In this document: piece after piece, positions 1 to 64,000 of the stretch
Numbering within the stretch: position 1 is the stretch's first letter
How the letters are laid out: the number at the start of each line of letters is the position of its first letter
DNA from: Escherichia coli
GTDB taxonomy: Bacteria > Pseudomonadota > Gammaproteobacteria > Enterobacterales > Enterobacteriaceae
Strand: one strand, 5' to 3'
Assembly: GCF_030013205.1 (NCBI RefSeq)
Contig: NZ_CP122648.1
DNA: 64,000 bases
The notes under the pieces: generated by a model
Databases searched by the model: none
What the model was told of the DNA's origin: nothing
Seen by the model: the letters and a program-made list of their open reading frames with translations, nothing else
Translations under genes and position numbers: made by a program

Positions 1-505
1 TTACGATCAAGTTATGGATAACAAAGGGTTACTCATCGCTGGTGCTTCAATAGTTGCTGGAGTTGTTCTGGGAAGAATGAGATTCCCTGATTTGGAATCA
101 CTTGAGCATTTCGGAGCCAGAGGAGCAGTATCAGGAAGACCATTTAATCCCGACCTTGCCGGTGGTCCAATTGAAAACCTGACGATAGATGGCGTAACAA
201 TCAACAGGGAAGGTATCGCTATTGTTGAAAAGCATATCTCCAGATTTGATCATGATCCAGCTAATGATGTAATCATTTCAAGGCTAAAGAAAATAGCAAA
301 TAAAGAATTGCTTCCTGAAAAATACGATCTGAACTACTATACTCATCAATGTCGCGAGTATCAGCGTTATTGTAATTTAGGATGGGAAACAGGTGAACCG
401 AAAGGTTTAGATGGATATGAATTATGGAATAATGTACATACTGCAACTCTAGAAGACTTTAAAATTAAAGATACTGACTTATTTCATCCGGATGCAAAAA
501 AATGA
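1..505 (+). CDS. 3' fragment of a larger ORF (reading frame open to window edge); candidate C-terminal toxin domain of a polymorphic toxin (CdiA/Rhs-type)
   Basis: Frame is open from position 2 so the true start lies upstream of the window; hydrophobic stretch then a soluble C-terminal domain; stop overlaps start of next ORF (ATGA at 502-505); I do not recognise the domain family. Confidence 0.35.
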   Translation, partial: YDQVMDNKGLLIAGASIVAGVVLGRMRFPDLESLEHFGARGAVSGRPFNPDLAGGPIENLTIDGVTINREGIAIVEKHISRFDHDPANDVIISRLKKIANKELLPEKYDLNYYTHQCREYQRYCNLGWETGEPKGLDGYELWNNVHTATLEDFKIKDTDLFHPDAKK

Positions 506-759
506 CGATTACGATAGTTGAATTTAACGTACTGAAAGTTATGGCTGAGAAAGATATTGACTGGAGCTGGATGGTGCTGGATCGTACTTTAGCTATACGA
601 AATATTCCAGGATTTGGCAACGTAGCGAATATCGTAACAAAGCTGGTTAATCATGGGTTGGTTGATATCGTAAATGGTGAGGGCAACTCTAGACCACGCT
701 ACAGAGTTTCTCAATATGGATTGAATCTTATCAAAGAACAACAAGACAACCTCTTCTGA
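502..759 (+). CDS. small 85-aa protein, candidate immunity protein
   Basis: ATG overlaps upstream stop (ATGA); about 60 percent identical by eye to the next ORF over the shared core NVL-VM-EKDI-W-WM-LDRTL-IR-IPGFGNV-NIV-KL. Confidence 0.35.
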   Translation: MTITIVEFNVLKVMAEKDIDWSWMVLDRTLAIRNIPGFGNVANIVTKLVNHGLVDIVNGEGNSRPRYRVSQYGLNLIKEQQDNLF

Positions 760-818
760 TCCAGCCATTACAGGAGCATGATTTACATTGTGATCTTTCA
801 ATAAGATACTCATCAATT

Positions 819-1079
819 TTGGTACAGAATATCGTGATCACTAAAAATGAACTTAACGTGCTGAACGTTATGACTGAGAAAGATATAAACTGGAACTGGA
901 TGAATCTCGATCGCACACTATCCATAAGGCAAATTCCAGGATTCGGGAATGTTGTTAACATTGTTAACAAATTAGCTAACGAAGGTTTGGTTATTATTGA
1001 GGATAGCGGGAATAAGTCTATGCCTCACTACCACGTTAGTGAAAAGGGATACAATCTCGTGCAACGTGAGAATAAATAA
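819..1079 (+). CDS. small 86-aa paralog of previous ORF, candidate second or orphan immunity protein
   Basis: Tandem paralog of 502..759; followed by hairpin ggcttccagtgctggaagcc near 1189-1208. Confidence 0.35.
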   Translation: MVQNIVITKNELNVLNVMTEKDINWNWMNLDRTLSIRQIPGFGNVVNIVNKLANEGLVIIEDSGNKSMPHYHVSEKGYNLVQRENK

Positions 1080-1247
1080 CGTAGCGTTGATTACTGAACG
1101 GAATCACTCAAAACTGTGTTTTGCGAAAAAAACGATTCGGTTATTTCTGCTCCTGAAGATCAGCTTCAATCTGGCACTCATGCAAAATGGCTTCCAGTGC
1201 TGGAAGCCATTATCGTACTGCAATTTACAGTGACTCGTTAATATTCG

Positions 1248-3509
1248 TCATCCCCGACGCAAATTCTGCGCCGCCTGCACCATGTTCGCCAGTGCCGCGC
1301 GGGTTTCTGGCCAGCCGCGCGTTTTCAGGCCACAGTCCGGGTTGACCCACAGACGCTCTGCCGGAATGCGTTTTGCCGCTTTCTTCAGCAAGGCTTCAAT
1401 CCATTCCACGCTCGGTACGTTTGGCGAGTGAATGTCATAGACGCCAGGACCGATTTCATTTGGATAATCAAACTCTTCAAACGACTCCAGCAACTCCATG
1501 TCGGAACGCGAGGTTTCGATGGTGATGACGTCTGCGTCCAGCGCCGCAATCGAATCCATGATGTCGTTGAACTCGCAGTAACACATGTGAGTGTGGATTT
1601 GTGTGTCATCTTTCGCCACGGCGGCGTTGATACGGAAAGCCTCCACGCCCCACTGGAGATAGGCATCCCAGTCGCCGCGACGCAGCGGTAAACCTTCGCG
1701 CAGTGCCGGTTCATCAATCTGGATGATGCCAATTCCAGCGGCTTCCAGGTCCGCCACTTCATCACGCAGCGCCAGCGCAATTTGTTTGGCGATGGTTTCA
1801 CGGCTGACATCTTCACGCGGGAACGACCAGCAGAGAATCGTCACCGGGCCGGTCAACATCCCTTTCACCGGTTTATCAGTCAGGGATTGCGCATATTTTG
1901 CCCACTCCACGGTAATCGGTGCCGGGCGGCTAACGTCACCAATAACAATCGGTGGCTTCACGCAGCGGGAACCGTAGCTCTGTACCCAACCGTTTTGCGT
2001 AAAGACAAAGCCATCCAGATGCTCGCCAAAGTATTCCACCATGTCATTACGCTCGGCCTCACCATGTACCAGCACATCCAGTCCCAAACGTTCCTGCTCA
2101 ACAATGGCCTGCTTGATATGTTCCGCAATGCCCGTGCGGTAGTTGTTAGCGTCGAGATTACCCTTTTTGAAATCCAGACGCAGGGTACGAATTTCCGTAG
2201 TTTGCGGGAAAGAACCAATCGTGGTGGTCGGCCACGCGGGCAGTTTAAAACGCGCACGCTGGGCTTCAGCACGCACTTCATAGACATTCGCACGCTGACT
2301 GTCCTGGGCGGTAATGGCTGCAAGACGCTTTTCTACCGCCGGATTATGGACGCGGGTAGAGTGACGACGCGCCTGAATCGGAGCGCTCCACTCTGCCAGA
2401 GCTGCCGTATCACCACTGTTCAGCGCATCGCGCAGCAGTGCCAGTTCATGGCATTTTTGTAGGGCGAAGGCAAACCAGCTTTTCACTTCTGCATCAAGAC
2501 GCGTTTCCACGCTCAGGTCAATGGGGCTGTGCAGCAACGAGCAGGAAGATGCCACCCACAAATCGCGTTTGCCGACAATGTCCTTAATTTGCGCATATTT
2601 CTCGGTAAGATCGGCGCGCCAGACGTTACGACCATTGATCAGACCCGCAGACAGCAGCCAGTCAGAAGGCAGACGCTTGTGCAGTTCAGCAACGTCATCT
2701 TTACCATGTACAAGATCGACATGCAGACCCTGAACAGGCAGCGCAGTAATCGTGTCGAGATTTGGCGTTACGCCTTCAAAATAGGTGGTCAGCAGCAGTT
2801 TCACCTGTCCCTGGAGCGCGTCGTAAGCGGGTTTGTATGCGTCCAGCCACGCCTGCGGCAGTTCCAGCACCAGCGCGGGTTCGTCAATCTGTACCCACTC
2901 GATGCCGCGTTTCGCCAGTTCTGCCAGCACTTGCTGATAAACCGGCAGAATGTCGTTCAGCAGGCTCAGGCGGTCAAATTGTTCACCTTTCACTTTCCCC
3001 AGCCACAGGTAGGTAATCGGCCCCAGCAGCACAGGTTTCACCTTGTGGCCCAGCGCCAGCGCCTCGTCCACTTCGTCCAGCAGCTGCGTCCAGGTCAGTT
3101 TGAACTGTTGGCCTTTAACGAATTCCGGCACCATGTAGTGATAGTTGGTATTAAACCATTTGGTCATTTCCGCTGCCGCCGCAGGTTCGCCAGTCGGCGC
3201 ACGTCCACGACCAATACGGAACAGGGTGTCGATATCTACCGAACCATCTTTGTTCTGATGACGCGCCGGAACGTTACCCAGCAGCAGACTGGTGGTCAGT
3301 ACATGATCATACCAGGCAAAATCGCCCACCGGCAGCAGGTCGATACCCGCCTGCTTTTGTTGATCCCAGTGACGGGCACGCAATTCACGCCCTACCGCCA
3401 GCAGTTCTTCACGCGTGGAGTTCCCCGCCCAATAACTCTCTTGCGCTTTTTTCAGCTCGCGACGCAGGCCAACGCGAGGGAAACCGAGGGTGTGATTAAG
3501 AATTGTCAT
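1248..3509 (-). CDS. metE: cobalamin-independent methionine synthase
   Basis: 753 aa; translation matches E. coli MetE as I recall it ([19 protein letters not shown]...). Confidence 0.96.
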
Positions 3510-3626
3510 TATATGCCCCTTATGGAATTTTTAGTATTTAGCCGTCCAGATGTTTACACATCCATAATTGGCGGTTACTGTATATTCCTCAAGCGCAAAT
3601 TATTCATGCCGAAGTGAAGGACTTTC
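3510..3626. promoter_or_regulatory. metE-metR divergent control region; palindrome TGAAGGACTTTCA at 3615-3627 resembles MetR site consensus TGAA-N5-TTCA
   Basis: Divergent gene pair with 117-bp spacer; palindrome read directly; MetJ-box-like octamers near 3548-3565 are weak matches. Confidence 0.4.
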
Positions 3627-4580
3627 ATGATCGAAGTAAAACATCTGAAAACGCTACAAGCGTTGCGGAACTGCGGCTCGCTCGCAGCCGCTGCGGCGAC
3701 GTTGCATCAGACGCAATCCGCCCTGTCTCACCAGTTTAGCGATCTGGAACAACGCCTTGGCTTCCGGCTATTTGTGCGTAAAAGCCAGCCGCTTCGCTTT
3801 ACACCGCAGGGAGAAATCCTGTTGCAACTGGCAAACCAGGTGCTGCCGCAAATCAGCCAGGCACTGCAAGCCTGCAATGAACCGCAGCAGACGCGCCTGC
3901 GCATTGCCATCGAGTGCCATAGCTGTATTCAGTGGCTGACGCCCGCATTAGAAAACTTCCATAAGAACTGGCCGCAGGTAGAGATGGATTTTAAATCGGG
4001 CGTGACGTTTGACCCGCAGCCTGCGTTGCAACAGGGCGAGCTGGATCTGGTGATGACGTCAGATATTCTGCCGCGCAGTGGCCTGCATTATTCGCCGATG
4101 TTCGATTATGAAGTGCGTCTGGTATTGGCACCTGACCATCCACTGGCGGCGAAAACGCGTATTACACCGGAAGATCTCGCCAGCGAGACGCTGTTGATTT
4201 ATCCGGTGCAGCGTAGTCGACTGGATGTCTGGCGGCATTTTCTTCAGCCGGCAGGCGTCAGCCCGTCACTGAAAAGCGTCGATAACACCTTATTGTTGAT
4301 TCAGATGGTTGCCGCGCGGATGGGTATTGCCGCGCTACCGCATTGGGTAGTAGAGAGTTTTGAGCGCCAGGGTCTGGTGGTGACCAAAACCCTGGGTGAA
4401 GGCTTGTGGAGCCGACTGTACGCCGCCGTGCGCGATGGCGAGCAGCGTCAGCCGATTACAGAAGCGTTTATTCGCTCAGCGCGCAATCACGCCTGCGATC
4501 ATCTGCCGTTTGTGAAGAGCGCGGAGCGACCCACTTACGATGCACCCACAGTGAGGCCAGGATCACCAGCGCGCCTGTAA
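3627..4580 (+). CDS. metR: LysR-family regulator of methionine biosynthesis
   Basis: 317 aa; N-terminal HTH; divergent from metE as in E. coli. Confidence 0.93.
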
Positions 4581-5367
4581 TAAACGTTGGCCAGTGCGGC
4601 TGTTGGTGCCAGATAGCCAGGTTTACCAGCAGCCCTGCCGGAACGTGCATATTATTCATAATGCCCAGCGTTCCGGCGTCTACTTGGGTTGCGCCGTAGT
4701 TCCACATAAAGTAGCCAATCCCGGAAGCCACCACGCCAAGAAACACCAGAATGCCCCATTGCAACGTGGTTTGCGGCATTTTCTGCGCATTTCCCAGCAA
4801 GAACCATGCAATCACCGCCACCAGAAACGCGCCAAGATAGAACCACGCAAAGGCGTTATGCTGTGGCATCGGGCGAGTTTCCATCAGACGTTTGTAACCC
4901 ACCATGCCGATGGCAAAAGTGATATTGGAGAGCTGCACCAGCAGCAGGCCAGTCCAGAAGTGGTCGGTAACCTGATCATAGCGAATAATCCCGGCACCAA
5001 TCACCGCCAGCAAGGCGCTAAAAGCATAGCCCCAGCGCAGACGGCGCTGACTCATGATGTCATAAATCAACGTGATGTAGAGCGGCGTCAGTACGGTGAA
5101 CAGCAACAATTCGGAGACCGTCAGGTAGAGATAGGCGCGAAAACTCAGCATATACATCACGCCGAGCTGCATCGCGCCCACCAGCATATACAGGCCGACC
5201 GTTTTCAGGCTATTGCCACGGGTACGCAGAAACGGCAAAAAAACGAGTGCCGCCAGGCCAACGCGCACCAGCACCGCAAAATAGCTATCGACGTGCCCCG
5301 CAAGGTACTCGCCATAAAAGCTAAAGGAGAAGGCCCACAGAATCGTGGTGATGATAAGTAGCGCCAC
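4468..5367 (-). CDS. yigM: EamA/DMT-family inner membrane transporter (biotin transporter in E. coli)
   Basis: 299 aa, highly hydrophobic; position between metR and yigL matches E. coli. Confidence 0.8.
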
Positions 5368-5442
5368 AATGGAAAACTCTTTGATTAACGAGTATCCATT
5401 GTAGCGAAGTATCAGGTTGACAACTGGCCAAATAAAGAACGA

Positions 5443-6243
5443 TTACGATAAATAGAGCTTACGCAGATAATGCGGCACCGCGTCGTCGGCATTAGTACCA
5501 ATCACTTCCAGCTCCGGATGCAGATCTTTCAGACGCTGGTGCGCACTGCCCATAATGCAGCCTTTCCCCGCCATCGACAGCATTTCGGCGTCGTTCATCC
5601 CGTCACCAAAGGCAATACAATCCTTCAGGCTGTAGCCCAGTTTCTTCGCCACTGCTTCCAACGCATGGCCTTTCGACACGCCGCCCGCCATCACTTCCAG
5701 ACAGGTTAAGGTAGAGAAACTGACGTTGACGCGATCGCCCCAGCGAGCGTTAATCGCCTGCTCCAGCGGCAGCAGTTGTTCATGGGAATCGCAGGTGAAG
5801 AACACTTTGCTGACGCCTTCCGGCTCCAGTAATCCAGGCTCATACAGCGCATATTTGAACACCGCTTCTTTAAAAAAGCGCATCTCTTCTGGGCGATGGC
5901 GATTCATAAACCATTCGTCGTCGCGATAAACGTTAGTAATGATGTCCGGATTGTCGTTGACTACGCCAAACAGATCGCTGGCAATATCGCGATCCAGGTT
6001 ATGAGCAAAAATCAGATTACCATCCAGATCGTGAACGCGCGCGCCATTGGAGGTAATCATGTAAGACTTAATCTCCAGATTATCGCGAATTTGCCCCACA
6101 TCAACGTGGTGACGACCGGTCGCAAACACAAAGTTGATGCCGCGCGCGGTGAGCAGCTTCAGAGTTTCTTTGGCGTAAGGGGATAACGTATGGTCGGGAG
6201 AAAGTAACGTGCCATCTAAATCAGACGCAACAACCTGGTACAT
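5443..6243 (-). CDS. yigL: Cof-type HAD sugar phosphatase
   Basis: ORF track gives 308 aa; trimmed to the MYQVVASDLDGTLL start (ATG at 6243), the HAD DxDGT motif; 8 bp downstream of pldB. Confidence 0.8.
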   Translation of the reverse strand: MYQVVASDLDGTLLSPDHTLSPYAKETLKLLTARGINFVFATGRHHVDVGQIRDNLEIKSYMITSNGARVHDLDGNLIFAHNLDRDIASDLFGVVNDNPDIITNVYRDDEWFMNRHRPEEMRFFKEAVFKYALYEPGLLEPEGVSKVFFTCDSHEQLLPLEQAINARWGDRVNVSFSTLTCLEVMAGGVSKGHALEAVAKKLGYSLKDCIAFGDGMNDAEMLSMAGKGCIMGSAHQRLKDLHPELEVIGTNADDAVPHYLRKLYLS

Positions 6244-6250
6244 AAGAAAT

Positions 6251-7273
6251 TTAAACCTCTGTAGAGCGGTTTCCGCTGGGTGAGTTATGCCTGTTGAAAA
6301 AATCAACGATGGCGTGGAGCGCGACTGAGCGCATTGCGTCCTTTTCAAAAAGGATCTCATGGTAAGCACCTTTAATTACCAACGGCCGTCCTCCTTCGAC
6401 AGGATGGCCCGCGGCGGTGCGGAGTTCACAAAAACGGTCGTGCATGCGGTTATCCACCACGCGTTCCTCTTCAGCTTGTAAGAGAAGCGTTGGCGTGGCG
6501 TCATCACCCGCACCGGCTAACACCTGTTCGCCAGCCAGAATACTTTCGCGTACCCAATGGTAGGTCGGCCCACCGACGCGAATCGTTGGGTCATCAGCAT
6601 AGAAGCGTAAGTTACGTCGATATCGCTGTCTGCTGTGGGTCAGTACGTTGATAGCAAACGGCAACGCGCGCCAGCGCCCGGTGCCTATTGCATAGCCATC
6701 ACGGAAACGTGGATGCGCTTCGGCCCAGTTGAGGATCTGCCGTGCCATAAATGACGGCATACGAATCACGATCCCAAACATTGGCGCAGTTAGCGCAATG
6801 GCGTCACATACACCTGGATGGCGTTGCAGAAATAATGTGGAGATCGCACCGCCCATTGAATGTGCCAGTATATAGCGTTTACGCCACGGACCGGGCTGAA
6901 CCTCCTGCTGCCAGAATGCCGCCAGATCATCAACATAATCATTAAAGCGATTAACATGCCCGAGATGCGGATCGGCTAACAGGCGACCGGAACGTCCCTG
7001 CCCGCGATGGTCGATGATTAAGACATCAAACCCCAAATGGAACAGGTCGTAGGCCAGTTCCGCATATTTTACGTAGCTCTCAATACGCCCCGGGCAGATG
7101 ACTACCACCCGGTCATGGTGCTGTGCGCGAAAACGGACAAAGCGCACCTGAATGTCATCCACACCAGTAAACTCTGCTTCATCACGCTGACGCCAGAAAT
7201 CAGTCAGCGGTCCCATGGTAAAAGCAGCAAACGCGTTTTCTCTTGTTTCCCAGTCTTTTTGCTGCTGAAACAT
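6251..7273 (-). CDS. pldB: lysophospholipase L2
   Basis: 340 aa; alpha/beta hydrolase with HSMGG motif; conserved position. Confidence 0.9.
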   Translation of the reverse strand: MFQQQKDWETRENAFAAFTMGPLTDFWRQRDEAEFTGVDDIQVRFVRFRAQHHDRVVVICPGRIESYVKYAELAYDLFHLGFDVLIIDHRGQGRSGRLLADPHLGHVNRFNDYVDDLAAFWQQEVQPGPWRKRYILAHSMGGAISTLFLQRHPGVCDAIALTAPMFGIVIRMPSFMARQILNWAEAHPRFRDGYAIGTGRWRALPFAINVLTHSRQRYRRNLRFYADDPTIRVGGPTYHWVRESILAGEQVLAGAGDDATPTLLLQAEEERVVDNRMHDRFCELRTAAGHPVEGGRPLVIKGAYHEILFEKDAMRSVALHAIVDFFNRHNSPSGNRSTEV

Positions 7274-7383
7274 CGGGTAATCTGCCTCTTAAACCACGTA
7301 AAATCGTTTTTTTAAGCGTGCCTGACACAACGCTGCGACAGTAGCGTATTGTGGCACAAAAATAGACACACCGGGAGTTCATC

Positions 7384-8004
7384 ATGACCTTAGAATGGTG
7401 GTTTGCCTACCTGCTGACATCGATCATTTTAAGCCTGTCGCCAGGCTCTGGCGCAATCAACACCATGACCACCTCGCTCAACCATGGTTATCGCGGCGCG
7501 GTGGCGTCTATTGCTGGGCTTCAGACCGGACTGGCGATTCATATTGTGCTGGTTGGCGTGGGTTTGGGGACGCTATTTTCCCGCTCAGTGATTGCGTTTG
7601 AAGTGTTGAAGTGGGCGGGCGCAGCTTATCTGATTTGGCTTGGGATTCAGCAGTGGCGCGCCGCTGGCGCAATTGATCTTAAATCGCTGGCCTCTACTCA
7701 ATCGCGCCGACATTTGTTCCAGCGCGCAGTGTTTGTGAATCTTACCAATCCCAAAAGTATTGTGTTTCTGGCAGCGCTATTTCCGCAATTCATCATGCCG
7801 CAGCAACCACAACTGATGCAGTATATCGTGCTCGGCGTCACCACTATTGTGGTCGATATTATTGTGATGATCGGTTACGCCACCCTTGCTCAACGGATTG
7901 CTCTATGGATTAAAGGACCAAAGCAGATGAAGGCGCTGAATAAGATTTTCGGCTCGTTGTTTATGCTGGTGGGAGCGCTGTTGGCATCGGCGAGGCATGC
8001 GTGA
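7384..8004 (+). CDS. rhtB: LysE/RhtB-family homoserine/threonine exporter
   Basis: 206 aa membrane protein; divergent from pldB as in E. coli. Confidence 0.82.
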
Positions 8005-8010
8005 AAAATA

Positions 8011-8047
8011 ATGTCGGATGCGACGTAAAAGCCTTATCCGACTTACT
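8011..8047. repeat. REP (repetitive extragenic palindromic) element between convergent rhtB and rhtC
   Basis: gtcggatgcgacgtaaaagccttatccgac matches the E. coli REP pattern. Confidence 0.6.
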
Positions 8048-8065
8048 CTGATGACGCGTCTGGCA

Positions 8066-8686
8066 TCAACGCGAAATAATCAAATGAATGCCAAATCCGG
8101 CAAATAATGCCCCGGCAAAACCATCAATCCACTTCGCCAGACGTTGATAACCTCGGCGCATTTGCGGCAGGGCAAACAGGCTGGCAACGACGGTAAACCA
8201 TGCCAGCGTTTCGACAATAATCAGCGCGAAAATGCCCCAGCGCTCGGTGGTGCCGACGTTATCGCCGACAAACAATGAGAATACCGAACCAAAATAGATA
8301 ATCGCTTTCGGATTGGCGAGATTGGTCAGTAAGCCTTTCAGGAAACTGCGCCCGCTTTTCGCCAGCTCAACCTGTGGAGCAGGTGCAGAAACCGCCTCTT
8401 TTTTCAGTGCACCGCGTAGCATCTGGTAACCCATCCAGCAGAGATACAGGCCACCGCCCACCATAATCAGCGTATGCAGCCAGGCCATTTTTTCGATAAT
8501 CAAATGCAGGCCAAGCAACGCAATCCCAGCCCAAACCATTACGCCGCAGGTAATGCCCAGCACGCCCATCATCGCTTCTTTACGGGAACGACTGACAGCG
8601 GTCTGAGAGACAAAAAAGAAATCGGGACCGGGGCTCATAAGCGCCACAATGTGCACCATGGCGACGGTGAGGAATAACATCAACAT
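8066..8686 (-). CDS. rhtC: LysE/RhtB-family threonine exporter
   Basis: 206 aa membrane protein; immediately downstream of recQ. Confidence 0.82.
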   Translation of the reverse strand: MLMLFLTVAMVHIVALMSPGPDFFFVSQTAVSRSRKEAMMGVLGITCGVMVWAGIALLGLHLIIEKMAWLHTLIMVGGGLYLCWMGYQMLRGALKKEAVSAPAPQVELAKSGRSFLKGLLTNLANPKAIIYFGSVFSLFVGDNVGTTERWGIFALIIVETLAWFTVVASLFALPQMRRGYQRLAKWIDGFAGALFAGFGIHLIISR

Positions 8687-8749
8687 ACATTAGACTCGCG
8701 GGGGAAACGTTTACGGAGTCTTCATCCTGGCACTTTTTTATCCTGCTGA

Positions 8750-10585
8750 CTACTCTTCGTCATCGCCATCAACATGTGAACGAATCAGCGCCATAAACGG
8801 TTTGCCAAAGCGTTCCAGCTTGCGCATCCCAACGCCGTTAACGCTGAGCATTTCGCTGGCAGTGATCGGCATCTGTTCCGCCATCTCAATCAAGGTTGCG
8901 TCGTTAAACACCACGTACGGCGGGACATTGCTTTCATCGGCAATCGATTTACGCAGTTTGCGTAATTTGGCGAATAGTTTGCGATCGTAGTTGCCGCCGA
9001 AGGATTTCTGCATCGCTTTCGGTTTGAGCGCCACGATACGCGGCACGGCAAGTTGCAAAGAGGATTCGCCGCGCAGCACCGGACGCGCAGCCTCTGTCAG
9101 TTGTAGGGCAGAATGCTGGGCAATATTTTGCGTCACCAGGCCGAGGTGAATCAGCTGGCGGATCACGCTCACCCAATGTTCATGGCTTTTATCACGGCCC
9201 ATGCCATAGACTTTCAGTTTGTCATGACCATAGTCGCGGATACGCTGGTTATTAGCGCCACGAATCACTTCCACCACATAACCCATCCCAAACCGCTGAT
9301 TCACACGACCAATGGTGGAAAGGGCAATCTGAGCATCGGTTGAACCATCGTATTGTTTCGGCGGATCGAGGCAGATATCGCAGTTCCCGCACGGCTCCTG
9401 CCGCCCTTCGCCAAAATAGTTCAGCAATACCAGACGACGGCAAGTTTGCGCTTCGGCAAACGCGCCCATCGCATTGAGTTTATGGCGCTCGATATCCTGC
9501 AATTGCCCCTGCGGCTTCTCTTCCAGACAACGGCGTAGCCACGCCATATCGGCCGGATCGTAAAACAGCATCGCTTCCGCGGGCAGGCCATCACGCCCGG
9601 CGCGACCGGTTTCCTGATAATAGGATTCGATATTGCGCGGAATATCAAAATGCACCACGAAGCGAACGTTAGGCTTGTTGATGCCCATGCCGAACGCCAC
9701 CGTCGCCACCACAATTTGCAGGTCATCGCGCTGGAATTTCTCCTGCACGTCGGCGCGAATATTATTTTCCAGCCCGGCATGATAGGCCGCCGCGCTAATT
9801 CCCTTGCTTTGCAGGCGCGCAGCGGTGTCTTCTACTTTCGCCCGGCTGTTGCAGTAAATAATCCCCGACTTACCGCGTTGTTCCTGCACGTAGCGCATCA
9901 ACTGATCGAGCGGTTTGAATTTCTCCATCAGCATGTAGCGAATATTCGGACGGTCAAAACTGCTGATTTGAATCAGCGGATCGTTCAGCCCCAGCAGGCG
10001 CACGATATCCTGCCGCGTGGTGTCGTCGGCTGTGGCGGTCAGCGCCATAAACGGCAGCGTCGGGAACCGCTGGCGCAACTGACCGAGCGCGGCATATTCC
10101 GGGCGGAAATCGTGGCCCCATTGGGAGATACAGTGCGCTTCATCAACGGCTAATAACACCGGATTCCAGTGCGCCAGATGCTCAAGAAAGTTATCCAGCA
10201 TCAGGCGTTCCGGCGCGATATAAAGCAGGCGGATTTGCCCGGTGCGACAGCCTGTCATAACTTCAAGTTGCTGCTCGCGGGTTTGCGTCGAGTTAAGGCA
10301 CGCCGCCGCCACGCCGTTGGCTTGCAGTTGATCCACCTGATCTTTCATCAAGGAAATCAGCGGTGAAACAACCACGGTAAGGCCGTTTAGCAATAAGGCA
10401 GGAATTTGATAGCAAAGGGATTTTCCGCCACCAGTGGGCATAACAACCAGGCAATCGCGACCGGAAAGCACAGTGTCGATAATTTCTTCCTGGCCGGGGC
10501 GAAACTGTTGGTAGCCAAAGGTTTCTTGTAAAACCTGTTTAGCTCCGGACTCCAGATTCAACACTTCCGCCTGCGCCACATTCAC
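8750..10585 (-). CDS. recQ: ATP-dependent DNA helicase RecQ
   Basis: 611 aa with helicase motifs (TGGGKS, DEAH), zinc-binding CxxC motifs and C-terminal HRDC region; exact start may be a few codons downstream. Confidence 0.95.
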
Positions 10586-10711
10586 CCCGATTGCCTGAAA
10601 TAAAAACAGGCGCTATTTTCAGCGCCTGCGCGAGAAACTGCAATGCTTTTAGTCTCTGAGAGGGTAATCCTGGATACTGGATTCCAGATTTGCCAACCAC
10701 TCAGCCGTTCA

Positions 10712-11581
10712 TCAAAACAAGTCGTTTAGCATAACCCCTACACCGACACGGGTCTGTTTGAAGTTATAGTCGATGAGCGATTCGCCATAGCCGCTGTAAA
10801 CCTGAGTATAAAGGCGCACATGTTTGGTGATCGGGTAACTTAAGCCTAACTCCGCGCCGCCGTAGCCCGTGTTCCAGTTGTACTGTCCTTTCGCACTCAA
10901 CACCGCATCACCGAGGTGATAGCCAATTTTAAGCTGGTAGTAACCCATATATTTGGTGATATCCGGGTTATCGTCAGTATTACCCACCACATACCACGGC
11001 TTCACTTCTACCAGCCAGTTACCGTTTTCTGCCATCAGGCGAGTATAAAGGCGATTCCAGCTGCGGGAGGTCGGGTCTGAACGCCCGTTAGAGTCGTGGT
11101 TATACCCCATCTCCACATCGCGCAGCGTCCAACCTGCAAAACGGTAATCGGTAGCAAAACCGAGGAACAATTGCGGTTCGTAGTTGGTTTCACGAAACGG
11201 TGAAGACTCTTCGCTATTGGACAGTTGCCACCAGGATTTTTGCGTATAAGACGCACCCAATACCGAGTTCGGGCCTAAAATCCCACGCCACAGCGGAAAT
11301 GCCAGGCTCAACTGAAACTTTACTTCATCCTTACGCGCATTTTCCGCCCAGTCGTAACTGGCAATCGCTTCTTTATTCAGATCGCTGGTTTGGGTATAGA
11401 TGATGTAGTTGGTATCATAAGGATAAAGGGTGAACGGATTGTCATGCTCCTGCAGCATATTGGCGATAATACTGCCACGCACCGCTGGCGCGTCATGCAC
11501 CTCTTTCACCGTTGCCTCTTGTGCATATACTGCCATAGGCAACATAAACACCGGCAACAACCAGCCCTGCAGAGTCCGCAT
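10712..11581 (-). CDS. pldA: outer membrane phospholipase A
   Basis: 289 aa with signal peptide; matches OmpLA as I recall it. Confidence 0.92.
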   Translation of the reverse strand: MRTLQGWLLPVFMLPMAVYAQEATVKEVHDAPAVRGSIIANMLQEHDNPFTLYPYDTNYIIYTQTSDLNKEAIASYDWAENARKDEVKFQLSLAFPLWRGILGPNSVLGASYTQKSWWQLSNSEESSPFRETNYEPQLFLGFATDYRFAGWTLRDVEMGYNHDSNGRSDPTSRSWNRLYTRLMAENGNWLVEVKPWYVVGNTDDNPDITKYMGYYQLKIGYHLGDAVLSAKGQYNWNTGYGGAELGLSYPITKHVRLYTQVYSGYGESLIDYNFKQTRVGVGVMLNDLF

Positions 11582-11745
11582 CGCTCGTGTTCTCCGTAAC
11601 GAATTATTGATAAGGTGAATATTTTTCTGCGGGCTATTTTACATACTTAACTCCATAGCCGTTAGTTATCCCTTCCTAAAGTAGAAACCAACAACAAAGA
11701 AGCATAAAATCAACATTTCATTAACTAATGAAGTGTAAGGATGAT

Positions 11746-12213
11746 ATGTCTGCCGTACTGACCGCTGAACAAGCCCTGAAATTAGTGGGTGAGATGTTTG
11801 TTTATCACATGCCATTTAACCGCGCATTGGGGATGGAACTGGAGCGTTACGAAAAAGAGTTCGCACAGCTGGCCTTTAAAAATCAGCCAATGATGGTGGG
11901 TAACTGGGCGCAAAGCATTTTGCACGGCGGGGTCATTGCGTCGGCGCTGGATGTCGCCGCAGGTCTGGTGTGCGTGGGAAGTACCTTAACCCGCCACGAA
12001 ACCATCAGTGAAGATGAACTACGCCAGCGGCTATCGCGGATGGGGACCATTGATCTTCGCGTCGATTATCTGCGCCCAGGCAGAGGCGAGCGTTTTACTG
12101 CTACCAGTAGCCTGTTACGTGCAGGCAATAAAGTCGCCGTCGCCCGCGTTGAATTACACAATGAAGAACAGCTTTATATTGCCAGCGCTACAGCCACCTA
12201 TATGGTAGGTTGA
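11746..12213 (+). CDS. yigI: PaaI/hotdog-fold thioesterase
   Basis: ORF track starts at 11728; 155-aa version from ATG 11746 matches E. coli YigI length. Confidence 0.75.
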
Positions 12214-12264
12214 TAACGTAAAAGCAGGTAAACTGCTGTTACCAATTAAAAATGAGTATTCCCG

Positions 12265-13155
12265 ATGGATGCAAAACAAACGCGGCAGGGCGTATTACTC
12301 GCTCTTGCCGCTTATTTTATTTGGGGTATTGCGCCAGCGTACTTCAAGCTGATTTACTACGTGCCCGCCGATGAGATCCTGACGCATCGCGTGATCTGGT
12401 CGTTTTTCTTTATGGTGGTGCTGATGAGCATCTGCCGCCAGTGGTCCTATTTAAAAACGCTGATTCAGACGCCACAGAAAATTTTTATGCTGGCAGTCTC
12501 TGCCGTGCTGATTGGTGGCAACTGGCTACTGTTTATCTGGGCGGTGAACAATCACCATATGCTGGAAGCGAGCCTTGGTTACTTTATTAACCCGCTGGTG
12601 AACATTGTGCTGGGGATGATTTTCCTCGGCGAGCGATTCCGCCGGATGCAATGGCTGGCGGTGATTCTGGCGATATGTGGCGTGTTGGTTCAGTTGTGGA
12701 CTTTTGGTTCACTACCGATTATCGCGCTGGGGCTGGCGTTTAGTTTTGCCTTCTACGGCCTGGTACGCAAGAAGATTGCTGTTGAAGCGCAAACCGGCAT
12801 GTTAATCGAAACTATGTGGTTGCTGCCCGTGGCGGCGATTTACCTGTTTGCTATTGCCGACAGCTCAACCAGCCATATGGGGCAAAACCCGATTTCACTG
12901 AATTTACTGCTGATCGCCGCCGGGATTGTCACTACCGTACCGCTGTTGTGTTTTACTGCGGCTGCGACACGCCTGCGTCTCTCAACGTTAGGCTTTTTTC
13001 AGTACATTGGCCCGACGCTGATGTTCCTGCTGGCTGTGACGTTTTATGGTGAAAAACCGGGTGCCGATAAGATGGTGACCTTCGCCTTTATTTGGGTGGC
13101 GCTGGCAATTTTTGTGATGGATGCGATTTATACGCAGCGTAGAACGTCCAAATAA
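12265..13155 (+). CDS. rarD: EamA/DMT-family membrane protein
   Basis: 296 aa, polytopic membrane protein; conserved position next to yigI. Confidence 0.85.
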   Translation: MDAKQTRQGVLLALAAYFIWGIAPAYFKLIYYVPADEILTHRVIWSFFFMVVLMSICRQWSYLKTLIQTPQKIFMLAVSAVLIGGNWLLFIWAVNNHHMLEASLGYFINPLVNIVLGMIFLGERFRRMQWLAVILAICGVLVQLWTFGSLPIIALGLAFSFAFYGLVRKKIAVEAQTGMLIETMWLLPVAAIYLFAIADSSTSHMGQNPISLNLLLIAAGIVTTVPLLCFTAAATRLRLSTLGFFQYIGPTLMFLLAVTFYGEKPGADKMVTFAFIWVALAIFVMDAIYTQRRTSK

Positions 13156-13465
13156 AAAATAAATATATTCTGAAAAAATATGCCGACTCTTGCATGAGAG
13201 TGGGCATATTGCCATGCTGACAGGAGACTCACATAAGGAAAGGCAGAATTTCCAGACGTCGTTGTATATTTTCATTTGCTTTAATAAATTTCATTTTTAG
13301 TAAATTCAGCATTATGTTATTAGCGATGAGCAAGACCAATCATTAACCAAGCTCTCTTCAGAATGTAATGAAAAATGTGAAGTGCATTTCTTTTTTAAAA
13401 TTTTTTTACCCTATTATTTCTTATCAAATTAACATTGCCCTTAATTATAAGAAAGGAGAATATAA

Positions 13466-14314
13466 ATGAACAACATATTAGGCTCATCAATTAATATGCC
13501 CTGTACACTTTTCGAAACTATTACTTTATTCGATGATTTTTCTGCTGATGATATGCAATATGGGGATATGGAAGAACAAGATTTTCTCTCACTCGGCTTA
13601 AGCGACATCTCTGCAAAAGTTGATCCTTACCGCCTCATTAAATACCATTTTCCTGGGCCGAATTCTACTTATGGTGCTTTTAGTGTTCCAACTTCCGGAA
13701 CAAAAATATCACAAAGTGAATGTATTGATATTTTATTTGCAGAAATGAAAGATCTGGCAAAAATGTTTTCCTTTTTTGGACAATACAAAACACTCATCCA
13801 GGATCTGATTGATCATTTTAGATATGGAAATGGCAACAGTTTCCATAGCCAGGAATTGAACTTATCTTTTCATGAACGAATAAACAAATATGATTATAAT
13901 AGCCCAATACGTGTAATCAAAGAATGTATCGAAAATAATATTTCTTCAACACCTACGATAGGATACCGGCCTCTTCTCCTACAAAAGATTAAGATCGAAT
14001 TACTTTCATCAAGACTAAATAAATTCAATGATTTTAAAGATAATTTTAATGGCCTGGGAATCAGCATTCATGATATCTCAGCTCAAAAAATCTCTCTTTT
14101 AAATTTTCAAAAATATCCTATGGGCTGGAGCGCTACCATTCATTTCATAGCACAAGACCACTTTGGTTTGGATGTAACTGATATAAAAAACAAGACTTAC
14201 AGCAAATATAGATTTTTTCGCATATGGTTCTTTTTACAACGGCATAAAGACTTTGCTTTCAAACCTTTTTTCACCAATTTTAACACTATCGAAAGAATCG
14301 AAAATTATCTATGA
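13466..14314 (+). CDS. hypothetical soluble 282-aa protein, no signal peptide; accessory, AT-rich
   Basis: Clean ORF in visibly AT-rich DNA; Lys/Asn/Ile-rich AT-type codon usage; stop overlaps next start (ATGA at 14311-14314); may be DUF3289-like, from memory only. Confidence 0.6.
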   Translation: MNNILGSSINMPCTLFETITLFDDFSADDMQYGDMEEQDFLSLGLSDISAKVDPYRLIKYHFPGPNSTYGAFSVPTSGTKISQSECIDILFAEMKDLAKMFSFFGQYKTLIQDLIDHFRYGNGNSFHSQELNLSFHERINKYDYNSPIRVIKECIENNISSTPTIGYRPLLLQKIKIELLSSRLNKFNDFKDNFNGLGISIHDISAQKISLLNFQKYPMGWSATIHFIAQDHFGLDVTDIKNKTYSKYRFFRIWFFLQRHKDFAFKPFFTNFNTIERIENYL

Positions 14315-14802
14315 AAAGTAAACTCCAGAAAATTATATTATGTTTATTTCTTCTATGCTGCATCTATAATTTATGGACATTGCGTCCTGTACAGATTTTG
14401 TATACATACTCTGATGCTGGCAATTCAGTCTTTCTGGTCGTTGATCATCTGCCATGGACTGACAGCGATAAAATAAATTGGTATCTGAAGCATCAGAATG
14501 AAATTAAAAATCAACATCCCCTACCAGAAGGTAGTTGGCATACCTGGTATGTCATTGATATCGGTAATGGCTTCACTGACTATAAAAAATATATCGAAGG
14601 GCCGTATGAAGATCTCTACTGTTTCCCGACAATTAAGAGCAATGATAATTGCATCGTGAAAAATTACTTAATGGTTATTAATGAATACCCTTATCGTAAC
14701 ACTCATATTGGTATTAACGATTTTACTGAGTATCAATTAACACAAGAAAATAAAATAGAGCGAGTTTTCAATCCGCATGACTTTAAAAAAGACAATTTTT
14801 AG
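14311..14802 (+). CDS. hypothetical 163-aa protein with N-terminal membrane anchor or signal (KIILCLFLLCCIYNLW); candidate periplasmic partner or immunity protein
   Basis: Translationally coupled to upstream ORF; one N-terminal hydrophobic segment then soluble domain; may be DUF943-like, from memory only. Confidence 0.6.
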   Translation: MKSKLQKIILCLFLLCCIYNLWTLRPVQILYTYSDAGNSVFLVVDHLPWTDSDKINWYLKHQNEIKNQHPLPEGSWHTWYVIDIGNGFTDYKKYIEGPYEDLYCFPTIKSNDNCIVKNYLMVINEYPYRNTHIGINDFTEYQLTQENKIERVFNPHDFKKDNF

Positions 14803-14807
14803 AAATA

Positions 14808-14838
14808 AGCCGGATAAAAAATAGCTTTATCCGGCACT
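14808..14838. terminator. hairpin between convergent cassette and corA (gccggataaaaaatagctttatccggc)
   Basis: Perfect 10-bp stem read directly; sits between two convergent stop codons. Confidence 0.5.
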
Positions 14839-14842
14839 CATA

Positions 14843-15793
14843 TTACAACCAGTTCTTCCGCTTAAAGTACAGATACGGTGCCAGGCCCGCGAGGATCATA
14901 AAGATAATCGCGCCTGGGTAGCCGAAACTCCACTTCAGTTCTGGCATAAACTCAAAGTTCATCCCGTAGCTGGAAGCAACCAGTGTTGGCGGCAGGAACA
15001 CGACGGATACCACCGAGAAGATTTTGATGATGCGGTTCTGCTCGATGTTGATAAAGCCCATCGCCGCCTGCATCAGGAAGTTCACCTTCTGGAACAGAGA
15101 TTCGTTATGCGGCAGCAGGGATTCGATATCTCGCAGGATTTCACGCGCCTGCTCTAGTTGCCCGCCCGGTAAACGCGCCTTACGCACCAGGAAGTTGAGC
15201 GCACGCTGGGTATCCATCAGACACAGGCGAACTTTCCAGCCGATATCTTCCAGTTCCGCCAGCGTGGAGAGCGCCTCGTCGTACTCATCGCCCTGATGCC
15301 CTTCCATAATTACCCGGCTCAACTGCTCCAGGTCGCTGTAGATATTTTCAATTTCATCTGCCAACTGTTCGATTTTGGTTTCGAACAGATCCAGCAGCAG
15401 CTCGTAGGCATTACCGTCTACCATCGACTGGCTACGGGCACGCATACGATATAGACGAAAAGCGGGCAGTTCCCGCTCACGCAGAGTAAACAGACGACCA
15501 TCACGGATGGTAAATGCCACAGTGGAGTTACCGGCGTGATCTTCCGCATCTTCAAAGAAGAAGAAGGAGTGAATATGCAGGCCGTCATCGTCTTCAAAGA
15601 AACGTGCCGATGCTTCGATGTCTTCCAGTTCCGGGCGGGTTGCCAGGCTCTGGCCAAGTTCAGATTGTACGCGCAGTCGCTCGTCGTCGTCCGGTTCGAC
15701 AAGATCAATCCATACTGCATTTACAAGGGGTTGTGACTCTTCGACTTCCAGCCGGGTCAGTCGGTTATTTTCCAGTTGAAATGCGCTCAGCAT
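14843..15793 (-). CDS. corA: Mg2+/Co2+ transporter CorA
   Basis: ORF track gives 321 aa; trimmed to MLSAFQLEN start (316 aa); GMN motif (YGMNF) and C-terminal TM helices. Confidence 0.93.
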
Positions 15794-16162
15794 GACCGGG
15801 ACTCCCAATGCTTAAAATATCGGACAGTTCGGTGGGCACACAGAAACAAATTGGGTTTCAGACCATTAAACAGCCTGACTCAGCGCGACGGGAAAAATTG
15901 AGGTCGCTGACAACCGCTAAGGCTATCAGCAAAAAGGGATAGCCTTAGGAGTTGATCCTGGATGACAGGATAGTGAGCCAGTATCTACTGGGTGTGTCCA
16001 AGGCGAATGTCCTCTTAGAGTGATCGTGCGCGCATGTTACGCCAGCAAAATTTTGCCGTCAACACGCAACAGAACACCACAGAACAATAGTTGAACTTCG
16101 CGCTTTTTGGTACTCGTCAAGGTCGCTAACAGGATAAAAAAATCCCACATCCAGGACCTATA

Positions 16163-16927
16163 ATGGCGCATCGGCTACTCATTGGTAAAGGAATGATCAC
16201 CTTGAATCTCAAACGGATTTTTCTCACCCTCACCTTACTTCCCTTGTTTGCTGTTGCCGCTGATGATTGCGCACTCTCAGATCCGGCGCTGACCGTACAG
16301 GCGTATATCGTTAATCCTCAAACAGAGCGGGTGAAAATGTACTGGCAAAAAGCCAATGGCGAAGCGTGGGGAACGTTACATGCTCTGCTGGCGGATATTA
16401 ATAGTCAGGGTCAGGTGCAGATGGCGATGAACGGCGGCATCTATGATGAAAGCTATGCGCCGCTCGGTTTGTACATCGAAAACGGTCAGCAGAAGGTGGC
16501 GTTAAATCTCGCTTCAGGTGAAGGGAATTTCTTTATTCGTCCTGGCGGCGTGTTTTATGTCGCGGGAGATAAAGTCGGCATCGTTCGTCTGGATGCCTTT
16601 AAAACCAGTAAAGAGATTCAGTTTGCGGTGCAGTCAGGGCCAATGTTGATGGAAAACGGCGTAATTAATCCGCGTATTCACCCGAATGTTGCCTCGCGTA
16701 AAATTCGTAACGGTGTAGGGATTAATAAACAAGGGAACGCCGTGTTTTTGTTGAGCCAGCAGGCGACAAATTTTTATGATTTTGCCTGTTATGCCAAAGC
16801 GAAACTGAACGTTGAGCAGTTGCTTTATCTTGATGGCACAATTTCACATATGTATATGAAAGGCGGGGCAATCCCGTGGCAACGCTATCCTTTTGTCACC
16901 ATGATTTCCGTCGAGCGGAAAGGTTAA
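16163..16927 (+). CDS. yigE: DUF2233-family protein with signal peptide
   Basis: 254 aa; divergent from corA as in E. coli. Confidence 0.75.
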   Translation: MAHRLLIGKGMITLNLKRIFLTLTLLPLFAVAADDCALSDPALTVQAYIVNPQTERVKMYWQKANGEAWGTLHALLADINSQGQVQMAMNGGIYDESYAPLGLYIENGQQKVALNLASGEGNFFIRPGGVFYVAGDKVGIVRLDAFKTSKEIQFAVQSGPMLMENGVINPRIHPNVASRKIRNGVGINKQGNAVFLLSQQATNFYDFACYAKAKLNVEQLLYLDGTISHMYMKGGAIPWQRYPFVTMISVERKG

Positions 16928-17009
16928 GCATTGTACACTCGAGGAGGCCAGACAAACTGGGACTGGCTACACAGCTGGAAAATCATCAGATAAATGAAGG
17001 GAAACAAAA

Positions 17010-17912
17010 ATGAAAAAAACGCTCGCAACGTTATTTTTATTAACGTGTCTGGGATCATCATCCGCCTATGCGGATAACGCTTTGATTTTACAAACTGATT
17101 TTAGCCTGAAAGATGGTGCCGTCTCGGCGATGAAAGGGGTCGCATTCGGCGTTGACCATAATCTTAAAATCTTTGATTTAACACACGAAATTCCACCGTA
17201 TAACATCTGGGAAGGCGCTTATCGCCTGTATCAGACTGCCAGTTACTGGCCGCAAGGTTCGGTGTTTGTTAGCGTGGTCGATCCGGGCGTAGGCACTGAC
17301 CGTAAATCGGTAGTGCTGAAAACCAAAAACGGTCAATACTTCGTTTCACCAGATAACGGTACGCTCACTTTGGTGGCACAAACTCTGGGTATTGATAGCG
17401 TCCGGGAAATCGACGAAAAAGCTAACCGCCTGAAAGGTTCTGAAAAGTCATATACCTTCCATGGTCGCGATGTATATGCCTACACTGGTGCGCGTCTGGC
17501 TTCCGGAGCGATTACGTTCGAACAGGTGGGGCCAGAGCTTCCTGCAAAAGTTGTCGAACTTTCTTATCAGAAAGCAAAAGCAACAAAAGGTGAAGTGAAG
17601 GGCAATATCCCGATTCTCGATATTCAGTACGGCAACGTCTGGAGCAATATCAGCGACGAGTTGCTGAATCAGGCAGGAATCAAACTCAACGACACGTTGT
17701 GTGTGACCATTTCCGAAGGTTCCCAGCAAAAATACGCAGGGAAAATGCCGTATGTCGCAAGCTTCGGCGATGTGCCGGAAGGCCAGCCGATGGTGTATCT
17801 GAACAGCTTATTGAATGTTTCCGTGGCGCTGAATATGGATAATTTTGCGCAGAAACATCAGGTTGCGTCTGGTGCTGACTGGAATATTGATGTGAAGAAG
17901 TGCGCTAAGTAA
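17010..17912 (+). CDS. DUF62-family protein (SAM hydroxide adenosyltransferase / fluorinase-chlorinase fold) with Sec signal peptide
   Basis: 300 aa; signal MKKTLATLFLLTCLGSSSAYA; blocks LILQTDF, VVDPGVGTDRKSVVL, YFVSPDNGTL, DIQYGNVWSNI and VYLNS parallel the DUF62/fluorinase family as I recall it. Confidence 0.65.
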   Translation: MKKTLATLFLLTCLGSSSAYADNALILQTDFSLKDGAVSAMKGVAFGVDHNLKIFDLTHEIPPYNIWEGAYRLYQTASYWPQGSVFVSVVDPGVGTDRKSVVLKTKNGQYFVSPDNGTLTLVAQTLGIDSVREIDEKANRLKGSEKSYTFHGRDVYAYTGARLASGAITFEQVGPELPAKVVELSYQKAKATKGEVKGNIPILDIQYGNVWSNISDELLNQAGIKLNDTLCVTISEGSQQKYAGKMPYVASFGDVPEGQPMVYLNSLLNVSVALNMDNFAQKHQVASGADWNIDVKKCAK

Positions 17913-17956
17913 GGTGCTGATGCGGAATGCGGTGTGGCGCACCGCATCCCGCAACG

Positions 17957-20119
17957 TCACACCGTCTCCAACCGGGCATAAGCCGCCACCAGCCATTTAA
18001 TACCCTGGCCCTGGAACGCCACCTGCAAACGGCTATGCTCACCGCTGCCTTCCATATTGACAATGGTGCCTTCACCAAACTTAGCGTGGCGTACGCGCTG
18101 GCCGAGCTTGTAGCCGCTGTCGTTCTCGACCATCGGCGTACCCATCCGTTGATGGCTGACCGGGCGGCTTACCGTGGCGCGCAGGCGCACCTCTTCCACA
18201 CACTCTTCCGGCAGCTCGCCGATAAAGCGCGACGGGCGATGGTAAACTTCTTTGCCATACAGACGGCGGGTTTCCGCGTAGGTCAGCGTCAGTTTCTGCA
18301 TCGCGCGGGTTACGCCAACGTAGGCCAGACGGCGTTCTTCTTCCAGACGCCCACCTTCATCCAGCGACATCTGGCTTGGGAACATGCCCTCTTCCATACC
18401 GACGATAAACACCTGCGGGAACTCCAGACCTTTCGCCGAGTGTAGCGTCATCAACTGCACCGCATCCTGCCAGGTATCCGCCTGCCCCTCGCCCGCTTCC
18501 AGTGCCGCATGGGAGAGGAACGCCTGCAGCGGCATTAAATCTTCGTCTTCTTCGTTGTAGCTGAACTGGCGCGTCGCCGTCACCAGTTCCTCTAAGTTTT
18601 CGATACGCGTCTGGCCTTTTTCGCCTTTCTCCTGCTCGTACATTGTGCGCAGGCCGGAGTCTTTAATTACCCGGTCAGTCTGTACATGCAGCGGCATATC
18701 GGCAGTTTCCTGCGCTAAGGCGTCGATCAGTTCCATAAACCGCTGTAAGGCACTGGCAGCACGTCCGGCGAGGGCTTTTTCCTGCAACAGTTCACGACAT
18801 GCCTGCCAGAGTGTTAACTGGCGATCGCGCGATGTCTGACGTACCACGTCCAGCGTCCGGTCACCAATACCCCGCGTTGGTGTATTCACCACGCGCTCAA
18901 AGGCCGCGTCGTCATTACGGTTGGCAATCAGGCGCAGATACGAGAGCGCATCTTTGATTTCCTGGCGTTCGAAGAATCGCATCCCGCCGTAAATACGGTA
19001 CGGCATACTTGCCTGTAACAGTGCTTCTTCCAGCACACGCGACTGGGCGTTGCTGCGGTAGAGAATGGCGCACTCGGCAAGCGCCCCGCCGTTGTCCTGC
19101 CAGGTTTTGATACGGTTAACCACAAAACGCGCTTCATCGAGTTCGTTAAAAGCGCAATAGAGGGAAATAGGCTCACCATCCGCGCCATCGGTCCACAGTT
19201 TTTTACCCAAACGCCCGTTGTTGTTTTCAATCAGGGCGTTCGCGGCGCTCAGAATATTGCTGGTAGAGCGGTAGTTCTGCTCCAGACGGATAGTTTCAGC
19301 ACCGGGGAAATCATTGAGGAAACGCTGAATATTCTCCACCTGCGCTCCACGCCAGCCGTAGATTGACTGATCGTCATCGCCAACGATCATCACTTTGCCG
19401 GTATCGCCCGCCAGCAGGCGGATCCACGCATACTGAATGTTGTTGGTATCCTGGAATTCGTCCACCAGGATATTGGTAAACCGTTCGCGATAGTGCTGAA
19501 GGATATGCGGCTTGTTAAGCCACAACTCGTGAGCACGTAGCAGCAGCTCGGCGAAGTCCACCAGGCCCGCGCGGTCACACGCTTCCTGATACGCCTGATA
19601 CACCTTCTGCCAGGTCTGCTCCACCGGATTACCGTAGCTTTGAATATGATGTGGACGCAGGCCTTCATCTTTCTGGCTGTTGATGTACCACATTGCCTGG
19701 CGCGGCGGCCACTGCTTCTCGTCGAGGTTCATCGCCTTGATTAGGCGTTTGAGCAGGCGTAGCTGGTCCTCGCTGTCGAGGATCTGAAAATCCTGCGGCA
19801 GATTGGCGTCCATATGGTGCGCACGCAGCAGACGGTGCGCCAGCCCGTGGAAGGTGCCGACCCACATGCCGCCCTGGCTGGTGCCCATCAGCTGCCCGAT
19901 ACGATGACGCATCTCCGCCGCCGCTTTGTTGGTAAACGTTACCGCCATAATCGAATATGGCGAGCAGTTTTCCACGCTCATCAGCCAGGCGATACGGTGC
20001 ACCAGTACGCGCGTCTTACCACTGCCCGCGCCCGCCAGCACCAGAAGGTTGCTGCGTGGCGCGGCCACCGCTTCGCGCTGTTTGTCATTAAGGCTGTCGA
20101 GCAGGTAAGAAACGTCCAT
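17957..20119 (-). CDS. uvrD: DNA helicase II
   Basis: ORF track is over-extended to 783 aa; trimmed to MDVSYLLDSLNDKQREAV start (720 aa); UvrD/Rep helicase motifs. Confidence 0.95.
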   Translation of the reverse strand: MDVSYLLDSLNDKQREAVAAPRSNLLVLAGAGSGKTRVLVHRIAWLMSVENCSPYSIMAVTFTNKAAAEMRHRIGQLMGTSQGGMWVGTFHGLAHRLLRAHHMDANLPQDFQILDSEDQLRLLKRLIKAMNLDEKQWPPRQAMWYINSQKDEGLRPHHIQSYGNPVEQTWQKVYQAYQEACDRAGLVDFAELLLRAHELWLNKPHILQHYRERFTNILVDEFQDTNNIQYAWIRLLAGDTGKVMIVGDDDQSIYGWRGAQVENIQRFLNDFPGAETIRLEQNYRSTSNILSAANALIENNNGRLGKKLWTDGADGEPISLYCAFNELDEARFVVNRIKTWQDNGGALAECAILYRSNAQSRVLEEALLQASMPYRIYGGMRFFERQEIKDALSYLRLIANRNDDAAFERVVNTPTRGIGDRTLDVVRQTSRDRQLTLWQACRELLQEKALAGRAASALQRFMELIDALAQETADMPLHVQTDRVIKDSGLRTMYEQEKGEKGQTRIENLEELVTATRQFSYNEEDEDLMPLQAFLSHAALEAGEGQADTWQDAVQLMTLHSAKGLEFPQVFIVGMEEGMFPSQMSLDEGGRLEEERRLAYVGVTRAMQKLTLTYAETRRLYGKEVYHRPSRFIGELPEECVEEVRLRATVSRPVSHQRMGTPMVENDSGYKLGQRVRHAKFGEGTIVNMEGSGEHSRLQVAFQGQGIKWLVAAYARLETV

Positions 20120-20177
20120 TGGCACCGCCGCGTAAAAATAGGTTGGGCGGAGAAGCGCAACGCCCTCCGCCAAAAAG

Positions 20178-20193
20178 CTGGGTATATATACAG
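20178..20193 (-). promoter_or_regulatory. LexA (SOS) box upstream of uvrD: CTGTATATATACCCAG
   Basis: Matches the CTGT-N8-ACAG SOS-box pattern; located 59 bp upstream of the uvrD start. Confidence 0.7.
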
Positions 20194-20202
20194 ATTTGCT
20201 GA

Positions 20203-20919
20203 TTATATCAGCGAGGTCAGAGATGCCAACCGGGAAATTTCCAGATGCGGGAGTAAACGGCTGTCCCAGGTTTGCATCAGATCGCCATTTTCCGGTCTGA
20301 TCCAACAAGCCTGCATTCCGCTGCGAATTGCCCCACCCACGTCAGTGGTGAGATCGTCCCCAACATGTAAGATCTCGCCGATCGGCACGTTGAGTTTTTC
20401 CGCAGCCAGAAAGTACATATCGCTGAACGGTTTTGAGCGCCCGTGCGGGCCAGCGCGCAGCACAAACTCAAAATAATCCCCCAAACCAAACAGTTCCGGC
20501 TGGGCGTTACCGTTGGTGATCGCCACCAGCGGCCATTTCTTCGCCAGCTGTTTTAAGGTGTCGTGGGTTTGCTGCGGGACATCGATTCGGCTGCGCCATT
20601 TGGCAAAGTTGATCATTGCCGCGTGTGCGCCTGCACTGGCTTCTTCGGCACTCAGCCCGGCGTCGAGCATGGCTTGTTCAATCGAACGAAAACGCCAGCG
20701 CGTCACGTCGTGATAAATCTCGGGTTCCGCTTCCCGTACCGCCTGGCGCAGGCGTTGCAGATCTTCATTCTGGAAGCTGCGCAGCGCCGGATGATAATTT
20801 TGCACAAAGGTAAGCGCCTCTCGCTCGGTGCGCAAAATCACCGGACGGTTATCGTAAAGGGTATCATCCAGGTCAAAGGTGAGCGCCGAGATGCGCCCCA
20901 AAGGCCGGTAAAAACGCAT
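20203..20919 (-). CDS. yigB: HAD-family phosphatase
   Basis: 238 aa; HAD motif LTFDLDDTL near N-terminus; between xerC and uvrD. Confidence 0.85.
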
Positions 20920-21815
20920 TATTTCCCCCGTTTGGCGCGTGGATGCGCCGCATCGTACACCGAGGCAAGGTGTTGAAAATCAAGATGAGTATAGATTTGC
21001 GTGGTGGAGAGGTTGGCATGACCCAGCAGCTCCTGCACACCACGAAGATCGCCGCTCGACTCCAGCATATGCGTAGCGAACGAGTGACGTAATTTATGCG
21101 GGTGAACGTGATTATTCAGCCCTTGTTTTATGCCCCATTCGGCAAAGCGTTTCTGCACATTACGCGCGGAGATACGCTTGCCCAGTTTCGACAGAAAAAG
21201 CGCGTCGTCTTCGCTACCAAACAGGTCGCGCAAATCAAGCCAGTGCTCAATCCACGCCACAGCGTTGCGACCAATCGGCAGGCGGCGCTCTTTGCTGCCT
21301 TTCCCCATCACCCACACTTCACCAGACTCCAGGTCGAGGTGTTTGATATCGAGCCCCACCAGTTCGGAAAGACGCAGACCCGCGCCGTACATCACTTCCA
21401 GCATTGCCCGATCGCGCACGGCGAGGGGATCGTTGATATCAATATCCAGCAGCCGATTCATATCGTCGACGTCGATGTTTTTCGGCAGATGACGCGGCGC
21501 TTTCGGTGCCGAAACACCTTTCGCCGGGTTAGCTTTGAGTTCGTTCTGGCTGACCAGCCAGTCAAAAAAGCTACGTAGCGCAGAAAGCCGTAACGCCAGA
21601 CTTGCAGCTCCCAGCCCTTTACGGCGACTGCGTACAGCGAAATTGCGCACCATCGTCACATCACATTGCTGCCAGCTTTGCAGGCCGTTTTCGCTGGCAA
21701 AATTGATGATCGCCTCAAGCTGACGCTGGTAGTTAAGCAGGGTTATCGGGCTTAGCTGGCGCTCCACGCTCAGATAACGTAGGTAGCGTTCTACATCGGT
21801 GTGTAAATCGGTCAT
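20919..21815 (-). CDS. xerC: tyrosine site-specific recombinase XerC (chromosome dimer resolution)
   Basis: 298 aa; tyrosine recombinase R..HxxR..Y features; conserved dapF-yigA-xerC-yigB operon. Confidence 0.93.
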
Positions 21816-22519
21816 ACGCGTTCAATCCAACGCTCCAGAAGCTCCGGCAACATCAGCGCAATTTCATGAAGTAACTGCGTTCCCTGCCCTTGTTGATAGT
21901 GACTGGCATCGCGACTGGTAAACAGCACAACACCCAAATCAGCATCGCTTCCCAGCATCGACATCGCCACCGATCCCACCGCTTTCGCTTCAGGTAGCAC
22001 CACCAGCAACTCCGGCCCGTTAAGCGGCCCAAGATAGTGCTGTTCCTGCCCCAGACGCTGAATACGCAGCGGTTCGAAAGACTGACGGCTTAATGCCAGA
22101 TGAGTGTAGTTCGACGGTGCACCTAAACGCCAGCGATCCGGGAACAGGCGCAGACTCGCACCCGCCAGGCCGAGATCGCGCGCCCAGCGGTGAAAGCGCA
22201 TCAGCATATCATCGAGACTGCTGGCGGCGGTGAGACTGCGCTGCAAGTAGAGTAAGCGATAAAACAGCCCTTCGTTGGCGATAGCCTGTTCCATCAACAA
22301 CGCCATGTTCTCTTCCAGAACATGAATATGATTACGTGCACGGGCCATGTGCCATTCGACCAACGAAACGGTGCCGCGTACCGGATGCGGCACACGTATC
22401 GCTTCAACTGCGCGCGCATTGCGGATAAAAAACTCAGGATTTTTAATCAGATAATCGACAACCGCCCGGTCATCAAGCTCCGTGAGTGTTTCCTGCAGTT
22501 CTTCCCCTGGTTGCTTCAT
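21812..22519 (-). CDS. yigA: DUF484-family protein
   Basis: 235 aa; overlaps dapF and xerC by 4 bp. Confidence 0.8.
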
Positions 22520-23340
22520 AGATGAATAAATCCGTCGTAGACATGTACCGCCGGGCCAGTCATATATAACGGGTGACCCGGACCTTTCCAGGCGATATCA
22601 AGACGACCGCCGGGGAGTTCCACGCGTACTTCTTCGGCCAGCAAACCTTGCTGGATCCCTACCGCCACCGCCGCACATGCGCCGCTGCCGCAGGCCTGGG
22701 TTTCTCCTGCCCCACGCTCATAAACGCGTAAACGAATATGCTCGCACTTAACCACTTGCATAAAACCGATATTGGCGCGCTCCGGAAAACGCTCATGGCT
22801 TTCCAGAACAGGACCAAGCGTTTCTACCGCCGCAGTATCGACATCATCGACCTGAATCACGCAGTGCGGATTTCCCATCGACACCACGCCACATAAGATT
22901 GTCTGCTCGGCGGCGCGCATAATATAGGTCTTTTCCGCTTTGTTAGCGCGAAACGGCACAGCGGAAGGTTCGAAGTTGGGCTCGCCCATGTTTACGCGAA
23001 CCAGATCATCATCGGTGACGGTCAGAACCATCCGCCCGTTGGCGGTGCTGACGCGGATATCGCGCTTATTGGTCAGCCCTTTCAGACGCACAAAACGGGC
23101 AAAGCAGCGCGCGCCGTTGCCGCACTGCGCCACTTCACTGCCATCAGCATTGAAAATGCGATAGTGAAAATCCAGTTCAGGATCATACGGCGGCTCAACC
23201 ACCAGCAGCTGGTCAAACCCTACCCCCAGGTGCCGATCCGCCAGGCGACGAATCAGCTCCGGTGAAAAAAAGACATTCTGCGTTACCGCGTCGACGACCA
23301 TAAAATCGTTGCCAAGGCCATGCATTTTCGAGAACTGCAT
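22516..23340 (-). CDS. dapF: diaminopimelate epimerase
   Basis: 274 aa from [13 protein letters not shown]; the two catalytic Cys contexts are present. Confidence 0.93.
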
Positions 23341-23376
23341 CATTTACTCCAATCACGCGGGTACAGAAACTGACTT

Positions 23377-23580
23377 TTAGTAATTCACCTGGGATGGACC
23401 ATCGCCAGTGGCGCGGTCGTTTTTATCCGGCACCGTGGATTGCGTTTGCGTCTCTACCGGTTTGGTCGGCGGCGGTGCGTTTTTATCTGCAGGCGGGAAA
23501 TAGAGCGGACCTTTCAGACCGCAGCCCGTCAGGCTGAAGAGAGTAAGTAATACAGTGAGTGCCTTAAACACGTTTTTCAT
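23377..23580 (-). CDS. yifL: small lipoprotein
   Basis: 67 aa; lipobox LTGC after signal peptide. Confidence 0.8.
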   Translation of the reverse strand: MKNVFKALTVLLTLFSLTGCGLKGPLYFPPADKNAPPPTKPVETQTQSTVPDKNDRATGDGPSQVNY

Positions 23581-24045
23581 TATGGATTGCCTGTAAAGTT
23601 CATCGCTTTCTGCTTTCTATCATCGCAGGAGAAGGCGTAAAAGCAAGCGTTTAGCGACTCTTTATGAAGTCTGAAAAGTGAGGAAATGCTGCGAGTATAA
23701 CGCTTACTCGTGGCGATTTATGTTTTGCTGGTAGTTTCGTGATCGGCACCTCGCGCCAGGATGGCTTTATGCACTATCGCAATGTGGTTTGTTTGTTGGC
23801 TTGTTCGTTGTTTTTATCGTCGGCATGGGGATGTCGGCTTGATGAGCGGAACATAATATTTACCAGAAACAGGGAAAAGGCGTGGTGTATTTGCGCCCTT
23901 ATGAAAAGACCAATCTTTCGCTATATAGAGACATTATTATTCCGTTGACGGATGAATCATGCCAGAACGCAGCAGACGAGCAAACTTTGAAGCCCTGACC
24001 CCATGCCGCTATACTGCCGCCATCACTTAAAAACAGGATACAACA

Positions 24046-24366
24046 ATGAACGACAGTGAATTTCATCGCCTGGCTGATCAACTGTGGCTGACCATTGAAG
24101 AGCGTCTGGACGACTGGGATGGCGACAGCGATATCGACTGTGAAATCAACGGCGGTGTACTAACCATTACCTTTGAGAACGGCAGCAAAATCATTATCAA
24201 CCGCCAGGAACCGCTGCACCAGGTATGGCTGGCAACCAAACAGGGCGGCTACCATTTTGATCTGAAAGGCGATGAGTGGATTTGCGATCGTAGCGGCGAA
24301 ACCTTCTGGGATTTGCTGGAACAGGCGGCAACGCAGCAAGCGGGTGAAACAGTCAGTTTCCGCTAA
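24046..24366 (+). CDS. cyaY: frataxin homolog CyaY
   Basis: 106 aa, acidic; convergent with cyaA. Confidence 0.9.
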
Positions 24367-24405
24367 GATTGCATGCCGGATAAGCCTCGCTTTCCGGCAC
24401 GCTCA

Positions 24406-26952
24406 TCACGAAAAATACTGCTGTAATAGCGGCGTGTCGTGATCCTGATTGGCAGGCGGCATGTTGCCAATCGATTTGGTGCGGAACGGAATCACCTGTT
24501 CACGACCATCAACCTTCACAATCTGATAGAACTGCGGCAGGTTGAAGTTGATGAAGCTTGAGCCGTAGGTAAAACGGTCGTGCGATGACGAGTAGAAGCG
24601 ACTGACGTCACGCACCAGCTCCTCTTTGCTGCCTTCGCAGTGGTGATACACCTCAACCCGGTTGCTTTCGTCGAGAATGTAGATATTAAAGCCATTTTCG
24701 TCTTGCGTTTCTTCGAAGAAGAACTGGATGATCCCTTCGCTGGCAAAGCCGTCCACCACCGCCGGTAATTTGACGTGATTGGTTTCAACCTGCACTGACA
24801 GGCCGTGCAGTTTGTTATGCGAAATAGCGCCATAAAACTCGATGGCATTTTCTAGTTTCTGTACCGATACATTCAGGCGCTCGAAGAATAAGCCCCAGGT
24901 TTGACCAGAAACGCGCAGCGCCTTGAAGCGCCCGGTTTCCTGGCGGGTGCTGGAAAGACGCAGTTCAATGCACTCAGAAACCAGTTGCTGCACGCGAGTA
25001 CGGATTAATCCGCGCAGATGCTGGCTGTAGCAGAAGACTTCCACGCTATCTGGCGGTGCGGCGTCCTGATGCATTTTGCCGAGAATAGTTTTCAGGGCTT
25101 CGATCATCGACTGCTCGCCGTTGAAGTGCAGCGTACGCACTTCGTTCCACGAGTTGCGATACAGCAGGTCCACGCTACCTACCAGGCAATTTTGATTCTC
25201 GCCAAAGCTGAAGACATCCAGCTTACGGAAATCGAAATGCACCACCTGATTGCGGAACGCAGCTGTCGGGTCATATTCCAGGTTAACGATAATCGCCAGA
25301 TGGCGAATTTCACACGGGCTGTAGAGCGCTTTTGGCGTCGGTGCAGGCAGGCGCAGCGGGAAATGGTGTGACACATCGGCGACCATCTCCTGCAACTTAG
25401 GCAAATCGACAATGCCGTTGCCTTTAATATACAAGCGGGTACGCGAGGTCAGCAGGCCGTTAAACCATGCCCACGCCACCAGTTTATTCAGGTAACGGTT
25501 ATATTCCAGCGGCTGATGGCTGATGATCGACTCAATATTTGGCGCGCGGTTATACAGATACCAACCTGAACGGTTAGCCCGGCCCGGCGGCACATAAATA
25601 AAGGTCAGATTCGGTTCCGAGAGATCGGGCGAAATCTGCGGGTTTACCAGCGTCACTTTACCTGGCAATGCTTCAAACGCGGCGTACAGTTTACGCGTCA
25701 GCACGCCGATATCCTGCGGACTGGCGGAGACGCTCAGGTTATTGCGACGCGCAAAGCGGATCAGATTACGGTAGCTCTGCATCATTGCATCGAGCAGCTC
25801 GTTGTGCGCCTCACGCACCTGATCAATCTTCCAGTTAGCGCGGTTATCGAGCATTGCCAGACGAGCATCGTCCCATTCCCACTCTTTCACTAACTGGGTT
25901 AGCACTTCACGACGCCAGCCTACGCAGGCGCGTTCACGGCTGAGCTTTTCGCACACTTTTAAATAGAAGCAGCGACGCACTAAATCCAGACGGGTGAAAT
26001 CTTCAATCGCCGTCAGGTATTCAGTAACACGCTCCAGCATCATGCAGTACGGGTCGAGGCCAAACGATACAATCTCGCCGTCGTGCAAACGCTGTTTGAT
26101 ATCTTTCGCCAGCAGACGTGGGTTCGGGTATTCCCAGGAATAGGCTTCCAGCAGCAGTGTTTTCAGCACCGCTTTGTATGGGGAATCAATACTCTTGTAG
26201 AGCTGCCAAAGGCTGGCACCAAAGTACTCTTCAGCAGAAAGTGAGCTTAAACCACCGAGATCCAGCCATTCATTTGGCGTCAGCACGCCCTGCGCGTAAA
26301 GCGTCATCACATAGTCGTCGTAATGCTCTTCTTCGTCGCACGGCACCATATTCCACAGAATACGCTTACCAGCGAGACGCACGGCGGTACGGTAAAATTC
26401 GTCAAGCAGCAGTATATGCTGGGTGGAGCCACAATCTTCGCCCCCCAGGCTGCCGCTTTCATTATGACGGAAGCGATTTTCATCAATCAGGAAGAAGCTA
26501 ACTTCCACGCCCAGCGAGGCGGCCCAGCTTTCCAGCAGGCTGCATTTACGTTGTAGTAACTGGCGCTCTTCGCTATCAAGCCAGGATTGATGACAGACCC
26601 AGATATCCAGGTCAGAGGAACAACTTTGCCCTACGGACGAGGTGCTGCCCATGGTGTATACACCAGTAATTGGAAGCTCACCTTTCGGCGGATCCTGTAC
26701 TGACATTCCACGATACAGTTCAAGCTCGTTCAGGTAGTGGCGTTGAGTTTCATCAGGCGTGTAAAGGCAAATGCCTTTGGGAACGTTACCATCAAGGTAA
26801 CCCGGCATTAGCGGATGGTGATAGTGCAACAATGTCGGCAGTAGACTGTAGACCTGTTGGAATGCAGGCCCCATAGCAGCAAGCGCGCGATCCACACGCA
26901 ATTGATTTATGGCATCCAGTCTCTGTTTCAGAGTCTCAATATAGAGGTACAA
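24406..26952 (-). CDS. cyaA: adenylate cyclase (class I)
   Basis: 848 aa; start codon is TTG (caa on + strand at 26950-26952), as I recall for E. coli cyaA. Confidence 0.95.
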
Positions 26953-27338
26953 GACGTATCGCCTGATTTGCTACCCGTCATGACTGTGATTCCGCCAACA
27001 TCAACGGTAACACGCGGCATTCGGGATATTTCGTATGTCAAAGGTAACCGTTACCACTTTTCGCGCCTGGTTTTTTTAGTTTCACGACGAAAAAATGGTC
27101 TAAAACGTGATCAATTTAACACCTTGCTGATTGACCGTAAAGAAAGATGCGCTACATACAAGTGTAGCACCGTTTATTCTCTGTAAATTCCTTATTACGA
27201 CGGCGTGAAACTCCTGTCAGGATCCACTGCCAGACCTCATTTTACGGTTTGCGCAGGCGTCTACGTTTCACCACAACACTGACATCGCTCTGGCAAGGAT
27301 GTTAGGATGGACCACGGATGATAATGACGGTAACAAGC

Positions 27339-28280
27339 ATGTTAGACAATGTTTTAAGAATTGCCACACGCCAAAGCCCACTTGCACTCTGGCAGGCACA
27401 CTATGTCAAAGACAAGTTGATGGCGAGCCATCCGGGCCTGGTCGTTGAACTGGTACCGATGGTGACGCGCGGCGATGTGATTCTTGATACGCCGCTGGCG
27501 AAAGTAGGCGGAAAAGGCTTATTTGTAAAAGAGCTGGAAGTCGCGCTCCTCGAAAATCGCGCCGATATCGCCGTACATTCAATGAAAGATGTGCCGGTTG
27601 AATTCCCGCAAGGTCTGGGACTGGTCACTATTTGTGAGCGTGAAGATCCTCGCGATGCCTTTGTGTCCAATAACTATGACAGTCTGGATGCGTTACCGGC
27701 AGGCAGTATCGTCGGGACGTCCAGTTTACGTCGCCAGTGCCAACTGGCTGAACGCCGCCCGGATCTGATTATCCGCTCCCTGCGCGGCAACGTCGGCACT
27801 CGCCTGAGCAAACTGGATAACGGCGAATACGATGCCATCATTCTTGCCGTAGCCGGACTAAAACGTTTAGGTCTGGAGTCACGCATTCGCGCCGCGTTGC
27901 CACCCGAGATTTCTCTTCCGGCGGTAGGACAAGGTGCGGTGGGCATTGAATGCCGCCTTGATGATACACGCACTCGCGAGCTGCTTGCCGCGCTGAATCA
28001 CCACGAAACTGCACTGCGCGTTACCGCAGAACGCGCCATGAATACCCGTCTCGAAGGCGGATGTCAGGTACCAATTGGTAGCTACGCCGAGCTTATTGAT
28101 GGCGAAATCTGGCTGCGTGCGCTGGTCGGCGCGCCGGACGGTTCGCAGATTATTCGCGGTGAACGCCGCGGTGCGCCGCAAGATGCCGAACAAATGGGGA
28201 TTTCGCTGGCAGAAGAGCTACTGAATAACGGCGCGCGCGAGATCCTTGCTGAAGTCTATAACGGAGACGCCCCGGCATGA
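27339..28280 (+). CDS. hemC: porphobilinogen deaminase
   Basis: ORF track starts at 27318; trimmed to [20 protein letters not shown] (313 aa). Confidence 0.93.
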
Positions 28281-29017
28281 GTATCTTGGTCACCCGCCCG
28301 TCTCCCGCTGGAGAAGAGTTAGTGAGCCGTCTGCGCACACTGGGGCAGGTGGCCTGGCATTTTCCGCTGATTGAGTTTTCTCCGGGTCGACAATTACCGC
28401 AACTTGCTGATCAACTTGCAGCGCTGGGGGAGAGGGATCTGTTGTTTGCCCTCTCGCAACACGCGGTTGCTTTTGCCCAATCACAGCTGCATCAGCAAGA
28501 TCGTAAATGGCCCCGACTACCTGATTATTTCGCCATTGGACGCACCACCGCACTGGCGCTACATACCGTAAGCGGACAGAAGATTCTCTACCCGCAGGAT
28601 CGGGAAATCAGCGAAGTCTTGCTACAATTACCTGAATTACAAAATATTGCGGGCAAACGTGCGCTGATATTACGTGGCAATGGCGGTCGTGAGCTAATTG
28701 GGGATACCCTGACGGCGCGCGGTGCTGAGGTCACTTTTTGTGAATGTTATCAACGATGCGCAATCCATTACGATGGTGCAGAAGAAGCGATGCGCTGGCA
28801 ATCCCGCGAGGTGACGACGGTCGTTGTTACCAGCGGTGAAATGTTGCAGCAACTCTGGTCGCTGATCCCACAATGGTATCGTGAGCACTGGTTACTACAC
28901 TGTCGACTATTGGTCGTCAGTGAGCGTTTGGCGAAACTCGCCCGGGAACTGGGCTGGCAAGACATTAAGGTCGCCGATAACGCTGACAACGATGCGCTTT
29001 TACGGGCATTACAATAA
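28277..29017 (+). CDS. hemD: uroporphyrinogen-III synthase
   Basis: 246 aa; overlaps hemC stop by 4 bp. Confidence 0.9.
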
Positions 29018-29038
29018 CTCTCATAACAGGAAGCCATA

Positions 29039-30232
29039 ATGACGGAACAAGAAAAAACCTCCGCCGTGGTTGAAGAGACCAGGGAGGCCGTGGACACCAC
29101 GTCACAACCTGTCGCAACAGAAAAAAAGAGTAAGAACAATACCGCATTGATTCTCAGCGCGGTGGCTATTGCTATTGCTCTGGCGGCGGGCGTCGGTTTG
29201 TATGGCTGGGGTAAACAACAGGCCGTCAATCAGACTGCCACCAGCGATGCCCTGGCTAATCAACTGACGGCACTGCAAAAAGCCCAGGAGAGCCAAAAAG
29301 CTGAGCTGGAAGGCATTATCAAGCAACAAGCTGTACAGCTTGAGCAGGCGAATCGTCAGCAAGAAACGCTGGCAAAACAGTTGGATGAAGTCCAACAAAA
29401 GGTCGCCACCATTTCCGGCAGCGATGCTAAAACCTGGCTGCTGGCTCAGGCCGATTTTCTGGTGAAACTCGCAGGACGGAAGCTGTGGAGCGATCAAGAC
29501 GTCACGACCGCTGCAGCGTTGCTGAAAAGTGCAGATGCCAGCCTGGCGGATATGAATGACCCGAGTCTGATTACCGTTCGTCGGGCAATTACCGATGATA
29601 TCGCCAGCCTTTCTGCGGTATCGCAGGTGGATTATGACGGCATCATCCTTAAGCTTAATCAGCTTTCAAATCAGGTAGATAACCTGCGTCTGGCCGATAA
29701 TGACAGCGATGGTTCGCCGATGGATTCCGACGGTGAAGAGCTTTCCAGTTCCATCAGCGAATGGCGTATCAATCTACAAAAAAGCTGGCAGAACTTTATG
29801 GACAACTTCATTACGATTCGCCGTCGTGATGACACCGCCGTACCGCTGTTAGCGCCAAATCAGGATATCTATCTGCGCGAAAATATTCGCTCTCGCCTGC
29901 TGGTCGCGGCACAAGCCGTACCGCGTCATCAGGAAGAGACTTATCGCCAGGCGCTGGAGAACGTCTCCACTTGGGTACGTGCTTACTACGATACTGATGA
30001 TGCCACCACCAAAGCGTTCCTCGACGAGGTGGACCAGTTAAGCCAGCAAAATATCTCGATGGATCTCCCGGAAACCCTGCAAAGCCAGGCGATGCTGGAA
30101 AAACTGATGCAGACTCGCGTGCGTAACCTGTTGGCACAACCGGCAGCGGGGACAACGGAAGCTAAACCTGCACCTGCACCTGCACCTGCACCGCAAGCTG
30201 ATACTCCGGCAGCCGCGCCGCAAGGAGAATAA
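29039..30232 (+). CDS. hemX: HemX, membrane-anchored coiled-coil protein
   Basis: 397 aa; N-terminal TM, Gln/Ala-rich coiled coil, C-terminal [10 protein letters not shown]. Confidence 0.88.
30167..30192 (+). repeat. hexanucleotide tandem repeat (cctgca x4 plus partial) encoding (PA)n at the hemX C-terminus
   Basis: Four perfect copies read directly. Confidence 0.85.
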
Positions 30233-30234
30233 CC

Positions 30235-31431
30235 ATGCTAAAAGTGTTATTGCTCTTTGTTTTGCTGATTGCGGGGATAGTGGTTGGCCCGATGATTGCC
30301 GGTCATCAGGGTTACGTATTGATTCAGACCGACAACTACAATATTGAAACCAGCGTCACTGGCCTGGCGATTATTTTGATTCTGGCGATGGTAGTGCTGT
30401 TTGCCATTGAGTGGCTACTGCGGCGGATCTTCCGCACAGGCGCACACACCCGTGGGTGGTTTGTCGGACGTAAGCGTCGCCGTGCCCGTAAGCAGACCGA
30501 ACAGGCGCTGCTGAAACTAGCGGAAGGCGATTATCAGCAAGTTGAAAAGCTGATGGCGAAAAATGCCGATCACGCTGAACAACCGGTGGTGAACTATCTA
30601 CTGGCTGCCGAAGCCGCGCAACAACGTGGTGATGAAGCACGCGCCAACCAACATCTGGAACGCGCAGCGGAGCTGGCCGGCAATGACACCATTCCGGTAG
30701 AAATCACCCGTGTACGTCTGCAACTGGCCCGTAATGAAAACCATGCTGCACGCCACGGCGTGGATAAGCTGCTGGAAGTTACGCCACGCCATCCGGAAGT
30801 ATTACGTCTGGCGGAACAGGCGTATATCCGCACAGGTGCATGGAGTTCGCTGCTGGATATCATCCCATCAATGGCGAAAGCCCATGTTGGTGATGAAGAA
30901 CATCGTGCAATGCTGGAACAACAGGCATGGATTGGCCTGATGGATCAGGCGCGTGCCGATAACGGTAGCGAAGGTTTGCGTAACTGGTGGAAAAACCAAA
31001 GCCGGAAAACGCGTCATCAGGTGGCGTTGCAGGTGGCAATGGCGGAACATCTTATTGAATGTGACGATCATGATACTGCCCAGCAAATTATCATCGACGG
31101 CCTGAAACGCCAGTATGACGATCGCCTACTGCTGCCGATCCCGCGTCTGAAAACCAATAACCCGGAACAGCTTGAAAAAGTGCTGCGCCAGCAAATCAAA
31201 AACGTCGGCGATCGCCCGCTGTTGTGGAGCACACTGGGTCAGTCGCTGATGAAGCACGGAGAATGGCAGGAAGCATCGCTCGCCTTCCGCGCAGCGCTGA
31301 AACAACGTCCGGACGCCTACGATTACGCATGGCTTGCCGACGCGCTGGACAGACTGCACAAACCAGAAGAAGCTGCAGCGATGCGCCGCGACGGTTTGAT
31401 GTTAACGTTGCAGAACAACCCGCCACAGTAG
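30235..31431 (+). CDS. hemY: HemY, TPR-containing inner membrane protein
   Basis: 398 aa; two N-terminal TM segments. Confidence 0.88.
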   Translation: MLKVLLLFVLLIAGIVVGPMIAGHQGYVLIQTDNYNIETSVTGLAIILILAMVVLFAIEWLLRRIFRTGAHTRGWFVGRKRRRARKQTEQALLKLAEGDYQQVEKLMAKNADHAEQPVVNYLLAAEAAQQRGDEARANQHLERAAELAGNDTIPVEITRVRLQLARNENHAARHGVDKLLEVTPRHPEVLRLAEQAYIRTGAWSSLLDIIPSMAKAHVGDEEHRAMLEQQAWIGLMDQARADNGSEGLRNWWKNQSRKTRHQVALQVAMAEHLIECDDHDTAQQIIIDGLKRQYDDRLLLPIPRLKTNNPEQLEKVLRQQIKNVGDRPLLWSTLGQSLMKHGEWQEASLAFRAALKQRPDAYDYAWLADALDRLHKPEEAAAMRRDGLMLTLQNNPPQ

Positions 31432-31440
31432 TTCTTTCTC

Positions 31441-31466
31441 ACCCGGAGGCAAGCTCCTCCGGGACC
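31441..31466. terminator. hairpin cccggagg-N6-cctccggg downstream of hemY, facing glmZ 3' end
   Basis: 8-bp GC-rich stem read directly; weak T tract. Confidence 0.4.
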
Positions 31467-31478
31467 TTTCTGATACAT

Positions 31479-31685
31479 AAAAAAACGCCTGCTCTTATTA
31501 CGGAGCAGGCGTTAAAACAGGTCTGTATGACAACAAGTGGGTGCTTCACTCAACGTTGTGTCCATGGTGTCTGATGAGGCATAAGCGACATCTGTCAGTG
31601 GACGATAAGCACCGTAAACGGCTCTGCGTCATTCCGGAGTTTATGAGGCTCTAAGGCGAACATAAGAGATGGAATGAGCATCTAC
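31479..31685 (-). ncRNA. glmZ: GlmZ small RNA (regulator of glmS)
   Basis: Reverse complement begins GTAGATGCTCATTCCATCTCTTATGTTCGCC and ends in a hairpin GCCTGCTCCGTAATAAGAGCAGGCG plus U tract, matching GlmZ as I recall it; lies between hemY and aslA as in E. coli. Confidence 0.8.
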
Positions 31686-32109
31686 TCGTTTATTATGCCA
31701 CAGAGAACCGGGAAATAACATCCCTTAACACTTGTTATGAGATAATTCTGTAATCCTCTTTGCTTCCTGAGTAATAACTTCCTGAGTGAATATTTCTCCT
31801 GCGCACGATTCTACACATATATATAATGAATAATAAAAGTCATTCAATTAATAACATATATATTAATTGCCGTTAAAACTAAAAACAGCATCAATAATCA
31901 ACGCGATATAACATCACCGCCTTACATATCACCTGCGCCAGAGGTAGGATTGAAAACGCTCTCCTGATTTTCCAATTCATTATCTGGATAAATAAATAAT
32001 TTATTTTCATCACTATTATTTATGCAATCATCCTGTCAGGGAGAGGGATCTCAATTATCAATGCTTAATTACGTCAACATTTTGACGACATGAAACCGGA
32101 GCATTTTGC

Positions 32110-33765
32110 ATGGAATTTTCGTTTTCACCCAAACTTCTTGTTGTGGCTGTCGCCGCCGCTCTTCCACTCATGGCCAACGCAGCAGATACCCCGTCAACCG
32201 CCACCGCACGCAAAGGCTTTGCCGGATACGATCACCCAAACCAGTATCTGGTTAAACCGGCGACCACTATTGCCGACAACATGATGCCTGTGATGCAGCA
32301 TCCTGCACAAGACAAAGAAACCCAGCAGAAGCTGGCAGAACTTGAGAAAAAAACCGGTAAGAAACCGAACGTGGTTGTTTTCTTGCTGGATGATGTGGGC
32401 TGGATGGATGTTGGCTTTAACGGCGGCGGCGTGGCGGTGGGTAACCCTACACCAGATATCGACGCCGTTGCCAGCCAGGGGCTGATTTTAACTTCGGCGT
32501 ATTCTCAACCGAGTTCTTCCCCAACCCGCGCCACGATTCTTACCGGACAATACTCCATCCACCACGGCATTCTGATGCCGCCAATGTACGGGCAACCGGG
32601 CGGTCTGCAAGGGTTAACCACTCTGCCGCAGTTGCTGCACGATCAGGGCTACGTCACTCAGGCCATCGGGAAATGGCATATGGGGGAAAACAAAGAGTCG
32701 CAGCCGCAGAACGTTGGCTTTGATGATTTCCGCGGCTTTAACTCGGTATCCGATATGTATACCGAATGGCGTGATGTTCACGTCAACCCGGAAGTCGCCC
32801 TGAGCCCGGATCGTTCTGAATACATCCAAAAACTGCCGTTCAGCAAAGATGACGTTCATGCCGTGCGCGGCGGTGAACAGGAAGCCATTGCCGACATTAC
32901 GCCGAAATATATGGAAGACCTGGATCAACGCTGGATGGAATATGGCGTTAAGTTCCTCGACAAGATGGCGAAGAGCGATAAGCCTTTCTTCCTCTACTAC
33001 GGCACTCGCGGCTGTCACTTCGATAACTACCCAAATGCGAAATATGCGGGTAGCTCTCCGGCGCGCACCTCTTACGGCGACTGCATGGTGGAGATGAACG
33101 ATATCTTCGCCAATCTGTATAAAGCACTGGAGAAAAACGGTCAGCTTGATAACACGCTGATTGTGTTCACCTCTGATAACGGTCCGGAAGCCGAAGTTCC
33201 GCCGCACGGTCGCACACCGTTCCGCGGTGCGAAAGGTTCTACATGGGAAGGCGGCGTTCGTGTGCCAACCTTCGTTTACTGGAAAGGCATGATCCAACCG
33301 CGTAAATCTGACGGTATTGTCGATCTGGCGGATCTCTTCCCAACCGCGCTGGATCTGGCGGGGCATCCTGGAGCGAAAGTGGCGAATTTAGTGCCGAAAA
33401 CCACCTTTATCGATGGTGTGGACCAGACATCTTTCTTCCTGGGAACAAATGGTCAGTCTAACCGTAAGGCCGAGCACTACTTCCTCAACGGTAAACTCGC
33501 TGCTGTGCGTATGGATGAGTTCAAGTATCACGTCCTGATTCAGCAACCTTACGCGTATACCCAGAGCGGGTATCAGGGTGGATTCACCGGCACAGTAATG
33601 CAAACGGCGGGATCGTCGGTGTTTAACCTGTACACCGATCCGCAGGAAAGCGACTCTATCGGCGTGCGCCATATCCCAATGGGTGTACCGCTACAGACCG
33701 AAATGCATGCGTATATGGAGATCCTGAAAAAATATCCACCACGCGCGCAGATTAAATCTGATTAA
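32110..33765 (+). CDS. aslA: arylsulfatase-family protein with signal peptide
   Basis: 551 aa; sulfatase motif with active-site Ser ([11 protein letters not shown]) rather than Cys. Confidence 0.9.
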
Positions 33766-33800
33766 GCCGGCGCTATCGCTACATCGGGCCACACTGACCT

Positions 33801-33832
33801 TGCCGGATGCGGCGTGAACGCCTTATCCGGCA
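33801..33832. repeat. REP element between aslA and aslB
   Basis: tgccggatgcggcgtgaacgccttatccggca is a canonical REP. Confidence 0.7.
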
Positions 33833-33845
33833 ATCAACCGCAGGC

Positions 33846-33870
33846 GGCCACAAAATGGCCGCTTTTTTTA
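33846..33870 (+). terminator. rho-independent terminator after aslA (gcggccacaaaatggccgc + T7)
   Basis: Hairpin followed by T run read directly. Confidence 0.6.
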
Positions 33871-35103
33871 CTTATTCACCACCATCAAATGCGCCTGCAT
33901 AATGTCGCTGGCCGGACGACCGTGCGCCAGCAAATCAGCCATTGCTTTAAGATATGGCGGTAGATGGCGGAAATAACGCTGATACCCGGCACACAAATAA
34001 TTCAGCCCCGGTTTGCCGCTGGCATCGAGCATAAAGCGGTGTTTCGGACAGCCTCCCCAGCACGCTTTTAACACGTTGCAACTGCGACACTGCGCCGGTA
34101 ACTGCTTAAATTTATCTTCACCAAACACCTGCTGTTGCGGGGAATCTACCATTTCTGCAATTGTCTGCTGAAGCATATTCCCCAGTCGATATTGCGGATA
34201 AACATAGTGATCGCAGGCGTAAACGTCACCGTTGTGCTCAACAATCACCGAGCGCCCACAGGTTGGCTGATGATGGCAAACCGCACCTGGCGCACCAACA
34301 AAATTGGCAAACGCCCATTCGATATTCATCACGAAAATCTTGCCGACGTCGCGTTTGATCCAGTGGTCGAATATCGCCACCAAAAATTCACCGAACTCAT
34401 CGGGGCGTACCGACCATTCCGTCAGTTCGCCCTGAATATCGCCGGGAGCATGTAGCTTAAGTCCAGCATGAGCAGCCGTTTCATCAGCCAGGCGCTCGAC
34501 CACCGGAATAAACTGGATGAACTCAGCGCCTGCATCACACAGAAAATCATAGACTTGCAAAGGTTGTAACGCACTGGTGCGATTAACGCAGACCAGCACG
34601 TTATAGTCGACATGATGTTTTTGCAGGAGCATCAGGGCACGCATCACCAGCTTATGCGTTGGTCTGCCGCCTTTGGTCACGCGATATTGATTGTGGATCT
34701 CAGCCGGACCATCCAGCGATAACCCAACAAGAAAATGATTTTCTGCCAGAAACGCACACCATTCGTCATCAAGCAGAACGCCGTTAGTCTGGAAGCTGTT
34801 ACTTATCTTCCTGCCAGCACCATATTTCGTCTGTAGCGCCACGGCACGGCGGTAAAAATCCAGCCCGAGTAACGTTGGTTCGCCGCCCTGCCAGGTAAAA
34901 GCCACTTCGTTTTGGGTTTCGCTGGCAGCGATATAGTGACGGACATACGCTTCCAGCGTGTCATCGTCCATATGCGTGACTGGCTTTTCGCGGTAAAGGG
35001 ATTGTTTTTCGAGATAAAAACAGTAGTCACAGTTCAGATTACAATCGGAACCGCTCGGTTTCGCCATCACATGAAAAGCACGCGTTGGAACCTGTTGCAG
35101 CAT
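33868..35103 (-). CDS. aslB: anaerobic sulfatase-maturating enzyme homolog (radical SAM)
   Basis: CxxxCxxC radical SAM motif (CNLNCDYC); trimmed to MLQQVPTRAFHV start. Confidence 0.88.
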   Translation of the reverse strand: MLQQVPTRAFHVMAKPSGSDCNLNCDYCFYLEKQSLYREKPVTHMDDDTLEAYVRHYIAASETQNEVAFTWQGGEPTLLGLDFYRRAVALQTKYGAGRKISNSFQTNGVLLDDEWCAFLAENHFLVGLSLDGPAEIHNQYRVTKGGRPTHKLVMRALMLLQKHHVDYNVLVCVNRTSALQPLQVYDFLCDAGAEFIQFIPVVERLADETAAHAGLKLHAPGDIQGELTEWSVRPDEFGEFLVAIFDHWIKRDVGKIFVMNIEWAFANFVGAPGAVCHHQPTCGRSVIVEHNGDVYACDHYVYPQYRLGNMLQQTIAEMVDSPQQQVFGEDKFKQLPAQCRSCNVLKACWGGCPKHRFMLDASGKPGLNYLCAGYQRYFRHLPPYLKAMADLLAHGRPASDIMQAHLMVVNK

Positions 35104-35213
35104 GGTCGCTCCTTGCCTGAAGTCATCCTTCAATAAGTTAAGGGCGAAATCATACCGTGGCGCAATGAGTTATTACGGGCGTTTATTGCGAAGGGAAAGT
35201 GACGAAATGCACA

Positions 35214-35243
35214 GAAAACAAAAAACCCCGCCGAAGCGGGGTT
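35214..35243 (-). terminator. rho-independent terminator of the tRNA operon
   Basis: On minus strand aaccccgcttcggcgggg followed by U run, immediately 3' of proM. Confidence 0.7.
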
Positions 35244-35249
35244 CAAAAT

Positions 35250-35326
35250 TGGTCGGCGAGAGAGGATTCGAACCTCCGACCCACTGGTCCCAAACCAGTT
35301 GCGCTACCAAGCTGCGCTACTCGCCG
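35250..35326 (-). tRNA. proM: tRNA-Pro (anticodon UGG)
   Basis: Reverse complement CGGCGAGTAGCGCAGCTTGGTAGCGCAACTGGTTTGGGACCAGTGGGTCGGAGGTTCGAATCCTCTCTCGCCGACCA. Confidence 0.92.
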
Positions 35327-35368
35327 AAATACTGCTTTTTGAATTTTTAGTTCAATTCTTTAAAGTCG

Positions 35369-35455
35369 TGGTGCGAGGGGGGGGACTTGAACCCCCACGT
35401 CCGTAAGGACACTAACACCTGAAGCTAGCGCGTCTACCAATTCCGCCACCTTCGC
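35369..35455 (-). tRNA. leuT: tRNA-Leu (anticodon CAG)
   Basis: Reverse complement GCGAAGGTGGCGGAATTGGTAGACGCGCTAGCTTCAGGTG...CGCACCA with long variable arm. Confidence 0.92.
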
Positions 35456-35475
35456 ATTGTCACAACTTCTAATAA

Positions 35476-35552
35476 TGGGGTGGCTAATGGGATTCGAACC
35501 CACGACAACTGGAATCACAATCCAGGGCTCTACCAACTGAGCTATAGCCACC
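35476..35552 (-). tRNA. hisR: tRNA-His (anticodon GUG)
   Basis: Reverse complement GGTGGCTATAGCTCAGTTGGTAGAGCCCTGGATTGTGATTCCAGTTGTCGTGGGTTCGAATCCCATTAGCCACCCCA. Confidence 0.92.
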
Positions 35553-35609
35553 ACTACAAATCTTGTTACGCGGTATTACTACCACCGCAGCTCAAGCGCC
35601 GGGACTAAA

Positions 35610-35686
<77 letters not shown>

Positions 35687-35788
35687 TTAGCGCCGTTGCG
35701 GGGGTGGATAATACGGACTTCCCACCCCTCTGTCTAGTCCCTTTTTAAATAAATTGCGCGTTTGGTTACGGTTTGTGCGTTTTGCTGC

Positions 35789-37174
35789 TTATTCCTCCAG
35801 TTTATGCGCTTTACCGTGGCGATTAAGCCCAAAAATTTTATAAATCGCCGTCACCGCCAGCATAAAGATGATGCCGACAAACAGCGACATACGCGTATCT
35901 TCATTAAAGTACATGCCGATCAAAACGCAAATCAGGAATGCCATTGTTACGTAGTTGGCCCACGGGAACAGGATTGAGCGGAACGGATGGCTGGCAATCG
36001 CCGCTTTATGTGCACGCCGAAAACGCAGCTGGCTTATCAATATCACAAACCATGGCACCATCCCCGGAAGCACGCTGGCACTGTAGACGTAGACAAACAC
36101 ACGCTGCGGATTGGGAATGATGTAGTTCAGGCATGAGCCAATTAGCAGAATAGCAATAGATACTGCCACACCCGCAACCGGTACGCCGTGACGGGAAACT
36201 TTCGCCATCGCCGCCGGTAACTGACGGTTTTTCGCCAGTGCGTAGAGCATACGTCCGCAACTGTACATGCCGCTGTTACAGCCAGAGAGCGCAGCCGTCA
36301 GCACCACAAAGTTGATAATACCCGCCGCTGCGGTAATGCCGATTTTGGCGAAAGTCAGTACGAACGGGCTGCCGTTGCTGCCTATTTCATTCCACGGGAA
36401 GATGGTGACGATAACGAAAATCGCGCCTACGTAGAAAATCAGGATTCGCCACAGCACCTTGCCTACGGCACTGCGCAGCGTCACCTGCGGATTCTTCGCT
36501 TCACCGGCAGTAATGCCAATCAGCTCCACGCCCTGGTAGGACGCCACCACAATACACAGCGCGGTCAGGAACCCTTTCCAGCCCCCCGCAAAGAAACCGC
36601 CATGCTCTGTGAGATTGCTAAAACCAATCGACTGCCCGCCATTGCCAAAGCCAAAGAAAATCACGCCCAGGCCAATGACAATCATCACGATAATCGTGGT
36701 GACTTTGATCATCGCGAACCAGAACTCGATTTCGCCGTACAACCGCACCGCCGCCAGATTCGCCAACGCCACCAGCGCCACCGCGATCAATGCGGGTATC
36801 CACTGCGCCATCTCCGGGAACCAGAACTGGACATAAACGCCAATGGCGGTGATTTCTGAGATCCCCACCGCCATCCACATAAACCAGTAAGACCAGGCTG
36901 TGAGATAGCCAAAGAACGGGCTCATATAACGATGCGCATAAACGGCGAACGAACCGGTAACCGGTTCGAGGAATAACATTTCGCCCATTGAACGCATGAT
37001 GAAAAAGACGAACAGCCCGGCGATGATATAGGCCAACAATACGGATGGCCCGGCCCATTTCAGGGTACTGGCGGCCCCCATAAACAGGCCGACGCCAATG
37101 GTGCCCCCCAGGGCGATGAGTTCGATATGTCGAGCTTCCAGCCCACGCTGTAGCTCTGGTTTGTTATCTGCCAT
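35789..37174 (-). CDS. yifK: APC-family amino acid permease
   Basis: 461 aa polytopic membrane protein; flanks the ECA cluster as in E. coli. Confidence 0.88.
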
Positions 37175-37364
37175 AAATCCTCGTGTTGTGTTTGCATGCT
37201 TTCCGGTGTTACCGGTTATCGTTATGGGTACATCGAGTGTTGCGAATGTTTTCGTAATTCAGGAGAAATGGCAAATAAAGCATTAAAAATTTGAATGCTT
37301 TGTGTAATAAAAAAGCAGGAAGGCGACGAAGTGACCACTCCGTCGCTTTACAGAGAGAGGAAAA

Positions 37365-38105
37365 TCAGAGGTTGCCGGTGTAATGCCAGCGTAAATAACG
37401 CAGCAAACGAAGCTGACGCTTAATGCGGCTCGGCTGCGAAAGCAGGCGGTAGAGCCACTCCAGCCCCAGCGTTTGCCAGATTTTCGGTGCGCGTTTCACG
37501 TGACCGGTGAAAACATCGTAAGTCCCGCCAACGCCCATATACAGCGCATCTGGATGCACCAGACGGCAGTCGCGCATGAAGATCTCCTGCTTTGGCGATC
37601 CCATCGCAACGGTGACGATTTGCGCTCCGCTGGCATGAATGCGTTCAAACAGCGCCTGACGCTGCTCGGGTTTAAAATAACCATCCTGGCTGCCAACGAT
37701 ATTCACATTCCACTGGTTGCGCAGTTTAGCTTCAGTTTGCGCCAGCACTTCAGGTTTACCGCCCACAAGAAATACCGGTGTCCCTTCTTTGCCTGCGCGC
37801 GCCATCAGCTCTTCCCAGAGATCCGCCCCGGCAACGCGGGAAACCTGCGCCTGCGGGTACTTTTTACGTACTGAACGTACAACGCTGATGCCATCCGCAT
37901 ATTTAAATTCGGCAGCGTTAATTAACTCCCTGACCTCGGCGTTATCTTCAATGGTCAGCATTTTTTCAGCATTAATGGCAACCAGCGTTCCCTGCTTAAG
38001 CTGCCCGTCAGCGAACAGATAATCGAGGGCGTGCTGCATATCACGCCAACCGATCAACTGTAAGCCACGCAGCGTATAGGTCGGTGCCGTGGTGTTGTTA
38101 TTCAT
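37365..38105 (-). CDS. wecG: UDP-ManNAcA transferase (ECA lipid III synthesis)
   Basis: 246 aa; last gene of the ECA cluster. Confidence 0.88.
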
Positions 38106-38107
38106 TG

Positions 38108-39460
38108 TTATCCTTCAACCTGCGTCCGGAGCGATGATTTTGTTCGTTTATGAATGAGTCCGGCGCTTTCAAAAAGCCAGTACAACAGTTTTGCGATCAT
38201 CAGACATGCGCCGAAGACCACGATAAAAAAGACCACGCGTGAGACAAACGAATCCAGCCCTTCACGTGCCAGCACGATCATATTGAAGATCGCCCCGAAG
38301 CAGAAACTGTGCAATATCGCAGCCTTATAGCGATTAGTCTCGCGGTTGCCCAGCTCATACAGCCAGTCGAACCATTTGATGATCAGGCCAACCACAATCG
38401 CCCCGAGCGGGATGAACAACGCGCCGCCCATCACCACCAGTGAGCCTATAAGCGTAGGCGAGATCGCCAGCCCGGAGTGGTTATTCAGCACTTCCCAGGT
38501 AAAGTAGTTGGCGGTGTTCAGTACCATACTCGGGCGACCCGGCCACAGCCAGGAAGGGATAAAGACATAGAAATCGCGGACAATGGGAGCCAGACCCTGG
38601 AAGTCGATGTTGTCGTAGTTCTGCAACAGCAATGCCAGATTCTCCCACGGCGAAAAGGTATCGCGGGTGAGATAGAGAAACGTATAGAACGCTTCATCAC
38701 CGCTCACATTCATTCCATAGCGTTTTAGCGCCAGCCAGAACATGCCCACAATCCCCAGCACGCCCGCCGCCGCCAGCATCCACAACGAAATCCAGCCGCG
38801 AATAATGCCAATAAACAGGAAGATAGCGAATGCGATGATGATATTGGCACGAGTGCCGCCGACAATCATATAAGTCAGCAAGCCAAAGGCGACCGTGCTG
38901 ACGAGGAAAAACAGCCACGCTTTGCTGTCCTGGCGCAGAAAGTAGACCACCAGCATCGCCGGGATGAAAAAGTAAAAGAAGCGTTTTAACGCCACGCCGG
39001 AGACTTCACTGGAGAAGATCTGACTGTAGGAGTTAAGCCGGAACAGCAAAAAGCCGTTGTGCATGAAGAAGATGCCGACGCTTACCAGCGCGACGCCCAT
39101 CAGGATCACCCACGTGAGATTGGTCTCCACGCGGTTCATGGTAAACAGCGGACGGCGCGGTACATCGGCAACGCGTTTGCGTAGGCGGGTTTTGTAGGTG
39201 ACGTAGTAAACCGCGTAGAAGCAGCCCGCAGAAAGCAACGCCTGCAACAAGATTTCTGGCGGCGCGACACCAACATCAAAGCGAAATACCAGCACGCTGG
39301 TCAGCGGGAAGCCGAAGAAAAAGGTGAGCAAAAACAGCAATGAAAAGAAGACATTGAAGTTAAAACGCACACGGCGAAACTCAAACCAGGTCAGCGTGGC
39401 AATAAACAGCGTGCAGAGCAGCCAGACAACAAACAGGCCACTGAATTGCAGCAGACTCAT
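38108..39460 (-). CDS. wzyE: ECA polymerase
   Basis: 450 aa polytopic membrane protein. Confidence 0.88.
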
Positions 39461-40536
39461 GCAACCTCCCCGGCGGCAATCGCCAACGCCCGCTGCCAGC
39501 CTTGCAGATAGTTCGGGCTAAAGAAGGCAATGGTGTTTTTATCCACCGACGCCAACTGGCGCTGCGCTTCACGCACAATATCCTCGTTGAGATCGTCGGT
39601 AGTAAACAGCACCGGCAAATGCTGTTCCGTCATATCCTGCCAGAACGGATTTTCCCGGTTAAGCACACAAGGAATGCCCGCCTGAATTAGTAAGCACAGC
39701 GTACCAATGCCCTGCTGGCGGGCAAAAATAAAGTAACCAAGATCGCACTGACGAAGTAGCGCCAGATAGGCGTCAAATTCCAGTTTTTCGTTCAGAATTT
39801 GCAGATTTTCTTCGCTGAATAACGCCAGCCCCGCCTGACGAACTTCCTCGATGTACGCTTCGTTATTAGGCGGATATCCCATCGGCACCACCACTTTTAC
39901 CGTATCGCCAAATTGCTGATGAACGGCGCGCAAGGCAGCAATATGCTCATTGCTGCGGTCGCCGGAGTTCCCCACCAGAATGGTCATTTTCCCTTTACGT
40001 TGCCGATCATTCGCCATCATATTGAGTGAAGGGTCCATCCGCGTCGGGAAGTACAGCAGTTCGCCCCGCACCTTTGGATGCGTTTTGGCAAAAAAGCTCA
40101 AATCGCCGCGGGTGGCAAATACACAGCCGACTCGCTTTTGCGCCAGGCGACGTAGTGGGTAAAAAAGCTTATATCTCAAGCCACTGGAAAGCTCGTACAG
40201 GTCTGCCCCCCAGATATGCCAGTAAAACTGGCTGGGCTTAATGCCACCACTCAGCAGAGCCAGCCACAGTGTGGGATTGAACTGACCGTGGAAGAAAAAA
40301 CGCTGCTGACGGTTAGCTTTTGCTTTCGCGATGACCGCTTCCGCCAGCGATTTTTTCCCAGGGAAAAATTGCACAGAAAGCGCCGGACAGCTATCACTTA
40401 AGCCGTCGTCCTTGCCAACAACCATAAACTCGCGCGCGTGCTCGCTCGTCGCGGCCAGCGCGTCGTTGAAAAACCGCAGAACGGTTCGGTTATGGTGAGG
40501 GATATCCGATCCCAGTACGTGAATCAGTACAGTCAT
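39457..40536 (-). CDS. wecF: TDP-Fuc4NAc:lipid II transferase
   Basis: 359 aa; overlaps neighbours by 4 bp. Confidence 0.88.
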
Positions 40537-41783
40537 GCCCGCCTACGCCAGAGTAAAAACACGCCACAACAAAGAGAAAAATAGACGATATAGGTTGCCA
40601 TATAGGCCTGCGCCGCGCCCAGTGCACCATGCGCAGGGATTAGCCAGTGGGCAAATACCATCAATAAAGTGAACTGGCTGACTTCCGCCAGAATATAAAA
40701 CCGCAGTGACGCTTTGGCGATCACCAGATAACCAAAGACATAAGCGCCCACTTTTAACACATCACCCACTAACTGCCAGGCAAAGAGATCGCGCATAGCG
40801 GTAAATTTATTCGACAACAGCAGCCAGATAGCAAAATCACGCAGCAACCAGACGGTAAAACTCGCCGCCGCCACTGCCGGTAAGACGAATTTCAGCGATT
40901 TAACCACTTCCCGGGTGATATCGCGCTTTTCCGTTAGCCGCGACAACGTGGGCAGCAAATATACGCTGAACGATGCCGTAATAAATTGCAGGTAGGCATC
41001 GGAAATACTGCTCACCCCTTGCCAGATCCCCACCTCATCCCAGCTATACTGCGCCGCCAGCAGTTTACGCATCATGATGTAAGCAACAGGCAAGGTCACC
41101 GACGTAATCAACGCCATGAGCGTAAATTTGCTCAACTGCCCTGCCAGGCCGTTATCCCAGCTGGGTTTCAGATAGCTTAACGGGATTGCACCACGCTTAA
41201 TTAGCATGATGACGGCAGGAATCACCACCAGCGCGGGAATCAGCGCCAGACCCAGCAACGCCCCTTCATAACCGCCCAAACGGTAACTGACGTAGTACGC
41301 AAAAACGCCAATCAAGCTGCCGACAATCAGGGATAACGCATTACCTGCGGCATCGCGAAAGCCTTTCATCAACGCCAGTAACAGGTTGCCCCAGGCAATC
41401 CCCATTTGCACCAGCGCCACTAAACGCACCAGTCCCTGATAGTCGGTATTACCAAACAATCCCTGGCTGATTGGCGCTGCTGCCAGCACAAAAACCAGCG
41501 CCATTAGCGTAGAGAAGCCAAGTACCATCGCTGATGAAGTGCCGACCACGCGGCGCAGCTGTTGGGGATTATCATGGTACTGAGCAACGTATTTGGTTAC
41601 GCCATTAAAGATGCCAGCCCCGGCAAGCACGCCGAGCACGGTAATCAACTGGCGGAAATTTGCCGCCAGCCCAAGCCCCGCCGGACCAAATGACACCGCC
41701 AGCAACTTACCGACCAGTAACCCGGCACCAATCTTGACCAGTGTACTGGCCGCCGTCCACAAGGACGCTTTTGCCAACGACAT
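40533..41783 (-). CDS. wzxE: ECA lipid III flippase
   Basis: 416 aa polytopic membrane protein. Confidence 0.88.
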
Positions 41784-41784
41784 A

Positions 41785-42915
41785 TCAGGAGAAGTAGTTC
41801 AACAAAGTCGCAATTACCGTACGCTGATTGACGGGCGACAGGTTGTAGAACAGCGGCAGGCGCAGCAGGCGCTCACTCTCTTTGGTGGTGTAGCGATCTT
41901 CACCGTGGAACTCACCAAAGCGTTCCCCCGCAGGGCAACCGTGCAGCGGAATGTAATGGAACACCGCCATGATTTCCGCTTCTTTCAGAAAGTTAATCAA
42001 CGCGCTCCGGTCATCAATATCCCGCAGTTTAATGTAGAACATATGCGCGTTCTGCACGCAGCCATCGGGAATCGACGGCAGCTCGATACGCCCGGCTTTC
42101 GCCAGAGGTGCTAACGCATCGTAGTAGTTTTGCCACAGCGCCAGACGTTGCTGATTGATACGATCTGCTGCTTCCAGTTGCGCCCACAGGTACGCAGCTT
42201 GCAGATCGGACATCAAATAGCTGGAGCCGATATCGCGCCAGGTATATTTATCGACCTGACCACGGAAGAACTGGCTGCGGTTTGTGCCTTTTTCACGGAT
42301 GATCTCGGCTCGTTCGATCAACGCTTTATCGTTAATCAGCGTCGCGCCGCCTTCACCGCCCGCCGTGTAGTTTTTGGTTTCATGGAAGCTAAAGCAGCCA
42401 ATATGACCAATGGTTCCCAGTGCACGCCCTTTGTAAGTGGACATCACGCCCTGAGCAGCATCTTCCACCACAAACAGATTATGCTTTTTCGCCAACGCCA
42501 TAATGGTGTCCATTTCGCAGGCCACACCCGCGTAATGGACCGGCACGATAACGCGCGTTTTGTCGGTGATCGCTGCTTCAATCAACGTTTCGTCGATGTT
42601 CATGGTGTCCGGGCGAACATCCACAAAAACGATTTTTGCGCCACGCAGCACAAAGGCATTGGCAGTGGAGACAAAGGTGTAGCTCGGCATGATCACTTCA
42701 TCGCCAGGCTGGATATCGAGCAGCAGCGCCGCCATCTCCAGCGAAGCGGTGCAGGACGGCGTCAGTAACACTTTGGCGCTGCCAAAACGTTGCTCCAGCC
42801 ACTGCTGGCAGCGACGGGTAAAACCGCCATCGCCACACAGTTTGCCGCTACCCATTGCCGACTGCATATAGTCGAGTTCGGTTCCCACCACCGGCGGTGC
42901 GTTAAATGGAATCAT
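41785..42915 (-). CDS. wecE: TDP-4-keto-6-deoxy-D-glucose aminotransferase (DegT/ArnB family)
   Basis: 376 aa; PLP-dependent aminotransferase features. Confidence 0.9.
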   Translation of the reverse strand: MIPFNAPPVVGTELDYMQSAMGSGKLCGDGGFTRRCQQWLEQRFGSAKVLLTPSCTASLEMAALLLDIQPGDEVIMPSYTFVSTANAFVLRGAKIVFVDVRPDTMNIDETLIEAAITDKTRVIVPVHYAGVACEMDTIMALAKKHNLFVVEDAAQGVMSTYKGRALGTIGHIGCFSFHETKNYTAGGEGGATLINDKALIERAEIIREKGTNRSQFFRGQVDKYTWRDIGSSYLMSDLQAAYLWAQLEAADRINQQRLALWQNYYDALAPLAKAGRIELPSIPDGCVQNAHMFYIKLRDIDDRSALINFLKEAEIMAVFHYIPLHGCPAGERFGEFHGEDRYTTKESERLLRLPLFYNLSPVNQRTVIATLLNYFS

Positions 42916-42919
42916 GTGA

Positions 42920-43594
42920 TCACCTGTATAACCAGTACGCGGTGCTTTCTACATTCGCACCACTTTGTATGTATCGTTTAAGCGCGGCGGTGTTGCCCAT
43001 CTGGGTCGCCACCCGCAAAGTTGTTTTACCGCGAGCATACGCCCAGTTTAGCGCCGTTTGCATCAGCTCAGCACCTGCACCGCGTCCAGCCAGCAGGCCA
43101 ATTCGCGCATCTGTCGCATTGAGTTCCCGTAAAGAGACATAGCCGCGAATAGCGCCGGACGCCGCACGTAAAATCAGACATTGATGATCAAAGGTGCCGC
43201 GCACGGCATTTTCAATCCACTGTGCATAAAAGCGACCGCTGGCGTCAGGCGCATACCACGGCGCACGAAAACGGCTTTGCGCAAATGCGGCGCTGGCTAA
43301 CTGACGTAATGCGGGAATATCTGTCTCTTGTGCCACTTCTGCGCCGCTATCACCGACATTGTTCACGGGTAGCGCCAAATCAACTTCACCTTCTACCAGG
43401 GAGAATCCCAGCTGTTGCAGGGCATCCAGTTCACCCGTATTTGATGCCGCAATTTTGGCCTGCACCCGTGACCACGGCGCTAACGCGTCTGGCGTCAGGA
43501 GCGGTGCTTCAGACGTAATGCGCACAATGGCGCTGTTAACACCAAAGAAGGCGTTTTCCCAGGTTAGTGGCTCAATACTGGCGCGGACGGGCAT
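42920..43594 (-). CDS. wecD: TDP-fucosamine N-acetyltransferase (GNAT)
   Basis: 224 aa; GNAT-type motif region [19 protein letters not shown]. Confidence 0.85.
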
Positions 43595-43634
43595 TGTGTG
43601 ACTCCCTCAAAACAGTCATTCACGGTAATCAGTA

Positions 43635-44897
43635 TCAGCGCCAGACTCCTTTAGCATCGACGACATATTGCTGACGAACGTTGTCGCCGCTGATGGCTTT
43701 GAACTGGATATGATCGACCAGCATCACCAGCACGTCTGCCGTTGCCAGCGCCTCGTCAAGCTGCGCCAGAGTACAAAGCCCGGTCAGTTTTTTCGGCAAC
43801 TGGTGGATGTTAGGCTCAACAACCAGCGTTTCGCCGCTATGCCACTGGGCGATCAGTTCAGCGATTTCCATCGCCGGGCTTTCGCGCAGGTCATCAATAT
43901 TCGGTTTAAACGCCAGACCAAAGCAGGCGATTTTCAGTTCACTGGCGCGTTTATCGGTAGCAGCAAGGCAGTCGGCAACCGCCGCTTTCACCTGATCGAT
44001 AACCCAGAACGGTTTGTGATCGTTCACTTCGCGCGCAGTACGGATAAGCCGCGCCTGCTGGGGGTTCTGTGCCACGATAAACCACGGATCAACAGCGATG
44101 CAGTGACCGCCCACGCCAGGGCCAGGCTGAAGAATATTGACGCGAGGGTGGCGATTCGCCAGGCGAATCAGTTCCCAGACGTTAATTCCCTGATCGGCAC
44201 AAATCAGCGACAGTTCGTTAGCAAAAGCGATATTCACATCGCGGAAGCTGTTTTCGGTGAGCTTACACATTTCCGCCGTCCGCGAGTTAGTGACGACACA
44301 CTCACCTTCGAGGAAAATTTTGTACAGTTCGCTGGCGCGGGCCGAACAAACCGGCGTCATACCACCAATCACGCGATCGTTTTTAATCAGCTCGACCATT
44401 ACCTGGCCCGGTAACACGCGTTCCGGGCAGTAAGCAATGTTGACGTCCGCCTGCTCGCCCACCTGCTGCGGGAAAGTGAGATCTGGACGCATCTCTGCTA
44501 ACCATTCTGCCATCTTCTCGGTTGACCCCACCGGCGAGGTGGATTCAAGGATCACCAGCGCGCCTTTTTTCAGCACTGGCGCAATGGAGCGAGCAGCCGA
44601 TTCAACGTAGGTCATATCTGGCTCATGATCGCCTTTAAACGGCGTGGGTACAGCAATCAGCCAGGCATCCGCTTCAACTGGCGTCGTGCTCGCTCGTAAA
44701 AAACCGCCTTCTACGGCAGTTTTTACTACGCTCGCCAAATCAGGTTCGACGATATGGATTTCGCCACGATTGATGGTATCAACCGCATGTTTGTTGATAT
44801 CGACACCAATCACCTGTTTTTGCCGAGAGGCAAACGCAGCTGCTGTAGGCAGCCCGATGTAACCCAGTCCGATAACAGAAATGGTCGCAAAACTCAT
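43635..44897 (-). CDS. wecC: UDP-ManNAc dehydrogenase
   Basis: 420 aa; N-terminal Rossmann motif GLGYIGLP. Confidence 0.92.
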
Positions 44898-46024
44898 AGT
44901 GATATCCGATTATTTTTTAACGCTTCCAGAATGCGAGAGCATGCCTGACCATCACCATACGGGTTATGGGCGCGGCTCATAGCTTGATATTCGTTTTCGT
45001 CTTTTAAAAGACGCGTCACTTCCTCGACAATTCGCTGCTTATCCGTGCCTACCAGACGCACCGTACCCGCCGTCACCGCTTCCGGACGCTCAGTGGTATC
45101 GCGCATTACCAGCACCGGTTTCCCCAGCGAAGGCGCTTCTTCCTGAATGCCGCCTGAGTCGGTCAAAATCAGCCAGGCGTGGTTCATCAGCCAGACAAAC
45201 GGTAAATACTCCTGGGGATCGATCAGAATGACATTTTTCACGTGCCCCAGAATGCGATTGACCGGCTCTCTGACGTTCGGGTTGAGATGCACTGGATAGA
45301 CAATCTGGATGTCCTGGTGCGTGGTGGCGATGTCTGCCAGCGCATGGCAGATTTCTTCAAAGCCACGACCGAAGCTCTCACGCCTGTGACCGGTCACCAG
45401 AATCATTTTTTTATTGGGGTCGATAAACGGGTAATTTGCCGCCAGTTCTGAACGCAGCGTATCGCTGCTCATCACCTGGTCACGCACCCATAACAGTGCA
45501 TCAATAACTGTATTACCGGTAATGAAGATTCGGCTGTCAGCAACATTTTCACGCAGCAAGTTTTGCCGGGAAGTTTCGGTTGGAGAGAAGTGATACATCG
45601 CCAGATGCCCGGTCAATGTACGGTTAGCCTCTTCCGGCCACGGCGAATAGAGATCGCCCGTGCGCAGACCAGCCTCAACGTGACCAACAGGAATACGCTG
45701 ATAAAACGCCGCCAGGCTGGTTGCCAGCGTCGTCGTTGTGTCGCCGTGAACCAGCACGACGTCTGGTTTGAACTCGGCAAGAATAGGTTTTAGCCCTTCC
45801 AGAATCCGACAGGTTATCTCTGTCAGGCCCTGTCCTGGCTGCATTATGTTGAGATCGTAGTCAGGTACAATGGAAAAGAGTTTCAGCACCTGATCGAGCA
45901 TCTCCCGATGCTGCGCAGTGACGCAAACTTTAGCCTCAAAAAAAGGATCTTTTGCCAACGCATGCACCAACGGAGCCATCTTGATGGCTTCCGGGCGCGT
46001 ACCAAATACAGTCAGTACTTTCAC
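44894..46024 (-). CDS. wecB: UDP-GlcNAc 2-epimerase
   Basis: ORF track starts at 46066; trimmed to GTG start at 46024 giving [18 protein letters not shown] (376 aa). Confidence 0.88.
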
Positions 46025-46079
46025 ATCGATTCTCTTCGAATAAGCGGCGAGCGCCTTTGCGCTCACCGCAGCAGTGTTG

Positions 46080-47126
46080 CTATTTCGAGCAACGGCGGGT
46101 TAATGCGACACCAGCCCCGATCAGCCCCCCGACAATGCCCCACATAATCATCAGGAAGGCACGACGTGGGCTATCGCGTTTTACCGGTTCTTCCGGCGTA
46201 CGCAAATAGCGATAGGTCTGAAAACGCGGATCCAGGGTTGGACCAACATTCAGGGTGTTTAACATGGCCCGATTCTGATCATAGTCGAGATCAAAGGCCG
46301 GACCGACGGCCTGTAAATTTTCCAGTCGAGCCTGGAGCATTGGACGCCCAAGCAGGAACATTTCTGAATCAGGTAATTCCTCGGCAGGCACATCTGTCGC
46401 ACTGCGCGAAATATTATGCTGCTCAGCAATTTTCAGCGCCTGTTCAATACTGTTCATCCGGCGGTCGTAGATAGCTTTCGCCACCTCTTCCTGACGCTTC
46501 ACCTGAGCTTTCATCTGGATGGTGCGTGCCGCCCATGCACCTTTCAGCTCATCATTCAGATGGCTGGCTGCACGCTGGCTGGCAAAAGCAACATACTGAC
46601 GTAACAGGTTATTAGCGTCAGGCGCGGTTTCGGCAATCAGCTTCACGCTGTCATTGACCGCGCGGGTAAAGTCTCCGGGGATAAACTGGATGTTGTTAAT
46701 CATTTCATCCAGCAACGCCGCATCGGCTTTGCTGTTGCCCACCATCCGCTGCTTGTAATAGTCGGTTTGCAGCCAGAACTCTCTGCGGGTATCCCACGAG
46801 GCCAGTTGCATAACAAACTCTTTATAGGCTTCGTCCATGACCGATGGTTGGTCGGCAGAAGCCATGTTTGAACGGACATCCAGGTTACGCAAAAATTGCT
46901 GCTGCGAGTAATATCCCCCCAGCATATTCACCGTTGGACGATCGGTAATCGCCGTCGAGCTCCACTCCTGACGAGCAAAAAACGTATACGCCAGCGCGAT
47001 TAACGCAAACGCCAGCCCCATGCCAATAATCCATAGCTTCCCAGCCCACAAGGTACGAAACAACCCACGAATATCCAGTTCATTTTCAGCGTCTTCGGCC
47101 GGTTTCCCAGGCATTGGTTGTGTCAT
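46080..47126 (-). CDS. wzzE: ECA chain length determinant
   Basis: 348 aa from ATG at 47126; N- and C-terminal TM segments. Confidence 0.88.
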
Positions 47127-47137
47127 CACATCCTCAT

Positions 47138-48241
47138 TTATTTGGTTAAATTGGGGCTGCCACCACGATTTCTACGCAGTCTGCGTTTTACGCGCTTAAT
47201 AAAGCGAGCAACTTTCCAGGCACGCTTAATGCAATATCCATAGAGGAAGAATGCTAGCAAAAAGAGCACCAGCATGACCCACTCCGGGACAAAATGAGAA
47301 TATTCTGCCAGCACCCCAATGGAGGCGAGCAGAGCTGCGGCAAGGGTAATCAGCACAAACGCCTGGCGGGAAGTAAACCCGGCACGCATGATCAAATGGT
47401 GAATATGCTGGCGATCAGGAGAGAACGGACTCATGCCTTTACGCAGGCGACGGTACATAATCGCCACCATATCCATTAGCGGAATGGCGATTATCCACAA
47501 AGCGGTAACCGGGCTGATGGGATGGGTTTTGCCCTGGGTCGTTTCGAGCAGGATCCAGATAACGGTAAAACCAATCAGCGTACTGCCCGCATCACCCATA
47601 AAGACTTTGTAGCGGCGACCCAGGATACCAAGGTTAAGCATGATGTATGGCAGGATGGCGGCGATCATCGCAAAACACCAGATTGCAAGGCTGGTTTGCC
47701 CGTCGAACCACAAAATCATACCGATTGCTGCAAACGAGACGCAGGACAGCCCGCCCAGCAAGCCATCAATGCCATCAACCATGTTGAACGCATTAATGGC
47801 CGCCCAGACGGCAAATAGCGTCAGGACGTAGCCAAACGGTCCGAGCACCATCTCCCAGGAGCCAAAGATATAACCCAGGCTACTGAGATAAAGTTTTCCG
47901 AACACCATCATAACAATGCCAACAGCGGCCTGTATGGTGGCACGGATTTTTACGCTGATATCAAAACGGTCATCCAGCGCGCCAATGAAAACAAGCACAC
48001 CGGCACAAGCGAGATAGAGAGATGCATGCGGAATATAGTAATCGACAATTCCGAACGTGAAGCAAATCCCTGCGTAAACCGAAATCCCCCCAACGAGAGG
48101 TATCAATCCCTGGTGACGTTTGCGGAAGTTTGGTTTATCCACTAAACCGACTTTTTTTGCCACCTTACGGGCAAAAAACAGAAACAGTGTCGTGAATAAA
48201 AAAATACTGATGAGATCAGTACTCACTGTCAGTAAATTCAC
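47138..48241 (-). CDS. wecA: UDP-GlcNAc:undecaprenyl-phosphate GlcNAc-1-phosphate transferase
   Basis: 367 aa polytopic membrane protein; first gene of the ECA cluster downstream of rho. Confidence 0.9.
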   Translation of the reverse strand: MNLLTVSTDLISIFLFTTLFLFFARKVAKKVGLVDKPNFRKRHQGLIPLVGGISVYAGICFTFGIVDYYIPHASLYLACAGVLVFIGALDDRFDISVKIRATIQAAVGIVMMVFGKLYLSSLGYIFGSWEMVLGPFGYVLTLFAVWAAINAFNMVDGIDGLLGGLSCVSFAAIGMILWFDGQTSLAIWCFAMIAAILPYIMLNLGILGRRYKVFMGDAGSTLIGFTVIWILLETTQGKTHPISPVTALWIIAIPLMDMVAIMYRRLRKGMSPFSPDRQHIHHLIMRAGFTSRQAFVLITLAAALLASIGVLAEYSHFVPEWVMLVLFLLAFFLYGYCIKRAWKVARFIKRVKRRLRRNRGGSPNLTK

Positions 48242-48420
48242 AATGCATGCTCTCAGAGAAAATTATTAGCAGAAGTATAACCACGAAGGCCATTATTCAG
48301 AAGGGAAACTCTGCTCTGAACCCACCAACCTTGTGCAAAAAACAACCACGTGATTCGTGTTATGCGCAATAAACAAACATAACTCGTATTTGTTATAACG
48401 CCGTTAAGATTACAGATATA

Positions 48421-48455
48421 AAAACAAAACGCCACGTAAACACGTGGCGTTTTTG
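48421..48455 (-). terminator. rho-independent terminator downstream of rho
   Basis: Palindrome aaaacgccacgtaaacacgtggcgtttt flanked by T/A runs. Confidence 0.65.
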
Positions 48456-48468
48456 GCATAAGACAAAT

Positions 48469-49728
48469 TTATGAGCGTTTCATCATTTCGAAGAAATCGT
48501 CATTGGTCTTGGTCATTGCCAGTTTATTAATGAGGAATTCCATTGCATCGATTTCGCCCATCGGGTGAATGATTTTGCGCAGGATCCACATTTTCTGCAG
48601 TTCTTCCTGAGTAGTGAGCAGCTCTTCTTTACGGGTACCGGAACGGTTGTAGTCGATTGCCGGGAAGACGCGTTTTTCAGCGATCTTACGAGAGAGGTGC
48701 AGTTCCATGTTGCCTGTACCTTTAAACTCTTCGTAGATAACTTCGTCCATCTTGGAACCGGTATCGATAAGCGCGGTAGCGATGATGGTCAGGCTGCCGC
48801 CCTCTTCCACGTTACGCGCCGCACCGAAGAAGCGTTTCGGACGATGCAGGGCGTTGGCATCCACACCACCGGTCAGCACTTTACCTGACGCCGGAACAAC
48901 GGTGTTGTAAGCGCGCGCCAGACGAGTGATGGAGTCGAGCAGAATGATAACGTCTTTCTTGTGCTCAACCAGGCGTTTCGCCTTCTCGATCACCATTTCC
49001 GCAACCTGAACGTGGCGAGATGCGGGTTCGTCAAAGGTAGAAGCAACAACTTCACCTTTAACCAGACGCTGCATCTCGGTTACTTCTTCCGGACGTTCGT
49101 CGATCAGCAGAACCATCAGTACGCAATCCGGGTGGTTGTAAGCAATGCTCTGAGCAATGTTCTGCAGCAGCATGGTTTTACCGGCTTTCGGCGGTGCCAC
49201 AATCAGACCACGCTGACCACGACCGATAGGTGATGCCAGATCCAGTACGCGAGCGGTTAAATCTTCCGTAGAACCGTTACCACGTTCCATACGCAGACGA
49301 GAGTTTGCGTGCAGCGGGGTTAAGTTCTCAAAGAGGATTTTGTTGCGGGCGTTTTCAGGTTTGTCGAAGTTAACTTCGTTAACTTTCAGCAGCGCAAAAT
49401 AGCGTTCACCTTCTTTCGGCGGGCGAATCTTACCAGAGATGGTATCACCAGTGCGGAGGTTGAAACGGCGGATTTGGCTAGGGGAAACGTAGATGTCATC
49501 AGGACCGGCGAGGTAGGAGCTGTCTGCGGAACGGAGGAAACCAAATCCATCCTGCAATATCTCCAGTACGCCATCACCAAAGATATCTTCGCCACTCTTT
49601 GCGTGCTGCTTCAGGATGGCAAAAATAATGTCCTGCTTACGCATACGAGCCAGGTTTTCCAGCCCCATATTTTCGCCGAGAGTGATCAGCTCAGAAACCG
49701 GCGTATTCTTTAATTCGGTAAGATTCAT
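48469..49728 (-). CDS. rho: transcription termination factor Rho
   Basis: ORF track is over-extended to 443 aa; trimmed to [25 protein letters not shown] start (419 aa); Walker A GKT present. Confidence 0.97.
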
Positions 49729-49812
49729 AGTGGTGTGAGTTCTTAAACTTGGGGTAAATCTCGAACTTAATGTTGTGAATGGTATGGCAGGATCATCCAT
49801 GCCTGTTTACGG

Positions 49813-49914
49813 TCATCGACTCATGTCTTTTCGCTGCCTGGTCACAGGAGAGTACGCAGAACTGAAACGACAAGACGGATTGAGTGACAAACCAGAAATC
49901 TGTTCACTTCGCAT
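49813..49914 (-). CDS. rhoL: rho operon leader peptide
   Basis: Translates to MRSEQISGLSLNPSCRFSSAYSPVTRQRKDMSR (33 aa) directly upstream of rho. Confidence 0.7.
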   Translation of the reverse strand: MRSEQISGLSLNPSCRFSSAYSPVTRQRKDMSR

Positions 49915-50052
49915 TAGATAAAACGGGAAGCGTTGGATATTACAAGATTCAAACTTAATAAGGTAAGTTTAATACGAAGTCAACATTAAGTTAGCATGGC
50001 TCACGCCGGGCGTCCAGTTTTTAGCGACGGGGCACCCGAACATGAAATTCCC

Positions 50053-50382
50053 TTACGCCAGATTAGCGTCGAGGAACTCTTTCAACTGACCTTTAGACAG
50101 TGCGCCCACTTTGGTTGCCGCCACTTCACCGTTTTTGAACAGTAGCAGAGTCGGGATACCACGGATGCCATATTTCGGCGCAGTGCCAGGGTTTTGATCG
50201 ATGTTCAGTTTTGCAACGGTCAGTTTGCCCTGATATTCGTCAGCGATTTCATCCAGAATCGGGGCGATCATTTTGCACGGACCGCACCACTCTGCCCAGA
50301 AATCGACGAGGATCGCCCCGTCCGCTTTGAGTACATCCGTGTCAAAACTGTCGTCAGTCAGGTGAATAATTTTATCGCTCAT
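50053..50382 (-). CDS. trxA: thioredoxin 1
   Basis: ORF track is over-extended to 144 aa; trimmed to [13 protein letters not shown] start (109 aa); WCGPC active site. Confidence 0.96.
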
Positions 50383-50512
50383 ATATAACTCCACAGGAAT
50401 AAGCCTGGCGTGTTGGTTTCGTTGTTGGTGTAACATTAACCAACTAAAGGTTGACTTTATTTCACCGGATACGCTTTCGTAAAGCAATAGTAAGCTGATA
50501 TTCTACCACACT

Positions 50513-51778
50513 ATGAGCAAAACACATTTAACAGAACAGAAGTTTTCCGACTTCGCCCTGCATCCGAAGGTTGTAGAAGCCCTTGAAAAAAAAGGGTTTC
50601 ATAACTGTACGCCCATTCAGGCACTGGCCCTTCCGCTGACGCTGGCGGGTCGTGACGTAGCCGGGCAGGCGCAAACCGGTACCGGAAAAACGATGGCGTT
50701 TCTTACGTCAACGTTTCATTATCTTCTCTCTCATCCCGCGATTGCCGATCGCAAGGTGAATCAACCGCGTGCCTTAATTATGGCACCGACGCGTGAACTT
50801 GCCGTGCAGATCCATGCCGACGCAGAACCGCTGGCGGAAGCTACTGGCCTGAAGCTGGGTCTGGCTTACGGTGGTGATGGCTACGACAAACAGCTGAAAG
50901 TGCTGGAAAGCGGCGTTGACATTCTGATTGGCACCACGGGTCGTTTAATTGACTACGCCAAGCAGAACCACATTAACCTCGGTGCCATTCAGGTAGTGGT
51001 ACTGGACGAAGCCGATCGTATGTACGATCTGGGCTTTATTAAAGATATCCGCTGGCTGTTCCGCCGTATGCCGCCTGCAAACCAGCGCCTCAACATGCTG
51101 TTCTCCGCCACGCTTTCGTACCGGGTACGTGAACTGGCGTTCGAGCAGATGAACAATGCCGAATATATTGAAGTGGAACCGGAACAGAAAACGGGCCACC
51201 GTATTAAAGAAGAGCTTTTCTACCCTTCTAACGAAGAAAAAATGCGTTTGCTGCAAACGCTGATCGAAGAAGAGTGGCCAGACAGAGCGATTATTTTCGC
51301 CAACACCAAACACCGTTGTGAAGAGATCTGGGGCCACCTGGCGGCAGATGGTCATCGTGTCGGTTTGTTGACAGGCGATGTCGCGCAGAAAAAACGTCTG
51401 CGTATTCTTGATGAATTTACCCGTGGGGATCTGGATATTCTGGTTGCCACCGACGTTGCCGCGCGTGGCCTGCATATCCCGGCTGTGACGCACGTCTTTA
51501 ACTACGATTTACCCGATGACTGTGAAGATTACGTTCACCGTATTGGTCGTACAGGTCGTGCAGGCGCAAGTGGTCATTCCATCAGCCTGGCATGTGAAGA
51601 GTATGCATTGAATTTGCCTGCTATTGAGACCTATATTGGTCACTCAATTCCGGTAAGCAAATACAATCCGGACGCATTGATGACCGATCTGCCTAAACCG
51701 CTGCGCCTCACGCGCCCGCGCACAGGCAATGGTCCGCGTCGTACTGGCGCTCCGCGTAATCGTCGTCGTTCAGGTTAA
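50513..51778 (+). CDS. rhlB: DEAD-box RNA helicase RhlB
   Basis: 421 aa; DEAD and SAT motifs; Arg-rich C-terminus. Confidence 0.93.
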
Positions 51779-51913
51779 ATAAATAATGTCATACTCAAAA
51801 TCATTCAAACTGTATCAAGATGGCCAGAGAATGAACCCCGATGAGCTTACTGTAGTAAGTGATTCAGGTGAAAGAATGCAGCCAACACAGAGACAGATTG
51901 AAGGATGAAGAGT

Positions 51914-53398
51914 ATGGGTTCCACCTCGTCGCTGTATGCAGCCATTGATCTCGGTTCGAATAGTTTTCATATGCTGGTTGTGCGCGAGGTGGCTGGAAGC
52001 ATCCAGACGCTGACGCGAATTAAACGCAAAGTGCGTCTGGCTGCTGGCCTGAATAGCGAAAATGCCCTCTCTAATGAAGCAATGGAGCGCGGTTGGCAAT
52101 GTCTGCGCCTGTTTGCTGAACGTCTGCAAGATATCCCTCCCTCGCAAATTCGCGTTGTCGCTACGGCGACATTACGACTTGCCGTCAATGCGGGTGATTT
52201 TATTGCCAAAGCACAGGAAATCCTCGGTTGTCCGGTACAGGTGATCAGCGGTGAAGAGGAAGCACGTCTGATTTATCAGGGCGTTGCTCACACAACTGGC
52301 GGTGCCGATCAGCGCCTGGTGGTGGATATAGGCGGTGCCAGTACTGAACTGGTAACCGGCACGGGTGCACAAACCACCTCGTTGTTCAGCCTGTCGATGG
52401 GCTGTGTCACCTGGCTGGAACGCTATTTTGCCGATCGTAATCTGGGGCAGGAAAATTTTGATGCTGCAGAAAAAGCGGCACGCGAAGTGTTACGTCCGGT
52501 TGCCGATGAATTACGGTATCACGGCTGGAAAGTGTGCGTTGGCGCTTCCGGCACCGTGCAGGCGTTACAGGAAATCATGATGGCACAGGGGATGGATGAA
52601 CGCATTACCCTGGAAAAGTTGCAGCAACTGAAACAGCGAGCCATTCATTGCGGTCGGCTGGAGGAACTGGAGATTGACGGGCTGACGCTGGAACGTGCGT
52701 TAGTGTTCCCGAGTGGTCTGGCAATCCTGATAGCCATTTTTACCGAACTGAATATTCAGTGTATGACCCTGGCGGGTGGTGCGCTGCGTGAAGGCCTGGT
52801 CTACGGCATGTTGCATCTGACCGTCGAGCAGGATATTCGCAGCCGTACGCTGCGTAATATTCAGCGCCGCTTTATGATCGATATTGATCAGGCACAGCGC
52901 GTAGCCAAAGTTGCGGCTAACTTCTTCGATCAGGTGAAAAACGAATGGCATCTTGAAGCAATAAGCCGCGATTTGCTCATCAGCGCCTGCCAGCTTCATG
53001 AAATCGGCCTGAGCGTTGACTTCAAACAAGCGCCGCAACACGCTGCTTATCTGGTACGTAATCTGGATCTTCCCGGTTTTACCCCCGCACAGAAAAAACT
53101 GCTGGCGACGCTACTGCTCAACCAGACGAATCCGGTCGATCTCTCATCGCTGCATCAGCAAAATGCCGTACCGCCGCGCGTCGCAGAACAACTCTGCCGT
53201 TTACTACGCCTGGCCATCATTTTTGCCAGCCGTCGCCGTGACGATCTCGTGCCAGAGATGACATTACAGGCTAACCATGAACTGTTGACCTTGACGCTTC
53301 CGCAAGGTTGGCTAACCCAACATCCGCTCGGTAAAGAGATTATTGCTCAGGAAAGCCAGTGGCAGAGCTATGTCCACTGGACGCTGGAAGTGCATTAA
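51914..53398 (+). CDS. gppA: guanosine pentaphosphate phosphohydrolase / exopolyphosphatase family
   Basis: 494 aa from [20 protein letters not shown]; Ppx/GppA fold. Confidence 0.9.
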
Positions 53399-53405
53399 TG
53401 AGTAA

Positions 53406-53440
53406 GTGCCGGATGCGATGCTGACGCATCTTTTCCGGCC
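53406..53440. repeat. REP element between convergent gppA and rep
   Basis: gtgccggatgcgatgctgacgcatcttttccggcc is REP-like. Confidence 0.6.
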
Positions 53441-53444
53441 TTGA

Positions 53445-55466
53445 TTATTTCCCTCGTTTTGCCGCCATCATCGCTTTCAGATTCGCCAGATGGCTTTGCC
53501 CTTTCTGCATCCGTTCTTCGGCGCTGACCACTTTGCGCTCCTGTTCCCAAATCAGATCATCCTGCGGCAGCTCCAGCAAAAAGCGGCTCGGCTCCGGGCG
53601 CACCAGTTCGCCGTACTGACGGCGTTCTTTACACAGCGTAAAGGTCAATTCCTTCTGGGCGCGGGTAATGCCGACATAGGCCAGCCGCCGCTCCTCATCG
53701 ATATTATCTTCATCGATACTGCTCTGGTGCGGCAAAAACCCTTCTTCCATACCGACCATGTAGACATAAGGAAACTCCAGCCCTTTCGACGCGTGCAGAG
53801 TCATCAGTTGTACCTGATCTAACTCTTCATCACTCTCGCCGCGCTCCATCATGTCGCGCAGAGTAAAGCGCGTCACCACCTGGGTGAGCGTCATCGGCTC
53901 ATCCAGTTCGCTACCTTCCAGCATCTCCGTCATCCAGCTAAACAGTTGGTTGACGTTCTTCATGCGCATTTCGGCGGCTTTCGGGCTGGGCGATGTTTCG
54001 TACAGCCAGGATTCATAATCCATGCCGTGGATCAGATCGCGTACCGCGGCAATCGGCTCCCGCTCCGCCAGACGCTGGATTTCTGCCAACCAATGAGTGA
54101 AGCGGGTCAATGCTTCATAACCACGTCCGCTAAGCGTCTGACTCAGGCCCATATCAAAGCTGGCGGTAAACATGCTTTTATTGCGCGTCATCGCCCACTC
54201 ACCCAGCTTTTTCAGCGTAGCCGGGCCAATCTCTCGCTTCGGCGTGTTAACAATACGCAGAAATGCGCTGTCATCGTCCGGGTTAGTCAGCACGCGCAGA
54301 TAAGCCAGCAAATCCTTGATTTCAGGACGAGAGAAAAACGACGTACCACCAGAAATTTTGTACGGGATGCGGTTTTGCATCAGGAATTTTTCAAACACCC
54401 GCGACTGATGGTTACCGCGATAAAGAATGGCGTAATCTTTGTACTGCGTTTTATTGACGAAGTGATGCGCGATCAGCTCGCCGGTGACTCTCTCGGCTTC
54501 ATGTTCTTCGTTATTCGCGCTTAAAACTTTTAGCTCCGCGCCATAGCCCAGTTCGGAGAACAGACGCTTTTCAAAGACGTGCGGGTTATTGGCAATGAGG
54601 ATGTTCGCCGCTTTCAGAATACGTCCGGAAGAGCGGTAGTTCTGCTCAAGCTTAATCACCTTCAGTGCCGGGAAATCCTGACTCAGCAGCACCAGGTTTT
54701 GCGGACGTGCACCGCGCCAGGAGTAGATCGACTGGTCGTCATCGCCAACTACGGTAAAGCGCGCGCGGCTGCCCACCAGCAGTTTCACCAGTTCATACTG
54801 GCTGGTGTTGGTGTCCTGATACTCATCCACCAGCAGGTAGCGAATTTTGTTCTGCCAGCGCTCGCGGACTTCTTCATTGCGTTGCAGCAGCAACGTCGGC
54901 AATAAAATCAGATCATCGAAGTCGAGAACGTTACAGGCTTTCAGGTGTGCATCATACAGCCCATAACAATGGGCAAAAATACGGTCCCGCTCGCCAATCG
55001 CACTGGCTGCCGCCTGGGACGGTGTTTTGAGATCGTTCTTCCAGTTAGAGATGGTCGAAATCAGCTGTTGCAGGAGGACTTTGTCATCTTCAATCAGCCC
55101 CTCGGTCAGCTCTTTAAGCAACGCCAGCTGATCGGTGTCATCAAACAGCGAAAAGTTCGCTTTCATCCCCAACGCCGCATACTCACGCTTGATGATATCC
55201 AGCCCCAGCGTGTGGAAGGTGGAAATCATCAGCCCGCGCGCCTCTTTGCGCCCCAGCGTCTGCCCGACACGCTCTTTCATCTCGCGCGCCGCCTTATTGG
55301 TAAAGGTCACCGCCGCGATATGTCGCGCCTGATAACCGCAACCGCGGATCAGATGGGCGATTTTATTGGTGATGACACGAGTTTTACCGGAACCCGCGCC
55401 TGCCAGCACCAGGCAGGGGCCGGTAACGAATTCGACAGCTTGTTGTTGGCCGGGGTTTAGACGCAT
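53445..55466 (-). CDS. rep: ATP-dependent DNA helicase Rep
   Basis: 673 aa from [31 protein letters not shown]; UvrD/Rep family. Confidence 0.93.
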
Positions 55467-55683
55467 AGGTGTATTGCTCAATCTTCGAACGGGGGGGAGG
55501 ATTGTAGCAGAATCGCATTTGAATGTGACCGAGTGAAAACCGCTAACCGGATGGCTGCGGATGTTTAAATCAGAGAGGGAAGGCCGAAACCGGAGTTCAT
55601 CATGAATCCATTAGACTTAGAAAATATCGGGTCGTAACGTTGTGTTATTACTTTTTCAGAGTTTACTAAGGAGAGGTTTACTC

Positions 55684-56133
55684 GTGGCGATTAATTTCAG
55701 CCCCAAGGTTGGTGAAATACTGGAATGCAACTTTGGTAACTATCCTGTTAGCCAGAATGGACAGTTCAGCACGACGTATTACGATGGCCGCATTCCACCT
55801 GAGATGATAAAAAATAGGTTGGTTGTCGTGCTCAACGGAAAAATTAATGGCAACGCATGTATCGTCGTTCCATTATCAACCACTCGCGACCATGACAAGT
55901 TAAATCGTGGAATGCATGTTGAAATAGCCAGTAATGTTATCAATGACCTGCAATTCTTTGATCAGCAGATACGTTGGGCTAAAGCCGACCTGGTACAACA
56001 AGTCAGTCGAAACCGATTAAACAGAGCAAGGACTTATCGGGGGTATCTTAATCAATGTTTGCCACATGAGTTGGTTGCAGACATACAGAGGGCAGTCATC
56101 AAGTCAATCAATGCCATATCGCTCATAAATTGA
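55684..56133 (+). CDS. yifN: PemK/MazF-fold protein (toxin-like), no adjacent antitoxin ORF
   Basis: GTG start 8 nt after AGGAG; motif RLVVVLNGKINGNACIVVPLSTT resembles the MazF/PemK core; same position as K-12 yifN. Confidence 0.55.
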   Translation: MAINFSPKVGEILECNFGNYPVSQNGQFSTTYYDGRIPPEMIKNRLVVVLNGKINGNACIVVPLSTTRDHDKLNRGMHVEIASNVINDLQFFDQQIRWAKADLVQQVSRNRLNRARTYRGYLNQCLPHELVADIQRAVIKSINAISLIN

Positions 56134-56207
56134 CAATAAAATCACCATCCCCGATAATGACTCTGTAGCCCATAGAGGCCCTAAGTTTTCTCCCCTTGAG
56201 GGACCTG

Positions 56208-56232
56208 CGAAGCCCGGATTTTCCGGGCTTTT
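56208..56232 (+). terminator. rho-independent terminator after yifN (gaagcccggattttccgggctttt)
   Basis: Hairpin plus T run read directly. Confidence 0.6.
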
Positions 56233-56260
56233 GCCATATATGTCCCCCCTCCCTGACTGA

Positions 56261-56566
<306 letters not shown>

Positions 56567-56568
56567 TA

Positions 56569-56596
56569 GCAAGGCCTTCTCCGGGAGAAGGCCTTG
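56569..56596. terminator. bidirectional hairpin between convergent ppiC and ilvC (aaggccttctccgggagaaggcctt)
   Basis: Perfect palindrome read directly. Confidence 0.6.
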
Positions 56597-56611
56597 AACT
56601 CTGAATCGCAC

Positions 56612-58087
56612 TTAACCCGCAACAGCAATGCGTTTCATATCTGTCATATAGCCGCGCAGTTTCTTACCTACCTGCTCAATCGCATGACTGCGAATCGCTT
56701 CGTTCACATCACGCAACTGCGCGTTATCTACCGCACCTTCCGGAATAGCTTTACCCAGGTCGCCCGGTTGCAGCTCTGCCATAAACGGTTTCAGCAGCGG
56801 CACACAAGCGTAAGAGAACAGATAGTTACCGTACTCAGCGGTATCAGAGATAACCACGTTCATTTCGTACAGACGCTTACGGGCGATGGTGTTGGCAATC
56901 AGCGGCAGTTCGTGCAGTGATTCATAGTAAGCAGACTCTTCAATGATGCCGGAATCAACCATGGTTTCGAACGCCAGTTCAACGCCCGCTTTCACCATTG
57001 CGATCATCAGTACGCCTTTATCGAAGTACTCCTGCTCGCCGATTTTGCCTTCATACTGCGGCGCGGTTTCAAACGCGGTTTTGCCGGTCTCTTCACGCCA
57101 GGTCAGCAGTTTCTTATCGTCGTTGGCCCAGTCCGCCATCATGCCGGAGGAGAATTCGCCGGAGATGATGTCGTCCATATGTTTCTGGAACAGCGGTGCC
57201 ATGATCTCTTTCAGCTGTTCAGACAGCGCGTAAGCACGCAGTTTCGCCGGGTTAGAAAGACGGTCCATCATCAGGGTGATGCCGCCCTGTTTCAGCGCTT
57301 CGGTGATGGTTTCCCAACCGAACTGAATCAGTTTTTCTGCGTATGCCGGATCGGTGCCTTCTTCCACCAGTTTGTCGAAGCACAGCAGAGAACCAGCCTG
57401 CAACATACCGCACAGGATGGTTTGCTCGCCCATCAGGTCAGATTTCACTTCCGCAACAAAAGAGGATTCCAGCACGCCCGCACGGTGACCGCCGGTTGCA
57501 GCCGCCCATGCTTTAGCAATCGCCATGCCTTCGCCTTTCGGATCGTTTTCCGGGTGAACGGCAATCAGCGTCGGTACGCCGAATCCACGTTTGTATTCTT
57601 CACGCACTTCGGTGCCTGGGCATTTCGGCGCAACCATCACCACGGTGATGTCTTTACGGATCTGCTCGCCCACTTCGACGATGTTGAAACCGTGCGAGTA
57701 ACCCAGCGCCGCGCCGTCTTTCATCAGTGGCTGTACGGTGCGCACTACATCAGAGTGCTGCTTGTCCGGCGTCAGGTTAACCACCAGATCCGCCTGCGGG
57801 ATCAGTTCTTCGTAAGTACCAACTTTAAAACCGTTTTCGGTCGCTTTACGCCAGGATGCGCGCTTTTCGGCAATCGCTTCTTTACGCAGAGCGTAGGAGA
57901 TATCGAGACCAGAATCACGCATGTTCAGGCCCTGGTTCAGACCCTGTGCACCACAACCGACGATGACTACTTTTTTACCCTGAAGGTAGCTCGCGCCATC
58001 GGCGAATTCATCGCGCCCCATAAAGCGACATTTGCCCAGCTGTGCCAGCTGCTGGCGCAGATTCAGTGTATTGAAGTAGTTAGCCAT
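56612..58087 (-). CDS. ilvC: ketol-acid reductoisomerase
   Basis: ORF track is over-extended to 565 aa; trimmed to [23 protein letters not shown] start (491 aa). Confidence 0.95.
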
Positions 58088-58236
58088 GGTGATTCCTCGT
58101 GATGTTGTGCTTCTTATTGTTCGGTTCGCGTTTGCGAGAATGAATTCACTATATGACAGGAAATTCATTGCGGAAATTGATATATTCACAACATCACATT
58201 GCAATTTCTGCAACGCCAACATTGAGGGCTGCGCCA
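58088..58236. promoter_or_regulatory. ilvY-ilvC divergent promoter/operator region
   Basis: Short spacer between divergently transcribed LysR regulator and its target, a known arrangement in E. coli; operator sites not individually mapped. Confidence 0.5.
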
Positions 58237-59127
58237 TTGGATTTACGCGATCTGAAAACCTTCCTGCATCTGGCGGAAAGCCGCCATTTTGGCCGTAGCG
58301 CGCGAGCAATGCACGTTAGCCCGTCTACGCTTTCGCGACAAATACAGCGCCTGGAAGAAGATCTCGGTCAGCCGCTGTTTGTGCGTGATAACCGCACGGT
58401 AACGCTGACGGAAGCGGGCGAAGAACTGCGCGTTTTCGCCCAGCAAACGCTGTTGCAATATCAGCAATTGCGTCACACCATCGATCAGCAAGGGCCGTCG
58501 CTCTCTGGCGAATTACATATCTTCTGCTCGGTGACCGCTGCCTACAGCCATCTGCCGCCGATTCTGGATCGCTTCCGCGCGGAACACCCGTCAGTGGAGA
58601 TCAAACTCACTACCGGTGATGCGGCCGATGCGATGGAAAAGGTGGTCACTGGCGAAGCGGATCTGGCGATTGCGGGGAAACCGGAAACCTTACCCGGCGC
58701 AGTGGCGTTTTCGATGCTGGAGAATCTGGCGGTGGTGCTGATTGCTCCCGCGCTGCCCTGCCCGGTGCGTAATCAGGTATCTGTCGAAAAGCCCGACTGG
58801 TCTACAGTGCCGTTTATCATGGCCGATCAGGGACCGGTACGCCGCCGCATTGAACTGTGGTTTCGGCGTAACAAAATCAGCAACCCAATGATTTACGCCA
58901 CGGTTGGCGGGCATGAAGCGATGGTATCGATGGTGGCGCTCGGCTGTGGCGTGGCGCTGTTGCCGGAAGTGGTGCTGGATAACAGCCCGGAACCGGTGCG
59001 TAACCGCGTGATGATTTTAGAGCGCAGTGATGAAAAAACGCCGTTTGAGCTGGGCGTGTGTGCGCAAAAAAAGCGGCTGCATGAGCCGCTGATTGAGGCA
59101 TTCTGGAAGATTTTGCCGAACCACTAA
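58237..59127 (+). CDS. ilvY: LysR-family activator of ilvC
   Basis: Likely TTG start at 58237 giving [31 protein letters not shown] track extends further upstream. Confidence 0.85.

Positions 59128-64000: not shown

Follow-up and report, generated by a model that had tools for sequence, protein, structure and literature searches.

The first 1250 nucleotides of the window, the whole 64,000-nt stretch of Escherichia coli DNA analysed here, very probably constitute the right half of a horizontally acquired 'orphan' T6SS effector island, which carries an Hcp-ET toxin of the Pse3 family, its cognate immunity gene ORF1 and a type-B immunity gene, ORF2, and which is probably disarmed in this lineage. 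The original prediction had read the region as a polymorphic toxin system of the CdiA or Rhs kind. Our results support the polymorphic-toxin reading, in that a delivery protein with a C-terminal toxin domain is followed by two immunity genes, the first coupled to it and the second stacked behind as an extra. The carrier, however, is neither CdiA nor Rhs, but a 377-aa 'evolved' Hcp, a T6SS protein.

Results

A toxin-immunity island between ysgA and metE

NZ_CP062203.1 (hereafter L001), to which the window is 100% identical, served as the reference for the full toxin gene. The island is 2.3 kb long and low in GC (31-45%, versus 53-57% in the flanks), lies between ysgA and metE, and replaces a 38-bp intergenic segment. 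Its upstream region is an AT-rich leader of 390 bp. Its right end, at ~1250, coincides with the metE stop codon; the junction relative to the empty ysgA-metE site of E. coli 55989 is at L001 ~13250. GC content climbs from ~0.38 to ~0.55 across positions 1080-1250. The gene ysgA, which had been thought absent, is intact directly upstream of the window (L001 10168-10980) and was not replaced. Of 5426 complete E. coli genomes, 841 (about 15%) carry the island, while the site is empty in most. No T6SS genes accompany it in the window, and an Rfam search of positions 1-1400 gave no RNA match. The features of the window are as follows.

1-505, + strand: 3' end of Hcp-ET, aa 211-377 plus stop, annotated as tssD, with the gene start 629 bp upstream of the window edge
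26-73, + strand: hydrophobic stretch rich in Gly/Ala (GLLIAGASIVAGVVLG, aa 219-234) in the last part of the pre-toxin linker (aa ~172-237)
98-502, + strand: toxin domain proper, aa ~243-377, assigned to the Pse3 family, modelled as all-alpha
212-833, + strand: variable module (last ~90 toxin codons, ORF1 and spacer), which separates island type A from type B
272-274, + strand: codon 301, Ile; Met in the family
347-349, + strand: codon 326, CAA (Gln); Glu in the family; inside the putative active centre
502-759, + strand: ORF1, 85 aa, Psi3-family protein predicted to be the cognate immunity partner of the type-A toxin, with a winged-helix core
760-833, + strand: spacer separating ORF1 from ORF2; sigma-70-like match at 782-810
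834-1079, + strand: ORF2, 81 aa (GTG start), probable retained 'orphan' immunity gene matching type-B immunity
1080-1250, + strand: non-coding 3' tail of the island, ending where it joins the metE stop codon

As predicted, the first ORF is the 3' tip of a larger gene. Specifically, no stop codon interrupts frame 2 between the window edge and the TGA at 503-505, and positions 2-505 hold the final 167 codons of the Hcp-ET gene. The ORF indeed continues upstream, but the full protein is merely 377 aa long. The ATG of ORF1 at 502-504 forms the expected ATGA overlap with the toxin stop codon, and ORF1 extends from 502 to 759 and encodes 85 aa, as claimed. ORF2 ends at 1079. The 86 aa originally assigned to it follow from a mechanical start at TTG 819, whereas the RefSeq start at GTG 834 gives 81 aa and coincides with the onset of homology to ORF1 and to the immunity gene of type B. 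The end coordinate of 1233 given for the region comes from a 78-aa out-of-frame ORF (997-1233), which is without supporting evidence and is probably spurious.

The carrier is an evolved Hcp

In the product of the full gene (L001 11372-12505), a linker joins the Hcp domain to a C-terminal toxin domain of ~135 aa. The Hcp domain is matched by Pfam T6SS_HCP (PF05638) at aa 6-135 with an E-value of 4.8e-14 and by Hcp chains in the PDB at aa 2-145 with an E-value of 8e-15, and it is merely 38% identical to the Hcp of the T6SS cluster. Extension of the sequence upstream, suggested as a check of the original prediction, thus recovers a delivery domain and not an ordinary enzyme. The Rhs/YD and haemagglutinin repeats proposed at that time are not there: searches of the full protein against Pfam and NCBIfam gave no YD repeat, haemagglutinin or PAAR family match, and no VENN or PT-TG pretoxin motif was seen on reading the 377-aa sequence by eye. 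The PIX domain (PF26362/DUF8093) has no Pfam match in Hcp-ET, whose N-terminus is Hcp; the Pfam copy used also gave no match in a PIX relative, though precomputed tables list PF26362/DUF8093. Neither PF06958 (Pyocin_S/IMT) in the 377-aa protein (Pfam), nor any NCBIfam or PADLOC entry in the toxin fragment, the full protein or either small ORF, was matched.

The linker, along with the toxin, is common to Hcp-carried and PIX-carried proteins, and the PIX relatives diverge from Hcp-ET before the linker. In Pantoea, the linker is also found in Pse4, whose toxin differs, and is dispensable for secretion (bioRxiv 10.1101/2023.07.16.549128). The hydrophobic segment of the linker may have a role in entry into the target cytoplasm.

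The toxin domain contains a cluster of conserved histidines and glutamates

Judged by sequence, the C-terminal extension of Hcp-ET is a toxin domain of the Pse3 family. Its C-terminus is ~71% identical to the protein P0080, with which the Pse3 authors' own model agrees at residues 298-311, and the motif YYTHECREYQRYCNLGWET is identical in the E. coli toxin and Pantoea Pse3. Experiments have proven Pse3/Psi3 of Pantoea to be a T6SS effector and its immunity protein (bioRxiv 10.1101/2023.07.16.549128).

The family comprises 446 clusters (50% identity) at E<=1e-3. The domain sits at the extreme C-terminus of carriers 130 to 5200 aa long, which include Hcp, Rhs (P0210), PAAR, PIX, LXG and pyocin-like proteins; the PAAR carrier adjoins VgrG and DcrB. 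Foldseek places the toxin fold on pyocin/IMT, LXG, Rhs and PAAR carriers. The domain has no match in Pfam and no structural neighbour in the PDB. A survey of Salmonella effectors, with its supplements, did not match the family under any recognisable name, and a literature search by CFT073 and UTI89 locus tags gave false matches only.

The toxin model (AF2) is all-alpha. Three histidines and two glutamates are invariant or conserved, namely H288, H325, E326 (Gln in the window), E329 and H356. In an unrelaxed AF2 model of the homologue Pse3, which is not a solved structure, the equivalent side chains lie 2.9-6 Å apart, with that of E326 within 3-4 Å of those of H288 and H325. We propose that the toxin is a metal-dependent hydrolase, most likely acting on nucleic acid. 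Because HExxE resembles HExxH, a zincin-like metallopeptidase was also considered; this assignment has no fold support and is for that reason kept as a minority alternative to a nuclease.

The window carries a rare Q326 allele

Glutamate follows the invariant histidine in essentially all of ~290 homologues on many carriers, and glutamine is found in one other alone. The exact 61-mer with the Q allele occurs in 21 of 717 E. coli genomes, versus 280 for the E allele. Eighteen of these 21 come from swine or wild boar, while the other three (ST2747) have no host record. Compared with strain 7/2, a human isolate, the allele in the window has four differences. Three of them are non-synonymous, all three are in the toxin domain, and two hit sites that are at least 90% conserved.

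Other genomes show decay of the system. In sister genomes, IS3 has entered the same Hcp-ET gene, as in the related O139:H1 genome W13-16, where the insertion disrupts it, and in one UPEC genome tssD is pseudogenised while the immunity genes are intact. In K_EC180, which has an identical island, the aspV T6SS cluster is degraded, with no annotated tssM or vgrG and a truncated tssH, and there is no T6SS island at metV. The weapon in the swine and wild-boar lineage is thus probably disarmed, judged by E326Q, M301I, IS3 in relatives, and the deleted or pseudogenised T6SS cluster of a genome with an identical island. E326Q in particular would abolish toxin function; it may also be tolerated.

Alternatively, the toxin in the window could be fully functional, with E326Q and M301I neutral, and a T6SS encoded elsewhere in the genome could fire it. 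The Hcp-ET ORF is intact and its coupling to ORF1 is kept, the catalytic role of E326 is itself putative, and the T6SS inspection covered merely two loci (aspV and metV) of one related genome, K_EC180. We nevertheless consider this unlikely, in view of the conservation of the glutamate across carriers, its proximity to two histidines in the Pse3 model, the concentration of non-synonymous changes in the toxin domain, the IS3 insertions in sister genomes and the degraded aspV cluster.

ORF1 and ORF2 are probable immunity genes for minimal winged-helix proteins

ORF1 and ORF2 have a bare winged-helix (wHTH) fold of 81-85 aa, with helices solely at residues 5-16, 23-32, 41-50 and 71-84. Both are near-neutral (pI 6.5-6.9), and no signal peptide is apparent on reading the ORF1 sequence. 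The best Pfam match of ORF1 is EarA (E 0.21), with no match to MarR or PadR.

The gene at the Psi3 position, directly downstream of a Pse3-cluster protein, encodes 91 aa with a -7 overlap and is 37% identical to ORF1 (E 4e-18); an HMM of the immunity family scores it at E 1.6e-23. Members of the family follow the toxin on Hcp, PIX (two variants) and PAAR carriers and, weakly, on Rhs carriers. In competition assays, Psi3 gives protection to prey (bioRxiv 10.1101/2023.07.16.549128). The overlap with the toxin stop codon, the homology to Psi3 and the co-variation with the toxin tip identify ORF1 as the predicted cognate immunity gene.

The small ORFs are often labelled 'MarR family', and it could be argued that they are winged-helix, MarR-like transcription factors for the island or other genes, or have both roles. 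We regard this as improbable. They share the wHTH fold with MarR and PadR, but are about half the length of MarR (about 140 aa), lack the dimerisation helices and match no Pfam or NCBIfam profile of these regulators. Their charge is near-neutral, and their genomic behaviour is that of immunity genes: they always lie directly downstream of this toxin domain, whatever the carrier, and they co-vary with its variable tip, and the Pantoea homologue protects prey. Because of this tight linkage, they are not the conserved regulators unrelated to the upstream gene that the original prediction had allowed for.

Type A and type B islands differ in the toxin tip and the immunity gene

Islands of types A and B are about 99-100% identical upstream of position ~200 of the window and 55-85% identical from ~212 onward. 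The recombination breakpoint is inside the toxin domain, at about aa 280, and the type-B toxin differs from type A precisely in the C-terminal ~90 residues, with which ORF1 co-varies; in L009 the type-B tip spans aa ~285-382.

The two small ORFs are tandem paralogues, as proposed: 47 of 80 residues (59%) are identical in a gap-free alignment (E 3e-32), far beyond chance and close to the ~60% originally given. ORF2, by contrast, is ~90% identical (by eye, from the alignment) to the single immunity gene of the type-B islands L008 and L009, and the DNA at 835-1210 is 86.7% identical to L009 2114-2475. Because it matches the sole immunity gene of the type-B island, ORF2 is best read as an immunity gene retained against the type-B variant. 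The Pantoea Pse3 locus has the same layout, with a cognate gene followed by a copy of the other variant's immunity gene. A recent tandem duplication of ORF1, with specificity unchanged and ORF2 maintained for gene dosage, would also account for the tandem arrangement, but is very improbable given these identities and the Pantoea locus. A search of the spacer at 760-833 for leftovers of a displaced type-B toxin 3' end detected none. The spacer contains a promoter-like TTTACA-17-GATACT (L001 12782-12810), which is a match to the consensus alone.

Relation to known systems

In two reviews (PMC6730261, PMC6099711), Hcp-ET proteins of Enterobacteriaceae (Ma et al. 2017, Virulence) are described as Hcp fused to a C-terminal toxin, with one or more immunity genes directly downstream (three copies in Hcp-ET3-4), and are divided into five clans: HNH-DNase, DUF2235 lipase, Pyocin_S, colicin DNase as well as papain-like peptidase. 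The island protein shares the N-terminal Hcp, the C-terminal toxin, the downstream immunity genes and an orphan position outside T6SS clusters. Its toxin, by contrast, has no Pfam match to any of the five clans. The E. coli protein may already be listed in the catalogue of Ma et al. 2017.

Least probable of all is that the C-terminal domain is an HNH or colicin-type DNase, i.e. the published Hcp-ET1, which was described in STEC as an HNH DNase fused to Hcp, or a colicin fragment: NCBI names for fragments do include 'HNH endonuclease' or 'colicin', but no HNH or colicin-DNase family is matched in Pfam or NCBIfam even at E<=10, the all-alpha model lacks a beta-beta-alpha metal finger, the PDB gives no sequence or fold match to colicin DNases, and the island locus differs from the Hcp-ET1 locus because 55989, a reported Hcp-ET1 carrier, has an empty ysgA-metE site. 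The 'colicin' label arises because the same domain ends pyocin- and colicin-like proteins.

The toxin domain reads best as a member of the Pse3 family, and Pse3/Psi3 of Pantoea agglomerans pv. betae is correspondingly similar in its linker and toxin module (~71% identity), in the small immunity gene overlapping the toxin stop codon, in its orphan locus and in the second, variant-type immunity ORF downstream. The work of Carobbi et al. on this pair is reportedly also out as Cell Rep 2024. Delivery differs: Pse3 is a cargo effector with an N-terminal PIX domain that binds VgrG, whereas the toxin here is fused to Hcp. In addition, Psi3 is just 37% identical to ORF1, and the Pantoea toxin has Glu where the window has Gln.

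As in Rhs-CT/RhsI and CdiA-CT/CdiI, the toxin tip and immunity gene are swapped together and displaced immunity genes are kept downstream. Unlike in those systems, the protein lacks an Rhs/YD shell and PAAR, and neither a VENN nor a PxxxxDPxGL demarcation motif was seen on reading; the breakpoint is within the toxin domain and not at a pretoxin motif, and no displaced toxin fragment is left. The toxin fold is also C-terminal in many S-type pyocin and colicin IMT (PF06958) proteins (Atanaskovic et al. 2022, PMC9040868), which implies that the toxin must reach the cytoplasm. The island protein differs from pyocins in the absence of PF06958 and in a cytotoxic domain that is not of a characterised DNase, rRNase, tRNase or pore-former type.

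Discussion

We propose that the N-terminal Hcp tube domain would load Hcp-ET into the T6SS tube, and that the toxin would hydrolyse its substrate in the cytoplasm of the target cell. ORF1, translationally coupled to the toxin, would neutralise it by directly binding the variable C-terminal ~90 residues. ORF2 would have survived the exchange of the toxin tip and immunity module, and it would protect against neighbours armed with type B. In the swine and wild-boar lineage the weapon has probably decayed, while both immunity genes stay intact.

A more far-reaching reading is possible, and we advance it tentatively. The domain may represent a new enzyme fold, with an HExxE...H...H metal centre borne on helices and a cytoplasmic target yet to be identified. 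It would be carried on T6SS proteins (Hcp, PAAR, PIX, Rhs), on pyocin-like bacteriocins and on LXG toxins, and a minimal immunity protein of winged-helix fold would neutralise it. The pig ETEC/EDEC lineage in the window would then carry an allele whose active site is naturally dead (E326Q), in a host with a defective T6SS, and would have kept two immunity specificities, 'disarmed but shielded'.

The analysis replaces the RefSeq labels 'tssD' and, twice, 'hypothetical protein' with an effector, immunity and orphan-immunity island that about 15% of complete E. coli genomes carry. Elsewhere, family members are labelled 'MarR family regulator', 'HNH endonuclease' or 'colicin'. The toxin family is widespread (446 clusters on at least five delivery platforms), yet has no Pfam model, solved structure or known activity, and is therefore a good biochemical target, for which the His3/Glu2 cluster and the natural E326Q allele offer ready-made mutants. 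The sharp breakpoint between types A and B inside the toxin domain, with distinct immunity genes, predicts the site of immunity specificity. The island thus looks like a known kind of bacterial weapon that appears disarmed in a pig-associated lineage, and the persistence of intact immunity genes next to toxin genes in decay, seen in pig ETEC/EDEC as well as UPEC, would point to defence being selected after the loss of offence.

Island at the ysgA–metE junction

The window starts in an Hcp-ET-type specialised T6SS effector island, which carries a toxin of the Pse3 family together with an immunity gene of the Psi3 family and a further, orphan immunity gene. Window bases 1–1247 are 100% identical to twelve complete swine E. 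coli genomes, of which one is labelled only "swine", three "Sus scrofa" and eight bear ETEC strain names. Among 5426 complete E. coli genomes, 857 have a similar stretch, which is chromosomal in every case. In NZ_CP062203.1, the truncated ORF of the window forms the end of a gene of 1134 bp with the annotation tssD; an intact ysgA precedes this gene, and the two small ORFs and then metE come after it. Lying intact just beyond the window edge, ysgA has thus not been replaced.

The site is empty in E. coli 55989, where the metE–ysgA gap is 38 bp. When the occupied site is aligned with the empty one, the island spans ~10968–13250 of the NZ_CP062203.1 reference locus (L001; 2.28 kb), reaching window ~1250. 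The island displaces a few terminal codons of each flanking gene and an intergenic segment, which by reading contains an inverted repeat. Its GC content is 31–45%, compared with 53–57% in the flanks. At least 80% of the island is present in 841 complete E. coli genomes, and most of the rest have the empty site. There are no other T6SS genes within the 64-kb window; the island is an orphan. The features of the window start are as follows.

Window edge to TGA 503–505, + strand, frame 2: open throughout, end of the tssD-annotated gene
502–759, + strand: ORF1, 85 aa, its ATG (502–504) on the stop of the first ORF (ATGA overlap)
782–810: sigma-70-like match ahead of ORF2, a consensus match only
834–1079, + strand: ORF2, 81 aa from GTG 834 by RefSeq and by homology alike; 86 aa from the mechanical start TTG 819
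1248–3509, convergent: metE, then metR

The truncated ORF, the ATGA overlap and the second small ORF were all described in the original prediction, as was the paralogy of ORF1 and ORF2 (59% identity over 80 residues, ungapped, E = 3e-32). Its end coordinate, 1233, was set by an ORF (997–1233) that is out of frame with all else and lacks support. An Rfam search of window 1–1400 gave no family match.

The 390 bp from ysgA to the Hcp-ET start codon (L001 10981–11371), which lie immediately before the window, form a very GC-poor leader (about 31%) with several sigma-70-like matches. It is likely the island regulatory region and is a candidate site for H-NS-type silencing. In FDAARGOS_1304, a B2/UPEC-type locus (L010 1–1700), ptsG-like and hxlB genes, not ysgA, lie upstream of a pseudogenised Hcp-ET, indicating that lineages vary in the left flank. 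For ST131-type genomes, the matches to ysgA and to metE are listed as separate places, which implies a larger insert.

An evolved Hcp carries the toxin

The sole Pfam match of the 377-aa product is T6SS_HCP, at residues 6–135 (E = 4.8e-14), so the CdiA or Rhs carrier proposed originally does not hold. Solved Hcp proteins align to residues 2–145, and residues ~150–377 have no match in Pfam, NCBIfam or PADLOC. The architecture is the same as that of Hcp-ET proteins (Hcp plus an extended toxin domain), which, according to the reviews PMC6730261 and PMC6099711, are known in Enterobacteriaceae with immunity genes downstream. Assignment to Hcp-ET1 was rejected: 55989, a reported Hcp-ET1 carrier, has an empty site here, and there is no HNH signature.

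Close relatives of residues 151–377 (64–97% identity) have an N-terminal Hcp in E. coli, Salmonella and Citrobacter. In Pantoea, Cronobacter, Atlantibacter, Klebsiella and others, a different N-terminus of ~140 aa takes its place. This N-terminus is the PIX domain (PF26362/DUF8093) of Carobbi et al. (bioRxiv 10.1101/2023.07.16.549128), and three matches of residues 151–377 appear as PIX proteins in Dataset S1 of that study. The part common to both kinds of relative begins at "LNSKAVGRLLAAGG", residue ~172. The E. coli protein itself is not a PIX cargo effector, as it has Hcp at the N-terminus.

Pse3 is secreted by the T6SS, kills prey lacking pse3-psi3 and is neutralised by Psi3; the activity of its C-terminal domain is called unknown by the authors (bioRxiv 10.1101/2023.07.16.549128). 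Residues 298–311 of the deposited Pse3 model, CREYQRYCNLGWET, exactly match P0080, a 350-aa Pantoea protein with 71% identity to the E. coli C-terminus; on these grounds the E. coli toxin is a member of the Pse3 family. The Pantoea linker (Pse3 residues 141–213) is common to Pse4, which carries a colicin-D-type toxin, and deletion of residues 141–200 does not affect Pse3 secretion (bioRxiv 10.1101/2023.07.16.549128). By analogy, E. coli residues ~172–237, including the hydrophobic GLLIAGASIVAGVVLG, are treated as a putative pre-toxin linker, and we infer only that it may have a role in crossing the inner membrane of the target.

The small ORFs encode immunity proteins

The small ORFs are immunity proteins on a winged-helix fold. 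ORF1 is 60% identical to a gene that overlaps (ATGA) the stop of a 348-aa Pantoea PIX-toxin, and 37% identical (E = 4e-18) to a 91-aa gene that has a 7-bp overlap with a Pse3-cluster gene; Psi3 is listed with this size and spacing (bioRxiv 10.1101/2023.07.16.549128). An immunity-family HMM trained solely on enterobacterial members also finds an 80-aa gene after a PAAR-toxin (E = 1.8e-12) and, weakly, a 91-aa gene after an Rhs-toxin (E = 0.009); the 76-aa gene that follows a 664-aa carrier gives no significant match. A primary role as regulators is disfavoured on several grounds: the small ORFs are only half as long as MarR, have none of its dimerisation helices, give no match to MarR profiles, are near-neutral and behave genomically like immunity genes.

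ORF2 is a retained immunity gene of another variant

Two Hcp-ET variants occupy the same site. In type B (e.g. O166:H15 JNE070796), the Hcp-ET has 382 aa and just one immunity gene, of 81 aa, comes after it. The Hcp-ETs of type B and of type A, the window variant, are identical across Hcp, the linker and the initial third of the toxin. DNA identity is 59–60/60 per block up to window ~200 and drops to 55–85% per block from window ~212 (residue ~281) through the remaining toxin and ORF1. The type-B immunity protein has about 90% identity (by eye) to ORF2 and 59% to ORF1, in line with the stacked or orphan immunity copy predicted originally, and window 835–1210 aligns to the type-B immunity gene plus its downstream tail. 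It follows that ORF1 goes with the type-A toxin tip and that ORF2 is the immunity gene of type B, kept downstream.

The orphan-immunity pattern is shared with polymorphic toxin loci, but here the breakpoint falls within the toxin domain and there is no remnant of a displaced toxin. The Pantoea Pse3 locus has the same pattern: downstream of Psi3 is a copy, shortened at the 5' end, of the other variant's immunity gene. Specifically, the gene at the Psi3 position in Pantoea agglomerans CP103401.1 is followed by a 77-aa ORF (L012 3007–3240) that lacks the first 13 codons of the other PIX-toxin variant's immunity gene (L002 5044–5316) but otherwise nearly matches it. The stacked-immunity arrangement thus recurs in Pantoea.

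The toxin domain is widespread and modelled as essentially all-helical

An exhaustive HMMER search with 167 residues of the window as query gave 446 representative clusters at E ≤ 1e-3, with matches nearly always spanning query residues ~35–167. The domain is nearly always at the extreme C-terminus of carriers of 130 to 5200 aa, among them:

YD-repeat Rhs protein
PAAR protein whose gene follows those for VgrG and a DcrB adaptor
Protein of 5157 aa containing Rhs/YD-shell repeats
Many S-type pyocin/colicin-like proteins with a PF06958 translocation domain (Foldseek against AFDB50)
LXG proteins, Rhs proteins and the Ralstonia PAAR protein cited by Carobbi et al. (Foldseek against AFDB50)

The pyocin/colicin-like carriers explain why some fragments are labelled "colicin". 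PF06958 is an inner-membrane translocation domain accompanying nuclease toxins (PMC9040868). Carriers with this domain, and immunity proteins in which no signal peptide was seen on reading the sequences, point to a cytoplasmic site of action for the toxin.

In an alignment of 52 diverse domains, H288, F292, D319, H325, E329, W352 and H356 (numbered on the full protein) are invariant, near-invariant residues include M301 and E326, and the motifs are YTHE(L/C)RE and WNNxHTATLEDY. The AlphaFold2 model is confident (pLDDT 92.3) and essentially all-alpha. In the Pse3 model, the counterparts of H288, H325, E326, E329 and H356 have their side chains 2.9–6 Å apart, and that of D319 is about 14 Å off (distances by hand). 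This His3/Glu2 cluster on helices suggests a metal-dependent hydrolase. Given the company that the domain keeps, we tentatively estimate that it could well be a nuclease; a zincin-like peptidase (HExxE...H) is unlikely, and some other activity takes up the considerable remainder. The HNH label is unsupported, with no profile match and no beta-beta-alpha motif.

The window allele looks disarmed

The window reads THQCRE, where essentially all ~290 homologues have HE. Among 717 E. coli genomes with this segment, the exact CAA (Gln326) 61-mer is present in 21 and the exact GAA (Glu) version in 280. Gln326 carriers are recorded from swine or wild boar in 18 of 21 cases; the other three are ST2747 records without a host. 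Compared with the human isolate 7/2, the 1876 bp that run from the Hcp-ET start codon to the end of the island differ at only four sites: one is synonymous, in ORF1, and three are non-synonymous (M301I, E326Q and T376K), all in the toxin domain and two at positions at least 90% conserved. The window allele looks disarmed.

Elsewhere the weapon is broken while both immunity genes are intact: O139:H1 W13-16, with the same Q allele, has the gene split by an IS3 element, and in a UPEC genome tssD is frameshifted. K_EC180, whose island is identical to that of the window, has a degraded aspV-linked T6SS cluster (L014 7008–20844; NZ_CP062203.1 3957007–3970843): tagH is interrupted by a stop codon, tssH is truncated at the C-terminus and a VasL-domain gene at the N-terminus, neither tssM nor vgrG is annotated between these genes, and a truncated Rhs gene adjoins the cluster. 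The Hcp of this cluster and the effector Hcp domain have 38% identity. The metV–mltA site of K_EC180 (L015) has no island. From these two T6SS sites, inspected in one identical-island genome as a partial test, we infer a loss of delivery in the window lineage.

Other accessory genes in the window

~13466–14802: YPO3983-family and DUF943-family pair between rarD and corA, also in E. coli 55989 beside a corA fragment
~17010–17912: "SAM hydrolase/SAM-dependent halogenase family protein" gene between yigE and uvrD, absent from the matching 55989 stretch (L006)
~23769–23923: frameshifted DKNYY-family gene remnant between lptM and cyaY; at the equivalent position 55989 carries a DUF3304 gene plus a large hypothetical one
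~55685–56134: PemK/MazF-family type II toxin gene between rep and ppiC, no antitoxin annotated alongside

Implications

The points of greater interest are the activity and fold of a very widespread, unnamed toxin domain. A further one is E326Q of the pig lineage, as a possible natural knockout.

Follow-up and report, generated by a model that had tools for sequence, protein, structure and literature searches.

The metE-metR intergenic region of Escherichia coli: a probable MetR operator that overlaps the metR start codon

[quoted passage not shown] The consensus bound by MetR is TGAAnnTnnTTCA, an interrupted palindrome of the form ATGAA-N5-TTCAT (PMC5002191). For the metE-metR region of Salmonella, DNase I footprinting and mutational analysis have demonstrated that MetR binds two tandem inverted repeats, and the same pair of 15-mers (ATGAA-N5-TTCAT) was recovered from E. 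coli by phylogenetic footprinting; the experimental demonstration of both sites was done in Salmonella, not in E. coli (PMC5002191). In E. coli, the distal and better conserved repeat, IR1, is assigned to position -63 relative to the metE transcription start, and the second repeat, IR2, to position -41 (PMC5002191). Binding of MetR activates metE, which needs both sites, and represses metR, a self-repression that is attributed to IR1 (PMC5002191). The same consensus and the same logic of activation and autorepression are given in a study using gel-shift probes from the equivalent sequence of the Shewanella metR-metE region, in which autorepression is ascribed to overlapping promoters (PMC13393422).

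Comparable arrangements exist for other LysR-type regulators. The GcvA-gcvB, IlvY-ilvC, and OxyR-oxyS regions resemble metE-metR in having a T-N11-A site near -65 and a weaker activation site near -40, and in that the regulator gene is divergent and autorepressed (PMC5002191). Unlike these regions, metE-metR has a MetR-specific half-site, two sites rather than three, and MetJ superimposed on the same promoters. The interrupted palindrome is also present at other targets of the same regulator, i.e., upstream of metH (TGAACAAATCTCA) and between glyA and hmp (TGCAAATTTTTCA) in E. coli K-12. Each of these two palindromes deviates at one position, and neither is located on a start codon; of the three regions compared, only metE-metR has a perfect site.

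Here, we analyse the metE-metR intergenic region in a 64-kb stretch of E. coli DNA, hereafter called the window. We consider it highly probable, from sequence comparison, that a palindrome at 3615-3627 is MetR site 1 of a control region shared by metE and metR, with the activation and autorepression scheme described above. This matters little beyond correct annotation. The locus is a classical part of the methionine regulon, controlled by MetR and MetJ; MetR site 1 is already known and its regulation is textbook knowledge. The analysis does illustrate that a reading of the bare sequence can recover a classical operator, and its practical value is a precise operator and promoter map for a common E. 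coli allele with an intergenic region of 117 bp.

Layout of the metE-metR control region

The gene metE, encoding the cobalamin-independent methionine synthase (753 aa), occupies 1248-3509 on the minus strand according to the list of open reading frames and the RefSeq annotation of a 100%-identical E. coli record. The divergent gene metR, encoding the LysR-type regulator (317 aa), lies on the plus strand at 3627-4580 according to the same list and the annotation of matching records, and homologues of MetR contain the Pfam domains HTH_1 and LysR_substrate. Both genes are separated by the 117 bp of 3510-3626. A 451-bp stretch spanning metE-metR has 100% identity with an E. coli chromosome in which metE and metR are annotated, and it is matched in 5425 of 5426 complete E. 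coli genomes. Between the met boxes and the metR ATG, no base distinguishes the window from K-12, leaving the operator without differences, whereas outside of the operator K-12 differs by an ERIC-like element of ~119 bp and by the sequence flanking the metE ATG. At its other end, metR overlaps by 113 bp (4468-4580) with the convergent gene bioP/yigM (EamA family, 299 aa; 4468-5367, minus strand), an overlap which is also annotated in K-12 and which is seen in gene calls of Rahnella, Dickeya, Yersinia, Pectobacterium, and Klebsiella.

A sequence check of the window found the palindrome TGAAGGACTTTCA base-exact at 3615-3627 on the plus strand. As originally predicted, it is an exact match to the pattern TGAA-N5-TTCA, and it is unique in the window; the further claim that its right half overlaps the metR ATG (3627-3629) is borne out by A3627, which is both the final base of the palindrome and the first base of the start codon. 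By itself, the motif is within chance expectation and its occurrence is not significant, since shuffled sequences give 1.32 expected matches against the one observed and contain at least one match in 77 of 100 cases. In an interval of 117 bp, only ~0.002 matches are expected by chance. When the 15-mer ATGAA-N5-TTCAT is searched instead, the same place is the sole one in the window with at most one mismatch (one mismatch; the best in the window). The significance of the palindrome is that this single match is placed between metE and metR and that purifying selection on it is strong. A full-text literature search with the site sequence itself returned unrelated papers only, and the annotation of the RefSeq K-12 record, in which binding-site features were looked for, contains none. 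A role of the palindrome as an mRNA hairpin was also considered and rejected, as the stem would consist of merely 4-5 A/U-rich pairs.

On the metE strand, the palindrome forms the core of the 15-mer ATGAAAGTCCTTCAC (3614-3628, minus), which would represent the high-affinity MetR site 1 (IR1), the 13-mer core on the plus strand being the palindrome itself. The weaker, promoter-proximal site 2 (IR2) is predicted at 3593-3607 on the same strand (ATGAATAATTTGCGC; two mismatches to the 13-mer core). The predicted pair shares its genes, position, and consensus (TGAAnnTnnTTCA) with sites 1 and 2 of S. typhimurium and E. coli, its members being separated by two helical turns on the upstream side of the putative metE -35 element. 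The centres of the two sites are 21 bp apart in the window, while the published positions -63 and -41 imply 22 (PMC5002191). If the centre of the palindrome, 3621, is set to -63, metE transcription would start at ~3558, 6-7 nt downstream of a conserved AATTAT hexamer, and given this start the published positions fit 3614-3628 and 3593-3607, respectively; the comparison revealed no published MetR site elsewhere in the region. The metE 5' leader would accordingly comprise ~49 nt (3510-3558, minus strand) without the ERIC-like insert of K-12, with its 5' end deduced from the -63/-41 positions of PMC5002191 and the conserved -10-like hexamer.

The conserved blocks between the genes probably correspond to two interdigitated divergent promoters with their operators, for which we infer the following hexamers and start points. 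The putative metR -35 element TTTACA (3553-3558, plus), invariant in 81 aligned sequences, is spaced by 17 bp from a putative -10 element TACTGT (3576-3581, plus), in which five of six columns are invariant in Enterobacteriaceae and which is retained as TA(C/G)TGT in Yersiniaceae and Pectobacteriaceae. On the opposite strand, a putative metE -10 element AATTAT (3564-3569, minus; four of six columns invariant) is spaced by 17 bp from a putative -35 element TTGAGG (3587-3592, minus; five of six columns invariant), which directly adjoins MetR site 2. A scan with a simple sigma-70 consensus recovered neither the metE nor the metR promoter and gave one unrelated match, which is to be expected because the promoters are activator-dependent. 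The Shine-Dalgarno sequence of metR, AAGGA (3617-3621, plus), is located 5 nt before the ATG and falls inside the centre of site 1.

Superimposed on these promoters is the MetJ operator, consisting of the three tandem met boxes AGCCGTCC, AGATGTTT, and ACACATCC at 3540-3563, assigned by consensus match and by the published K-12 call. This stretch agrees with three copies of the consensus AGACGTCT at 17 of 24 positions, which is the top three-box score in the 64-kb window, and 16 of its 24 columns are invariant in the 81 sequences. The three met boxes reported for K-12 metR/metE, 63 bp from metR (PMC3228920, supplementary file 1), are letter-identical to those of the window. The original prediction had noted candidate MetJ octamers near 3548-3565 as weak matches; the candidate is real, while the operator starts 8 bp further to the left, at 3540, and is a published three-box operator. 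It resembles other MetJ operators in its tandem 8-bp boxes, and differs from them in that each box matches the consensus at 5-6 of eight positions, making it weaker than the operators of metB/metJ or metF, for which four boxes are listed (PMC3228920). The met boxes cover the putative metE start and the putative metR -35 element, and this overlap fits MetJ repression of both genes (PMC13393422).

Conservation of the palindrome within and beyond the Enterobacteriaceae

Conservation was assessed in 80 metR loci from different Enterobacteriaceae species, which together with the window give 81 sequences. Upstream of the metR ATG, the first 90 bp can be aligned without gaps in all loci, and 59 of these 90 columns are invariant. 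Among the site 1 columns 3614-3626, 12 of 13 are invariant, the exception being 3623, which is T in 75 and A in six sequences. As a neutral reference, merely 3.75% of the four-fold degenerate sites of metR are invariant in the same 81 sequences, with a mean major-allele frequency of 0.70 (0.703). The spacer 3570-3575 evolves neutrally by this measure (0.708 vs. 0.703 at four-fold sites), showing that the control region is not simply poor in mutations. In site 2, the outer halves are invariant while the centre varies at 3599, 3600, and 3602; the invariance of the site 1 centre is explained by the metR Shine-Dalgarno sequence AAGGA inside it. Within E. coli, 5422 of 5425 genomes agree in every base of a 56-bp block (3585-3640), and loci of two Salmonella enterica subspecies (L052, L059) contain the palindrome unchanged.

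Outside of this set, the palindrome is found at -12..0 of the metR ATG in Klebsiella, Rahnella, Dickeya, Yersinia, and Pectobacterium. In the last four genera, which belong to Yersiniaceae and Pectobacteriaceae, its right arm reads CTCA instead of TTCA; the same CTCA forms the right arm of the K-12 metH site given above. In Dickeya, Yersinia, and Pectobacterium (L084, L085, L086), the distance between the two sites is larger by one base, in agreement with the remark that E. coli has a spacing shorter by one base (PMC5002191).

Four remote MetR orthologues extend the comparison, and the divergent metE adjoins metR in all four. Three of them have the palindrome at -12..0 of the metR ATG: L088 (61% identity to E. 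coli MetR; TGAAGGAATCTCA), L090 (52%; TGAGGGATCTGCA, with two mismatches), and L091 (48%; TGAATATAATTCA, a perfect match whose centre is not Shine-Dalgarno-like). The fourth, L089 (51%), appears Pasteurellaceae-like, judging solely from a neighbouring HI_1241-family gene, and has a perfect palindrome, TGAAAAAAATTCA, at -97..-85. In L089, the palindrome is 57 bp away from the met boxes on the metE side, compared to 51 bp in E. coli, and the region (456-700) contains two clusters of met boxes, the first close to metE and the second directly before metR, the latter gene having its own AAGGA. These separate clusters suggest that the control regions of metE and metR are partly separate in this organism. 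With the palindrome of L089 placed 85 bp ahead of the metR start codon, the overlap is not essential to site 1. Taken at the sequence level, the palindrome is seen to be kept as such and to track the metE promoter, and its overlap with the metR start codon appears widespread but dispensable; the main role of site 1 would be that of a MetR anchor for the activation of metE.

Proposed regulation and competing readings

The place of the palindrome, its conservation, its occurrence in orthologues, and the consensus and positions of PMC5002191 all agree with its assignment as a MetR site. In the proposed scheme, a MetR oligomer would bind to site 1, centred ~63 bp upstream of the metE start, and with homocysteine as co-effector MetR would also occupy the weaker site 2 (3593-3607), adjoining the metE -35 element, by which metE would be activated. 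The promoters would be positioned back-to-back and fully interdigitated, with metR -35 at 3553-3558 and -10 at 3576-3581, and metE -10 at 3569-3564 and -35 at 3592-3587. The same bound MetR would occupy the metR transcription unit from ~+5 to +40, and RNA polymerase at the metE promoter would also cover the metR promoter. Negative autoregulation of metR may be understood from this interdigitation, because bound MetR and the metE polymerase would both overlie metR. Finally, MetJ with S-adenosylmethionine would repress both genes from the three met boxes (3540-3563). MetR binding, activation, and autorepression are taken here from the literature, and we infer the start points, the hexamers, and the mode of repression. 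The proposal made originally, negative autoregulation of metR and shared control of metE, is in line with the finding that MetR activates metE and represses metR (PMC5002191).

The coincidence of operator and translation signals raises the question whether the 13-mer is conserved merely as the metR translation initiation region, with the palindrome being incidental and MetR binding elsewhere. AAGGA (3617-3621) and the ATG (3627-3629) do fall within the palindrome, invariance extends to the N5 centre in site 1 but not in site 2, and the frequency of the motif alone is at chance level. Given this coincidence, translation signals could contribute part of the site 1 conservation. However, invariance over 81 species whose four-fold sites are 96% variable is not normally seen in a spacer between Shine-Dalgarno sequence and start codon. 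Moreover, L091, at 48% identity, has a perfect TGAATATAATTCA on the ATG around a centre that does not resemble a Shine-Dalgarno sequence, L089 has its perfect palindrome 85 bp from the ATG and near the metE promoter with a separate AAGGA for metR, and the literature puts MetR on this consensus at -63 (PMC5002191, PMC13393422). We therefore regard a purely translational origin as very improbable. Even less credible, to a degree at which it can hardly be entertained, is a reading of the palindrome as a random match or as the target of another regulator: one match per 64 kb equals the chance expectation, but ~0.002 matches are expected in the 117-bp interval, and the palindrome is invariant, kept in orthologues, and paired with a half-conserved site 21 bp away.

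A different issue is how a genuine site 1 takes part in autorepression. Repression of metR might result from occupancy of site 2 together with occlusion by polymerase at the metE promoter, in which case the start-codon overlap of site 1 would be a by-product of packing. The putative promoter hexamers of both genes interleave within 3553-3592, and site 1 would lie at ~+26 to +41 of metR, beyond the footprint of polymerase, while site 2 would lie at ~+5 to +19. This reading is also favoured by the palindrome of L089, which is separable from the ATG, and by PMC13393422, which ascribes autorepression to overlapping promoters. PMC5002191, on the other hand, credits IR1 with self-repression, and E. 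coli shares the placement at -12..0 with orthologues of 48-61% identity, which suggests that the arrangement is favoured. Weighing both sides, we hold an autorepression without site 1 to be a real possibility, though rather doubtful; the assignment of the palindrome as MetR site 1 is shared by both views.

Length alleles of the metE leader

In K-12, the metE-metR intergenic region comprises 236 bp compared to 117 bp in the window, the difference being due to an ERIC/IRU-like element of ~119 bp in the K-12 metE leader. An alignment with K-12 shows the element to be absent from the metE leader of the window. In K-12 (L001 459-610, corresponding to 3510-3539 of the window) it contains the inverted repeat CCCCGGGAGCTTAC...GTAAGTGACCGGGG. 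The tentative name ERIC refers to a consensus of ~120 bp with a central inverted repeat CCCCxGGAGCTTAC...GTAAGTGACxGGGG. Because the intergenic lengths differ, positions relative to K-12 metE cannot be transferred to the window. The K-12 metE leader is presumably ~169 nt long, which agrees with a start near 3558, as the met boxes and metE of K-12 are 149 bp apart and 19 bp are to be added.

Both alleles are common. The long allele is present in 2100 of 5426 complete E. coli genomes and the short allele in the rest, a ratio of short to long of ~61:39. Across 79 Enterobacteriaceae species (L003-L082), the intergenic length is 114-123 bp in 39, 228-262 bp in another 39, and 186 bp in one. The ERIC-like insert at this place exists in two or more variants, and both length states are found within single genera, e.g., Enterobacter, Citrobacter, and Escherichia, from which repeated gain or loss, or exchange, of the element can be concluded.

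Regarding RNA structure, the short leader of the window shows none upon folding (-1.6 kcal/mol, z = +1.4), and the fold of the K-12 leader centres on the ERIC-like inverted repeat, not significantly better than shuffled sequences (z = -1.6). When the K-12 region was searched against Rfam, all matches were sub-threshold (Ysr49, V_AS5), and thus no known RNA element was identified in the leader. It is conceivable, albeit unlikely in our view, that the overlap of the palindrome with the metR start codon is itself selected, by fixing the length of the metR leader or by coupling operator and translation signals, and, as a separate matter, that metE leaders of 49 and ~168 nt differ in metE expression or mRNA stability.

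The alleles also differ on the side of the metE start codon. The window (3510-3530) contains AAGGGG 7 nt before the ATG, and in K-12 (L001 459-480) ~18 extra bases supply AGAGGAAG, with a degenerate version of the window-like stretch further upstream. This different flank of the metE ATG implies that the two alleles are distinguished by more than a clean insertion.

Follow-up and report, generated by a model that had tools for sequence, protein, structure and literature searches.

Constraint on each reading frame in the convergent overlap of metR and bioP (yigM) in Escherichia coli

Introduction

In Escherichia coli, the convergent genes metR and yigM (bioP) are annotated with coding regions that run into each other at their 3' ends. 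Such an arrangement raises the question of whether both proteins really extend to the end of their reading frames and, if so, which of the two frames is under selection in the shared DNA and whether the transcripts act on each other. A preliminary description of the locus had proposed an overlap of about 113 bp, obligatory antisense transcripts over the two gene ends and a possible coupling of expression. We have examined these proposals in a window of 64,000 nt (contig NZ_CP122648.1 of assembly GCF_030013205.1; one strand, positions counted from its first letter) and by comparison with other Enterobacterales.

Results and Discussion

Two genes of known function share 113 nt

The metR coding sequence occupies positions 3627-4580 on the + strand (ATG start, 317 aa in the ORF list, in agreement with RefSeq) and encodes the LysR-type activator of metE and metH. 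On the - strand, the yigM/bioP coding sequence occupies positions 4468-5367 (GTG start, 299 aa in the ORF list) and encodes an EamA/DMT-family biotin transporter, named "bioP: biotin transporter" in RefSeq. The segment common to both genes, 4468-4580, thus measures exactly 113 nt and encodes the C-terminal end of each protein together with its stop codon: MetR residues 281-317 on the + strand and YigM residues 263-299 on the - strand. The extent of the overlap proposed earlier is confirmed by the ORF coordinates and by RefSeq, and the identities and lengths given for the two genes agree with the ORF list, Pfam and RefSeq.

The stop codon of yigM, TAA, is the reverse complement of 4468-4470 and is made by the codons of the invariant Phe281-Ile282 of MetR (TTT ATT) on the opposite strand. 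That of metR, also TAA, lies at 4578-4580 and is made by the codons of YigM Ile263-Thr264; a second TAA follows directly and spans Phe262-Ile263. The two frames are in such a phase that metR codon position 1 faces yigM position 1, metR position 3 faces yigM position 2 and metR position 2 faces yigM position 3. According to the ORF list and the sequence itself, neither gene has an in-frame stop ahead of the annotated one. An earlier end of one of the two proteins, which would have turned the apparent overlap into a non-coding tail, was looked for in E. coli and none was found.

The same boundaries are given by RefSeq/PGAP in strain K_EC180 (100% identical), NCTC86 and K-12 MG1655. In K-12, bioP lies at 4011076-4011975 (+) and metR at 4011863-4012816 (-), which again makes an overlap of 113 nt, and the region was found in 5423 of 5426 complete E. 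coli genomes. The metR-bioP overlap is therefore already annotated, in the RefSeq record of K-12, and has been published (Côté et al. 2016).

Both products are well characterized. In MetR, Pfam recognizes HTH_1 at residues 5-63 and LysR_substrate at residues 86-288; residues 1-92 are identical to those in the E. coli MetR structure PDB 5FO5, and the regulatory domain of PDB 4AB5 aligns with residues 87-296. The conserved core of MetR ends with FV-x-x-A-E-R-P, at residue 302. In YigM, two stretches match Pfam EamA, the better one (139-275) ending at residue 275, and the conserved core ends with LWVHRxWVAP, at residue 282. The function of BioP as a biotin transporter was demonstrated by Côté et al. 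(2016) and has been used in published work on EHEC.

The overlap is conserved in Enterobacterales and probably lost in two lineages

We observed that the distance from the start of metR to the start of yigM is exactly 1741 nt in 85 Enterobacterales species, that is to say in all 81 Enterobacteriaceae sequences and in Yersinia, the Dickeya-like locus L084, Pectobacterium and Sodalis; loci L088 and L089 (P0130), in which the translation of the called gene did not match the query, were left out of the comparison. Most of 80 Enterobacteriaceae species have an overlap of 113 nt, and so does Yersinia; lengths of 116 nt (a few species), 98 nt (locus L023 and L084) and 95 nt (Pectobacterium and Sodalis) were also seen. 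Conservation of the two stop positions extends over at least three families of the order.

A chance overlap of open reading frames is ruled out, since both genes have a known function and Pfam domains and since their stops are conserved across Enterobacterales families. Indeed, all the features of a genuine convergent overlap of coding sequences are found together: 3' nucleotides shared without an earlier stop, two real genes and conserved stop positions.

Serratia and Erwinia have kept both genes without any overlap. In Serratia, YigM has 286 aa and MetR 314 aa; about 10-12 nt of the junction between the two cores occur twice, around approximately 90 nt of hairpin-rich DNA, and both peptide motifs are retained. 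In Erwinia (YigM 287 aa, MetR 312 aa), a DUF1456 gene is inserted between metR and yigM. In a midpoint-rooted tree of MetR and YigM with one genome for each of the two genera, Serratia and Erwinia nest inside the lineages that carry the overlap. This arrangement suggests that the overlap is ancestral and would have been undone twice by insertions, in Serratia and in Erwinia. With the opposite polarity, a microhomology-mediated deletion of 101 nt in an ancestor would yield the same junction. The yigM homologues of Vibrio and Microbulbifer were considered as outgroups and set aside, as they are not adjacent to metR and cannot polarize the origin of the overlap.

The tails beyond the two cores are variable. 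The sequence of the MetR tail differs widely between genera, and the tails of Serratia and Erwinia are unrelated to that of E. coli. YigM proteins of 284-287 aa are found in nature, in lineages of Salmonella and in Serratia, Gibbsiella, Chania and Erwinia, and distant YigM homologues have short and unrelated tails, which end soon after the last transmembrane helix.

Such short orthologues, together with the finding of Pallejà et al. (2008) that most long overlaps come from misprediction, are what would be expected if the overlap were an annotation artefact, in which one protein ends earlier and the shared DNA is a non-coding tail or a mispredicted 3' extension. We regard this as extremely improbable: without earlier in-frame stops, the tails have to be translated by any ribosome that travels along a full-length mRNA, the stop positions are conserved in the several families mentioned above, and the function of bioP is lost when metR is deleted. 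At the level of the open reading frames, misannotation is effectively refuted.

Most of the overlap is selected for one protein at a time

Constraint was then measured in 81 species as diversity and as Fitch steps for each codon position. Three parts can be distinguished in the shared segment.

The first part, 4471-4520, is governed by MetR on the + strand. It encodes MetR residues 282-298, that is the end of the last helix of the regulatory domain and a linker, and lies opposite the cytoplasmic tail of YigM (residues 284-299). The variable sites there are third positions of metR codons and, on the other strand, second positions of yigM codons. Over 4471-4532 (845-906 of the segment running from the metR start to the yigM start), diversity is 0.04, 0.07 and 0.24 at metR codon positions 1, 2 and 3, with 1.05, 0.81 and 6.33 Fitch steps, respectively. 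Thus 4471-4520 evolves in the frame of MetR, and the YigM tail that it encodes is largely a passenger and largely dispensable.

The second part is the junction of the two cores, GCGGAGCGACCC, at 4521-4532, which is constrained on both strands. It encodes A299-E300-R301-P302 of MetR (+) and V280-A281-P282 of YigM with parts of the W279 and R283 codons (-). In the 81 species, practically no diversity is seen there at any of the three codon positions. Of its four metR synonymous sites, the second shows a single Fitch step and the other three show none, whereas elsewhere only 2.7% of such sites are without a step.

The third part, 4533-4577, is governed by YigM on the - strand. It encodes YigM residues 264-279, the end of the last transmembrane helix, opposite the MetR tail (residues 303-317); the sites that vary fall on the third position of yigM codons and hence on the second position of metR codons. 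In this part yigM third positions have a diversity of 0.417, versus 0.414 in the rest of yigM, and 11.6 Fitch steps versus 14.4; the third position of the YigM H276 codon shows a single step, versus a mean of 13.4. We observed, in other words, that 4533-4577 evolves in the frame of YigM and that the amino acid sequence of the MetR tail is a passenger.

A depression of synonymous change in both frames across the whole overlap was not found; it is present only at the 12-nt junction 4521-4532. The 113 nt are thus not uniformly dual-coding and most of them are selected for one protein at a time.

The separation is not perfectly clean. Over the YigM tail, with the junction excluded, metR synonymous sites show about 8.8 steps, versus 12.9 outside the overlap (averages of per-site values), so that the metR synonymous rate in 4471-4520 is down by only about one third. 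Since metR synonymous change is reduced there, the word "passenger" should not be taken as absolute for the YigM tail: the tail itself, or an RNA feature, may carry some constraint. In addition, two residues, YigM Glu299 and MetR Asp305, hardly vary in Enterobacteriaceae without being imposed by the opposite frame, as the single step at the third position of the H276 codon illustrates.

We have considered whether both C-terminal tails could be functional, with all 113 nt under purifying selection in both frames. The invariant junction, the lower metR synonymous change over the YigM tail, the two unforced residues and the avoidance of premature MetR stops described below all point in this direction. 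However, the yigM synonymous rate in 4533-4577 is that of the rest of the gene and MetR second positions vary freely there; the YigM tail changes mainly at second positions, in step with metR synonymous sites, and shows no avoidance of stops; and truncated or replaced tails occur in nature. Full dual coding appears very unlikely to us.

Our overall reading of the locus, which we consider quite probable, is that of a genuine and old convergent overlap, annotated before, between two unrelated genes whose cores abut at a 12-nt junction. From this junction, each frame runs through the core of the other gene up to the point where it encounters a stop codon.

Premature stops are disfavoured in the MetR tail

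The MetR tail depends on synonymous choices made in yigM. At 4561-4566 (- strand), the codons of YigM V268 (GTG) and I269 (ATC in this sequence, the rare ATA in many species) set whether or not a stop appears at MetR codons 312 and 313. V268 is encoded by GTG in 79 of 83 species, and GTT or GTC would give TAA or TGA in metR. For I269, ATA is used in 36 of the 83 species, versus 2.7% among the other isoleucine codons of the two genes, and in all eight species that have ATG as the next codon.

We compared the two tails with a null obtained by column transplantation. An early truncation of MetR is seen in 5 of 85 species, versus about 32 expected, and none of 2000 simulations gave a value as low. 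Under the same null, YigM is truncated early in one of the 85 species, versus about 6.6 expected (P = 0.19), which is not a signal of stop avoidance. The MetR frame stays open in more species than would follow from synonymous codon usage, and premature stops are disfavoured in it, which also argues against the overlap being an artefact of annotation.

Each transcript probably ends inside the opposite gene

A scan of 4000-5600 detected no intrinsic terminator at the gene ends and one site, at chance level, inside metR. With neither an intergenic space nor an intrinsic terminator, each mRNA would be expected to end inside the other gene, and termination would most likely be Rho-dependent once ribosomes leave at the stop codon. 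On the bioP-sense strand, a Rho termination region has been published at K-12 position 4011704 (+), with a Rho score of 5.07 and P = 1.3e-12. The score peaks at position ~4739 of the window, some 270 nt ahead of the bioP stop; this published measure compares 800-nt windows and is based on about 100 reads. The curated Term-seq 3' ends of Adams et al. include none at metR or bioP.

Downstream of the yigM stop, on the - strand, 4340-4475 is a candidate for a structured 3' UTR of the yigM mRNA, its function being proposed from the predicted fold. It is antisense to metR codons ~238-283 and would form hairpins at 4412-4455 and 4367-4395, without a U tract, within a C-rich and G-poor stretch at 4341-4400 (C/G ratio 2.2). 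For the E. coli sequence on this strand we calculated a minimum free energy of -49.2 kcal/mol and z = -4.3. Averaged over 11 Enterobacteriaceae, z is -3.2 on the - strand versus -0.6 on the + strand; most control windows are near 0, within a range of +0.1 to -2.3, and the same test gives z near 0 in Serratia and Erwinia, where the genes do not overlap. In the covariation analysis of the hairpins, paired cells make up 89% of the total and the - strand is compatible with many one-sided G-U changes, but values as high as those observed came up in 14-21 of 500 shuffled controls, a frequency within the range that the tool gives for unconstrained alignments. Lying just beyond the stop, such stable and strand-specific hairpins would shield the bioP mRNA at its 3' end.

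On the other side, the region just 3' of the metR stop, 4598-4760 (+), is antisense to yigM and contains predicted hairpins at 4598-4634 and 4636-4678, followed by a C-rich and G-poor patch at 4701-4760 with a C/G ratio of 2.44. Its fold has z = -1.8 in E. coli, and the mean z is -1.5 on the + strand versus -0.6 on the - strand. Transcripts of metR may be terminated here in a Rho-dependent manner. A structure within the 113 nt themselves was also considered and dropped, z being about 0 on both strands, and no Rfam family matched 3300-5800 at E <= 1.

The coupling demonstrated so far is genetic

The proposal that the two transcripts are necessarily antisense to each other over their ends holds provided that full-length proteins are made from mRNAs containing the stop codons, and it fits the absence of terminators. 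Nevertheless, this property does not set the locus apart: in E. coli, 276 of 370 convergent operons give complementary 3' ends, over 286 nt on average (Conway et al. 2014).

The further proposal, that the overlap can couple the expression of the two genes, found no support. The p19 dsRNA-capture study lists neither metR nor bioP in its supplementary tables, both are missing from the Term-seq table, and Rho-dependent termination on the bioP-sense strand would, if anything, limit antisense transcription into metR.

What has been demonstrated is of another nature. Côté et al. (mBio 7:e01714-16) noted that "yigM overlaps substantially with metR" and that deletion of metR disrupts yigM and abolishes biotin transport; the metR deletion showed synthetic lethality with a bioA deletion and made cells sensitive to MAC13772, an inhibitor of BioA. 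It physically removes the 3' end of bioP. The demonstrated coupling between metR and bioP is genetic, lesions in either gene harming the other, and not regulatory; a regulatory coupling through antisense 3' ends is possible but unproven. We found no literature that pairs yigM with the word "convergent".

One may still ask whether the overlap is maintained as a regulatory device, in which polymerase collision or RNase III cleavage would couple metR and bioP and so link methionine/SAM to biotin uptake. Biotin synthesis consumes SAM, and a physiological rationale can thus be imagined. Both mRNAs must cover the 113 nt, the unit is free of indels across Enterobacterales, and the predicted fold of the bioP 3' UTR is specific to one strand and not seen in species with separated genes. 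On the other hand, the lack of the two genes in the dsRNA tables and the limiting effect of Rho speak against such a device, among convergent E. coli operons it is usual for the 3' transcript ends to overlap, with or without a coding overlap, and Serratia and Erwinia have separated the genes and kept both. Freedom from indels is expected in any case, since any indel would shift the frame of at least one essential core. For these reasons we hold a regulatory device of this kind to be unlikely. That the overlap is actively maintained by a functional interaction of the mRNA 3' ends, which would tie biotin uptake to the methionine/SAM regulon, seems to us quite unlikely as well; such a reading would draw on the indel-free 1741-nt unit, on the avoidance of stops through V268 GTG and I269 ATA, and on the bioP 3' UTR structure that vanishes when the genes are separated.

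Consequences for work on metR and bioP

The main value of the tail-to-tail overlap described here is practical. Any change to metR 3' of codon 280 also alters bioP, and vice versa, and the phenotypes of standard knockouts are confounded. Indeed, a metR deletion mutant acts as a biotin-transport mutant (Côté et al.), and a bioP deletion should also take away the end of the last helix of MetR; the Keio deletion of bioP would be expected to eliminate metR codons ~289 to 317. The locus is in addition a clean textbook case of how a long convergent overlap persists: the cores touch over 12 nt, and what lies antisense to each core is a low-constraint tail of the other gene. If the 3' ends did couple methionine/SAM regulation with biotin uptake, the overlap would matter more; nothing yet indicates such a coupling.

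Comparison with known systems

The locus of Côté et al. (2016) and of the K-12 RefSeq record is the same one, with identical boundaries and the same 113 nt; the evolution of the overlap and the transcript ends were not analysed in that study. The present work adds how constraint is divided between the frames, where the overlap occurs among Enterobacterales, its probable loss in Serratia and in Erwinia, and the predicted fold of the bioP 3' UTR.

According to Pallejà et al. (2008), the convergent orientation is the only one in which long overlaps can be real. The metR-yigM pair resembles the class that they describe (where Rogozin et al. 2002 is cited) in being convergent, longer than 60 bp and formed by two well-characterized genes whose 3' ends run together. 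However, most of their putative real cases are confined to very close species, whereas metR-yigM spans several families with an invariant length of 1741 nt.

With the convergent operons of Conway et al. (2014) and with the excludon concept, metR-bioP has in common the complementary 3' ends of the RNAs, which are obligatory here through the coding overlap. In most of the 276 cases of Conway et al., by contrast, the coding regions are separate and the RNA overlap comes from leaky terminators. The excludon is moreover defined by a reciprocal effect on expression, which metR and bioP are not known to show.

Dar and Sorek (2018) described Rho-dependent mRNA 3' ends whose protection comes from stable stem-loops that lack a U tract. 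The bioP-sense RNA would be organized likewise, as a stable predicted stem-loop without a U tract is found 3' of the stop, at 4340-4475 (-), in a C-rich and G-poor stretch. It differs from their cases in that the hairpins lie inside the coding sequence of another gene and that the peak of the Rho score is about 390 nt upstream of them.

Finally, antisense overprinted genes such as pop, antisense to ompA, and laoB, antisense to a CadC-like gene, share with metR-bioP the property that both strands encode protein. Nevertheless, pop and laoB are novel open reading frames lying wholly inside an older gene, whereas metR and bioP are two old functional genes that overlap only by their short C-terminal tails.

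Structure and annotation of the metR-bioP locus

The DNA of the window is E. coli chromosome, in which metE (1248-3509, - strand) precedes metR (3627-4580, + strand; 317 aa) and yigM, presently named bioP (4468-5367, - strand; 299 aa, GTG start), with yigL and pldB as further genes nearby. The TAA stop codon of yigM is the reverse complement of 4468-4470, that of metR lies at 4578-4580 with a second TAA directly after it, and there is no earlier in-frame stop in either the metR or the yigM frame. The convergent overlap of 113 nt at 4468-4580 and the two protein lengths given in the preliminary description are therefore exact. We found the same boundaries in RefSeq for a 100%-identical strain, for NCTC86 and for K-12 MG1655 (bioP 4011076-4011975, + strand; metR 4011863-4012816, - strand), and the region itself in 5423 of 5426 complete E. 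coli genomes. In E. coli Z135-6 (locus L003, 1728-3547; complete genome), a 636-nt hypothetical gene replaces the segment from metR codon ~139 to bioP codon ~76, and both genes are annotated as pseudogenes.

Côté et al. reported that a metR deletion is synthetic lethal with a bioA deletion and that the metR deletion mutant is sensitive to the BioA inhibitor MAC13772, phenotypes which they ascribed to disruption of yigM. Since the overlap is present in RefSeq and was published in that study, its description was correct but not new: the metR-bioP overlap is genuine, of an ordinary kind and previously known. An evolutionary dissection and a candidate bioP 3' UTR element add detail, and no new phenomenon.

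On the other side of metR, the intergenic region shared with metE (3510-3626) measures 117 nt in the window strain; it is about 119 nt longer in NCTC86 (locus L002, ~611-846), and the K-12 spacer has the same 236 nt. The additional DNA of NCTC86 falls in the regulatory region common to metE and metR and contains AAGTAAGTGACCGGGGTGGAG, which resembles the ERIC repeat as represented by the ERIC2 primer.

Most of the overlap is selected in a single frame

Both metR and yigM are genuine genes, and it is possible to locate where the folded part of each protein ends. MetR contains an HTH_1 domain (residues 5-63) and a LysR_substrate domain (86-288), and the structure of the Neisseria MetR regulatory domain (4AB5) aligns as far as residue 296; YigM contains two EamA stretches, the second of which ends at residue 275. 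The overlap encodes MetR residues 281-317, corresponding to the last helix of the regulatory domain and a 21-residue extension, and YigM residues 263-299, corresponding to the end of the last transmembrane helix and a cytoplasmic tail of ~20 residues.

As the alignment is gap-free, diversity and Fitch parsimony steps could be read directly by codon position. Outside the overlap third positions vary, with means of 13.3 steps in metR and 14.4 in yigM, and within it the variable codon class changes at ~4533. In 4471-4532, metR third (yigM second) positions show 6.3 steps and the two remaining classes 1.05 and 0.81, indicating that the left part is selected as MetR with a passive YigM tail. In 4533-4577 the variable class is that of yigM third (metR second) positions, with 11.6 steps and a diversity of 0.417, compared to 0.414 over the remainder of yigM; the right part is thus selected as YigM and there it is the MetR tail that is passive. 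At the junction of the two conserved cores (4521-4532, GCGGAGCGACCC), which encodes A-E-R-P in MetR and W-V-A-P-R in YigM, every position is invariant: its four metR synonymous sites show 0, 1, 0 and 0 steps, when only 2.7% of synonymous sites elsewhere have zero steps. Both motifs are retained in Serratia, which has the genes apart.

The tails appear largely dispensable, and the MetR frame is kept open

The MetR (303-317) and YigM (284-299) tails appear largely dispensable. In distant YigM homologues, 1-17 residues of unrelated sequence follow the last helix, and YigM is 284-287 aa long in variants from Salmonella lineages, Serratia, Gibbsiella, Chania and Erwinia. Serratia and Erwinia have MetR tails that bear no relation to that of E. 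coli. The label of passenger is not absolute. Over the YigM tail, synonymous change in metR is about one third rarer than elsewhere in the gene, and the MetR frame is shielded from early stops. Codons V268 and I269 of yigM (4561-4566 in the window) both keep the opposite metR frame open. Of 83 species, 79 have GTG at V268, where GTT or GTC would place a stop codon in metR; I269 is the rare ATA in 36 of 83 species, compared to 2.7% of the other isoleucine codons of both genes, and in all eight species whose next codon is ATG, a context in which ATC or ATT would stop metR.

We compared these choices with a null in which codon columns were transplanted from sites with the same conserved amino acid, changing third positions only and keeping relatedness. 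An early-stopped MetR was observed in 5 of 85 species when ~32 were expected, and none of 2000 simulations gave so low a number. For the YigM tail, the same null gave 1 observed against ~6.6 expected (P = 0.19). The rarity of MetR stops implies some selection on the length of MetR, or for translation to extend this far, but none on most of the sequence of the tail.

Distribution of the overlap

A survey in which each species was represented by one genome yielded 80 Enterobacteriaceae loci. Their overlap is mostly 113 nt long; a few have 116 nt and a single locus has 98 nt. All 81 sequences have exactly 1741 nt between the starts of metR and yigM, and the same span was observed, with an overlap of 113 nt, in Yersinia frederiksenii, with 98 nt in a Dickeya-like metagenomic contig and with 95 nt in both Pectobacterium brasiliense and a Sodalis species. 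In Serratia marcescens the convergent neighbours are the same and the overlap is absent, with a 36-nt spacer, a span of 1842 nt, a YigM of 286 aa and a MetR of 314 aa. A DUF1456 gene sits between metR and yigM in Erwinia toletana, and the yigM homologues of Vibrio and Microbulbifer are not adjacent to metR. Two metagenomic contigs (L088 and L089) carry yigM-like loci in which metE and Hydrolase_3 are fragmented, and look like parts of a degraded genome, possibly that of a symbiont; translation of the gene called there does not give the query protein, and both loci were set aside.

In Serratia, ~10-12 nt of the E. coli junction are present twice, flanking ~90 nt of GC-rich, hairpin-forming DNA; the gene tails at the spacer (L091, 3362-3397) contain GC-rich inverted repeats, such as GGGCCA-N12-TGGCCC. 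This duplication points to an insertion that duplicated its target and abolished the overlap. The mirror image, a microhomology-mediated 101-nt deletion in an ancestor, could also have left such a pattern. A tree of the cores of MetR and YigM places Serratia and Erwinia within overlap-bearing lineages, and on these sequences the most parsimonious reading is an overlap ancestral to the sampled families and undone twice by insertions.

Transcript ends and a candidate bioP 3' UTR element

Between 4000 and 5600 we detected no intrinsic terminator except one chance-level match within metR, and no Rfam family matched. Lacking such a terminator, each mRNA must run into the other gene, and that the transcripts are antisense over their ends, as first proposed, follows logically. 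The further proposal that this can couple their expression found no evidence: neither metR nor yigM is mentioned in the supplementary tables of a p19 dsRNA-capture study. Antisense ends are moreover not distinctive, since according to Conway et al. (2014) 276 of the 370 convergent operons of E. coli have 3' ends that are complementary to each other (mean 286 nt). The demonstrated interaction between metR and bioP is genetic.

Adams et al. (2021) reported a bioP-sense Rho termination region with a score peak at K-12 position 4011704 (+ strand; window ~4739, - strand), of coarse resolution (800-nt windows) and low read counts (Rho score 5.07, P = 1.3e-12); in their curated Term-seq table, metR and bioP have no entry for a 3' end. 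The peak falls within bioP, ~270 nt before its stop codon and, if it is accurate, much bioP-sense transcription in LB stops before the overlap.

Downstream, 136 nt of the - strand from the bioP stop codon (4340-4475), antisense to metR codons ~238-283, form a candidate 3' UTR element with hairpins at 4412-4455 and 4367-4395 and no U tract. Its folding in E. coli is far more stable than that of shuffled controls (z = -4.3), and the mean z in 11 Enterobacteriaceae is -3.2 for the - strand against only -0.6 for the + strand. Control windows elsewhere in metR and yigM gave values mostly near 0 (+0.1 to -2.3), and the homologous metR segment of the non-overlapping Serratia and Erwinia gave ~0. The hairpins lie within a C-rich, G-poor stretch (C/G 2.2); past the metR stop, the + strand has a similar but weaker arrangement. 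We consider the element a plausible inference and no finding, its covariation support being inconclusive.

Comparison with known systems

Hairpins without a U tract in a C-rich, G-poor setting resemble the architecture described for Rho-dependent 3' ends by Dar and Sorek (2018). By analogy, those of bioP may be the protective 3' stem-loop of a Rho-terminated mRNA, located inside the coding sequence of another gene. As to the overlap itself, it is not known to have the reciprocal effect on expression by which an excludon is defined, and it is not an overprinted novel gene. According to Pallejà et al. (2008), nearly every overlap of more than 60 bp is a misannotation unless it is convergent, and the putatively real convergent overlaps are conserved mostly among very close species only. 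The metR-bioP overlap is a member of this convergent class, and an unusually long-lived one.

Follow-up and report, generated by a model that had tools for sequence, protein, structure and literature searches.

Solitary REP elements at three convergent gene junctions of an Escherichia coli chromosomal segment: a catalogued feature that marks strains rather than species

Introduction

REPs, the repetitive extragenic palindromes or palindromic units, have been known since the 1980s. The gap between rhtB and rhtC in the E. coli chromosome studied here raises the question of whether the palindrome lying in it, along with similar ones at other gene junctions, belongs to this family and, if so, what its presence can tell about the junction, the strain and the species. 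The DNA analysed, referred to below as the window, is a 64-kb stretch which corresponds to the E. coli chromosome from metE to ilvG and is reversed with respect to the K-12 orientation. The first-pass annotation of the window had proposed REP-type palindromes between rhtB and rhtC, aslA and aslB, and gppA and rep, and with some reservation a partial one between cyaY and cyaA. It had described them as an ordinary E. coli feature which marks convergent junctions and is useful as a strain and species marker, and had named a formal REP model as the test by which it could be refuted. The genes at the four junctions were correctly named, and at each junction they converge:

rhtB, + strand, stop codon 8002-8004; rhtC, - strand, from 8066 (stop codon 8066-8068)
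cyaY, + strand, to 24366; cyaA, - strand, from 24406
aslA, + strand, to 33765; aslB, - strand, from 33868
gppA, + strand, stop codon 53396-53398; rep, - strand, stop codon 53445-53447

The closest genome is that of the swine isolate K_EC180 (NZ_CP062203.1), which is near-identical to the whole window and differs from it by two homopolymer lengths and one mismatch and by nothing else. The length changes are in C runs at 35728 and 56248 and the substitution is at 61287; the run-length changes could be a sequencing or assembly artefact.

Materials and Methods

The training set consisted of 49 REP units collected with nhmmer from eight unrelated 50-kb pieces of K-12 DNA (400 kb in total). A covariance model, R1, was built from the alignment of these units and the whole window was scanned with the filters off. 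It should be noted here that the Z1 and Z2 labels of this alignment are swapped relative to PMC8266576, in which z1 denotes the 29-nt unit and z2 the 37-nt unit. K-12 loci are referred to by the EcoCyc REP names used in a 2026 preprint (Harris et al. 2026); REP285 and REP287 have no entry in its supplement, and these two numbers are inferred.

Results

A formal REP model recognises three sites in the window

The alignment of the 49 K-12 units recovered the three known REP classes together with a 12-bp interrupted helix. In this helix 95.9% of the cells are paired, none of 500 shuffles reached the observed score, and clear between-class covariation was seen at two stem positions. The scan with R1 gave exactly three significant matches in the window:

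33802-33831, + strand, aslA/aslB unit, 42.7 bits, E 1e-10
8012-8046, + strand, rhtB/rhtC unit, 36.6 bits, E 7.9e-9
53407-53443, + strand, gppA/rep unit, 25.4 bits, E 2.4e-5

R1 scores in K-12 DNA are bimodal, with true units at ~24-61 bits and the rest at <=17.7 bits. A score of 17.7 bits on the - strand of the window is a reverse echo of the 33802-33831 unit, and the best further match in the window reached 13.6 bits (E 0.11). This last match is a GC-rich hairpin at 20142-20172 between yigB and uvrD, conserved in K-12, which is probably not a REP but a terminator or attenuator in front of uvrD. An ungapped consensus (Hamming) scan returned the same three sites, against 0.4 matches per shuffle. 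Rfam gave no match at any of the sites, and the K-12 RefSeq annotation contains no repeat_region or REP features.

The three palindromes are genuine members of the REP family. They lie within 1-3 nt of the positions first assigned to them, and the model that had been named beforehand as the refuting test accepted all three (25.4-42.7 bits). Each of them folds into a stem-loop with the conserved internal mismatch, each is extragenic and placed at gene 3' ends, and the family to which they belong is dispersed over the genome in many copies, with ~55 units per 400 kb of K-12 DNA. The GTAG tetranucleotide is absent from all three sites, where the tags are GTAA, GATT and CAAG, and none of them forms a BIME, as R1 finds one unit per locus in the window. 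Loss of GTAG touches the mobility of the units and not the sequence-based definition of a REP, because K-12 loci have been catalogued with the same tags.

The rhtB/rhtC unit keeps its outer stem and has a damaged inner stem

The sequence at 8012-8046 is a single Y-type REP unit and the orthologue of K-12 REP289. Its outer stem is GTCGGAT/ATCCGAC, a sub-family that is also present among the K-12 units, and its tag is GTAA (8043-8046, reverse complement) instead of GTAG, the same tag as in K-12 REP289. Compared to K-12, the unit carries two strain-specific substitutions in the inner stem, G>A and C>A, which break two pairs and are not compensated, so that in this strain the outer stem is kept and the inner stem is damaged. 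The hairpin energy is -11.4/-14.3 kcal/mol as against -19.6/-18.9 in K-12, a loss of 5-8 kcal/mol, and the R1 score is 36.6 bits as against 48.9 for the K-12 allele. The exact 99-nt allele of this junction was found in 24 of the 5,426 complete genomes. Because of the two substitutions the RNA may shift towards a different structure. In the fold of the whole gap (8012-8065, + strand) the weakened 5' arm of the REP pairs with CGCGUCUGGCA beside the rhtC stop codon. On the rhtC strand the unit is followed by AUUAUUUUU, which is a weak partial match to a U tract. In K-12 the rhtC/rhtB unit is listed as REP289 and also as a bidirectional terminator (Harris et al. 2026, supplement).

The gppA/rep unit is nearly universal in E. 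coli

A single 37-nt REP unit (53407-53443) fills most of the 46-bp gap between gppA and rep and is the orthologue of K-12 REP286, with which it is identical. Its outer stem has 6 bp and its inner stem (GATGC/GCATC) 5 bp, with a 3x3 internal loop between them, and it carries the tag CAAG (53440-43, reverse complement) instead of GTAG. Its 25.4 bits are close to the lowest scores seen for REPs; the hairpin is stable, with an energy of -18 to -21.6 kcal/mol and z of -4.6 to -5.7. Of the 5,426 complete genomes 5,417 (99.8%) have the unit, and its core recurs in the K-12 aslA/aslB element, in the left of the two units there. K-12 REP286 is labelled 'Convergent' and overlaps an in-vitro Rho site (Harris et al. 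2026, supplement).

The aslA/aslB junction exists in several architectures

Between aslA and aslB there is a single canonical Y-type REP unit (33801-33835, + strand), in which 30 nt agree with the Y consensus at every position. It folds into the canonical 9 + 4 bp stem with a GC/TT mismatch (-23.8 kcal/mol). GTAG is missing from it, the 3' flank AATC being GATT (33832-35) on the reverse complement. In a megablast search with the unit as query, which required an exact word of 28 nt, the median number of places hit per genome was still 14. A further feature lies just downstream of the unit and separate from it:

33842-33864, + strand, intrinsic terminator of aslA, a 9-bp stem followed by a T run (terminator scan and fold)

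The K-12 sequence differs at the position of this terminator. In K-12, CFT073, EDL933 and strain 1409 the junction is occupied by a two-unit BIME with a BIME-1-type linker, and in these four strains the unit at the aslB flank scores 60 bits on the other strand; the unit of the window is inverted relative to the unit at the same flank in K-12, CFT073 and EDL933. The linker of the K-12 BIME matches the IHF-type linker of BIME-1, and the window allele has neither the linker nor the second unit. In place of the two-unit, BIME-1-like element of K-12 there is thus a single Y unit in the window; its left flank is different and a strong terminator is added. The K-12 element is probably REP287, a number taken from the numbering order.

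Strain Dog168 has a hybrid single hairpin at this junction, which is explained by a deletion between copies of the direct repeat CGCATC. A comparable origin of the window unit, by simple deletion between the two K-12 units, was considered and rejected, because such a deletion would leave the core of the left unit (GCGATGCTGACGCATC), as in Dog168, and it is the Y core that is present in the window. In AR_0019 (NZ_CP024889.1, 3083333-3084236) most of aslA has been deleted along with the left REP unit and the aslB-side unit remains; a deletion of this kind is apparently present in many genomes (~9/30 evenly spaced rows). Altogether at least four architectures of the junction occur across E. coli. 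At least 80% of the window's junction was covered in 2,325 of the 5,426 genomes, a rough guide to allele frequency as the identity bands are confounded by partial matches.

Position of the REPs with respect to gene orientation

Of the 65 gene junctions in the window 44 are tandem, 11 convergent and 10 divergent, and the three REPs are without exception in convergent gaps. By a simple estimate the chance of this is 0.005 from the number of junctions, (11/65)^3, or 0.0014 from the number of intergenic bases, (592/5338)^3. A REP is present at only three of the 11 convergent junctions, and the remaining ones have ordinary hairpins or overlapping genes. In the K-12 sample the REP loci were convergent in 15 cases, tandem in 10 and divergent in one. 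This is in line with the 2026 preprint, which places ~60% of REPs at convergent, ~40% at tandem and ~1% at divergent junctions, and finds a REP in 207 of 704 convergent pairs (~30%) (Harris et al.). The idea that REPs mark convergent junctions therefore holds in the sense that every REP of the window is at one (3/3), and does not hold in the sense that every convergent junction is marked (3/11). It is a true description of the window and is overstated as a rule.

REP content distinguishes strains and not species

In the same region of K-12, R1 finds units at five junctions, namely rep/gpp, uvrD/yigE, rhtC/rhtB, aslB/aslA and ilvA/ilvY. The orthologues with EcoCyc names are REP286 (rep/gpp), REP289 (rhtC/rhtB) and REP288 (uvrD/yigE) (Harris et al. 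2026), and the K-12 counterparts of the window REPs, i.e. REP286, REP289 and the aslB/aslA BIME, have the same flanking genes and positions. The window REPs are an already known and catalogued feature, and their description as ordinary was borne out, since orthologues of REP286 and REP289 are named in a published table. A further K-12 locus, REP290 (metE/ysgA), gave no R1 match in K-12 at E <=0.5, and the window DNA beyond metE differs.

Three K-12 REP loci of the region are without an R1-scoring REP in the window. At ilvA/ilvY a 58-bp K-12 segment that contains the REP is missing, and ilvY and ilvA overlap by 4 nt (CTAA, 59124-59127); in K-12 this segment holds a short-type REP of 28.5 bits and lengthens ilvY by one codon. 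At uvrD/yigE the K-12 BIME has been replaced by a gene of the SAM-hydrolase family and a near-perfect palindrome. The several aslA/aslB architectures, the rhtB/rhtC allele found in 24 of 5,426 genomes and the loss of K-12 REP loci all support the proposed use as a strain marker. REP content is thus strongly strain-specific, and these junctions are suited to typing and lineage assignment.

The proposed use as a species marker fails, because the exact consensus occurs in other Enterobacteriaceae. The exact 34-nt Y consensus was found in E. albertii, E. whittamii, Citrobacter and Pseudocitrobacter, and in E. albertii and E. whittamii it occurs many times. The exact REP consensus was also seen on very short, ~1x-coverage contigs labelled Desulfosporosinus, Alkalicoccobacillus, Collinsella and Bacteroidales; its presence in the assemblies so labelled is most likely E. 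coli contamination. The practical value of the window REPs is therefore that of a strain marker only; they are poor for species assignment and carry little biological weight. For annotators it follows that REP positions are not expected to transfer between E. coli strains.

REP-like hairpins below the threshold of the model

Apart from the three REPs, the window has three hairpins which resemble REPs in one respect or another:

24374-24399, between cyaY and cyaA, REP-arm hairpin, read on the - strand as TGCCGGA-AAGCGAGG-CTTATCCGGC
14805-14836, - strand, REP-arm hairpin downstream of corA in the gap to the DUF943 gene, TGCCGGATAAAGC..TTTTTTATCCGGC and then TTATTT
17918-17952, between the SAM-hydrolase-family gene and uvrD, near-perfect palindrome, fold -23.5/-26.9 kcal/mol

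The REP-arm pattern TGCCGGA..TTATCCGGC has three matches in the window as against 0.00 expected. In the cyaY/cyaA hairpin both REP arms are exact, the asymmetric TTAT included; it is stable (-18 to -23 kcal/mol, z -4.0 to -5.6), is identical in K-12 and is in the 26-27-nt length class of short units. It scored 9.5 bits with R1 (E 2.1), short of membership in the REP model, and the table for K-12 gives it as a bidirectional terminator and assigns it no REP name (Harris et al. 2026, supplement). The cautious suggestion of a partial REP at this place was right about the palindrome and was not upheld as to membership of the family. With 9.5 bits under the full model the hairpin is REP-like and not demonstrably a REP; it may be a relic of a short-type REP.

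The corA-proximal hairpin, which was missing from the first-pass annotation, also has exact arms (R1 12.0 bits, E 0.35; -15 kcal/mol, z ~-5). The terminator at this place in K-12 is unrelated to it. Probably the hairpin terminates corA and came with the YPO3983/DUF943 segment, which is strain-specific. One half of the palindrome at 17918-17952 is homologous to the uvrD-proximal unit of the K-12 BIME REP288. The palindrome itself was not among the R1 matches up to E 10, as against 35.6 bits for the K-12 unit, and it looks like a 'corrected' version of that unit. The adjacent gene, of the SAM hydrolase/halogenase family, separates yigE from uvrD in the interval 16928-17956; in K-12 nothing but the two-unit BIME REP288 is found between these two genes.

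Discussion

Relation to known palindromic elements

The window units resemble the REP/BIME family of Enterobacteriaceae (classes y, z1 and z2; Ton-Hoang 2012; Corneloup 2021, PMC8266576) in being imperfect palindromes of 30-37 nt with an internal mismatch, in their location at gene 3' ends, in their high copy number and in the class-specific covarying stem positions. They differ from it in the absence of GTAG and of BIME pairing at all three loci. With the REPIN/RAYT system of Pseudomonas (Bertels and Rainey 2011, PMC3116915) they have in common that they are short extragenic palindromes thought to go back to an element mobilised by a transposase. REPINs, however, are inverted doublets of species-specific sequence, whereas the window units are single, tag-less and fixed. 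There is also a likeness to the 306 bidirectional terminators used by Harris et al. (2026), in which one hairpin in a short convergent gap serves both transcripts. Unlike these, the REP hairpins mostly have no flanking U and A tracts, and the terminator scan was silent on them.

A proposed role at the 3' ends of transcripts

Our data very probably describe solitary REPs that are local copies of K-12 loci, immobile relics of formerly mobile units which would now act as RNA hairpins at 3' ends. The functional steps proposed for this strain are all inferred from K-12. The E. coli TnpA-REP cannot bind or cleave without GTAG, and no mutation of GTAG is tolerated (PMC8266576). As GTAG is missing from the three REPs, they are most likely immobile; binding and cleavage of the three units by TnpA-REP (RAYT) would be predicted to give a negative result, and the units would no longer be substrates of this enzyme and would be fixed relics instead of mobile copies. 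No RAYT gene is present among the window's genes.

Transcription would place each REP in the 3' untranslated end of one of the flanking mRNAs or of both, where the RNA hairpin could block 3'-to-5' exonucleases. It could also be playing the role of a partial terminator, Rho-dependent or bidirectional, and in this way limit read-through into the opposing gene. The cyaY/cyaA hairpin could act in the same way as a bidirectional terminator, though it is not assignable to the REP family. REPs have been described as combined terminators and stabilisers, and convergent pairs that bear a REP are expressed more highly (2026 preprint). A simple scan for intrinsic terminators called no REP hairpin in the window, only the separate one at 33842-33864, and the terminator role therefore rests on literature tables for K-12.

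An effect on translation can be considered as well. The distance from stop codon to stem is 8 nt for rhtB, 9 nt for gppA, 5 nt for rep and 36 nt for aslA. PMC12306157 gives a stop-codon distance of <16 nt as the limit for REP-induced ribosome stalling and translational down-regulation. A modest damping of the translation of rhtB, gppA and rep is possible, since their hairpins are within this limit. With two of the three REPs within the reported distance, rhtB, gppA and rep are testable cases.

Other explanations of the three units

It could be argued that the units are neutral relics, decaying copies of elements once mobile, which are harmless in convergent gaps and have no role in termination, stability or translation. 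Their presence varies by strain (ilvA/ilvY missing, uvrD/yigE replaced, aslA/aslB in at least four architectures), no GTAG tags are left, and the rhtB/rhtC unit has two non-compensated inner-stem substitutions; the loss of stability in this unit and the missing ilvA/ilvY REP suggest weak or no selection on single copies. In the same direction, a figure legend of the 2026 preprint states that across the genome mRNA half-life is not affected by REPs. Against this, REP286 is kept in 99.8% of genomes, the stems of REP sub-families are maintained by paired changes, mapped bidirectional terminators or Rho sites lie at the positions of the K-12 orthologues, and the preprint finds convergent pairs with REPs to be more highly expressed. 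Neutrality of all three units is an unlikely explanation, though one to be taken seriously. Continuing mobility under a RAYT, with the differences between strains as the product of ongoing transposition, is very improbable. Such activity would go with a REP content that differs sharply from K-12 over the same 60 kb and with the opposite orientation of the aslA/aslB unit to its K-12 counterpart; it does not go with three singletons and no inverted pairs, with units none of which has the GTAG essential for the E. coli enzyme (PMC8266576), with a Dog168 allele that is explained by deletion at the CGCATC direct repeat, or with a REP286 that is fixed across the species.

That the three palindromes are ordinary terminator hairpins, whose likeness to REPs is fortuitous or due to convergence towards a GC-rich stem, is hardly credible with E values of 1e-10 to 2e-5 at the three main sites and one exact consensus 30-mer. 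This explanation finds some support at the two weak hairpins only. Their scores (cyaY/cyaA 9.5 bits, corA 12 bits) are within the noise, cyaY:cyaA is listed as a terminator without a REP name, and the corA hairpin is followed by a T-rich tail; yet even these weak hairpins carry 16 exact arm bases, the asymmetric TTAT among them, where 0.00 are expected. A role at the level of DNA, in which the units organise the chromosome as sites for gyrase, DNA polymerase I, IHF or HU, has been proposed historically, and the IHF-type linker of the K-12 aslB/aslA BIME would fit it. The window allele of aslA/aslB has lost both this linker and the second unit, all three loci are single units, and no nucleoid compaction or REP-REP contacts were found in the 2026 preprint, which makes such a role improbable for the units described here. 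Solitary, immobile REPs acting as 3'-end RNA hairpins, as proposed above, are the reading that we prefer.

Possible remodelling of REPs in place

The Y unit of the window, an exact inversion of the one at this flank in K-12, CFT073 and EDL933, the Dog168 hybrid produced by a deletion between units and the near-perfect palindrome beside uvrD together raise the speculation that the aslA/aslB gap is a hot spot at which REP quasi-palindromes are remodelled without a transposase, by hairpin-templated strand switching at replication. We regard this as a doubtful proposal. If it were true, strand switching would flip or 'correct' REPs, and the face of the asymmetric hairpin presented to each of the two convergent transcripts would change with it. 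The only thread of the present analysis with some novelty, and that of a mild kind, is the inversion and remodelling in place of REPs at aslA/aslB and uvrD.

Additional features of the window

A few other differences from K-12 were observed in the window. At 43594-43633 rffG and rffH are missing from the enterobacterial common antigen cluster; 1,944 bp of K-12 DNA between wecC and rffC are absent, the gap between these two genes is 40 bp, and K_EC180 has the same arrangement. A YPO3983-family gene and a DUF943 gene take up positions 13240-14842, where K-12 has yigF and yigG. Next to metE, at 1-1251, there are tssD, a gene for the type VI secretion tube, and two small hypothetical genes, in DNA that is unlike the ysgA/udp region of K-12. 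Between rep and ppiC the window has an intact toxin gene of the PemK/MazF family (55684-56133), and the corresponding place in K-12 is occupied by the pseudogene yifN.

What the first reader, a model, noticed from the sequence alone, without database searches (positions are those of the whole stretch)
13156..14842. AT-rich, translationally coupled two-gene cassette between rarD and corA
The DNA between rarD and corA is visibly much more AT-rich than the flanking core genes and carries two ORFs joined by an ATGA stop/start overlap. The first is a 282-aa soluble protein with no signal peptide; the second is a 163-aa protein with a single N-terminal hydrophobic anchor. In K-12, as I recall, this position holds two small inner-membrane genes (yigF, yigG, about 126 aa each), which these do not resemble in size or topology. 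A secretion-signal-less soluble protein coupled to a membrane-anchored small protein is what a contact-dependent or T6SS-type effector/immunity pair would look like, though no secretion apparatus is visible in the window. I have a tentative memory that the pair resembles DUF3289/DUF943 couples seen in Enterobacteriaceae, but cannot confirm it. I could not place either protein in a known functional family.
Basis: partly seen in the sequence, partly recalled or inferred. Interest (0 to 1): 0.75.

Follow-up and report, generated by a model that had tools for sequence, protein, structure and literature searches.

The report
Orphan T6SS-type toxin–immunity gene pair
The AT-rich two-gene insert between rarD and corA is a DUF3289 toxin gene coupled to a DUF943 membrane-anchored immunity gene, a pair already described since 2024 as a type VI secretion antibacterial weapon, so it is a real but largely explained accessory cassette carried by about half of E. 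coli.

Summary
Window 13466-14314 (282 aa) and 14311-14802 (163 aa) overlap by ATGA. They lie in DNA of 30-36% GC between rarD and corA, which are about 50% GC.

Published work on relatives shows three things: periplasmic toxicity with cell rounding, rescue by DUF943, and T6SS-dependent delivery of an orphan DUF3289 effector.

My tests agree:
- 110 of 111 DUF3289 copies in Enterobacterales are followed by a DUF943 gene.
- Relatives are fused to PAAR or Hcp.

New locus details:
- The cassette is in 2624 of 5426 complete E. coli genomes.
- It entered beside corA, leaving a corA 3' duplicate in some strains.
- In this window yigG, yigF and that duplicate were later deleted.
- ORF1 is a recombinant mosaic.
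- The host strain's aspV T6SS cluster looks degraded.

Verdict: new member of a known kind, modest interest.

The parts
13156..13239 (+). rarD-distal spacer shared with K-12; core DNA, not part of the insert
   Evidence: blastn: window 12265-13239 matches K-12 (L004) 866-1840 at 97%
13248..13298 (+). 51-bp remnant of the 5' part of yigG, with no start codon left; a scar of the deletion that removed the rest of yigG, yigF and the duplicated corA 3' fragment
   Evidence: matches L004 1887-1937 inside yigG (1851-2231) at 94%
13300..13465 (+). AT-rich leader of the cassette (GC about 0.30) with Shine-Dalgarno AAGGAG at 13453-13458; the promoter is not identified
   Evidence: collinear with L002 2832-3000, just after the corA' fragment; sequence; promoter-like hits are no more frequent than in shuffles
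13466..14314 (+). ORF1, 282 aa: stand-alone DUF3289 / YPO3983-family toxin (effector). Conserved motif Q230-D-H-F-G-L-D236-x-x-D239 plus H117, H202-D203, W254, Q258
13300..14196 (+). Divergent haplotype block: leader plus ORF1 codons 1 to about 243, 12-15% different from the other common E. coli allele
   Evidence: 60-nt mismatch profile against L002, with a sharp change at about 14196/14197; ORF1 dS 0.395 against 0.10-0.13 for the flanking genes
14311..14802 (+). ORF2, 163 aa: DUF943 immunity protein. N-terminal membrane anchor (about residues 8-26) and a periplasmic domain with invariant Cys104 and Cys114
14809..14835 (.). 11-bp-stem hairpin between the convergent stops of ORF2 and corA; the T-run lies on the corA side. 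Likely terminator
   Evidence: terminator scan; the sequence is part of the inserted block and absent from K-12
14843..14979 (-). 3' end of corA. The same 137-147 bp also occurs as a second, truncated copy (corA') on the other side of the cassette in strains that keep yigG-yigF or an O157-type filler. It marks the insertion boundary
   Evidence: annotated corA pseudogene fragments; window 14843-14979 also matches L002 2668-2804 at 99%

Best explanation
The interval carries an orphan antibacterial effector-immunity cassette of the DUF3289/DUF943 family.

ORF1 is a cytoplasmically made enzyme with no signal peptide. It is harmless to its producer until it is injected into the periplasm of a neighbouring Gram-negative cell, most likely as cargo of a type VI secretion system. 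There it damages the cell wall. The chemistry is unsettled: either direct peptidoglycan hydrolysis or cleavage of a peptidoglycan precursor in the manner of colicin M.

ORF2 is translationally coupled to ORF1 and anchored in the inner membrane by one N-terminal helix. Its disulfide-bonded domain faces the periplasm, where it binds and blocks incoming toxin from sister cells.

Shown here:
- family membership of both proteins
- near-obligate gene pairing
- fusion of relatives to PAAR or Hcp and to peptidoglycan-binding domains
- fold matches of both proteins to both chains of a T6SS effector-immunity crystal
- the history of the locus

Taken from the literature on relatives: periplasmic toxicity, rescue by DUF943, and T6SS-dependent secretion.

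Inferred: that this stand-alone E. coli protein is itself loaded on a T6SS. In this strain, whose aspV T6SS cluster looks degraded, the pair may now serve mainly as immunity.
For: Family: DUF3289 E 9.5e-83, TIGR03034 396 bits, DUF943 E 1.8e-26.

Pairing: 110 of 111 DUF3289 copies in 73 Enterobacterales loci have a DUF943-like ORF within 400 nt downstream. The single exception is cut by a contig end. Tandem E-I arrays and extra orphan immunity genes are common.

T6SS link:
- PAAR-DUF3289 fusions followed by DUF943.
- Of 37 longer relatives, 10 carry PAAR, 1 DUF4280 and 1 TssD.
- PMC11148199: a Y. pseudotuberculosis PAAR-DUF3289 (T6EC1) encoded in a T6SS operon is toxic in the E. coli periplasm, causes rounding, and is rescued by its DUF943 partner, whose transmembrane segment is 7-26 with a periplasmic remainder.
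- PMC12135965: an orphan DUF3289 protein of A. jandaei is secreted and kills in a T6SS-dependent way.

Cell-wall target: fusions to PG_binding_1, SH3_3, LysM, Peptidase_M23, Peptidase_M14 and an Rv2525c-like glycoside-hydrolase-like domain.

Periplasmic immunity: one N-terminal anchor and two invariant cysteines.

Selection: ORF1 dN/dS is about 0.2 between alleles.

Accessory status: present in 2624 of 5426 complete genomes, low GC3, insertion scar.
Against: - No experiment addresses this E. coli protein.
- It has no PAAR, VgrG, Hcp, MIX, FIX or PIX-type delivery domain that I could recognise. No T6SS gene is adjacent.
- In the strain that matches the window at 99.995% (K_EC180), the aspV T6SS cluster has a tagH pseudogene, a truncated tssH, a VasL fragment, and no annotated tssM, tssA or vgrG. 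Delivery by this strain is therefore doubtful. Other T6SS loci in that genome were not checked.
- The complex prediction could only be judged by pTM (0.72). Neither contacts nor PAE were available.
Confidence: 0.75

Rival explanations
1. Same gene pair, but in this lineage it no longer works as a weapon. With a decayed T6SS the strain keeps the cassette for ORF2 (defence against DUF3289-armed neighbours), and ORF1 is an unused passenger kept by its coupling to ORF2.
For: The K_EC180 aspV T6SS cluster carries pseudogenes (tagH, tssH, VasL fragment, Rhs fragment) and lacks annotated tssM, tssA and vgrG. ORF2 is 98-99% identical between haplotypes whose ORF1 differs by 15%. Orphan DUF943 genes without a toxin are common in other genera.
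Against: ORF1 is intact in both haplotypes, with dN/dS about 0.2. Only one T6SS locus of the genome was inspected. An extended-Hcp module 13 kb away is intact.
Confidence: 0.2
2. The toxin is delivered or released by a route other than T6SS (lysis, vesicles, another secretion system), acting like a bacteriocin or secreted lysin, with ORF2 as its immunity.
For: There is no T6SS delivery domain and no adjacent T6SS gene. Some DUF3289 relatives are fused to VWA, ricin-lectin, Big_2, TSP3 or CBM96 domains rather than to T6SS parts. There is a weak fold resemblance to colicin M-type bacteriocins.
Against: ORF1 has no receptor-binding or translocation domain, no lysis gene and no signal peptide. The closest characterised relatives are T6SS substrates. 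PAAR fusions retain the whole of ORF1's length, residues 8-274.
Confidence: 0.04
3. A type II-like toxin-antitoxin (addiction) or anti-phage defence module acting inside the producing cell.
For: Tightly coupled two-gene layout, AT-rich accessory DNA, patchy distribution.
Against: No PADLOC hit. The immunity protein's bulk is periplasmic with conserved cysteines, while the toxin has no export signal, so the two would not meet inside the producer. A relative is toxic only when sent to the periplasm.
Confidence: 0.01

Closest known systems
T6EC1-T6IC1 of Yersinia pseudotuberculosis IP32881 (DUF3289/DUF943; Mol Syst Biol 2024, PMC11148199)
   Same: The same two Pfam families in the same order. The immunity protein has one N-terminal transmembrane helix and a periplasmic domain. 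The toxin is active in the periplasm and causes cell rounding, and DUF943 rescues. ORF1 aligns over its whole length with such PAAR-fused proteins.
   Different: T6EC1 is a PAAR fusion encoded inside a T6SS operon. The window protein is stand-alone, lies between core genes, and shares only about 37-40% identity with PAAR-fused relatives.
BtpeA CTD-BtpiA complex of Bacteroides fragilis (PDB 9jdi, 9jg8, 9jg9)
   Different: Different phylum. BtpeA is a 608-aa multidomain effector. BtpiA has only 10% identity to ORF2 over the aligned residues. The paper describing BtpeA was not in the searchable library, so its biochemical activity is unknown to me.
Orphan DUF3289 effector of Aeromonas jandaei (WP_042032936.1; PLoS Biol 2025, PMC12135965)
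   Same: An orphan DUF3289 gene away from T6SS clusters with a small downstream immunity gene. T6SS-dependent secretion and killing were shown.
   Different: Its immunity protein is a 95-aa protein with three transmembrane helices, not DUF943. I did not measure its sequence relationship to ORF1.
Colicin M family (ColM, PaeM, syringacin M, pectocins) with immunity protein Cmi
   Same: Periplasm-acting cell-wall toxins neutralised by a membrane-anchored periplasmic immunity protein. Four family structures recur among the best non-family fold hits.

Membership tests
DUF3289 / YPO3983 family (PF11692, TIGR03034) | Full-length match to the family profile above the curated threshold | tested here: met
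   PF11692 E 9.5e-83, model positions 2-270 of 272. TIGR03034 396 bits against a cut-off of 156.
DUF3289 / YPO3983 family (PF11692, TIGR03034) | Conserved core motif (Q-D-H-F-G-L-D-x-x-D, F-R-x-W-F-x-L-Q, K-P-F) | tested here: met
   Invariant or near-invariant in 59 diverse members and present in ORF1. Also present in the crystallised BtpeA.
DUF943 (PF06092) immunity family | Profile match, N-terminal membrane anchor and periplasmic domain | tested here: met
   PF06092 E 1.8e-26, positions 1-150 of 151. Hydrophobic segment at residues 8-26. Invariant Cys104 and Cys114.
Effector-immunity pair (polymorphic toxin logic) | [quoted passage not shown] | tested here: met
   110 of 111 copies are paired. 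Tandem arrays and extra DUF943 genes occur.
Effector-immunity pair (polymorphic toxin logic) | Physical binding of the immunity protein to the toxin | tested here: inconclusive
   The linker-fused AF2 model with 31 paired sequences gave pTM 0.72, above the roughly 0.54 I estimated for undocked domains (my rough calculation), but no PAE or contacts were available. Both halves match the two chains of the 9jdi complex.
Effector-immunity pair (polymorphic toxin logic) | Toxicity of this ORF1 and rescue by this ORF2 | not testable with these tools
   Shown only for a Yersinia relative (PMC11148199).
Type VI secretion effector | Family members covalently fused to T6SS spike or tube proteins | tested here: met
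   PAAR in 10, DUF4280 in 1 and TssD in 1 of 37 longer relatives. PAAR-DUF3289 genes at locus L013.
Type VI secretion effector | This protein carries a recognised delivery domain or lies next to vgrG, hcp, PAAR or an adaptor | tested here: not met
   Only DUF3289 was detected in ORF1. Its neighbours are rarD and corA. The nearest T6SS-related gene is an extended tssD 13 kb away.
Type VI secretion effector | The host genome encodes a complete T6SS | tested here: inconclusive
   The aspV cluster of K_EC180 has tssB, C, E, F, G, J, K, L and hcp. However, tagH, tssH and VasL are pseudogenes or fragments, and no tssM, tssA or vgrG is annotated. The rest of the genome was not inspected.
Type VI secretion effector | T6SS-dependent secretion or killing | not testable with these tools
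   Shown for an A. jandaei DUF3289 protein (PMC12135965), not for E. coli.
Colicin M-like lipid II phosphatase (PF14859) | Sequence or profile similarity and the catalytic motif DxYDx5HR | tested here: not met
   Pfam finds no Colicin_M hit. hhalign of the DUF3289 profile against the ColM-family profile gives probability 0.2%.
Colicin M-like lipid II phosphatase (PF14859) | Shared fold of the catalytic domain | tested here: inconclusive
yigF/yigG (the K-12 occupants of this slot) | Homology to YigG or YigF (DUF2628) | tested here: not met
   Only a 51-bp yigG remnant is left, at 13248-13298. Neither ORF matches yigF or yigG.

The most novel reading that the evidence does not exclude
DUF3289 may not be a colicin M-type lipid II phosphatase at all. 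It may be a distinct His/Asp-motif enzyme that acts directly on peptidoglycan, which would explain its fusions to PG_binding_1, SH3_3, LysM, M23 and M14 domains. The stand-alone Enterobacteriaceae form may also reach the T6SS, or another route, through a loading mechanism not yet described. It has no known delivery domain, yet it is kept intact at a core-genome slot shared by Escherichia, Salmonella and Atlantibacter, even in a strain with a decayed T6SS.
Probability: 0.3. Interest if true: 0.5.

Novelty: new member of a known kind. Interest (0 to 1): 0.3.

Why it matters
About half of complete E. coli genomes, including O157:H7 and many ETEC and commensal strains, carry this pair at a fixed chromosomal site, while K-12 and B strains lack it. 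RefSeq still labels the genes only as 'YPO3983 family' and 'DUF943 family'. Recognising them as a cell-wall-targeting effector and its immunity protein gives three things. It gives a testable determinant of strain-against-strain competition in the gut. It explains why laboratory strains are sensitive test prey. It provides a simple genetic system, stand-alone and 282 aa, for working out the unsettled chemistry of DUF3289 and how orphan cargo effectors without a known delivery domain are loaded. The locus history (insertion scar, later deletion, intragenic recombination) is an ordinary but clean example of how such cassettes move by homologous recombination through flanking core genes.

Tried and rejected
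- PADLOC defence models: no hit for either protein.
- Promoter scan of the leader: 8 promoter-like sites against 9.3 expected by chance, so no promoter can be named.
- Literature searches: 'YPO3983' gave nothing. The PDB codes 9JDI, 9JG8 and 9JG9 gave only irrelevant papers. 'BtpeA' led only to a citing paper, so the activity reported for BtpeA could not be read.
- Colicin M homology by sequence: I verified the ColM sequence against the PDB, collected relatives, dropped frameshifted entries and ran hhalign. No relationship was detected, so I do not file ORF1 as a colicin M family member.
- A position-by-position comparison of the window with K_EC180 gave 15222 mismatches. This was an artefact of two 1-bp indels; blastn shows 99.995% identity.
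- A cross-tabulation of cassette presence against T6SS presence over the 5426 genomes could not be made, because the search tool lists at most 60 records per query.
- The toxin-antitoxin and housekeeping yigFG-like readings were rejected on topology and homology grounds (see the rival explanations).

Full report
**1. Observation**

The ORF list shows rarD at 12265-13155 (+), a 282-aa ORF at 13466-14314 (+), a 163-aa ORF at 14311-14802 (+), and corA on the minus strand from 14843. The sequence shows ATGA at 14311-14314, where the ORF2 start overlaps the ORF1 stop. It also shows an AAGGAG Shine-Dalgarno 7 nt before the ORF1 ATG.

GC is 0.30-0.37 across 13200-14850 against about 0.50 on both sides. 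GC3 is 0.29 and 0.34 for the two ORFs against 0.62 for rarD and corA. ORF1 has no hydrophobic N-terminus. ORF2 has one hydrophobic stretch at about residues 8-26.

**2. Identity of the proteins**

ORF1 is a full-length DUF3289 protein (PF11692, E 9.5e-83) and a YPO3983-family protein (TIGR03034, 396 bits against a cut-off of 156). ORF2 is DUF943 (PF06092, E 1.8e-26). Neither matches a PADLOC defence model.

**3. What is published about the family**

- PMC11148199 (2024) took a PAAR-DUF3289 protein encoded in a T6SS operon of Yersinia pseudotuberculosis (T6EC1). It was toxic to E. coli BL21 when sent to the periplasm and caused cell rounding. Its DUF943 partner (transmembrane segment 7-26, remainder periplasmic) rescued the cells. 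The authors proposed a colicin M-like activity from a Foldseek match to PaeM, and stated that T6SS dependence was not shown.
- PMC12135965 (2025) found an orphan DUF3289 protein in the T6SS-dependent secretome of Aeromonas jandaei and showed T6SS-dependent killing, reversed by a downstream immunity gene.
- A Klebsiella survey linked DUF3289/DUF943 clusters to T6SS.
- PAAR and Enterobacter surveys list DUF3289 as a toxin domain of unknown activity.
- The PDB holds a 2025 crystal structure titled 'type VI secretion system effector-immunity complex BtpeA CTD-BtpiA from Bacteroides fragilis', whose effector chain is named a DUF3289 family protein. I could not find the paper describing it.

**4. 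My own tests of the effector-immunity reading**

*(a) Pairing.* A scan of one genome per species found 389 DUF3289 loci, essentially all in Enterobacterales: Salmonella, Atlantibacter, Enterobacter, Lelliottia, Trabulsiella, Erwinia, Pantoea, Serratia, Yersinia, Tatumella, Kosakonia and others. In the 73 loci retrieved, together with those fetched earlier, 110 of 111 DUF3289 copies are followed within 400 nt by a DUF943-like ORF. The one exception is cut by a contig end. Tandem toxin-immunity arrays and extra immunity genes without a toxin are frequent. These are hallmarks of polymorphic toxin systems.

*(b) T6SS link.* Relatives of about 400 aa are PAAR-DUF3289 fusions followed by DUF943. Among 37 longer family representatives, 10 carry PAAR, one DUF4280 and one TssD.

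*(c) Target.* The same set includes fusions to PG_binding_1 (3), SH3_3 (3), LysM (1), Peptidase_M23 (3), Peptidase_M14 (2) and an Rv2525c-like glycoside-hydrolase-like domain (1). This points to the peptidoglycan layer.

The pTM of 0.72 is higher than the roughly 0.54 I would expect if the two domains were not docked (my rough estimate). Contacts and PAE were not available, so binding is suggested rather than shown.

*(e) Periplasmic immunity.* Two cysteines of ORF2 (Cys104 and Cys114) are invariant in all 31 pairs. This fits a periplasmic disulfide.

**5. The colicin M question**

I checked the ColM sequence against the PDB, built a ColM-family profile and compared it with the DUF3289 profile. 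hhalign gave 0.2% probability, with only 19 C-terminal columns aligned. I therefore do not place ORF1 in the colicin M family.

The mechanism I commit to is 'periplasm-acting cell-wall enzyme'. The fusions to peptidoglycan-binding and peptidoglycan-cleaving domains favour direct action on peptidoglycan. Colicin M-like cleavage of lipid II remains the alternative.

**6. History of the locus**

Of 5426 complete E. coli genomes, 2624 carry at least 80% of window 12900-15100. Four arrangements are seen.

| State | Gene order | Evidence |
|---|---|---|
| K-12 type | rarD-yigG-yigF-corA | |
| ETEC6335 type | rarD-yigG-yigF-corA'-cassette-corA, where corA' is a 147-bp copy of the corA 3' end annotated as a pseudogene |; this junction is in 299 genomes, |
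| O157:H7 type | yigG and yigF replaced by other DNA, corA' retained | |
| Window type | cassette only | deletion junction in 930 genomes, |

In the window, 12265-13239 is collinear with K-12. Positions 13248-13298 are a 51-bp remnant of yigG. From 13300 onward the sequence continues with the DNA that follows corA' in ETEC6335. The cassette was therefore inserted next to corA, leaving a duplicated corA end. In this lineage a deletion of about 0.9 kb then removed most of yigG, all of yigF, and corA'.

The same rarD-cassette-corA arrangement, with 61-64% protein identity, occurs in Salmonella enterica subspecies (L018 arizonae, L053 diarizonae; L008/L009 subspecies not resolved) and in Atlantibacter subterranea, which also has corA and rarD fragments. 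The slot is thus old, or is exchanged through the flanking core genes.

**7. Mosaic allele**

The window was compared with the other common E. coli allele. The leader and ORF1 codons 1 to about 243 (13300-14196) differ by 12-15%. Everything from 14197 through ORF2 and corA differs by 1% or less.

ORF1 has dS 0.395 and dN/dS 0.20, against dS 0.10-0.13 for rarD and corA. ORF2 is 98-99% identical. This indicates a recombination breakpoint just after the conserved DHFGLDxxD motif, and purifying selection on ORF1.

**8. T6SS context of the strain**

The window is 99.995% identical over all 64 kb to E. coli K_EC180.

Its left edge (1-505) is the 3' end of a 377-aa tssD gene. That gene has an Hcp domain (residues 1-147) followed by a 230-aa unannotated extension, and then two small ORFs, all lying between ysgA and metE. 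This is probably another orphan T6SS toxin module.

The aspV T6SS cluster of K_EC180 has tssB, C, E, F, G, J, K, L and hcp. However, tagH has an internal stop, tssH is truncated, only a VasL fragment remains, the Rhs gene is partial, and no tssM, tssA or vgrG is annotated. Whether another T6SS exists elsewhere in the genome was not checked. This keeps open the rival reading that in this strain the pair now serves mainly as immunity.

**9. Verdict**

It is a stand-alone member of the DUF3289/DUF943 effector-immunity family described in 2024-2025, so it is a new member of a known kind rather than a new system.

Three things remain open:
- the chemistry of DUF3289
- how a stand-alone form without a known delivery domain is loaded
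- whether the cassette is used offensively in strains such as this one

Interest is modest (0.3).

Noticed in passing
window 1-505 (+), continuing upstream in K_EC180 (L007 18798-19931); small ORFs at window 502-759 and 834-1079: The 3' end of a 377-aa tssD gene: an Hcp domain (residues 1-147) plus a 230-aa C-terminal extension with no Pfam or NCBIfam match. It is followed by an 85-aa ORF that overlaps its stop by 4 nt and by an 81-aa ORF, all inserted between ysgA and metE. This looks like an 'extended Hcp' toxin with immunity gene(s), a second orphan T6SS module 13 kb from the finding.
   Followed up: partly
K_EC180 chromosome 3953760-3971325 (L089 3761-21326), outside the window: The aspV-linked T6SS cluster appears degraded. 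tagH has an internal stop, tssH lacks its C-terminus and abuts a VasL fragment, the Rhs gene is partial, and no tssM, tssA or vgrG is annotated. An ISAs1 pseudogene and an IS200C lie at the edges.
   Followed up: partly
window 13248-13298: A 51-bp remnant of yigG with no start codon, evidence that yigG-yigF were deleted after the cassette arrived. The same deletion junction is present in 930 complete E. coli genomes.
   Followed up: yes
L002 2668-2814 and L003 2726-2872 (other E. coli strains); L017 5274-5749 (Atlantibacter): Truncated duplicate copies of the corA 3' end sit on the rarD side of the cassette; in Atlantibacter there is also a rarD fragment. These are recombination scars marking the insertion boundary.
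   Followed up: yes
window about 55685-56134 (L006 5685-6134, +), between rep and ppiC: A 149-aa gene annotated as a PemK/MazF-family type II toxin, with no annotated antitoxin next to it and no NCBIfam hit in my scan.
   Followed up: no
window 17010-17912 (+), between yigE and uvrD: A 300-aa secreted-looking protein annotated as SAM hydrolase/SAM-dependent halogenase family. It matches (R)-S-adenosyl-L-methionine hydrolase and fluorinase models only below their curated cut-offs (131 bits against 350).
   Followed up: partly
window 23769-23923 (+), between lptM and cyaY: A frameshifted, truncated DKNYY-family pseudogene is annotated in the matching K_EC180 record.
   Followed up: no
L010 9335-9829; L019, L020, L029, L031, L077 (downstream of the pairs): Runs of two to five DUF943 genes without accompanying toxin genes (orphan immunity arrays) in Enterobacter, Trabulsiella, Lelliottia, Serratia, Tatumella and an Enterobacteriaceae MAG. 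Several genomes (Kosakonia oryziphila, Rosenbergiella gaditana, Winslowiella arboricola) hold five or more DUF3289 loci.
   Followed up: partly

Follow-up and report, generated by a model that had tools for sequence, protein, structure and literature searches.

Between yigE and uvrD, the window (the whole stretch of 64,000 nucleotides of Escherichia coli DNA analysed here) carries a complete gene for a protein of the SAM_HAT/DUF62 family that is predicted to be exported. The features of this locus are listed below by position in the window.

16163-16927, plus strand: yigE, phosphodiester glycosidase family (DUF2233), the upstream neighbour on the same strand
16928-17920, no strand assigned: segment of ~990 bp, present or absent relative to K-12-type genomes by genome comparison
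16997-17002, plus strand: AAGGGA, Shine-Dalgarno-like, 7 nt 5' of the ATG
17010-17912, plus strand: complete coding sequence of the predicted exported SAM_HAT/DUF62-family protein, 300 codons plus TAA
17010-17072, plus strand: predicted signal peptide, residues 1-21
17085-17531, plus strand: SAM_HAT_N domain, residues 26-174
17280-17303, plus strand: DPGVGTDR, with Asp91 (17280-17282) and Arg98 (17301-17303) of the putative hydrolase triad
17457-17471, plus strand: FHGRD motif, with His151 (17460-17462) as the third triad residue by alignment
17601-17882, plus strand: SAM_HAT_C beta domain, residues 198-291
17700-17702, plus strand: codon of Cys231, one half of a putative periplasmic disulfide
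17901-17903, plus strand: codon of Cys298, the other half of that disulfide
17957-20119, minus strand: uvrD, the convergent neighbour downstream

The 300-residue open reading frame that the sequence-only reading had placed between the two neighbours lies exactly at 17010-17912. Its translation on the plus strand begins MKKTLATLFLLTCLGSSSAYA/DNALILQTDF, where the slash marks the predicted cleavage site. E. coli strain 50579417 is 100% identical to the window, and PGAP annotates the same extent there, again between yigE and uvrD, as WP_000751627.1, a "SAM hydrolase/SAM-dependent halogenase family protein"; the label is a family-level name only because the protein scores under the NCBIfam equivalog cut-offs. 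Relative to other E. coli and Helicobacter alleles the gene is under strong purifying selection (dN/dS 0.03-0.06), and, because this selection coincides with Pfam domain matches and solved relatives, it is a real gene and no chance open reading frame. The neighbouring yigE also starts with a signal-like hydrophobic segment, and its GC3 (0.51) is like that of the DUF62 gene (0.50).

The gene is absent from K-12 MG1655 and from 55989, in which the spacer between yigE and uvrD measures only 146 bp and contains a REP-like element in place of the ~990-bp segment. This synteny comparison bears out the earlier remark that K-12 has no gene at this position. Among complete E. coli genomes, 2413 of 5426 (44%) carry the gene as a single chromosomal copy, including O157:H7 and APEC O1, and it is also found in Shigella. 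The description of the gene as inserted between yigE and uvrD is right about its position, but insertion itself is only one possibility: because this site is also occupied by the gene in an Escherichia sp. that falls outside the E. coli species cluster, the K-12-like lineages are as likely to have lost it as the others are to have gained it. In E. coli HS-02, a frameshifted copy of 81% identity suggested decay, a reading that was rejected because homopolymer runs throughout the aligned region make it look like an assembly error.

Family membership, first suggested by blocks of sequence, is confirmed by Pfam matches to both domains, SAM_HAT_N (PF01887, E 4.9e-53, model positions 2-145 of 145) and SAM_HAT_C (PF20257, E 3.9e-18, model positions 1-83 of 84), and the modelled fold agrees. 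All matches from a sequence search of the PDB are DUF62, SalL or fluorinase proteins, the best solved relatives being T. maritima DUF62 (2zbu, 1e-43), SalL (1e-35) and PH0463 (1e-33). The AlphaFold monomer model (pLDDT 90, pTM 0.83) has the two-domain DUF62 fold, with an alpha/beta N-domain and a beta C-domain. When it was compared with the PDB by Foldseek, DUF62, SalL and fluorinase structures accounted for all 40 matches at E <= 1e-3; the target-normalised TM-scores lay at 0.77-0.88, and 2zbu was the best match (E 8.5e-31). Relative to the DUF62 hydrolases PH0463, MJ1651, 2zbu and Salinispora StDUF62, the protein has both Pfam domains and the fold in common (target-normalised TM-score 0.82-0.87 for the fold), as well as the ribose-binding Asp, the Asp-Arg-His triad and motifs of the PxNG and IDxxFGN types, whereas it differs in its cleavable-type signal peptide and covarying cysteine pair, and its identity to them is just 30-35%. 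Scores against the NCBIfam (R)-SAM hydrolase equivalogs NF058624 (131.5 bits, cut-off 350) and NF053629 (116.9 bits, cut-off 470) are likewise far too low, and the protein is no equivalog of the characterised (R)-SAM hydrolases.

In PH0463, the hydrolase triad D68-R75-H127 activates water, and PxNGL, IDxxFGN and the equivalents of FlA Asp16 and Asn215 are recognised as family motifs (PMC4859513). The corresponding triad here is Asp91, Arg98 and His151, with the same D+7 spacing between Asp and Arg as in the hydrolase subgroup; across the 71 members of the clade, the first two residues are each invariant and His151 is present in 67. The N-domain further contains Asp30, the family's ribose-binding Asp, and the PxNG motif as P114-D-N116-G117-T, and the C-domain has L203-D204-I-Q-Y207-G208-N209 as its form of IDxxFGN. 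Among the 71 members, 70-71 retain each of D30, D91, R98, N116/G117, D204 and G208/N209. Residues specific to the clade include Tyr207, which is Phe in cytoplasmic representatives, and Asn209, for which those have Ser, Asn or Met. In SalL, the triad segment reads YPETGTAT, and both SalL and ClA1 have WYGKD at the position of FHGRD, such that Asp, Arg and His are absent. We consider the active site to be of the hydrolase type and not of the halogenase type. The question of halide dependence, for which an assay had been suggested, is thus largely answered by sequence, because an Asp-Arg-His triad stands where SalL has no such residues.

The N-terminus has the tripartite layout of a Sec/SPase I signal peptide. 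An n-region (MKK) is followed by an h-region (TLATLFLLTCLG) and a c-region (SSSAYA, then Asp) with small residues at -3 and -1; the 9-residue Kyte-Doolittle maximum is 2.3, and signal peptidase I is predicted to cut after Ala21 (AYA/DN). Orthologues in Helicobacter have the same ATG and the same n-h-c layout, with cut sites VYA/DN and VHA/DN. Substitutions between the E. coli and Helicobacter peptides preserve hydrophobicity and the small residues at -3/-1, even though dN is 0.20 in the signal peptide versus 0.044 in the mature part. DNA homology between the two runs from exactly the ATG (17010) to 7 nt past the stop, and H. pylori and H. acinonychis each have their own AGGA/AAGGAG motifs 5' of that same ATG. 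The AlphaFold model has little confidence in residues 1-20 (mean pLDDT 51) and assigns no secondary structure to residues 1-23. All 71 relatives, drawn from many phyla, keep the tripartite layout and carry a hydrophobic N-terminal extension of 20-45 residues, as opposed to 4-8 residues in cytoplasmic representatives. Because the ATG is shared, homology starts there and the extension is universal in the clade, we regard the region as a conserved, probably cleavable Sec/SPase I signal peptide and the start codon as genuine. The signal peptide first noted from the letters alone therefore stands, and the concern that its start might be an artefact does not. Two cysteines of the mature part also covary: in the 71-member alignment, Cys231 and Cys298 are both present in 32 sequences, both missing from 39 and never found singly, a pattern that suggests a Cys231-Cys298 disulfide in the periplasm.

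A periplasmic DUF62 protein had been thought unusual, but the exported type proves common and is spread across phyla. Among the 150 nearest 50%-identity cluster representatives, 65 are signal- or lipoprotein-like at the N-terminus and 46 have a short, cytoplasmic-type N-terminus; of the remainder, 5 carry a long extension that is not hydrophobic, and 34 lack the motif or are fragments. The unusual point is that the exported clade is unstudied and falls outside the only physiological role proposed for the family, cytoplasmic (R)-SAM repair. Our literature search turned up neither a paper on a SAM hydrolase or DUF62 protein that is exported, periplasmic or equipped with a signal peptide, nor an enzyme assay of any signal-bearing member, this protein included. 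Host-associated carriers comprise pathogenic E. coli lineages, Shigella, H. pylori, Aeromonas, Edwardsiella and Pasteurellaceae. Apparent plasmid carriage of the exported type was traced to 4.9-Mb chromosomes mislabelled as plasmids; the true plasmid matches (Enterococcus) are of the cytoplasmic type.

The sequence-only reading missed the nearest relative outside Escherichia, which is HP0709 of H. pylori and H. acinonychis (90% protein and 83-84% DNA identity; dN 0.054, dS ~1). By sequence, HP0709/jhp0648 is a true orthologue, with 300 residues and the same start, signal peptide, triad and cysteine pair. Its context (uvrA-hopE-rsmH-HP0708-HP0709-homA) is unrelated to the E. coli locus, and it is widespread in H. 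pylori, whereas fewer than half of E. coli genomes have the gene. In the tree, Escherichia and Helicobacter form a clade with 100% bootstrap support whose sister is Edwardsiella (73%), and Pasteurellaceae, Aeromonas and Neisseriales come next. The Helicobacter copy stands out from its 38% GC host genome, with 44.5% GC and a GC3 of 0.49 versus 38% and ~0.40 in its flanks. Its nesting among gammaproteobacterial sequences and its high GC for Helicobacter indicate horizontal transfer into Helicobacter from an Enterobacterales-like lineage, which explains why HP0709 is the nearest relative outside Escherichia. Among the best 80 loci of our species-level scan, the H. pylori group is represented by one genome only. 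"Helicobacter phage Pt11444_1" was discarded as a transfer vehicle, since its match is the chromosomal flank (uvrA to homA) in a prophage record. A literature search found no paper on the relationship of HP0709 between E. coli and Helicobacter.

Annotations of HP0709/jhp0648 vary among "adenosyl-chloride synthase", "acetolactate synthase" and "hypothetical". The protein has been listed in an H. pylori outer-membrane-vesicle proteome, which lists ribosomal proteins too and is accordingly weak evidence for location (PMC8756444), and patients make antibodies to it (PMC11394471). Like the covarying cysteines, both observations bear on export indirectly.

We propose that the E. coli gene encodes a Sec-exported, soluble periplasmic DUF62 SAM hydrolase that salvages adenosine and methionine, a reading to which we give about an even chance. 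Sec would export the precursor in an unfolded state, signal peptidase I would cleave it after Ala21, and the mature protein would be stabilised by the Cys231-Cys298 disulfide. By analogy with the family, it is assumed to assemble as a homotrimer with active sites at the subunit interfaces. The triad would then activate water for attack on C5' of periplasmic SAM, or of a close sulfonium analogue, and cleavage of SAM, as the active-site residues suggest, would release L-methionine and adenosine. Unlike SAM, both products could be imported by ordinary nucleoside and methionine transporters. UshA, CpdB and AphA are periplasmic nucleotide-scavenging hydrolases of E. coli, and the proposed logic would be analogous, in that a hydrolase exported by Sec turns a charged compound, which the cell cannot import, into a nucleoside that it can take up. 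Their folds and chemistry are unrelated, with phosphoester hydrolysis in those enzymes versus sulfonium displacement here. The enzyme would thus be a periplasmic scavenger in the manner of UshA or CpdB and not a cytoplasmic (R)-SAM "repair" enzyme; removal of (R,S)-SAM from the cytoplasm, as proposed for the DUF62 hydrolases, cannot apply to a periplasmic protein.

Context offers weak hints of nucleoside or methionine salvage. The genes deoB and deoC are neighbours of the DUF62 gene in three Neisseriales/Burkholderiales MAG loci, a gene for an HD-domain 5'-deoxynucleotidase-like protein adjoins it in H. acinonychis, and growth as a biofilm raises expression of the H. pylori orthologue 2.9-fold, with metI induced as well (PMC6212823). 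RNase T2 is also among the annotated neighbours. When the open reading frames of 71 loci were clustered by BLAST, no neighbour was conserved across genera, and synteny was confined to single genera such as Aeromonas; one apparent cross-phylum neighbour turned out to be a generic RecQ/helicase cluster. Scans upstream of the gene with the MetJ, PurR, Fur and ArgR consensus gave no site above background, and a promoter and terminator scan gave no excess over shuffled controls. A CRP-like TGGGA-N6-ACACA at 16958-16973 (8 of 10 positions) was rejected, its left half being unconserved in another E. coli allele. With no cross-genus neighbour and no MetJ, PurR or conserved CRP site, the salvage role is therefore without direct genomic support.

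A bolder version of the proposal, which we hold to be doubtful, is that this periplasmic SAM-cleaving enzyme has been horizontally exchanged among B2/D/E-type E. coli, Shigella and H. pylori, and that it either harvests SAM of the host or microbiota for methionine and purine or releases adenosine at the mucosa.

Alternatively, a protein of the same fold could be exported for a purpose other than SAM nutrient salvage, which we see as possible if not probable. It might break down some other extracellular sulfonium compound or 5'-substituted adenosine, for instance decarboxylated SAM, a SAM-like toxin or the inactive (R,S)-SAM epimer, or, in host-associated bacteria, it might generate extracellular adenosine as a modulator of host immunity. 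The exported clade stands apart from the characterised enzymes, with scores well under their equivalog cut-offs and with residues such as Tyr207 and Asn209 of its own; many of its carriers are host-associated, variants of HP0709 are associated with gastric cancer in a genome-wide association study (PMC6090961), and a 2025 study holds that some DUF62 enzymes may have another physiological role (PMC12120602). Against a different substrate, the residues of the ribose-, adenine- and methionine-amino-binding motifs are all kept, which points to SAM or a very close compound. A host-directed purpose, in turn, sits poorly with a clade that occurs just as commonly in Bacteroidota, Verrucomicrobiota and Thermotogota of soil and water.

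It is far less probable that the protein is a periplasmic, chlorinase-like halogenase that uses SAM and extracellular chloride to make 5'-chloro-5'-deoxyadenosine. The fold is that of the SalL chlorinase and the FlA fluorinase (30% identity to SalL), the SN2 chemistry at C5' of SAM is presumably the same, and chloride is plentiful outside the cell; the PGAP name leaves this option open, and the adenosyl-chloride synthase label of some H. pylori annotations agrees with it. However, the triad D91/R98/H151 replaces the halogenase-type segments (FlA Thr, Ser158), a Val lies opposite SalL Tyr70 in the HMMER alignment, and the protein reaches 83.9 bits with the fluorinase model TIGR04507, whose cut-off is 400. 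No biosynthetic gene cluster lies downstream, and characterised DUF62 enzymes that bear the triad do not halogenate (PMC4859513, PMC12120602).

Nor do we find much reason to prefer a lipoprotein, lipidated at Cys13 and anchored in the membrane, to a soluble periplasmic protein, and we rate this as very unlikely. Some H. pylori alleles do have a canonical lipobox (FLSAC), and elsewhere in the family 13 of the 65 cluster representatives with a signal-like N-terminus have lipobox-like motifs. The E. coli sequence reads LLTC, in which Thr at -1 is no lipobox residue and the pattern [LVI][ASTVI][GAS]C is not matched; H. acinonychis and H. pylori SA213A have His or Gln in place of the Cys, which occurs in only 10 of 71 clade members, whereas the A-x-A/D site is conserved.

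Finally, we give next to no credence to a cytoplasmic (R)-SAM hydrolase that starts at the in-frame TTG of codon 25 (17082-17084), with the signal peptide as an annotation artefact: this TTG is located precisely where the conserved domain begins, and the cytoplasmic members of the family start 3-8 residues ahead of that point, but no Shine-Dalgarno motif precedes it while a good one precedes the ATG, the 72 nt upstream of it are conserved in frame between E. coli and Helicobacter (dN/dS ~0.16) with hydrophobic core and cleavage motif preserved, the DNA 5' of the ATG is unrelated between the two, no clade member is without the extension, and an oxidising compartment suits the covarying cysteines.

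Overall, the gene was already annotated, and what is new is that it represents an exported variant of the known DUF62 family. The purpose of the DUF62/SAM hydrolases is debated. Clearing the cytoplasm of the inactive (R,S)-SAM epimer is the only one put forward, and a 2025 study concludes that some members may have another (PMC12120602). A large exported clade that spans many phyla cannot perform cytoplasmic repair and therefore points to a second role for DUF62. Within E. coli, the gene separates K-12-type strains from O157:H7, APEC O1 and Shigella, and HP0709 is a clear example of a gene passed between Gammaproteobacteria and Campylobacterota. If the SAM-scavenging reading is true, the enzyme would confer a nutritional trait common to gut and gastric pathogens. 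Since H. pylori depends on an external supply of methionine and on the salvage of purines, HP0709 would be a nutritional fitness factor if SAM is indeed harvested, and the harvest reading would then supply a mechanism for the unexplained gastric-cancer signal at HP0709. Extracytoplasmic scavenging would likewise become a second role of the DUF62 family, beside cytoplasmic (R)-SAM repair.

The gene between yigE and uvrD is a single 300-codon open reading frame, by both the ORF listing and the raw sequence, where its start reads MKKTLATLFLLTCLGSSSAYADNALILQTDF. The locus is arranged as follows.

16163-16927, + strand: yigE, the neighbour on one side
7 nt 5' of the DUF62-gene start, + strand: AAGGGA, read from the raw sequence
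17010-17912, + strand: DUF62 gene, coding sequence
17957-20119, - strand: uvrD, the neighbour on the other side, convergent with the DUF62 gene

With the same orientation and 82 bp between them, yigE and the DUF62 gene may be co-transcribed. The yigE product (DUF2233/phosphodiester glycosidase family) likewise has a signal-like hydrophobic segment at its N-terminus, and GC3 is similar in yigE (0.51) and the DUF62 gene (0.50), both lower than in corA (0.62) and uvrD (0.68). A CRP-like sequence, TGGGA-N6-ACACA (window 16958-16973, + strand; 8/10 matches), is located 37 bp 5' of the DUF62-gene ATG; its left half is not kept in another E. coli allele.

A urinary isolate from Norway, E. coli strain 50579417, matches the window at 100% identity, and PGAP names the same CDS there "SAM hydrolase/SAM-dependent halogenase family protein" (WP_000751627.1). 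Of 5426 complete E. coli genomes, 2413 carry the gene as a single chromosomal copy, O157:H7, O145, and APEC O1 among them, and it is found in Shigella as well. Already annotated at the family level and common in E. coli, it is therefore not a new kind of thing. Its absence from K-12, as suggested in the sequence-only reading, is borne out by MG1655, where, as in strain 55989, a 146-bp yigE-uvrD spacer with a REP-like element takes its place. The palindrome of this "empty" spacer reads GCCGGATGCGGCGTAAACGCCCTATCCGGCC (55989, L002 2329-2474; K-12, L088 3147-3292), and neither strain's spacer shows any trace of the DUF62 gene. Escherichia sp. MOD1-EC7003, which falls outside the E. coli species cluster, carries the gene at the same site, and dS among Escherichia alleles reaches 0.27-0.37 (window 17010-17909 versus L008 and L009, two other Escherichia loci); the gene has therefore long been present in the genus, and K-12-type strains may have lost it. 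We judge such dS values high for E. coli; they suggest either old alleles or introgression. The proteins form two main allele groups in Escherichia, approximately 96% identical.

Two further observations concern this region. A same-site copy in E. coli HS-02 (NZ_CP172818.1; L089 4915-5772), only 81% identical, is annotated as a frameshifted pseudogene; homopolymer runs occur throughout its surroundings and nearby yigF has an internal stop, and the copy looks like an assembly error rather than real decay. A second variable spot, between rarD and corA, lies about 2 kb from the DUF62 gene: the window encodes a YPO3983-family gene (282 aa) and a DUF943 gene (163 aa) at 13466-14802 (+ strand), and K-12 MG1655 has yigF and yigG at this position.

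Assignment of the protein to DUF62 is confirmed by three kinds of search. Pfam detects both SAM_HAT_N (residues 26-174; E = 4.9e-53) and SAM_HAT_C (residues 198-291; E = 3.9e-18). All PDB sequence matches are DUF62 proteins, chlorinases, or fluorinases, led by T. maritima 2zbu (1.3e-43), SalL (~1e-35), and PH0463 (~1e-33). Likewise, all 40 significant Foldseek matches in the PDB to an AlphaFold model built from a 26-sequence alignment (mean pLDDT 90, pTM 0.83) belong to the DUF62/chlorinase/fluorinase family. NCBIfam equivalog models for characterised (R)-SAM hydrolases score 131 bits against a cut-off of 350 and 117 against 470, and the fluorinase model scores 84 bits against 400; by these scores, the protein belongs to the DUF62 family and is an equivalog of none of the characterised enzymes.

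Features of the family include the motifs PxNGL and IDxxFGN, equivalents of FlA Asp16 and Asn215, and, in PH0463, the hydrolase triad D68-R75-H127 (PMC4859513). The E. coli protein features D30, P114-x-N116-G117, and L203-D204-x-x-Y207-G208-N209, together with triad residues D91 and R98 (in DPGVGTDR) and H151 (in FHGRD), all kept in 67-71 of 71 aligned close relatives. In contrast, the PDB-search alignments show YPETGTAT and WYGKD in SalL and ClA1, which lack the triad Asp, Arg, and His. This difference in the triad leads us to predict a hydrolase rather than a halogenase.

With E. coli and Shigella set aside, the best matches in a search of 5.8 billion proteins come from H. pylori and H. acinonychis: hundreds of proteins, each of 300 aa and sharing 89-91% identity with the query. 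The Helicobacter locus order, uvrA-hopE-rsmH-HP0708-[gene]-homA...rpoN, identifies the gene as HP0709/jhp0648. Its DNA is 83-84% identical to the E. coli gene (64-66% at third codon positions; dN 0.054, dS ~0.9-1.2, dN/dS 0.05), and its GC content of 44.5% (GC3 0.49) compares with 38% (GC3 ~0.40) in the flanks. Contamination as the source of these copies is rejected, because complete genomes show the gene in fixed Helicobacter synteny and its DNA is only 83% identical. The one-genome-per-species scan recovered nothing between H. pylori (88%) and the next group, comprised of Aeromonas (72-76%), Edwardsiella piscicida (73%), Neisseriales/Burkholderiales MAGs, Pasteurellaceae, and Thorsellia. A neighbour-joining tree (100 bootstraps) unites Escherichia and Helicobacter at 100%, each genus monophyletic (88% and 100%, respectively), with Edwardsiella (73%) as sister within a gamma-/betaproteobacterial group. 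These results are most simply read as transfer of this ORF alone, out of an Enterobacterales-like lineage and into the common ancestor of H. pylori and H. acinonychis; the donor may have been Escherichia or a third lineage missing from the sample. Between H. pylori and H. acinonychis the copies are already separated by dN 0.039 and dS 0.42, so much of the Escherichia-Helicobacter divergence may come from rapid evolution in Helicobacter and not from a long time span. GenBank record PQ159899.1, "Helicobacter phage Pt11444_1" (L090), places chromosomal uvrA, hopE, rsmH, HP0708, HP0709, and homA beside phage structural genes; its prophage boundaries are probably over-extended, and the record is thus no evidence for phage carriage of the gene.

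The signal peptide is real, as several independent lines agree. The N-terminus has a classic n-h-c layout with cleavage motif AYA|D, and model residues 1-20 are of low confidence (mean pLDDT 51), with residues 1-23 lacking assigned secondary structure. The same ATG opens the H. pylori and H. acinonychis orthologues, whose N-termini read MKKTILALFLSTCIGLSSVHA|DN and MRKTILALFLVVHIGSSSVYA|DN; the signal regions have diverged in sequence from that of E. coli and retain hydrophobicity and the cleavage motif. Codons 1-21 show dN of 0.20 versus 0.044 in the mature part, a pattern typical of signal peptides. DNA similarity between the genera extends from the ATG to 7 nt past the stop, each having a separate upstream ribosome-binding site; shared start and similarity together argue against an annotation artefact, the case that would have undone the sequence-only reading. 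A hydrophobic extension of 20-45 residues precedes the conserved (L/I)VxxTDF start in 71/71 relatives from many phyla, compared to 4-8 residues in cytoplasmic representatives. A cytoplasmic form from an in-frame TTG at codon 25 is possible in principle and has no support, and a lipoprotein is rejected by the non-conserved Cys13 and the E. coli Thr at -1. Cys231 and Cys298 occur together in 32 sequences, are both missing from 39, and never occur singly, a pattern suggesting disulfide bonding in an oxidising compartment.

The precursor would be exported by Sec and cut after Ala21, followed by periplasmic disulfide formation and trimer assembly. Triad-activated water would then attack C5' of SAM to yield adenosine and L-methionine, both importable. 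Established here are the family, fold, residues, export signal, and evolutionary history, whereas substrate, localisation, disulfide, and salvage role are inferences. Gene context lends faint support to such a salvage role, and no conserved operon partner of exported DUF62 genes was found among the loci compared. Nucleoside-related genes in individual neighbourhoods include convergent deoB and a hydrolase-deoC fusion in Neisseriales/Burkholderiales MAGs (L015, L018, L039), an adjoining HD-domain 5'-deoxynucleotidase-like gene in H. acinonychis (L006 6975-8219), and an RNase T2 family gene ~4 kb away in Aeromonas (L035 9722-10609). Fervidobacterium MAGs (L074 4971-6890; L081 4953-6875) encode ~640-670-aa fusions of an N-terminal signal-bearing DUF62 domain to an uncharacterised C-terminal extension, and protein P0161 (672 aa) is another such fusion.

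For cytoplasmic DUF62 enzymes, (R,S)-SAM repair has been proposed (bioRxiv 10.1101/2025.08.29.672840), and another role is possible for some members (PMC12120602). A literature search turned up nothing on exported DUF62 enzymes or on this Escherichia-Helicobacter transfer. Among the papers found, HP0709 appears in four places only: as a gastric-cancer GWAS hit with poor annotation (PMC6090961), as an entry in a proteome of outer-membrane vesicles (PMC8756444), as an antigen to which patients make antibodies (PMC11394471), and, as "salL", 2.9-fold up in biofilm along with metI (PMC6212823). Overall, the sequence-only reading was correct in its finding and is supported in its interpretation: the gene encodes an uncharacterised, probably exported variant of a family whose physiology is debated, and H. 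pylori has a striking inter-class orthologue of it.
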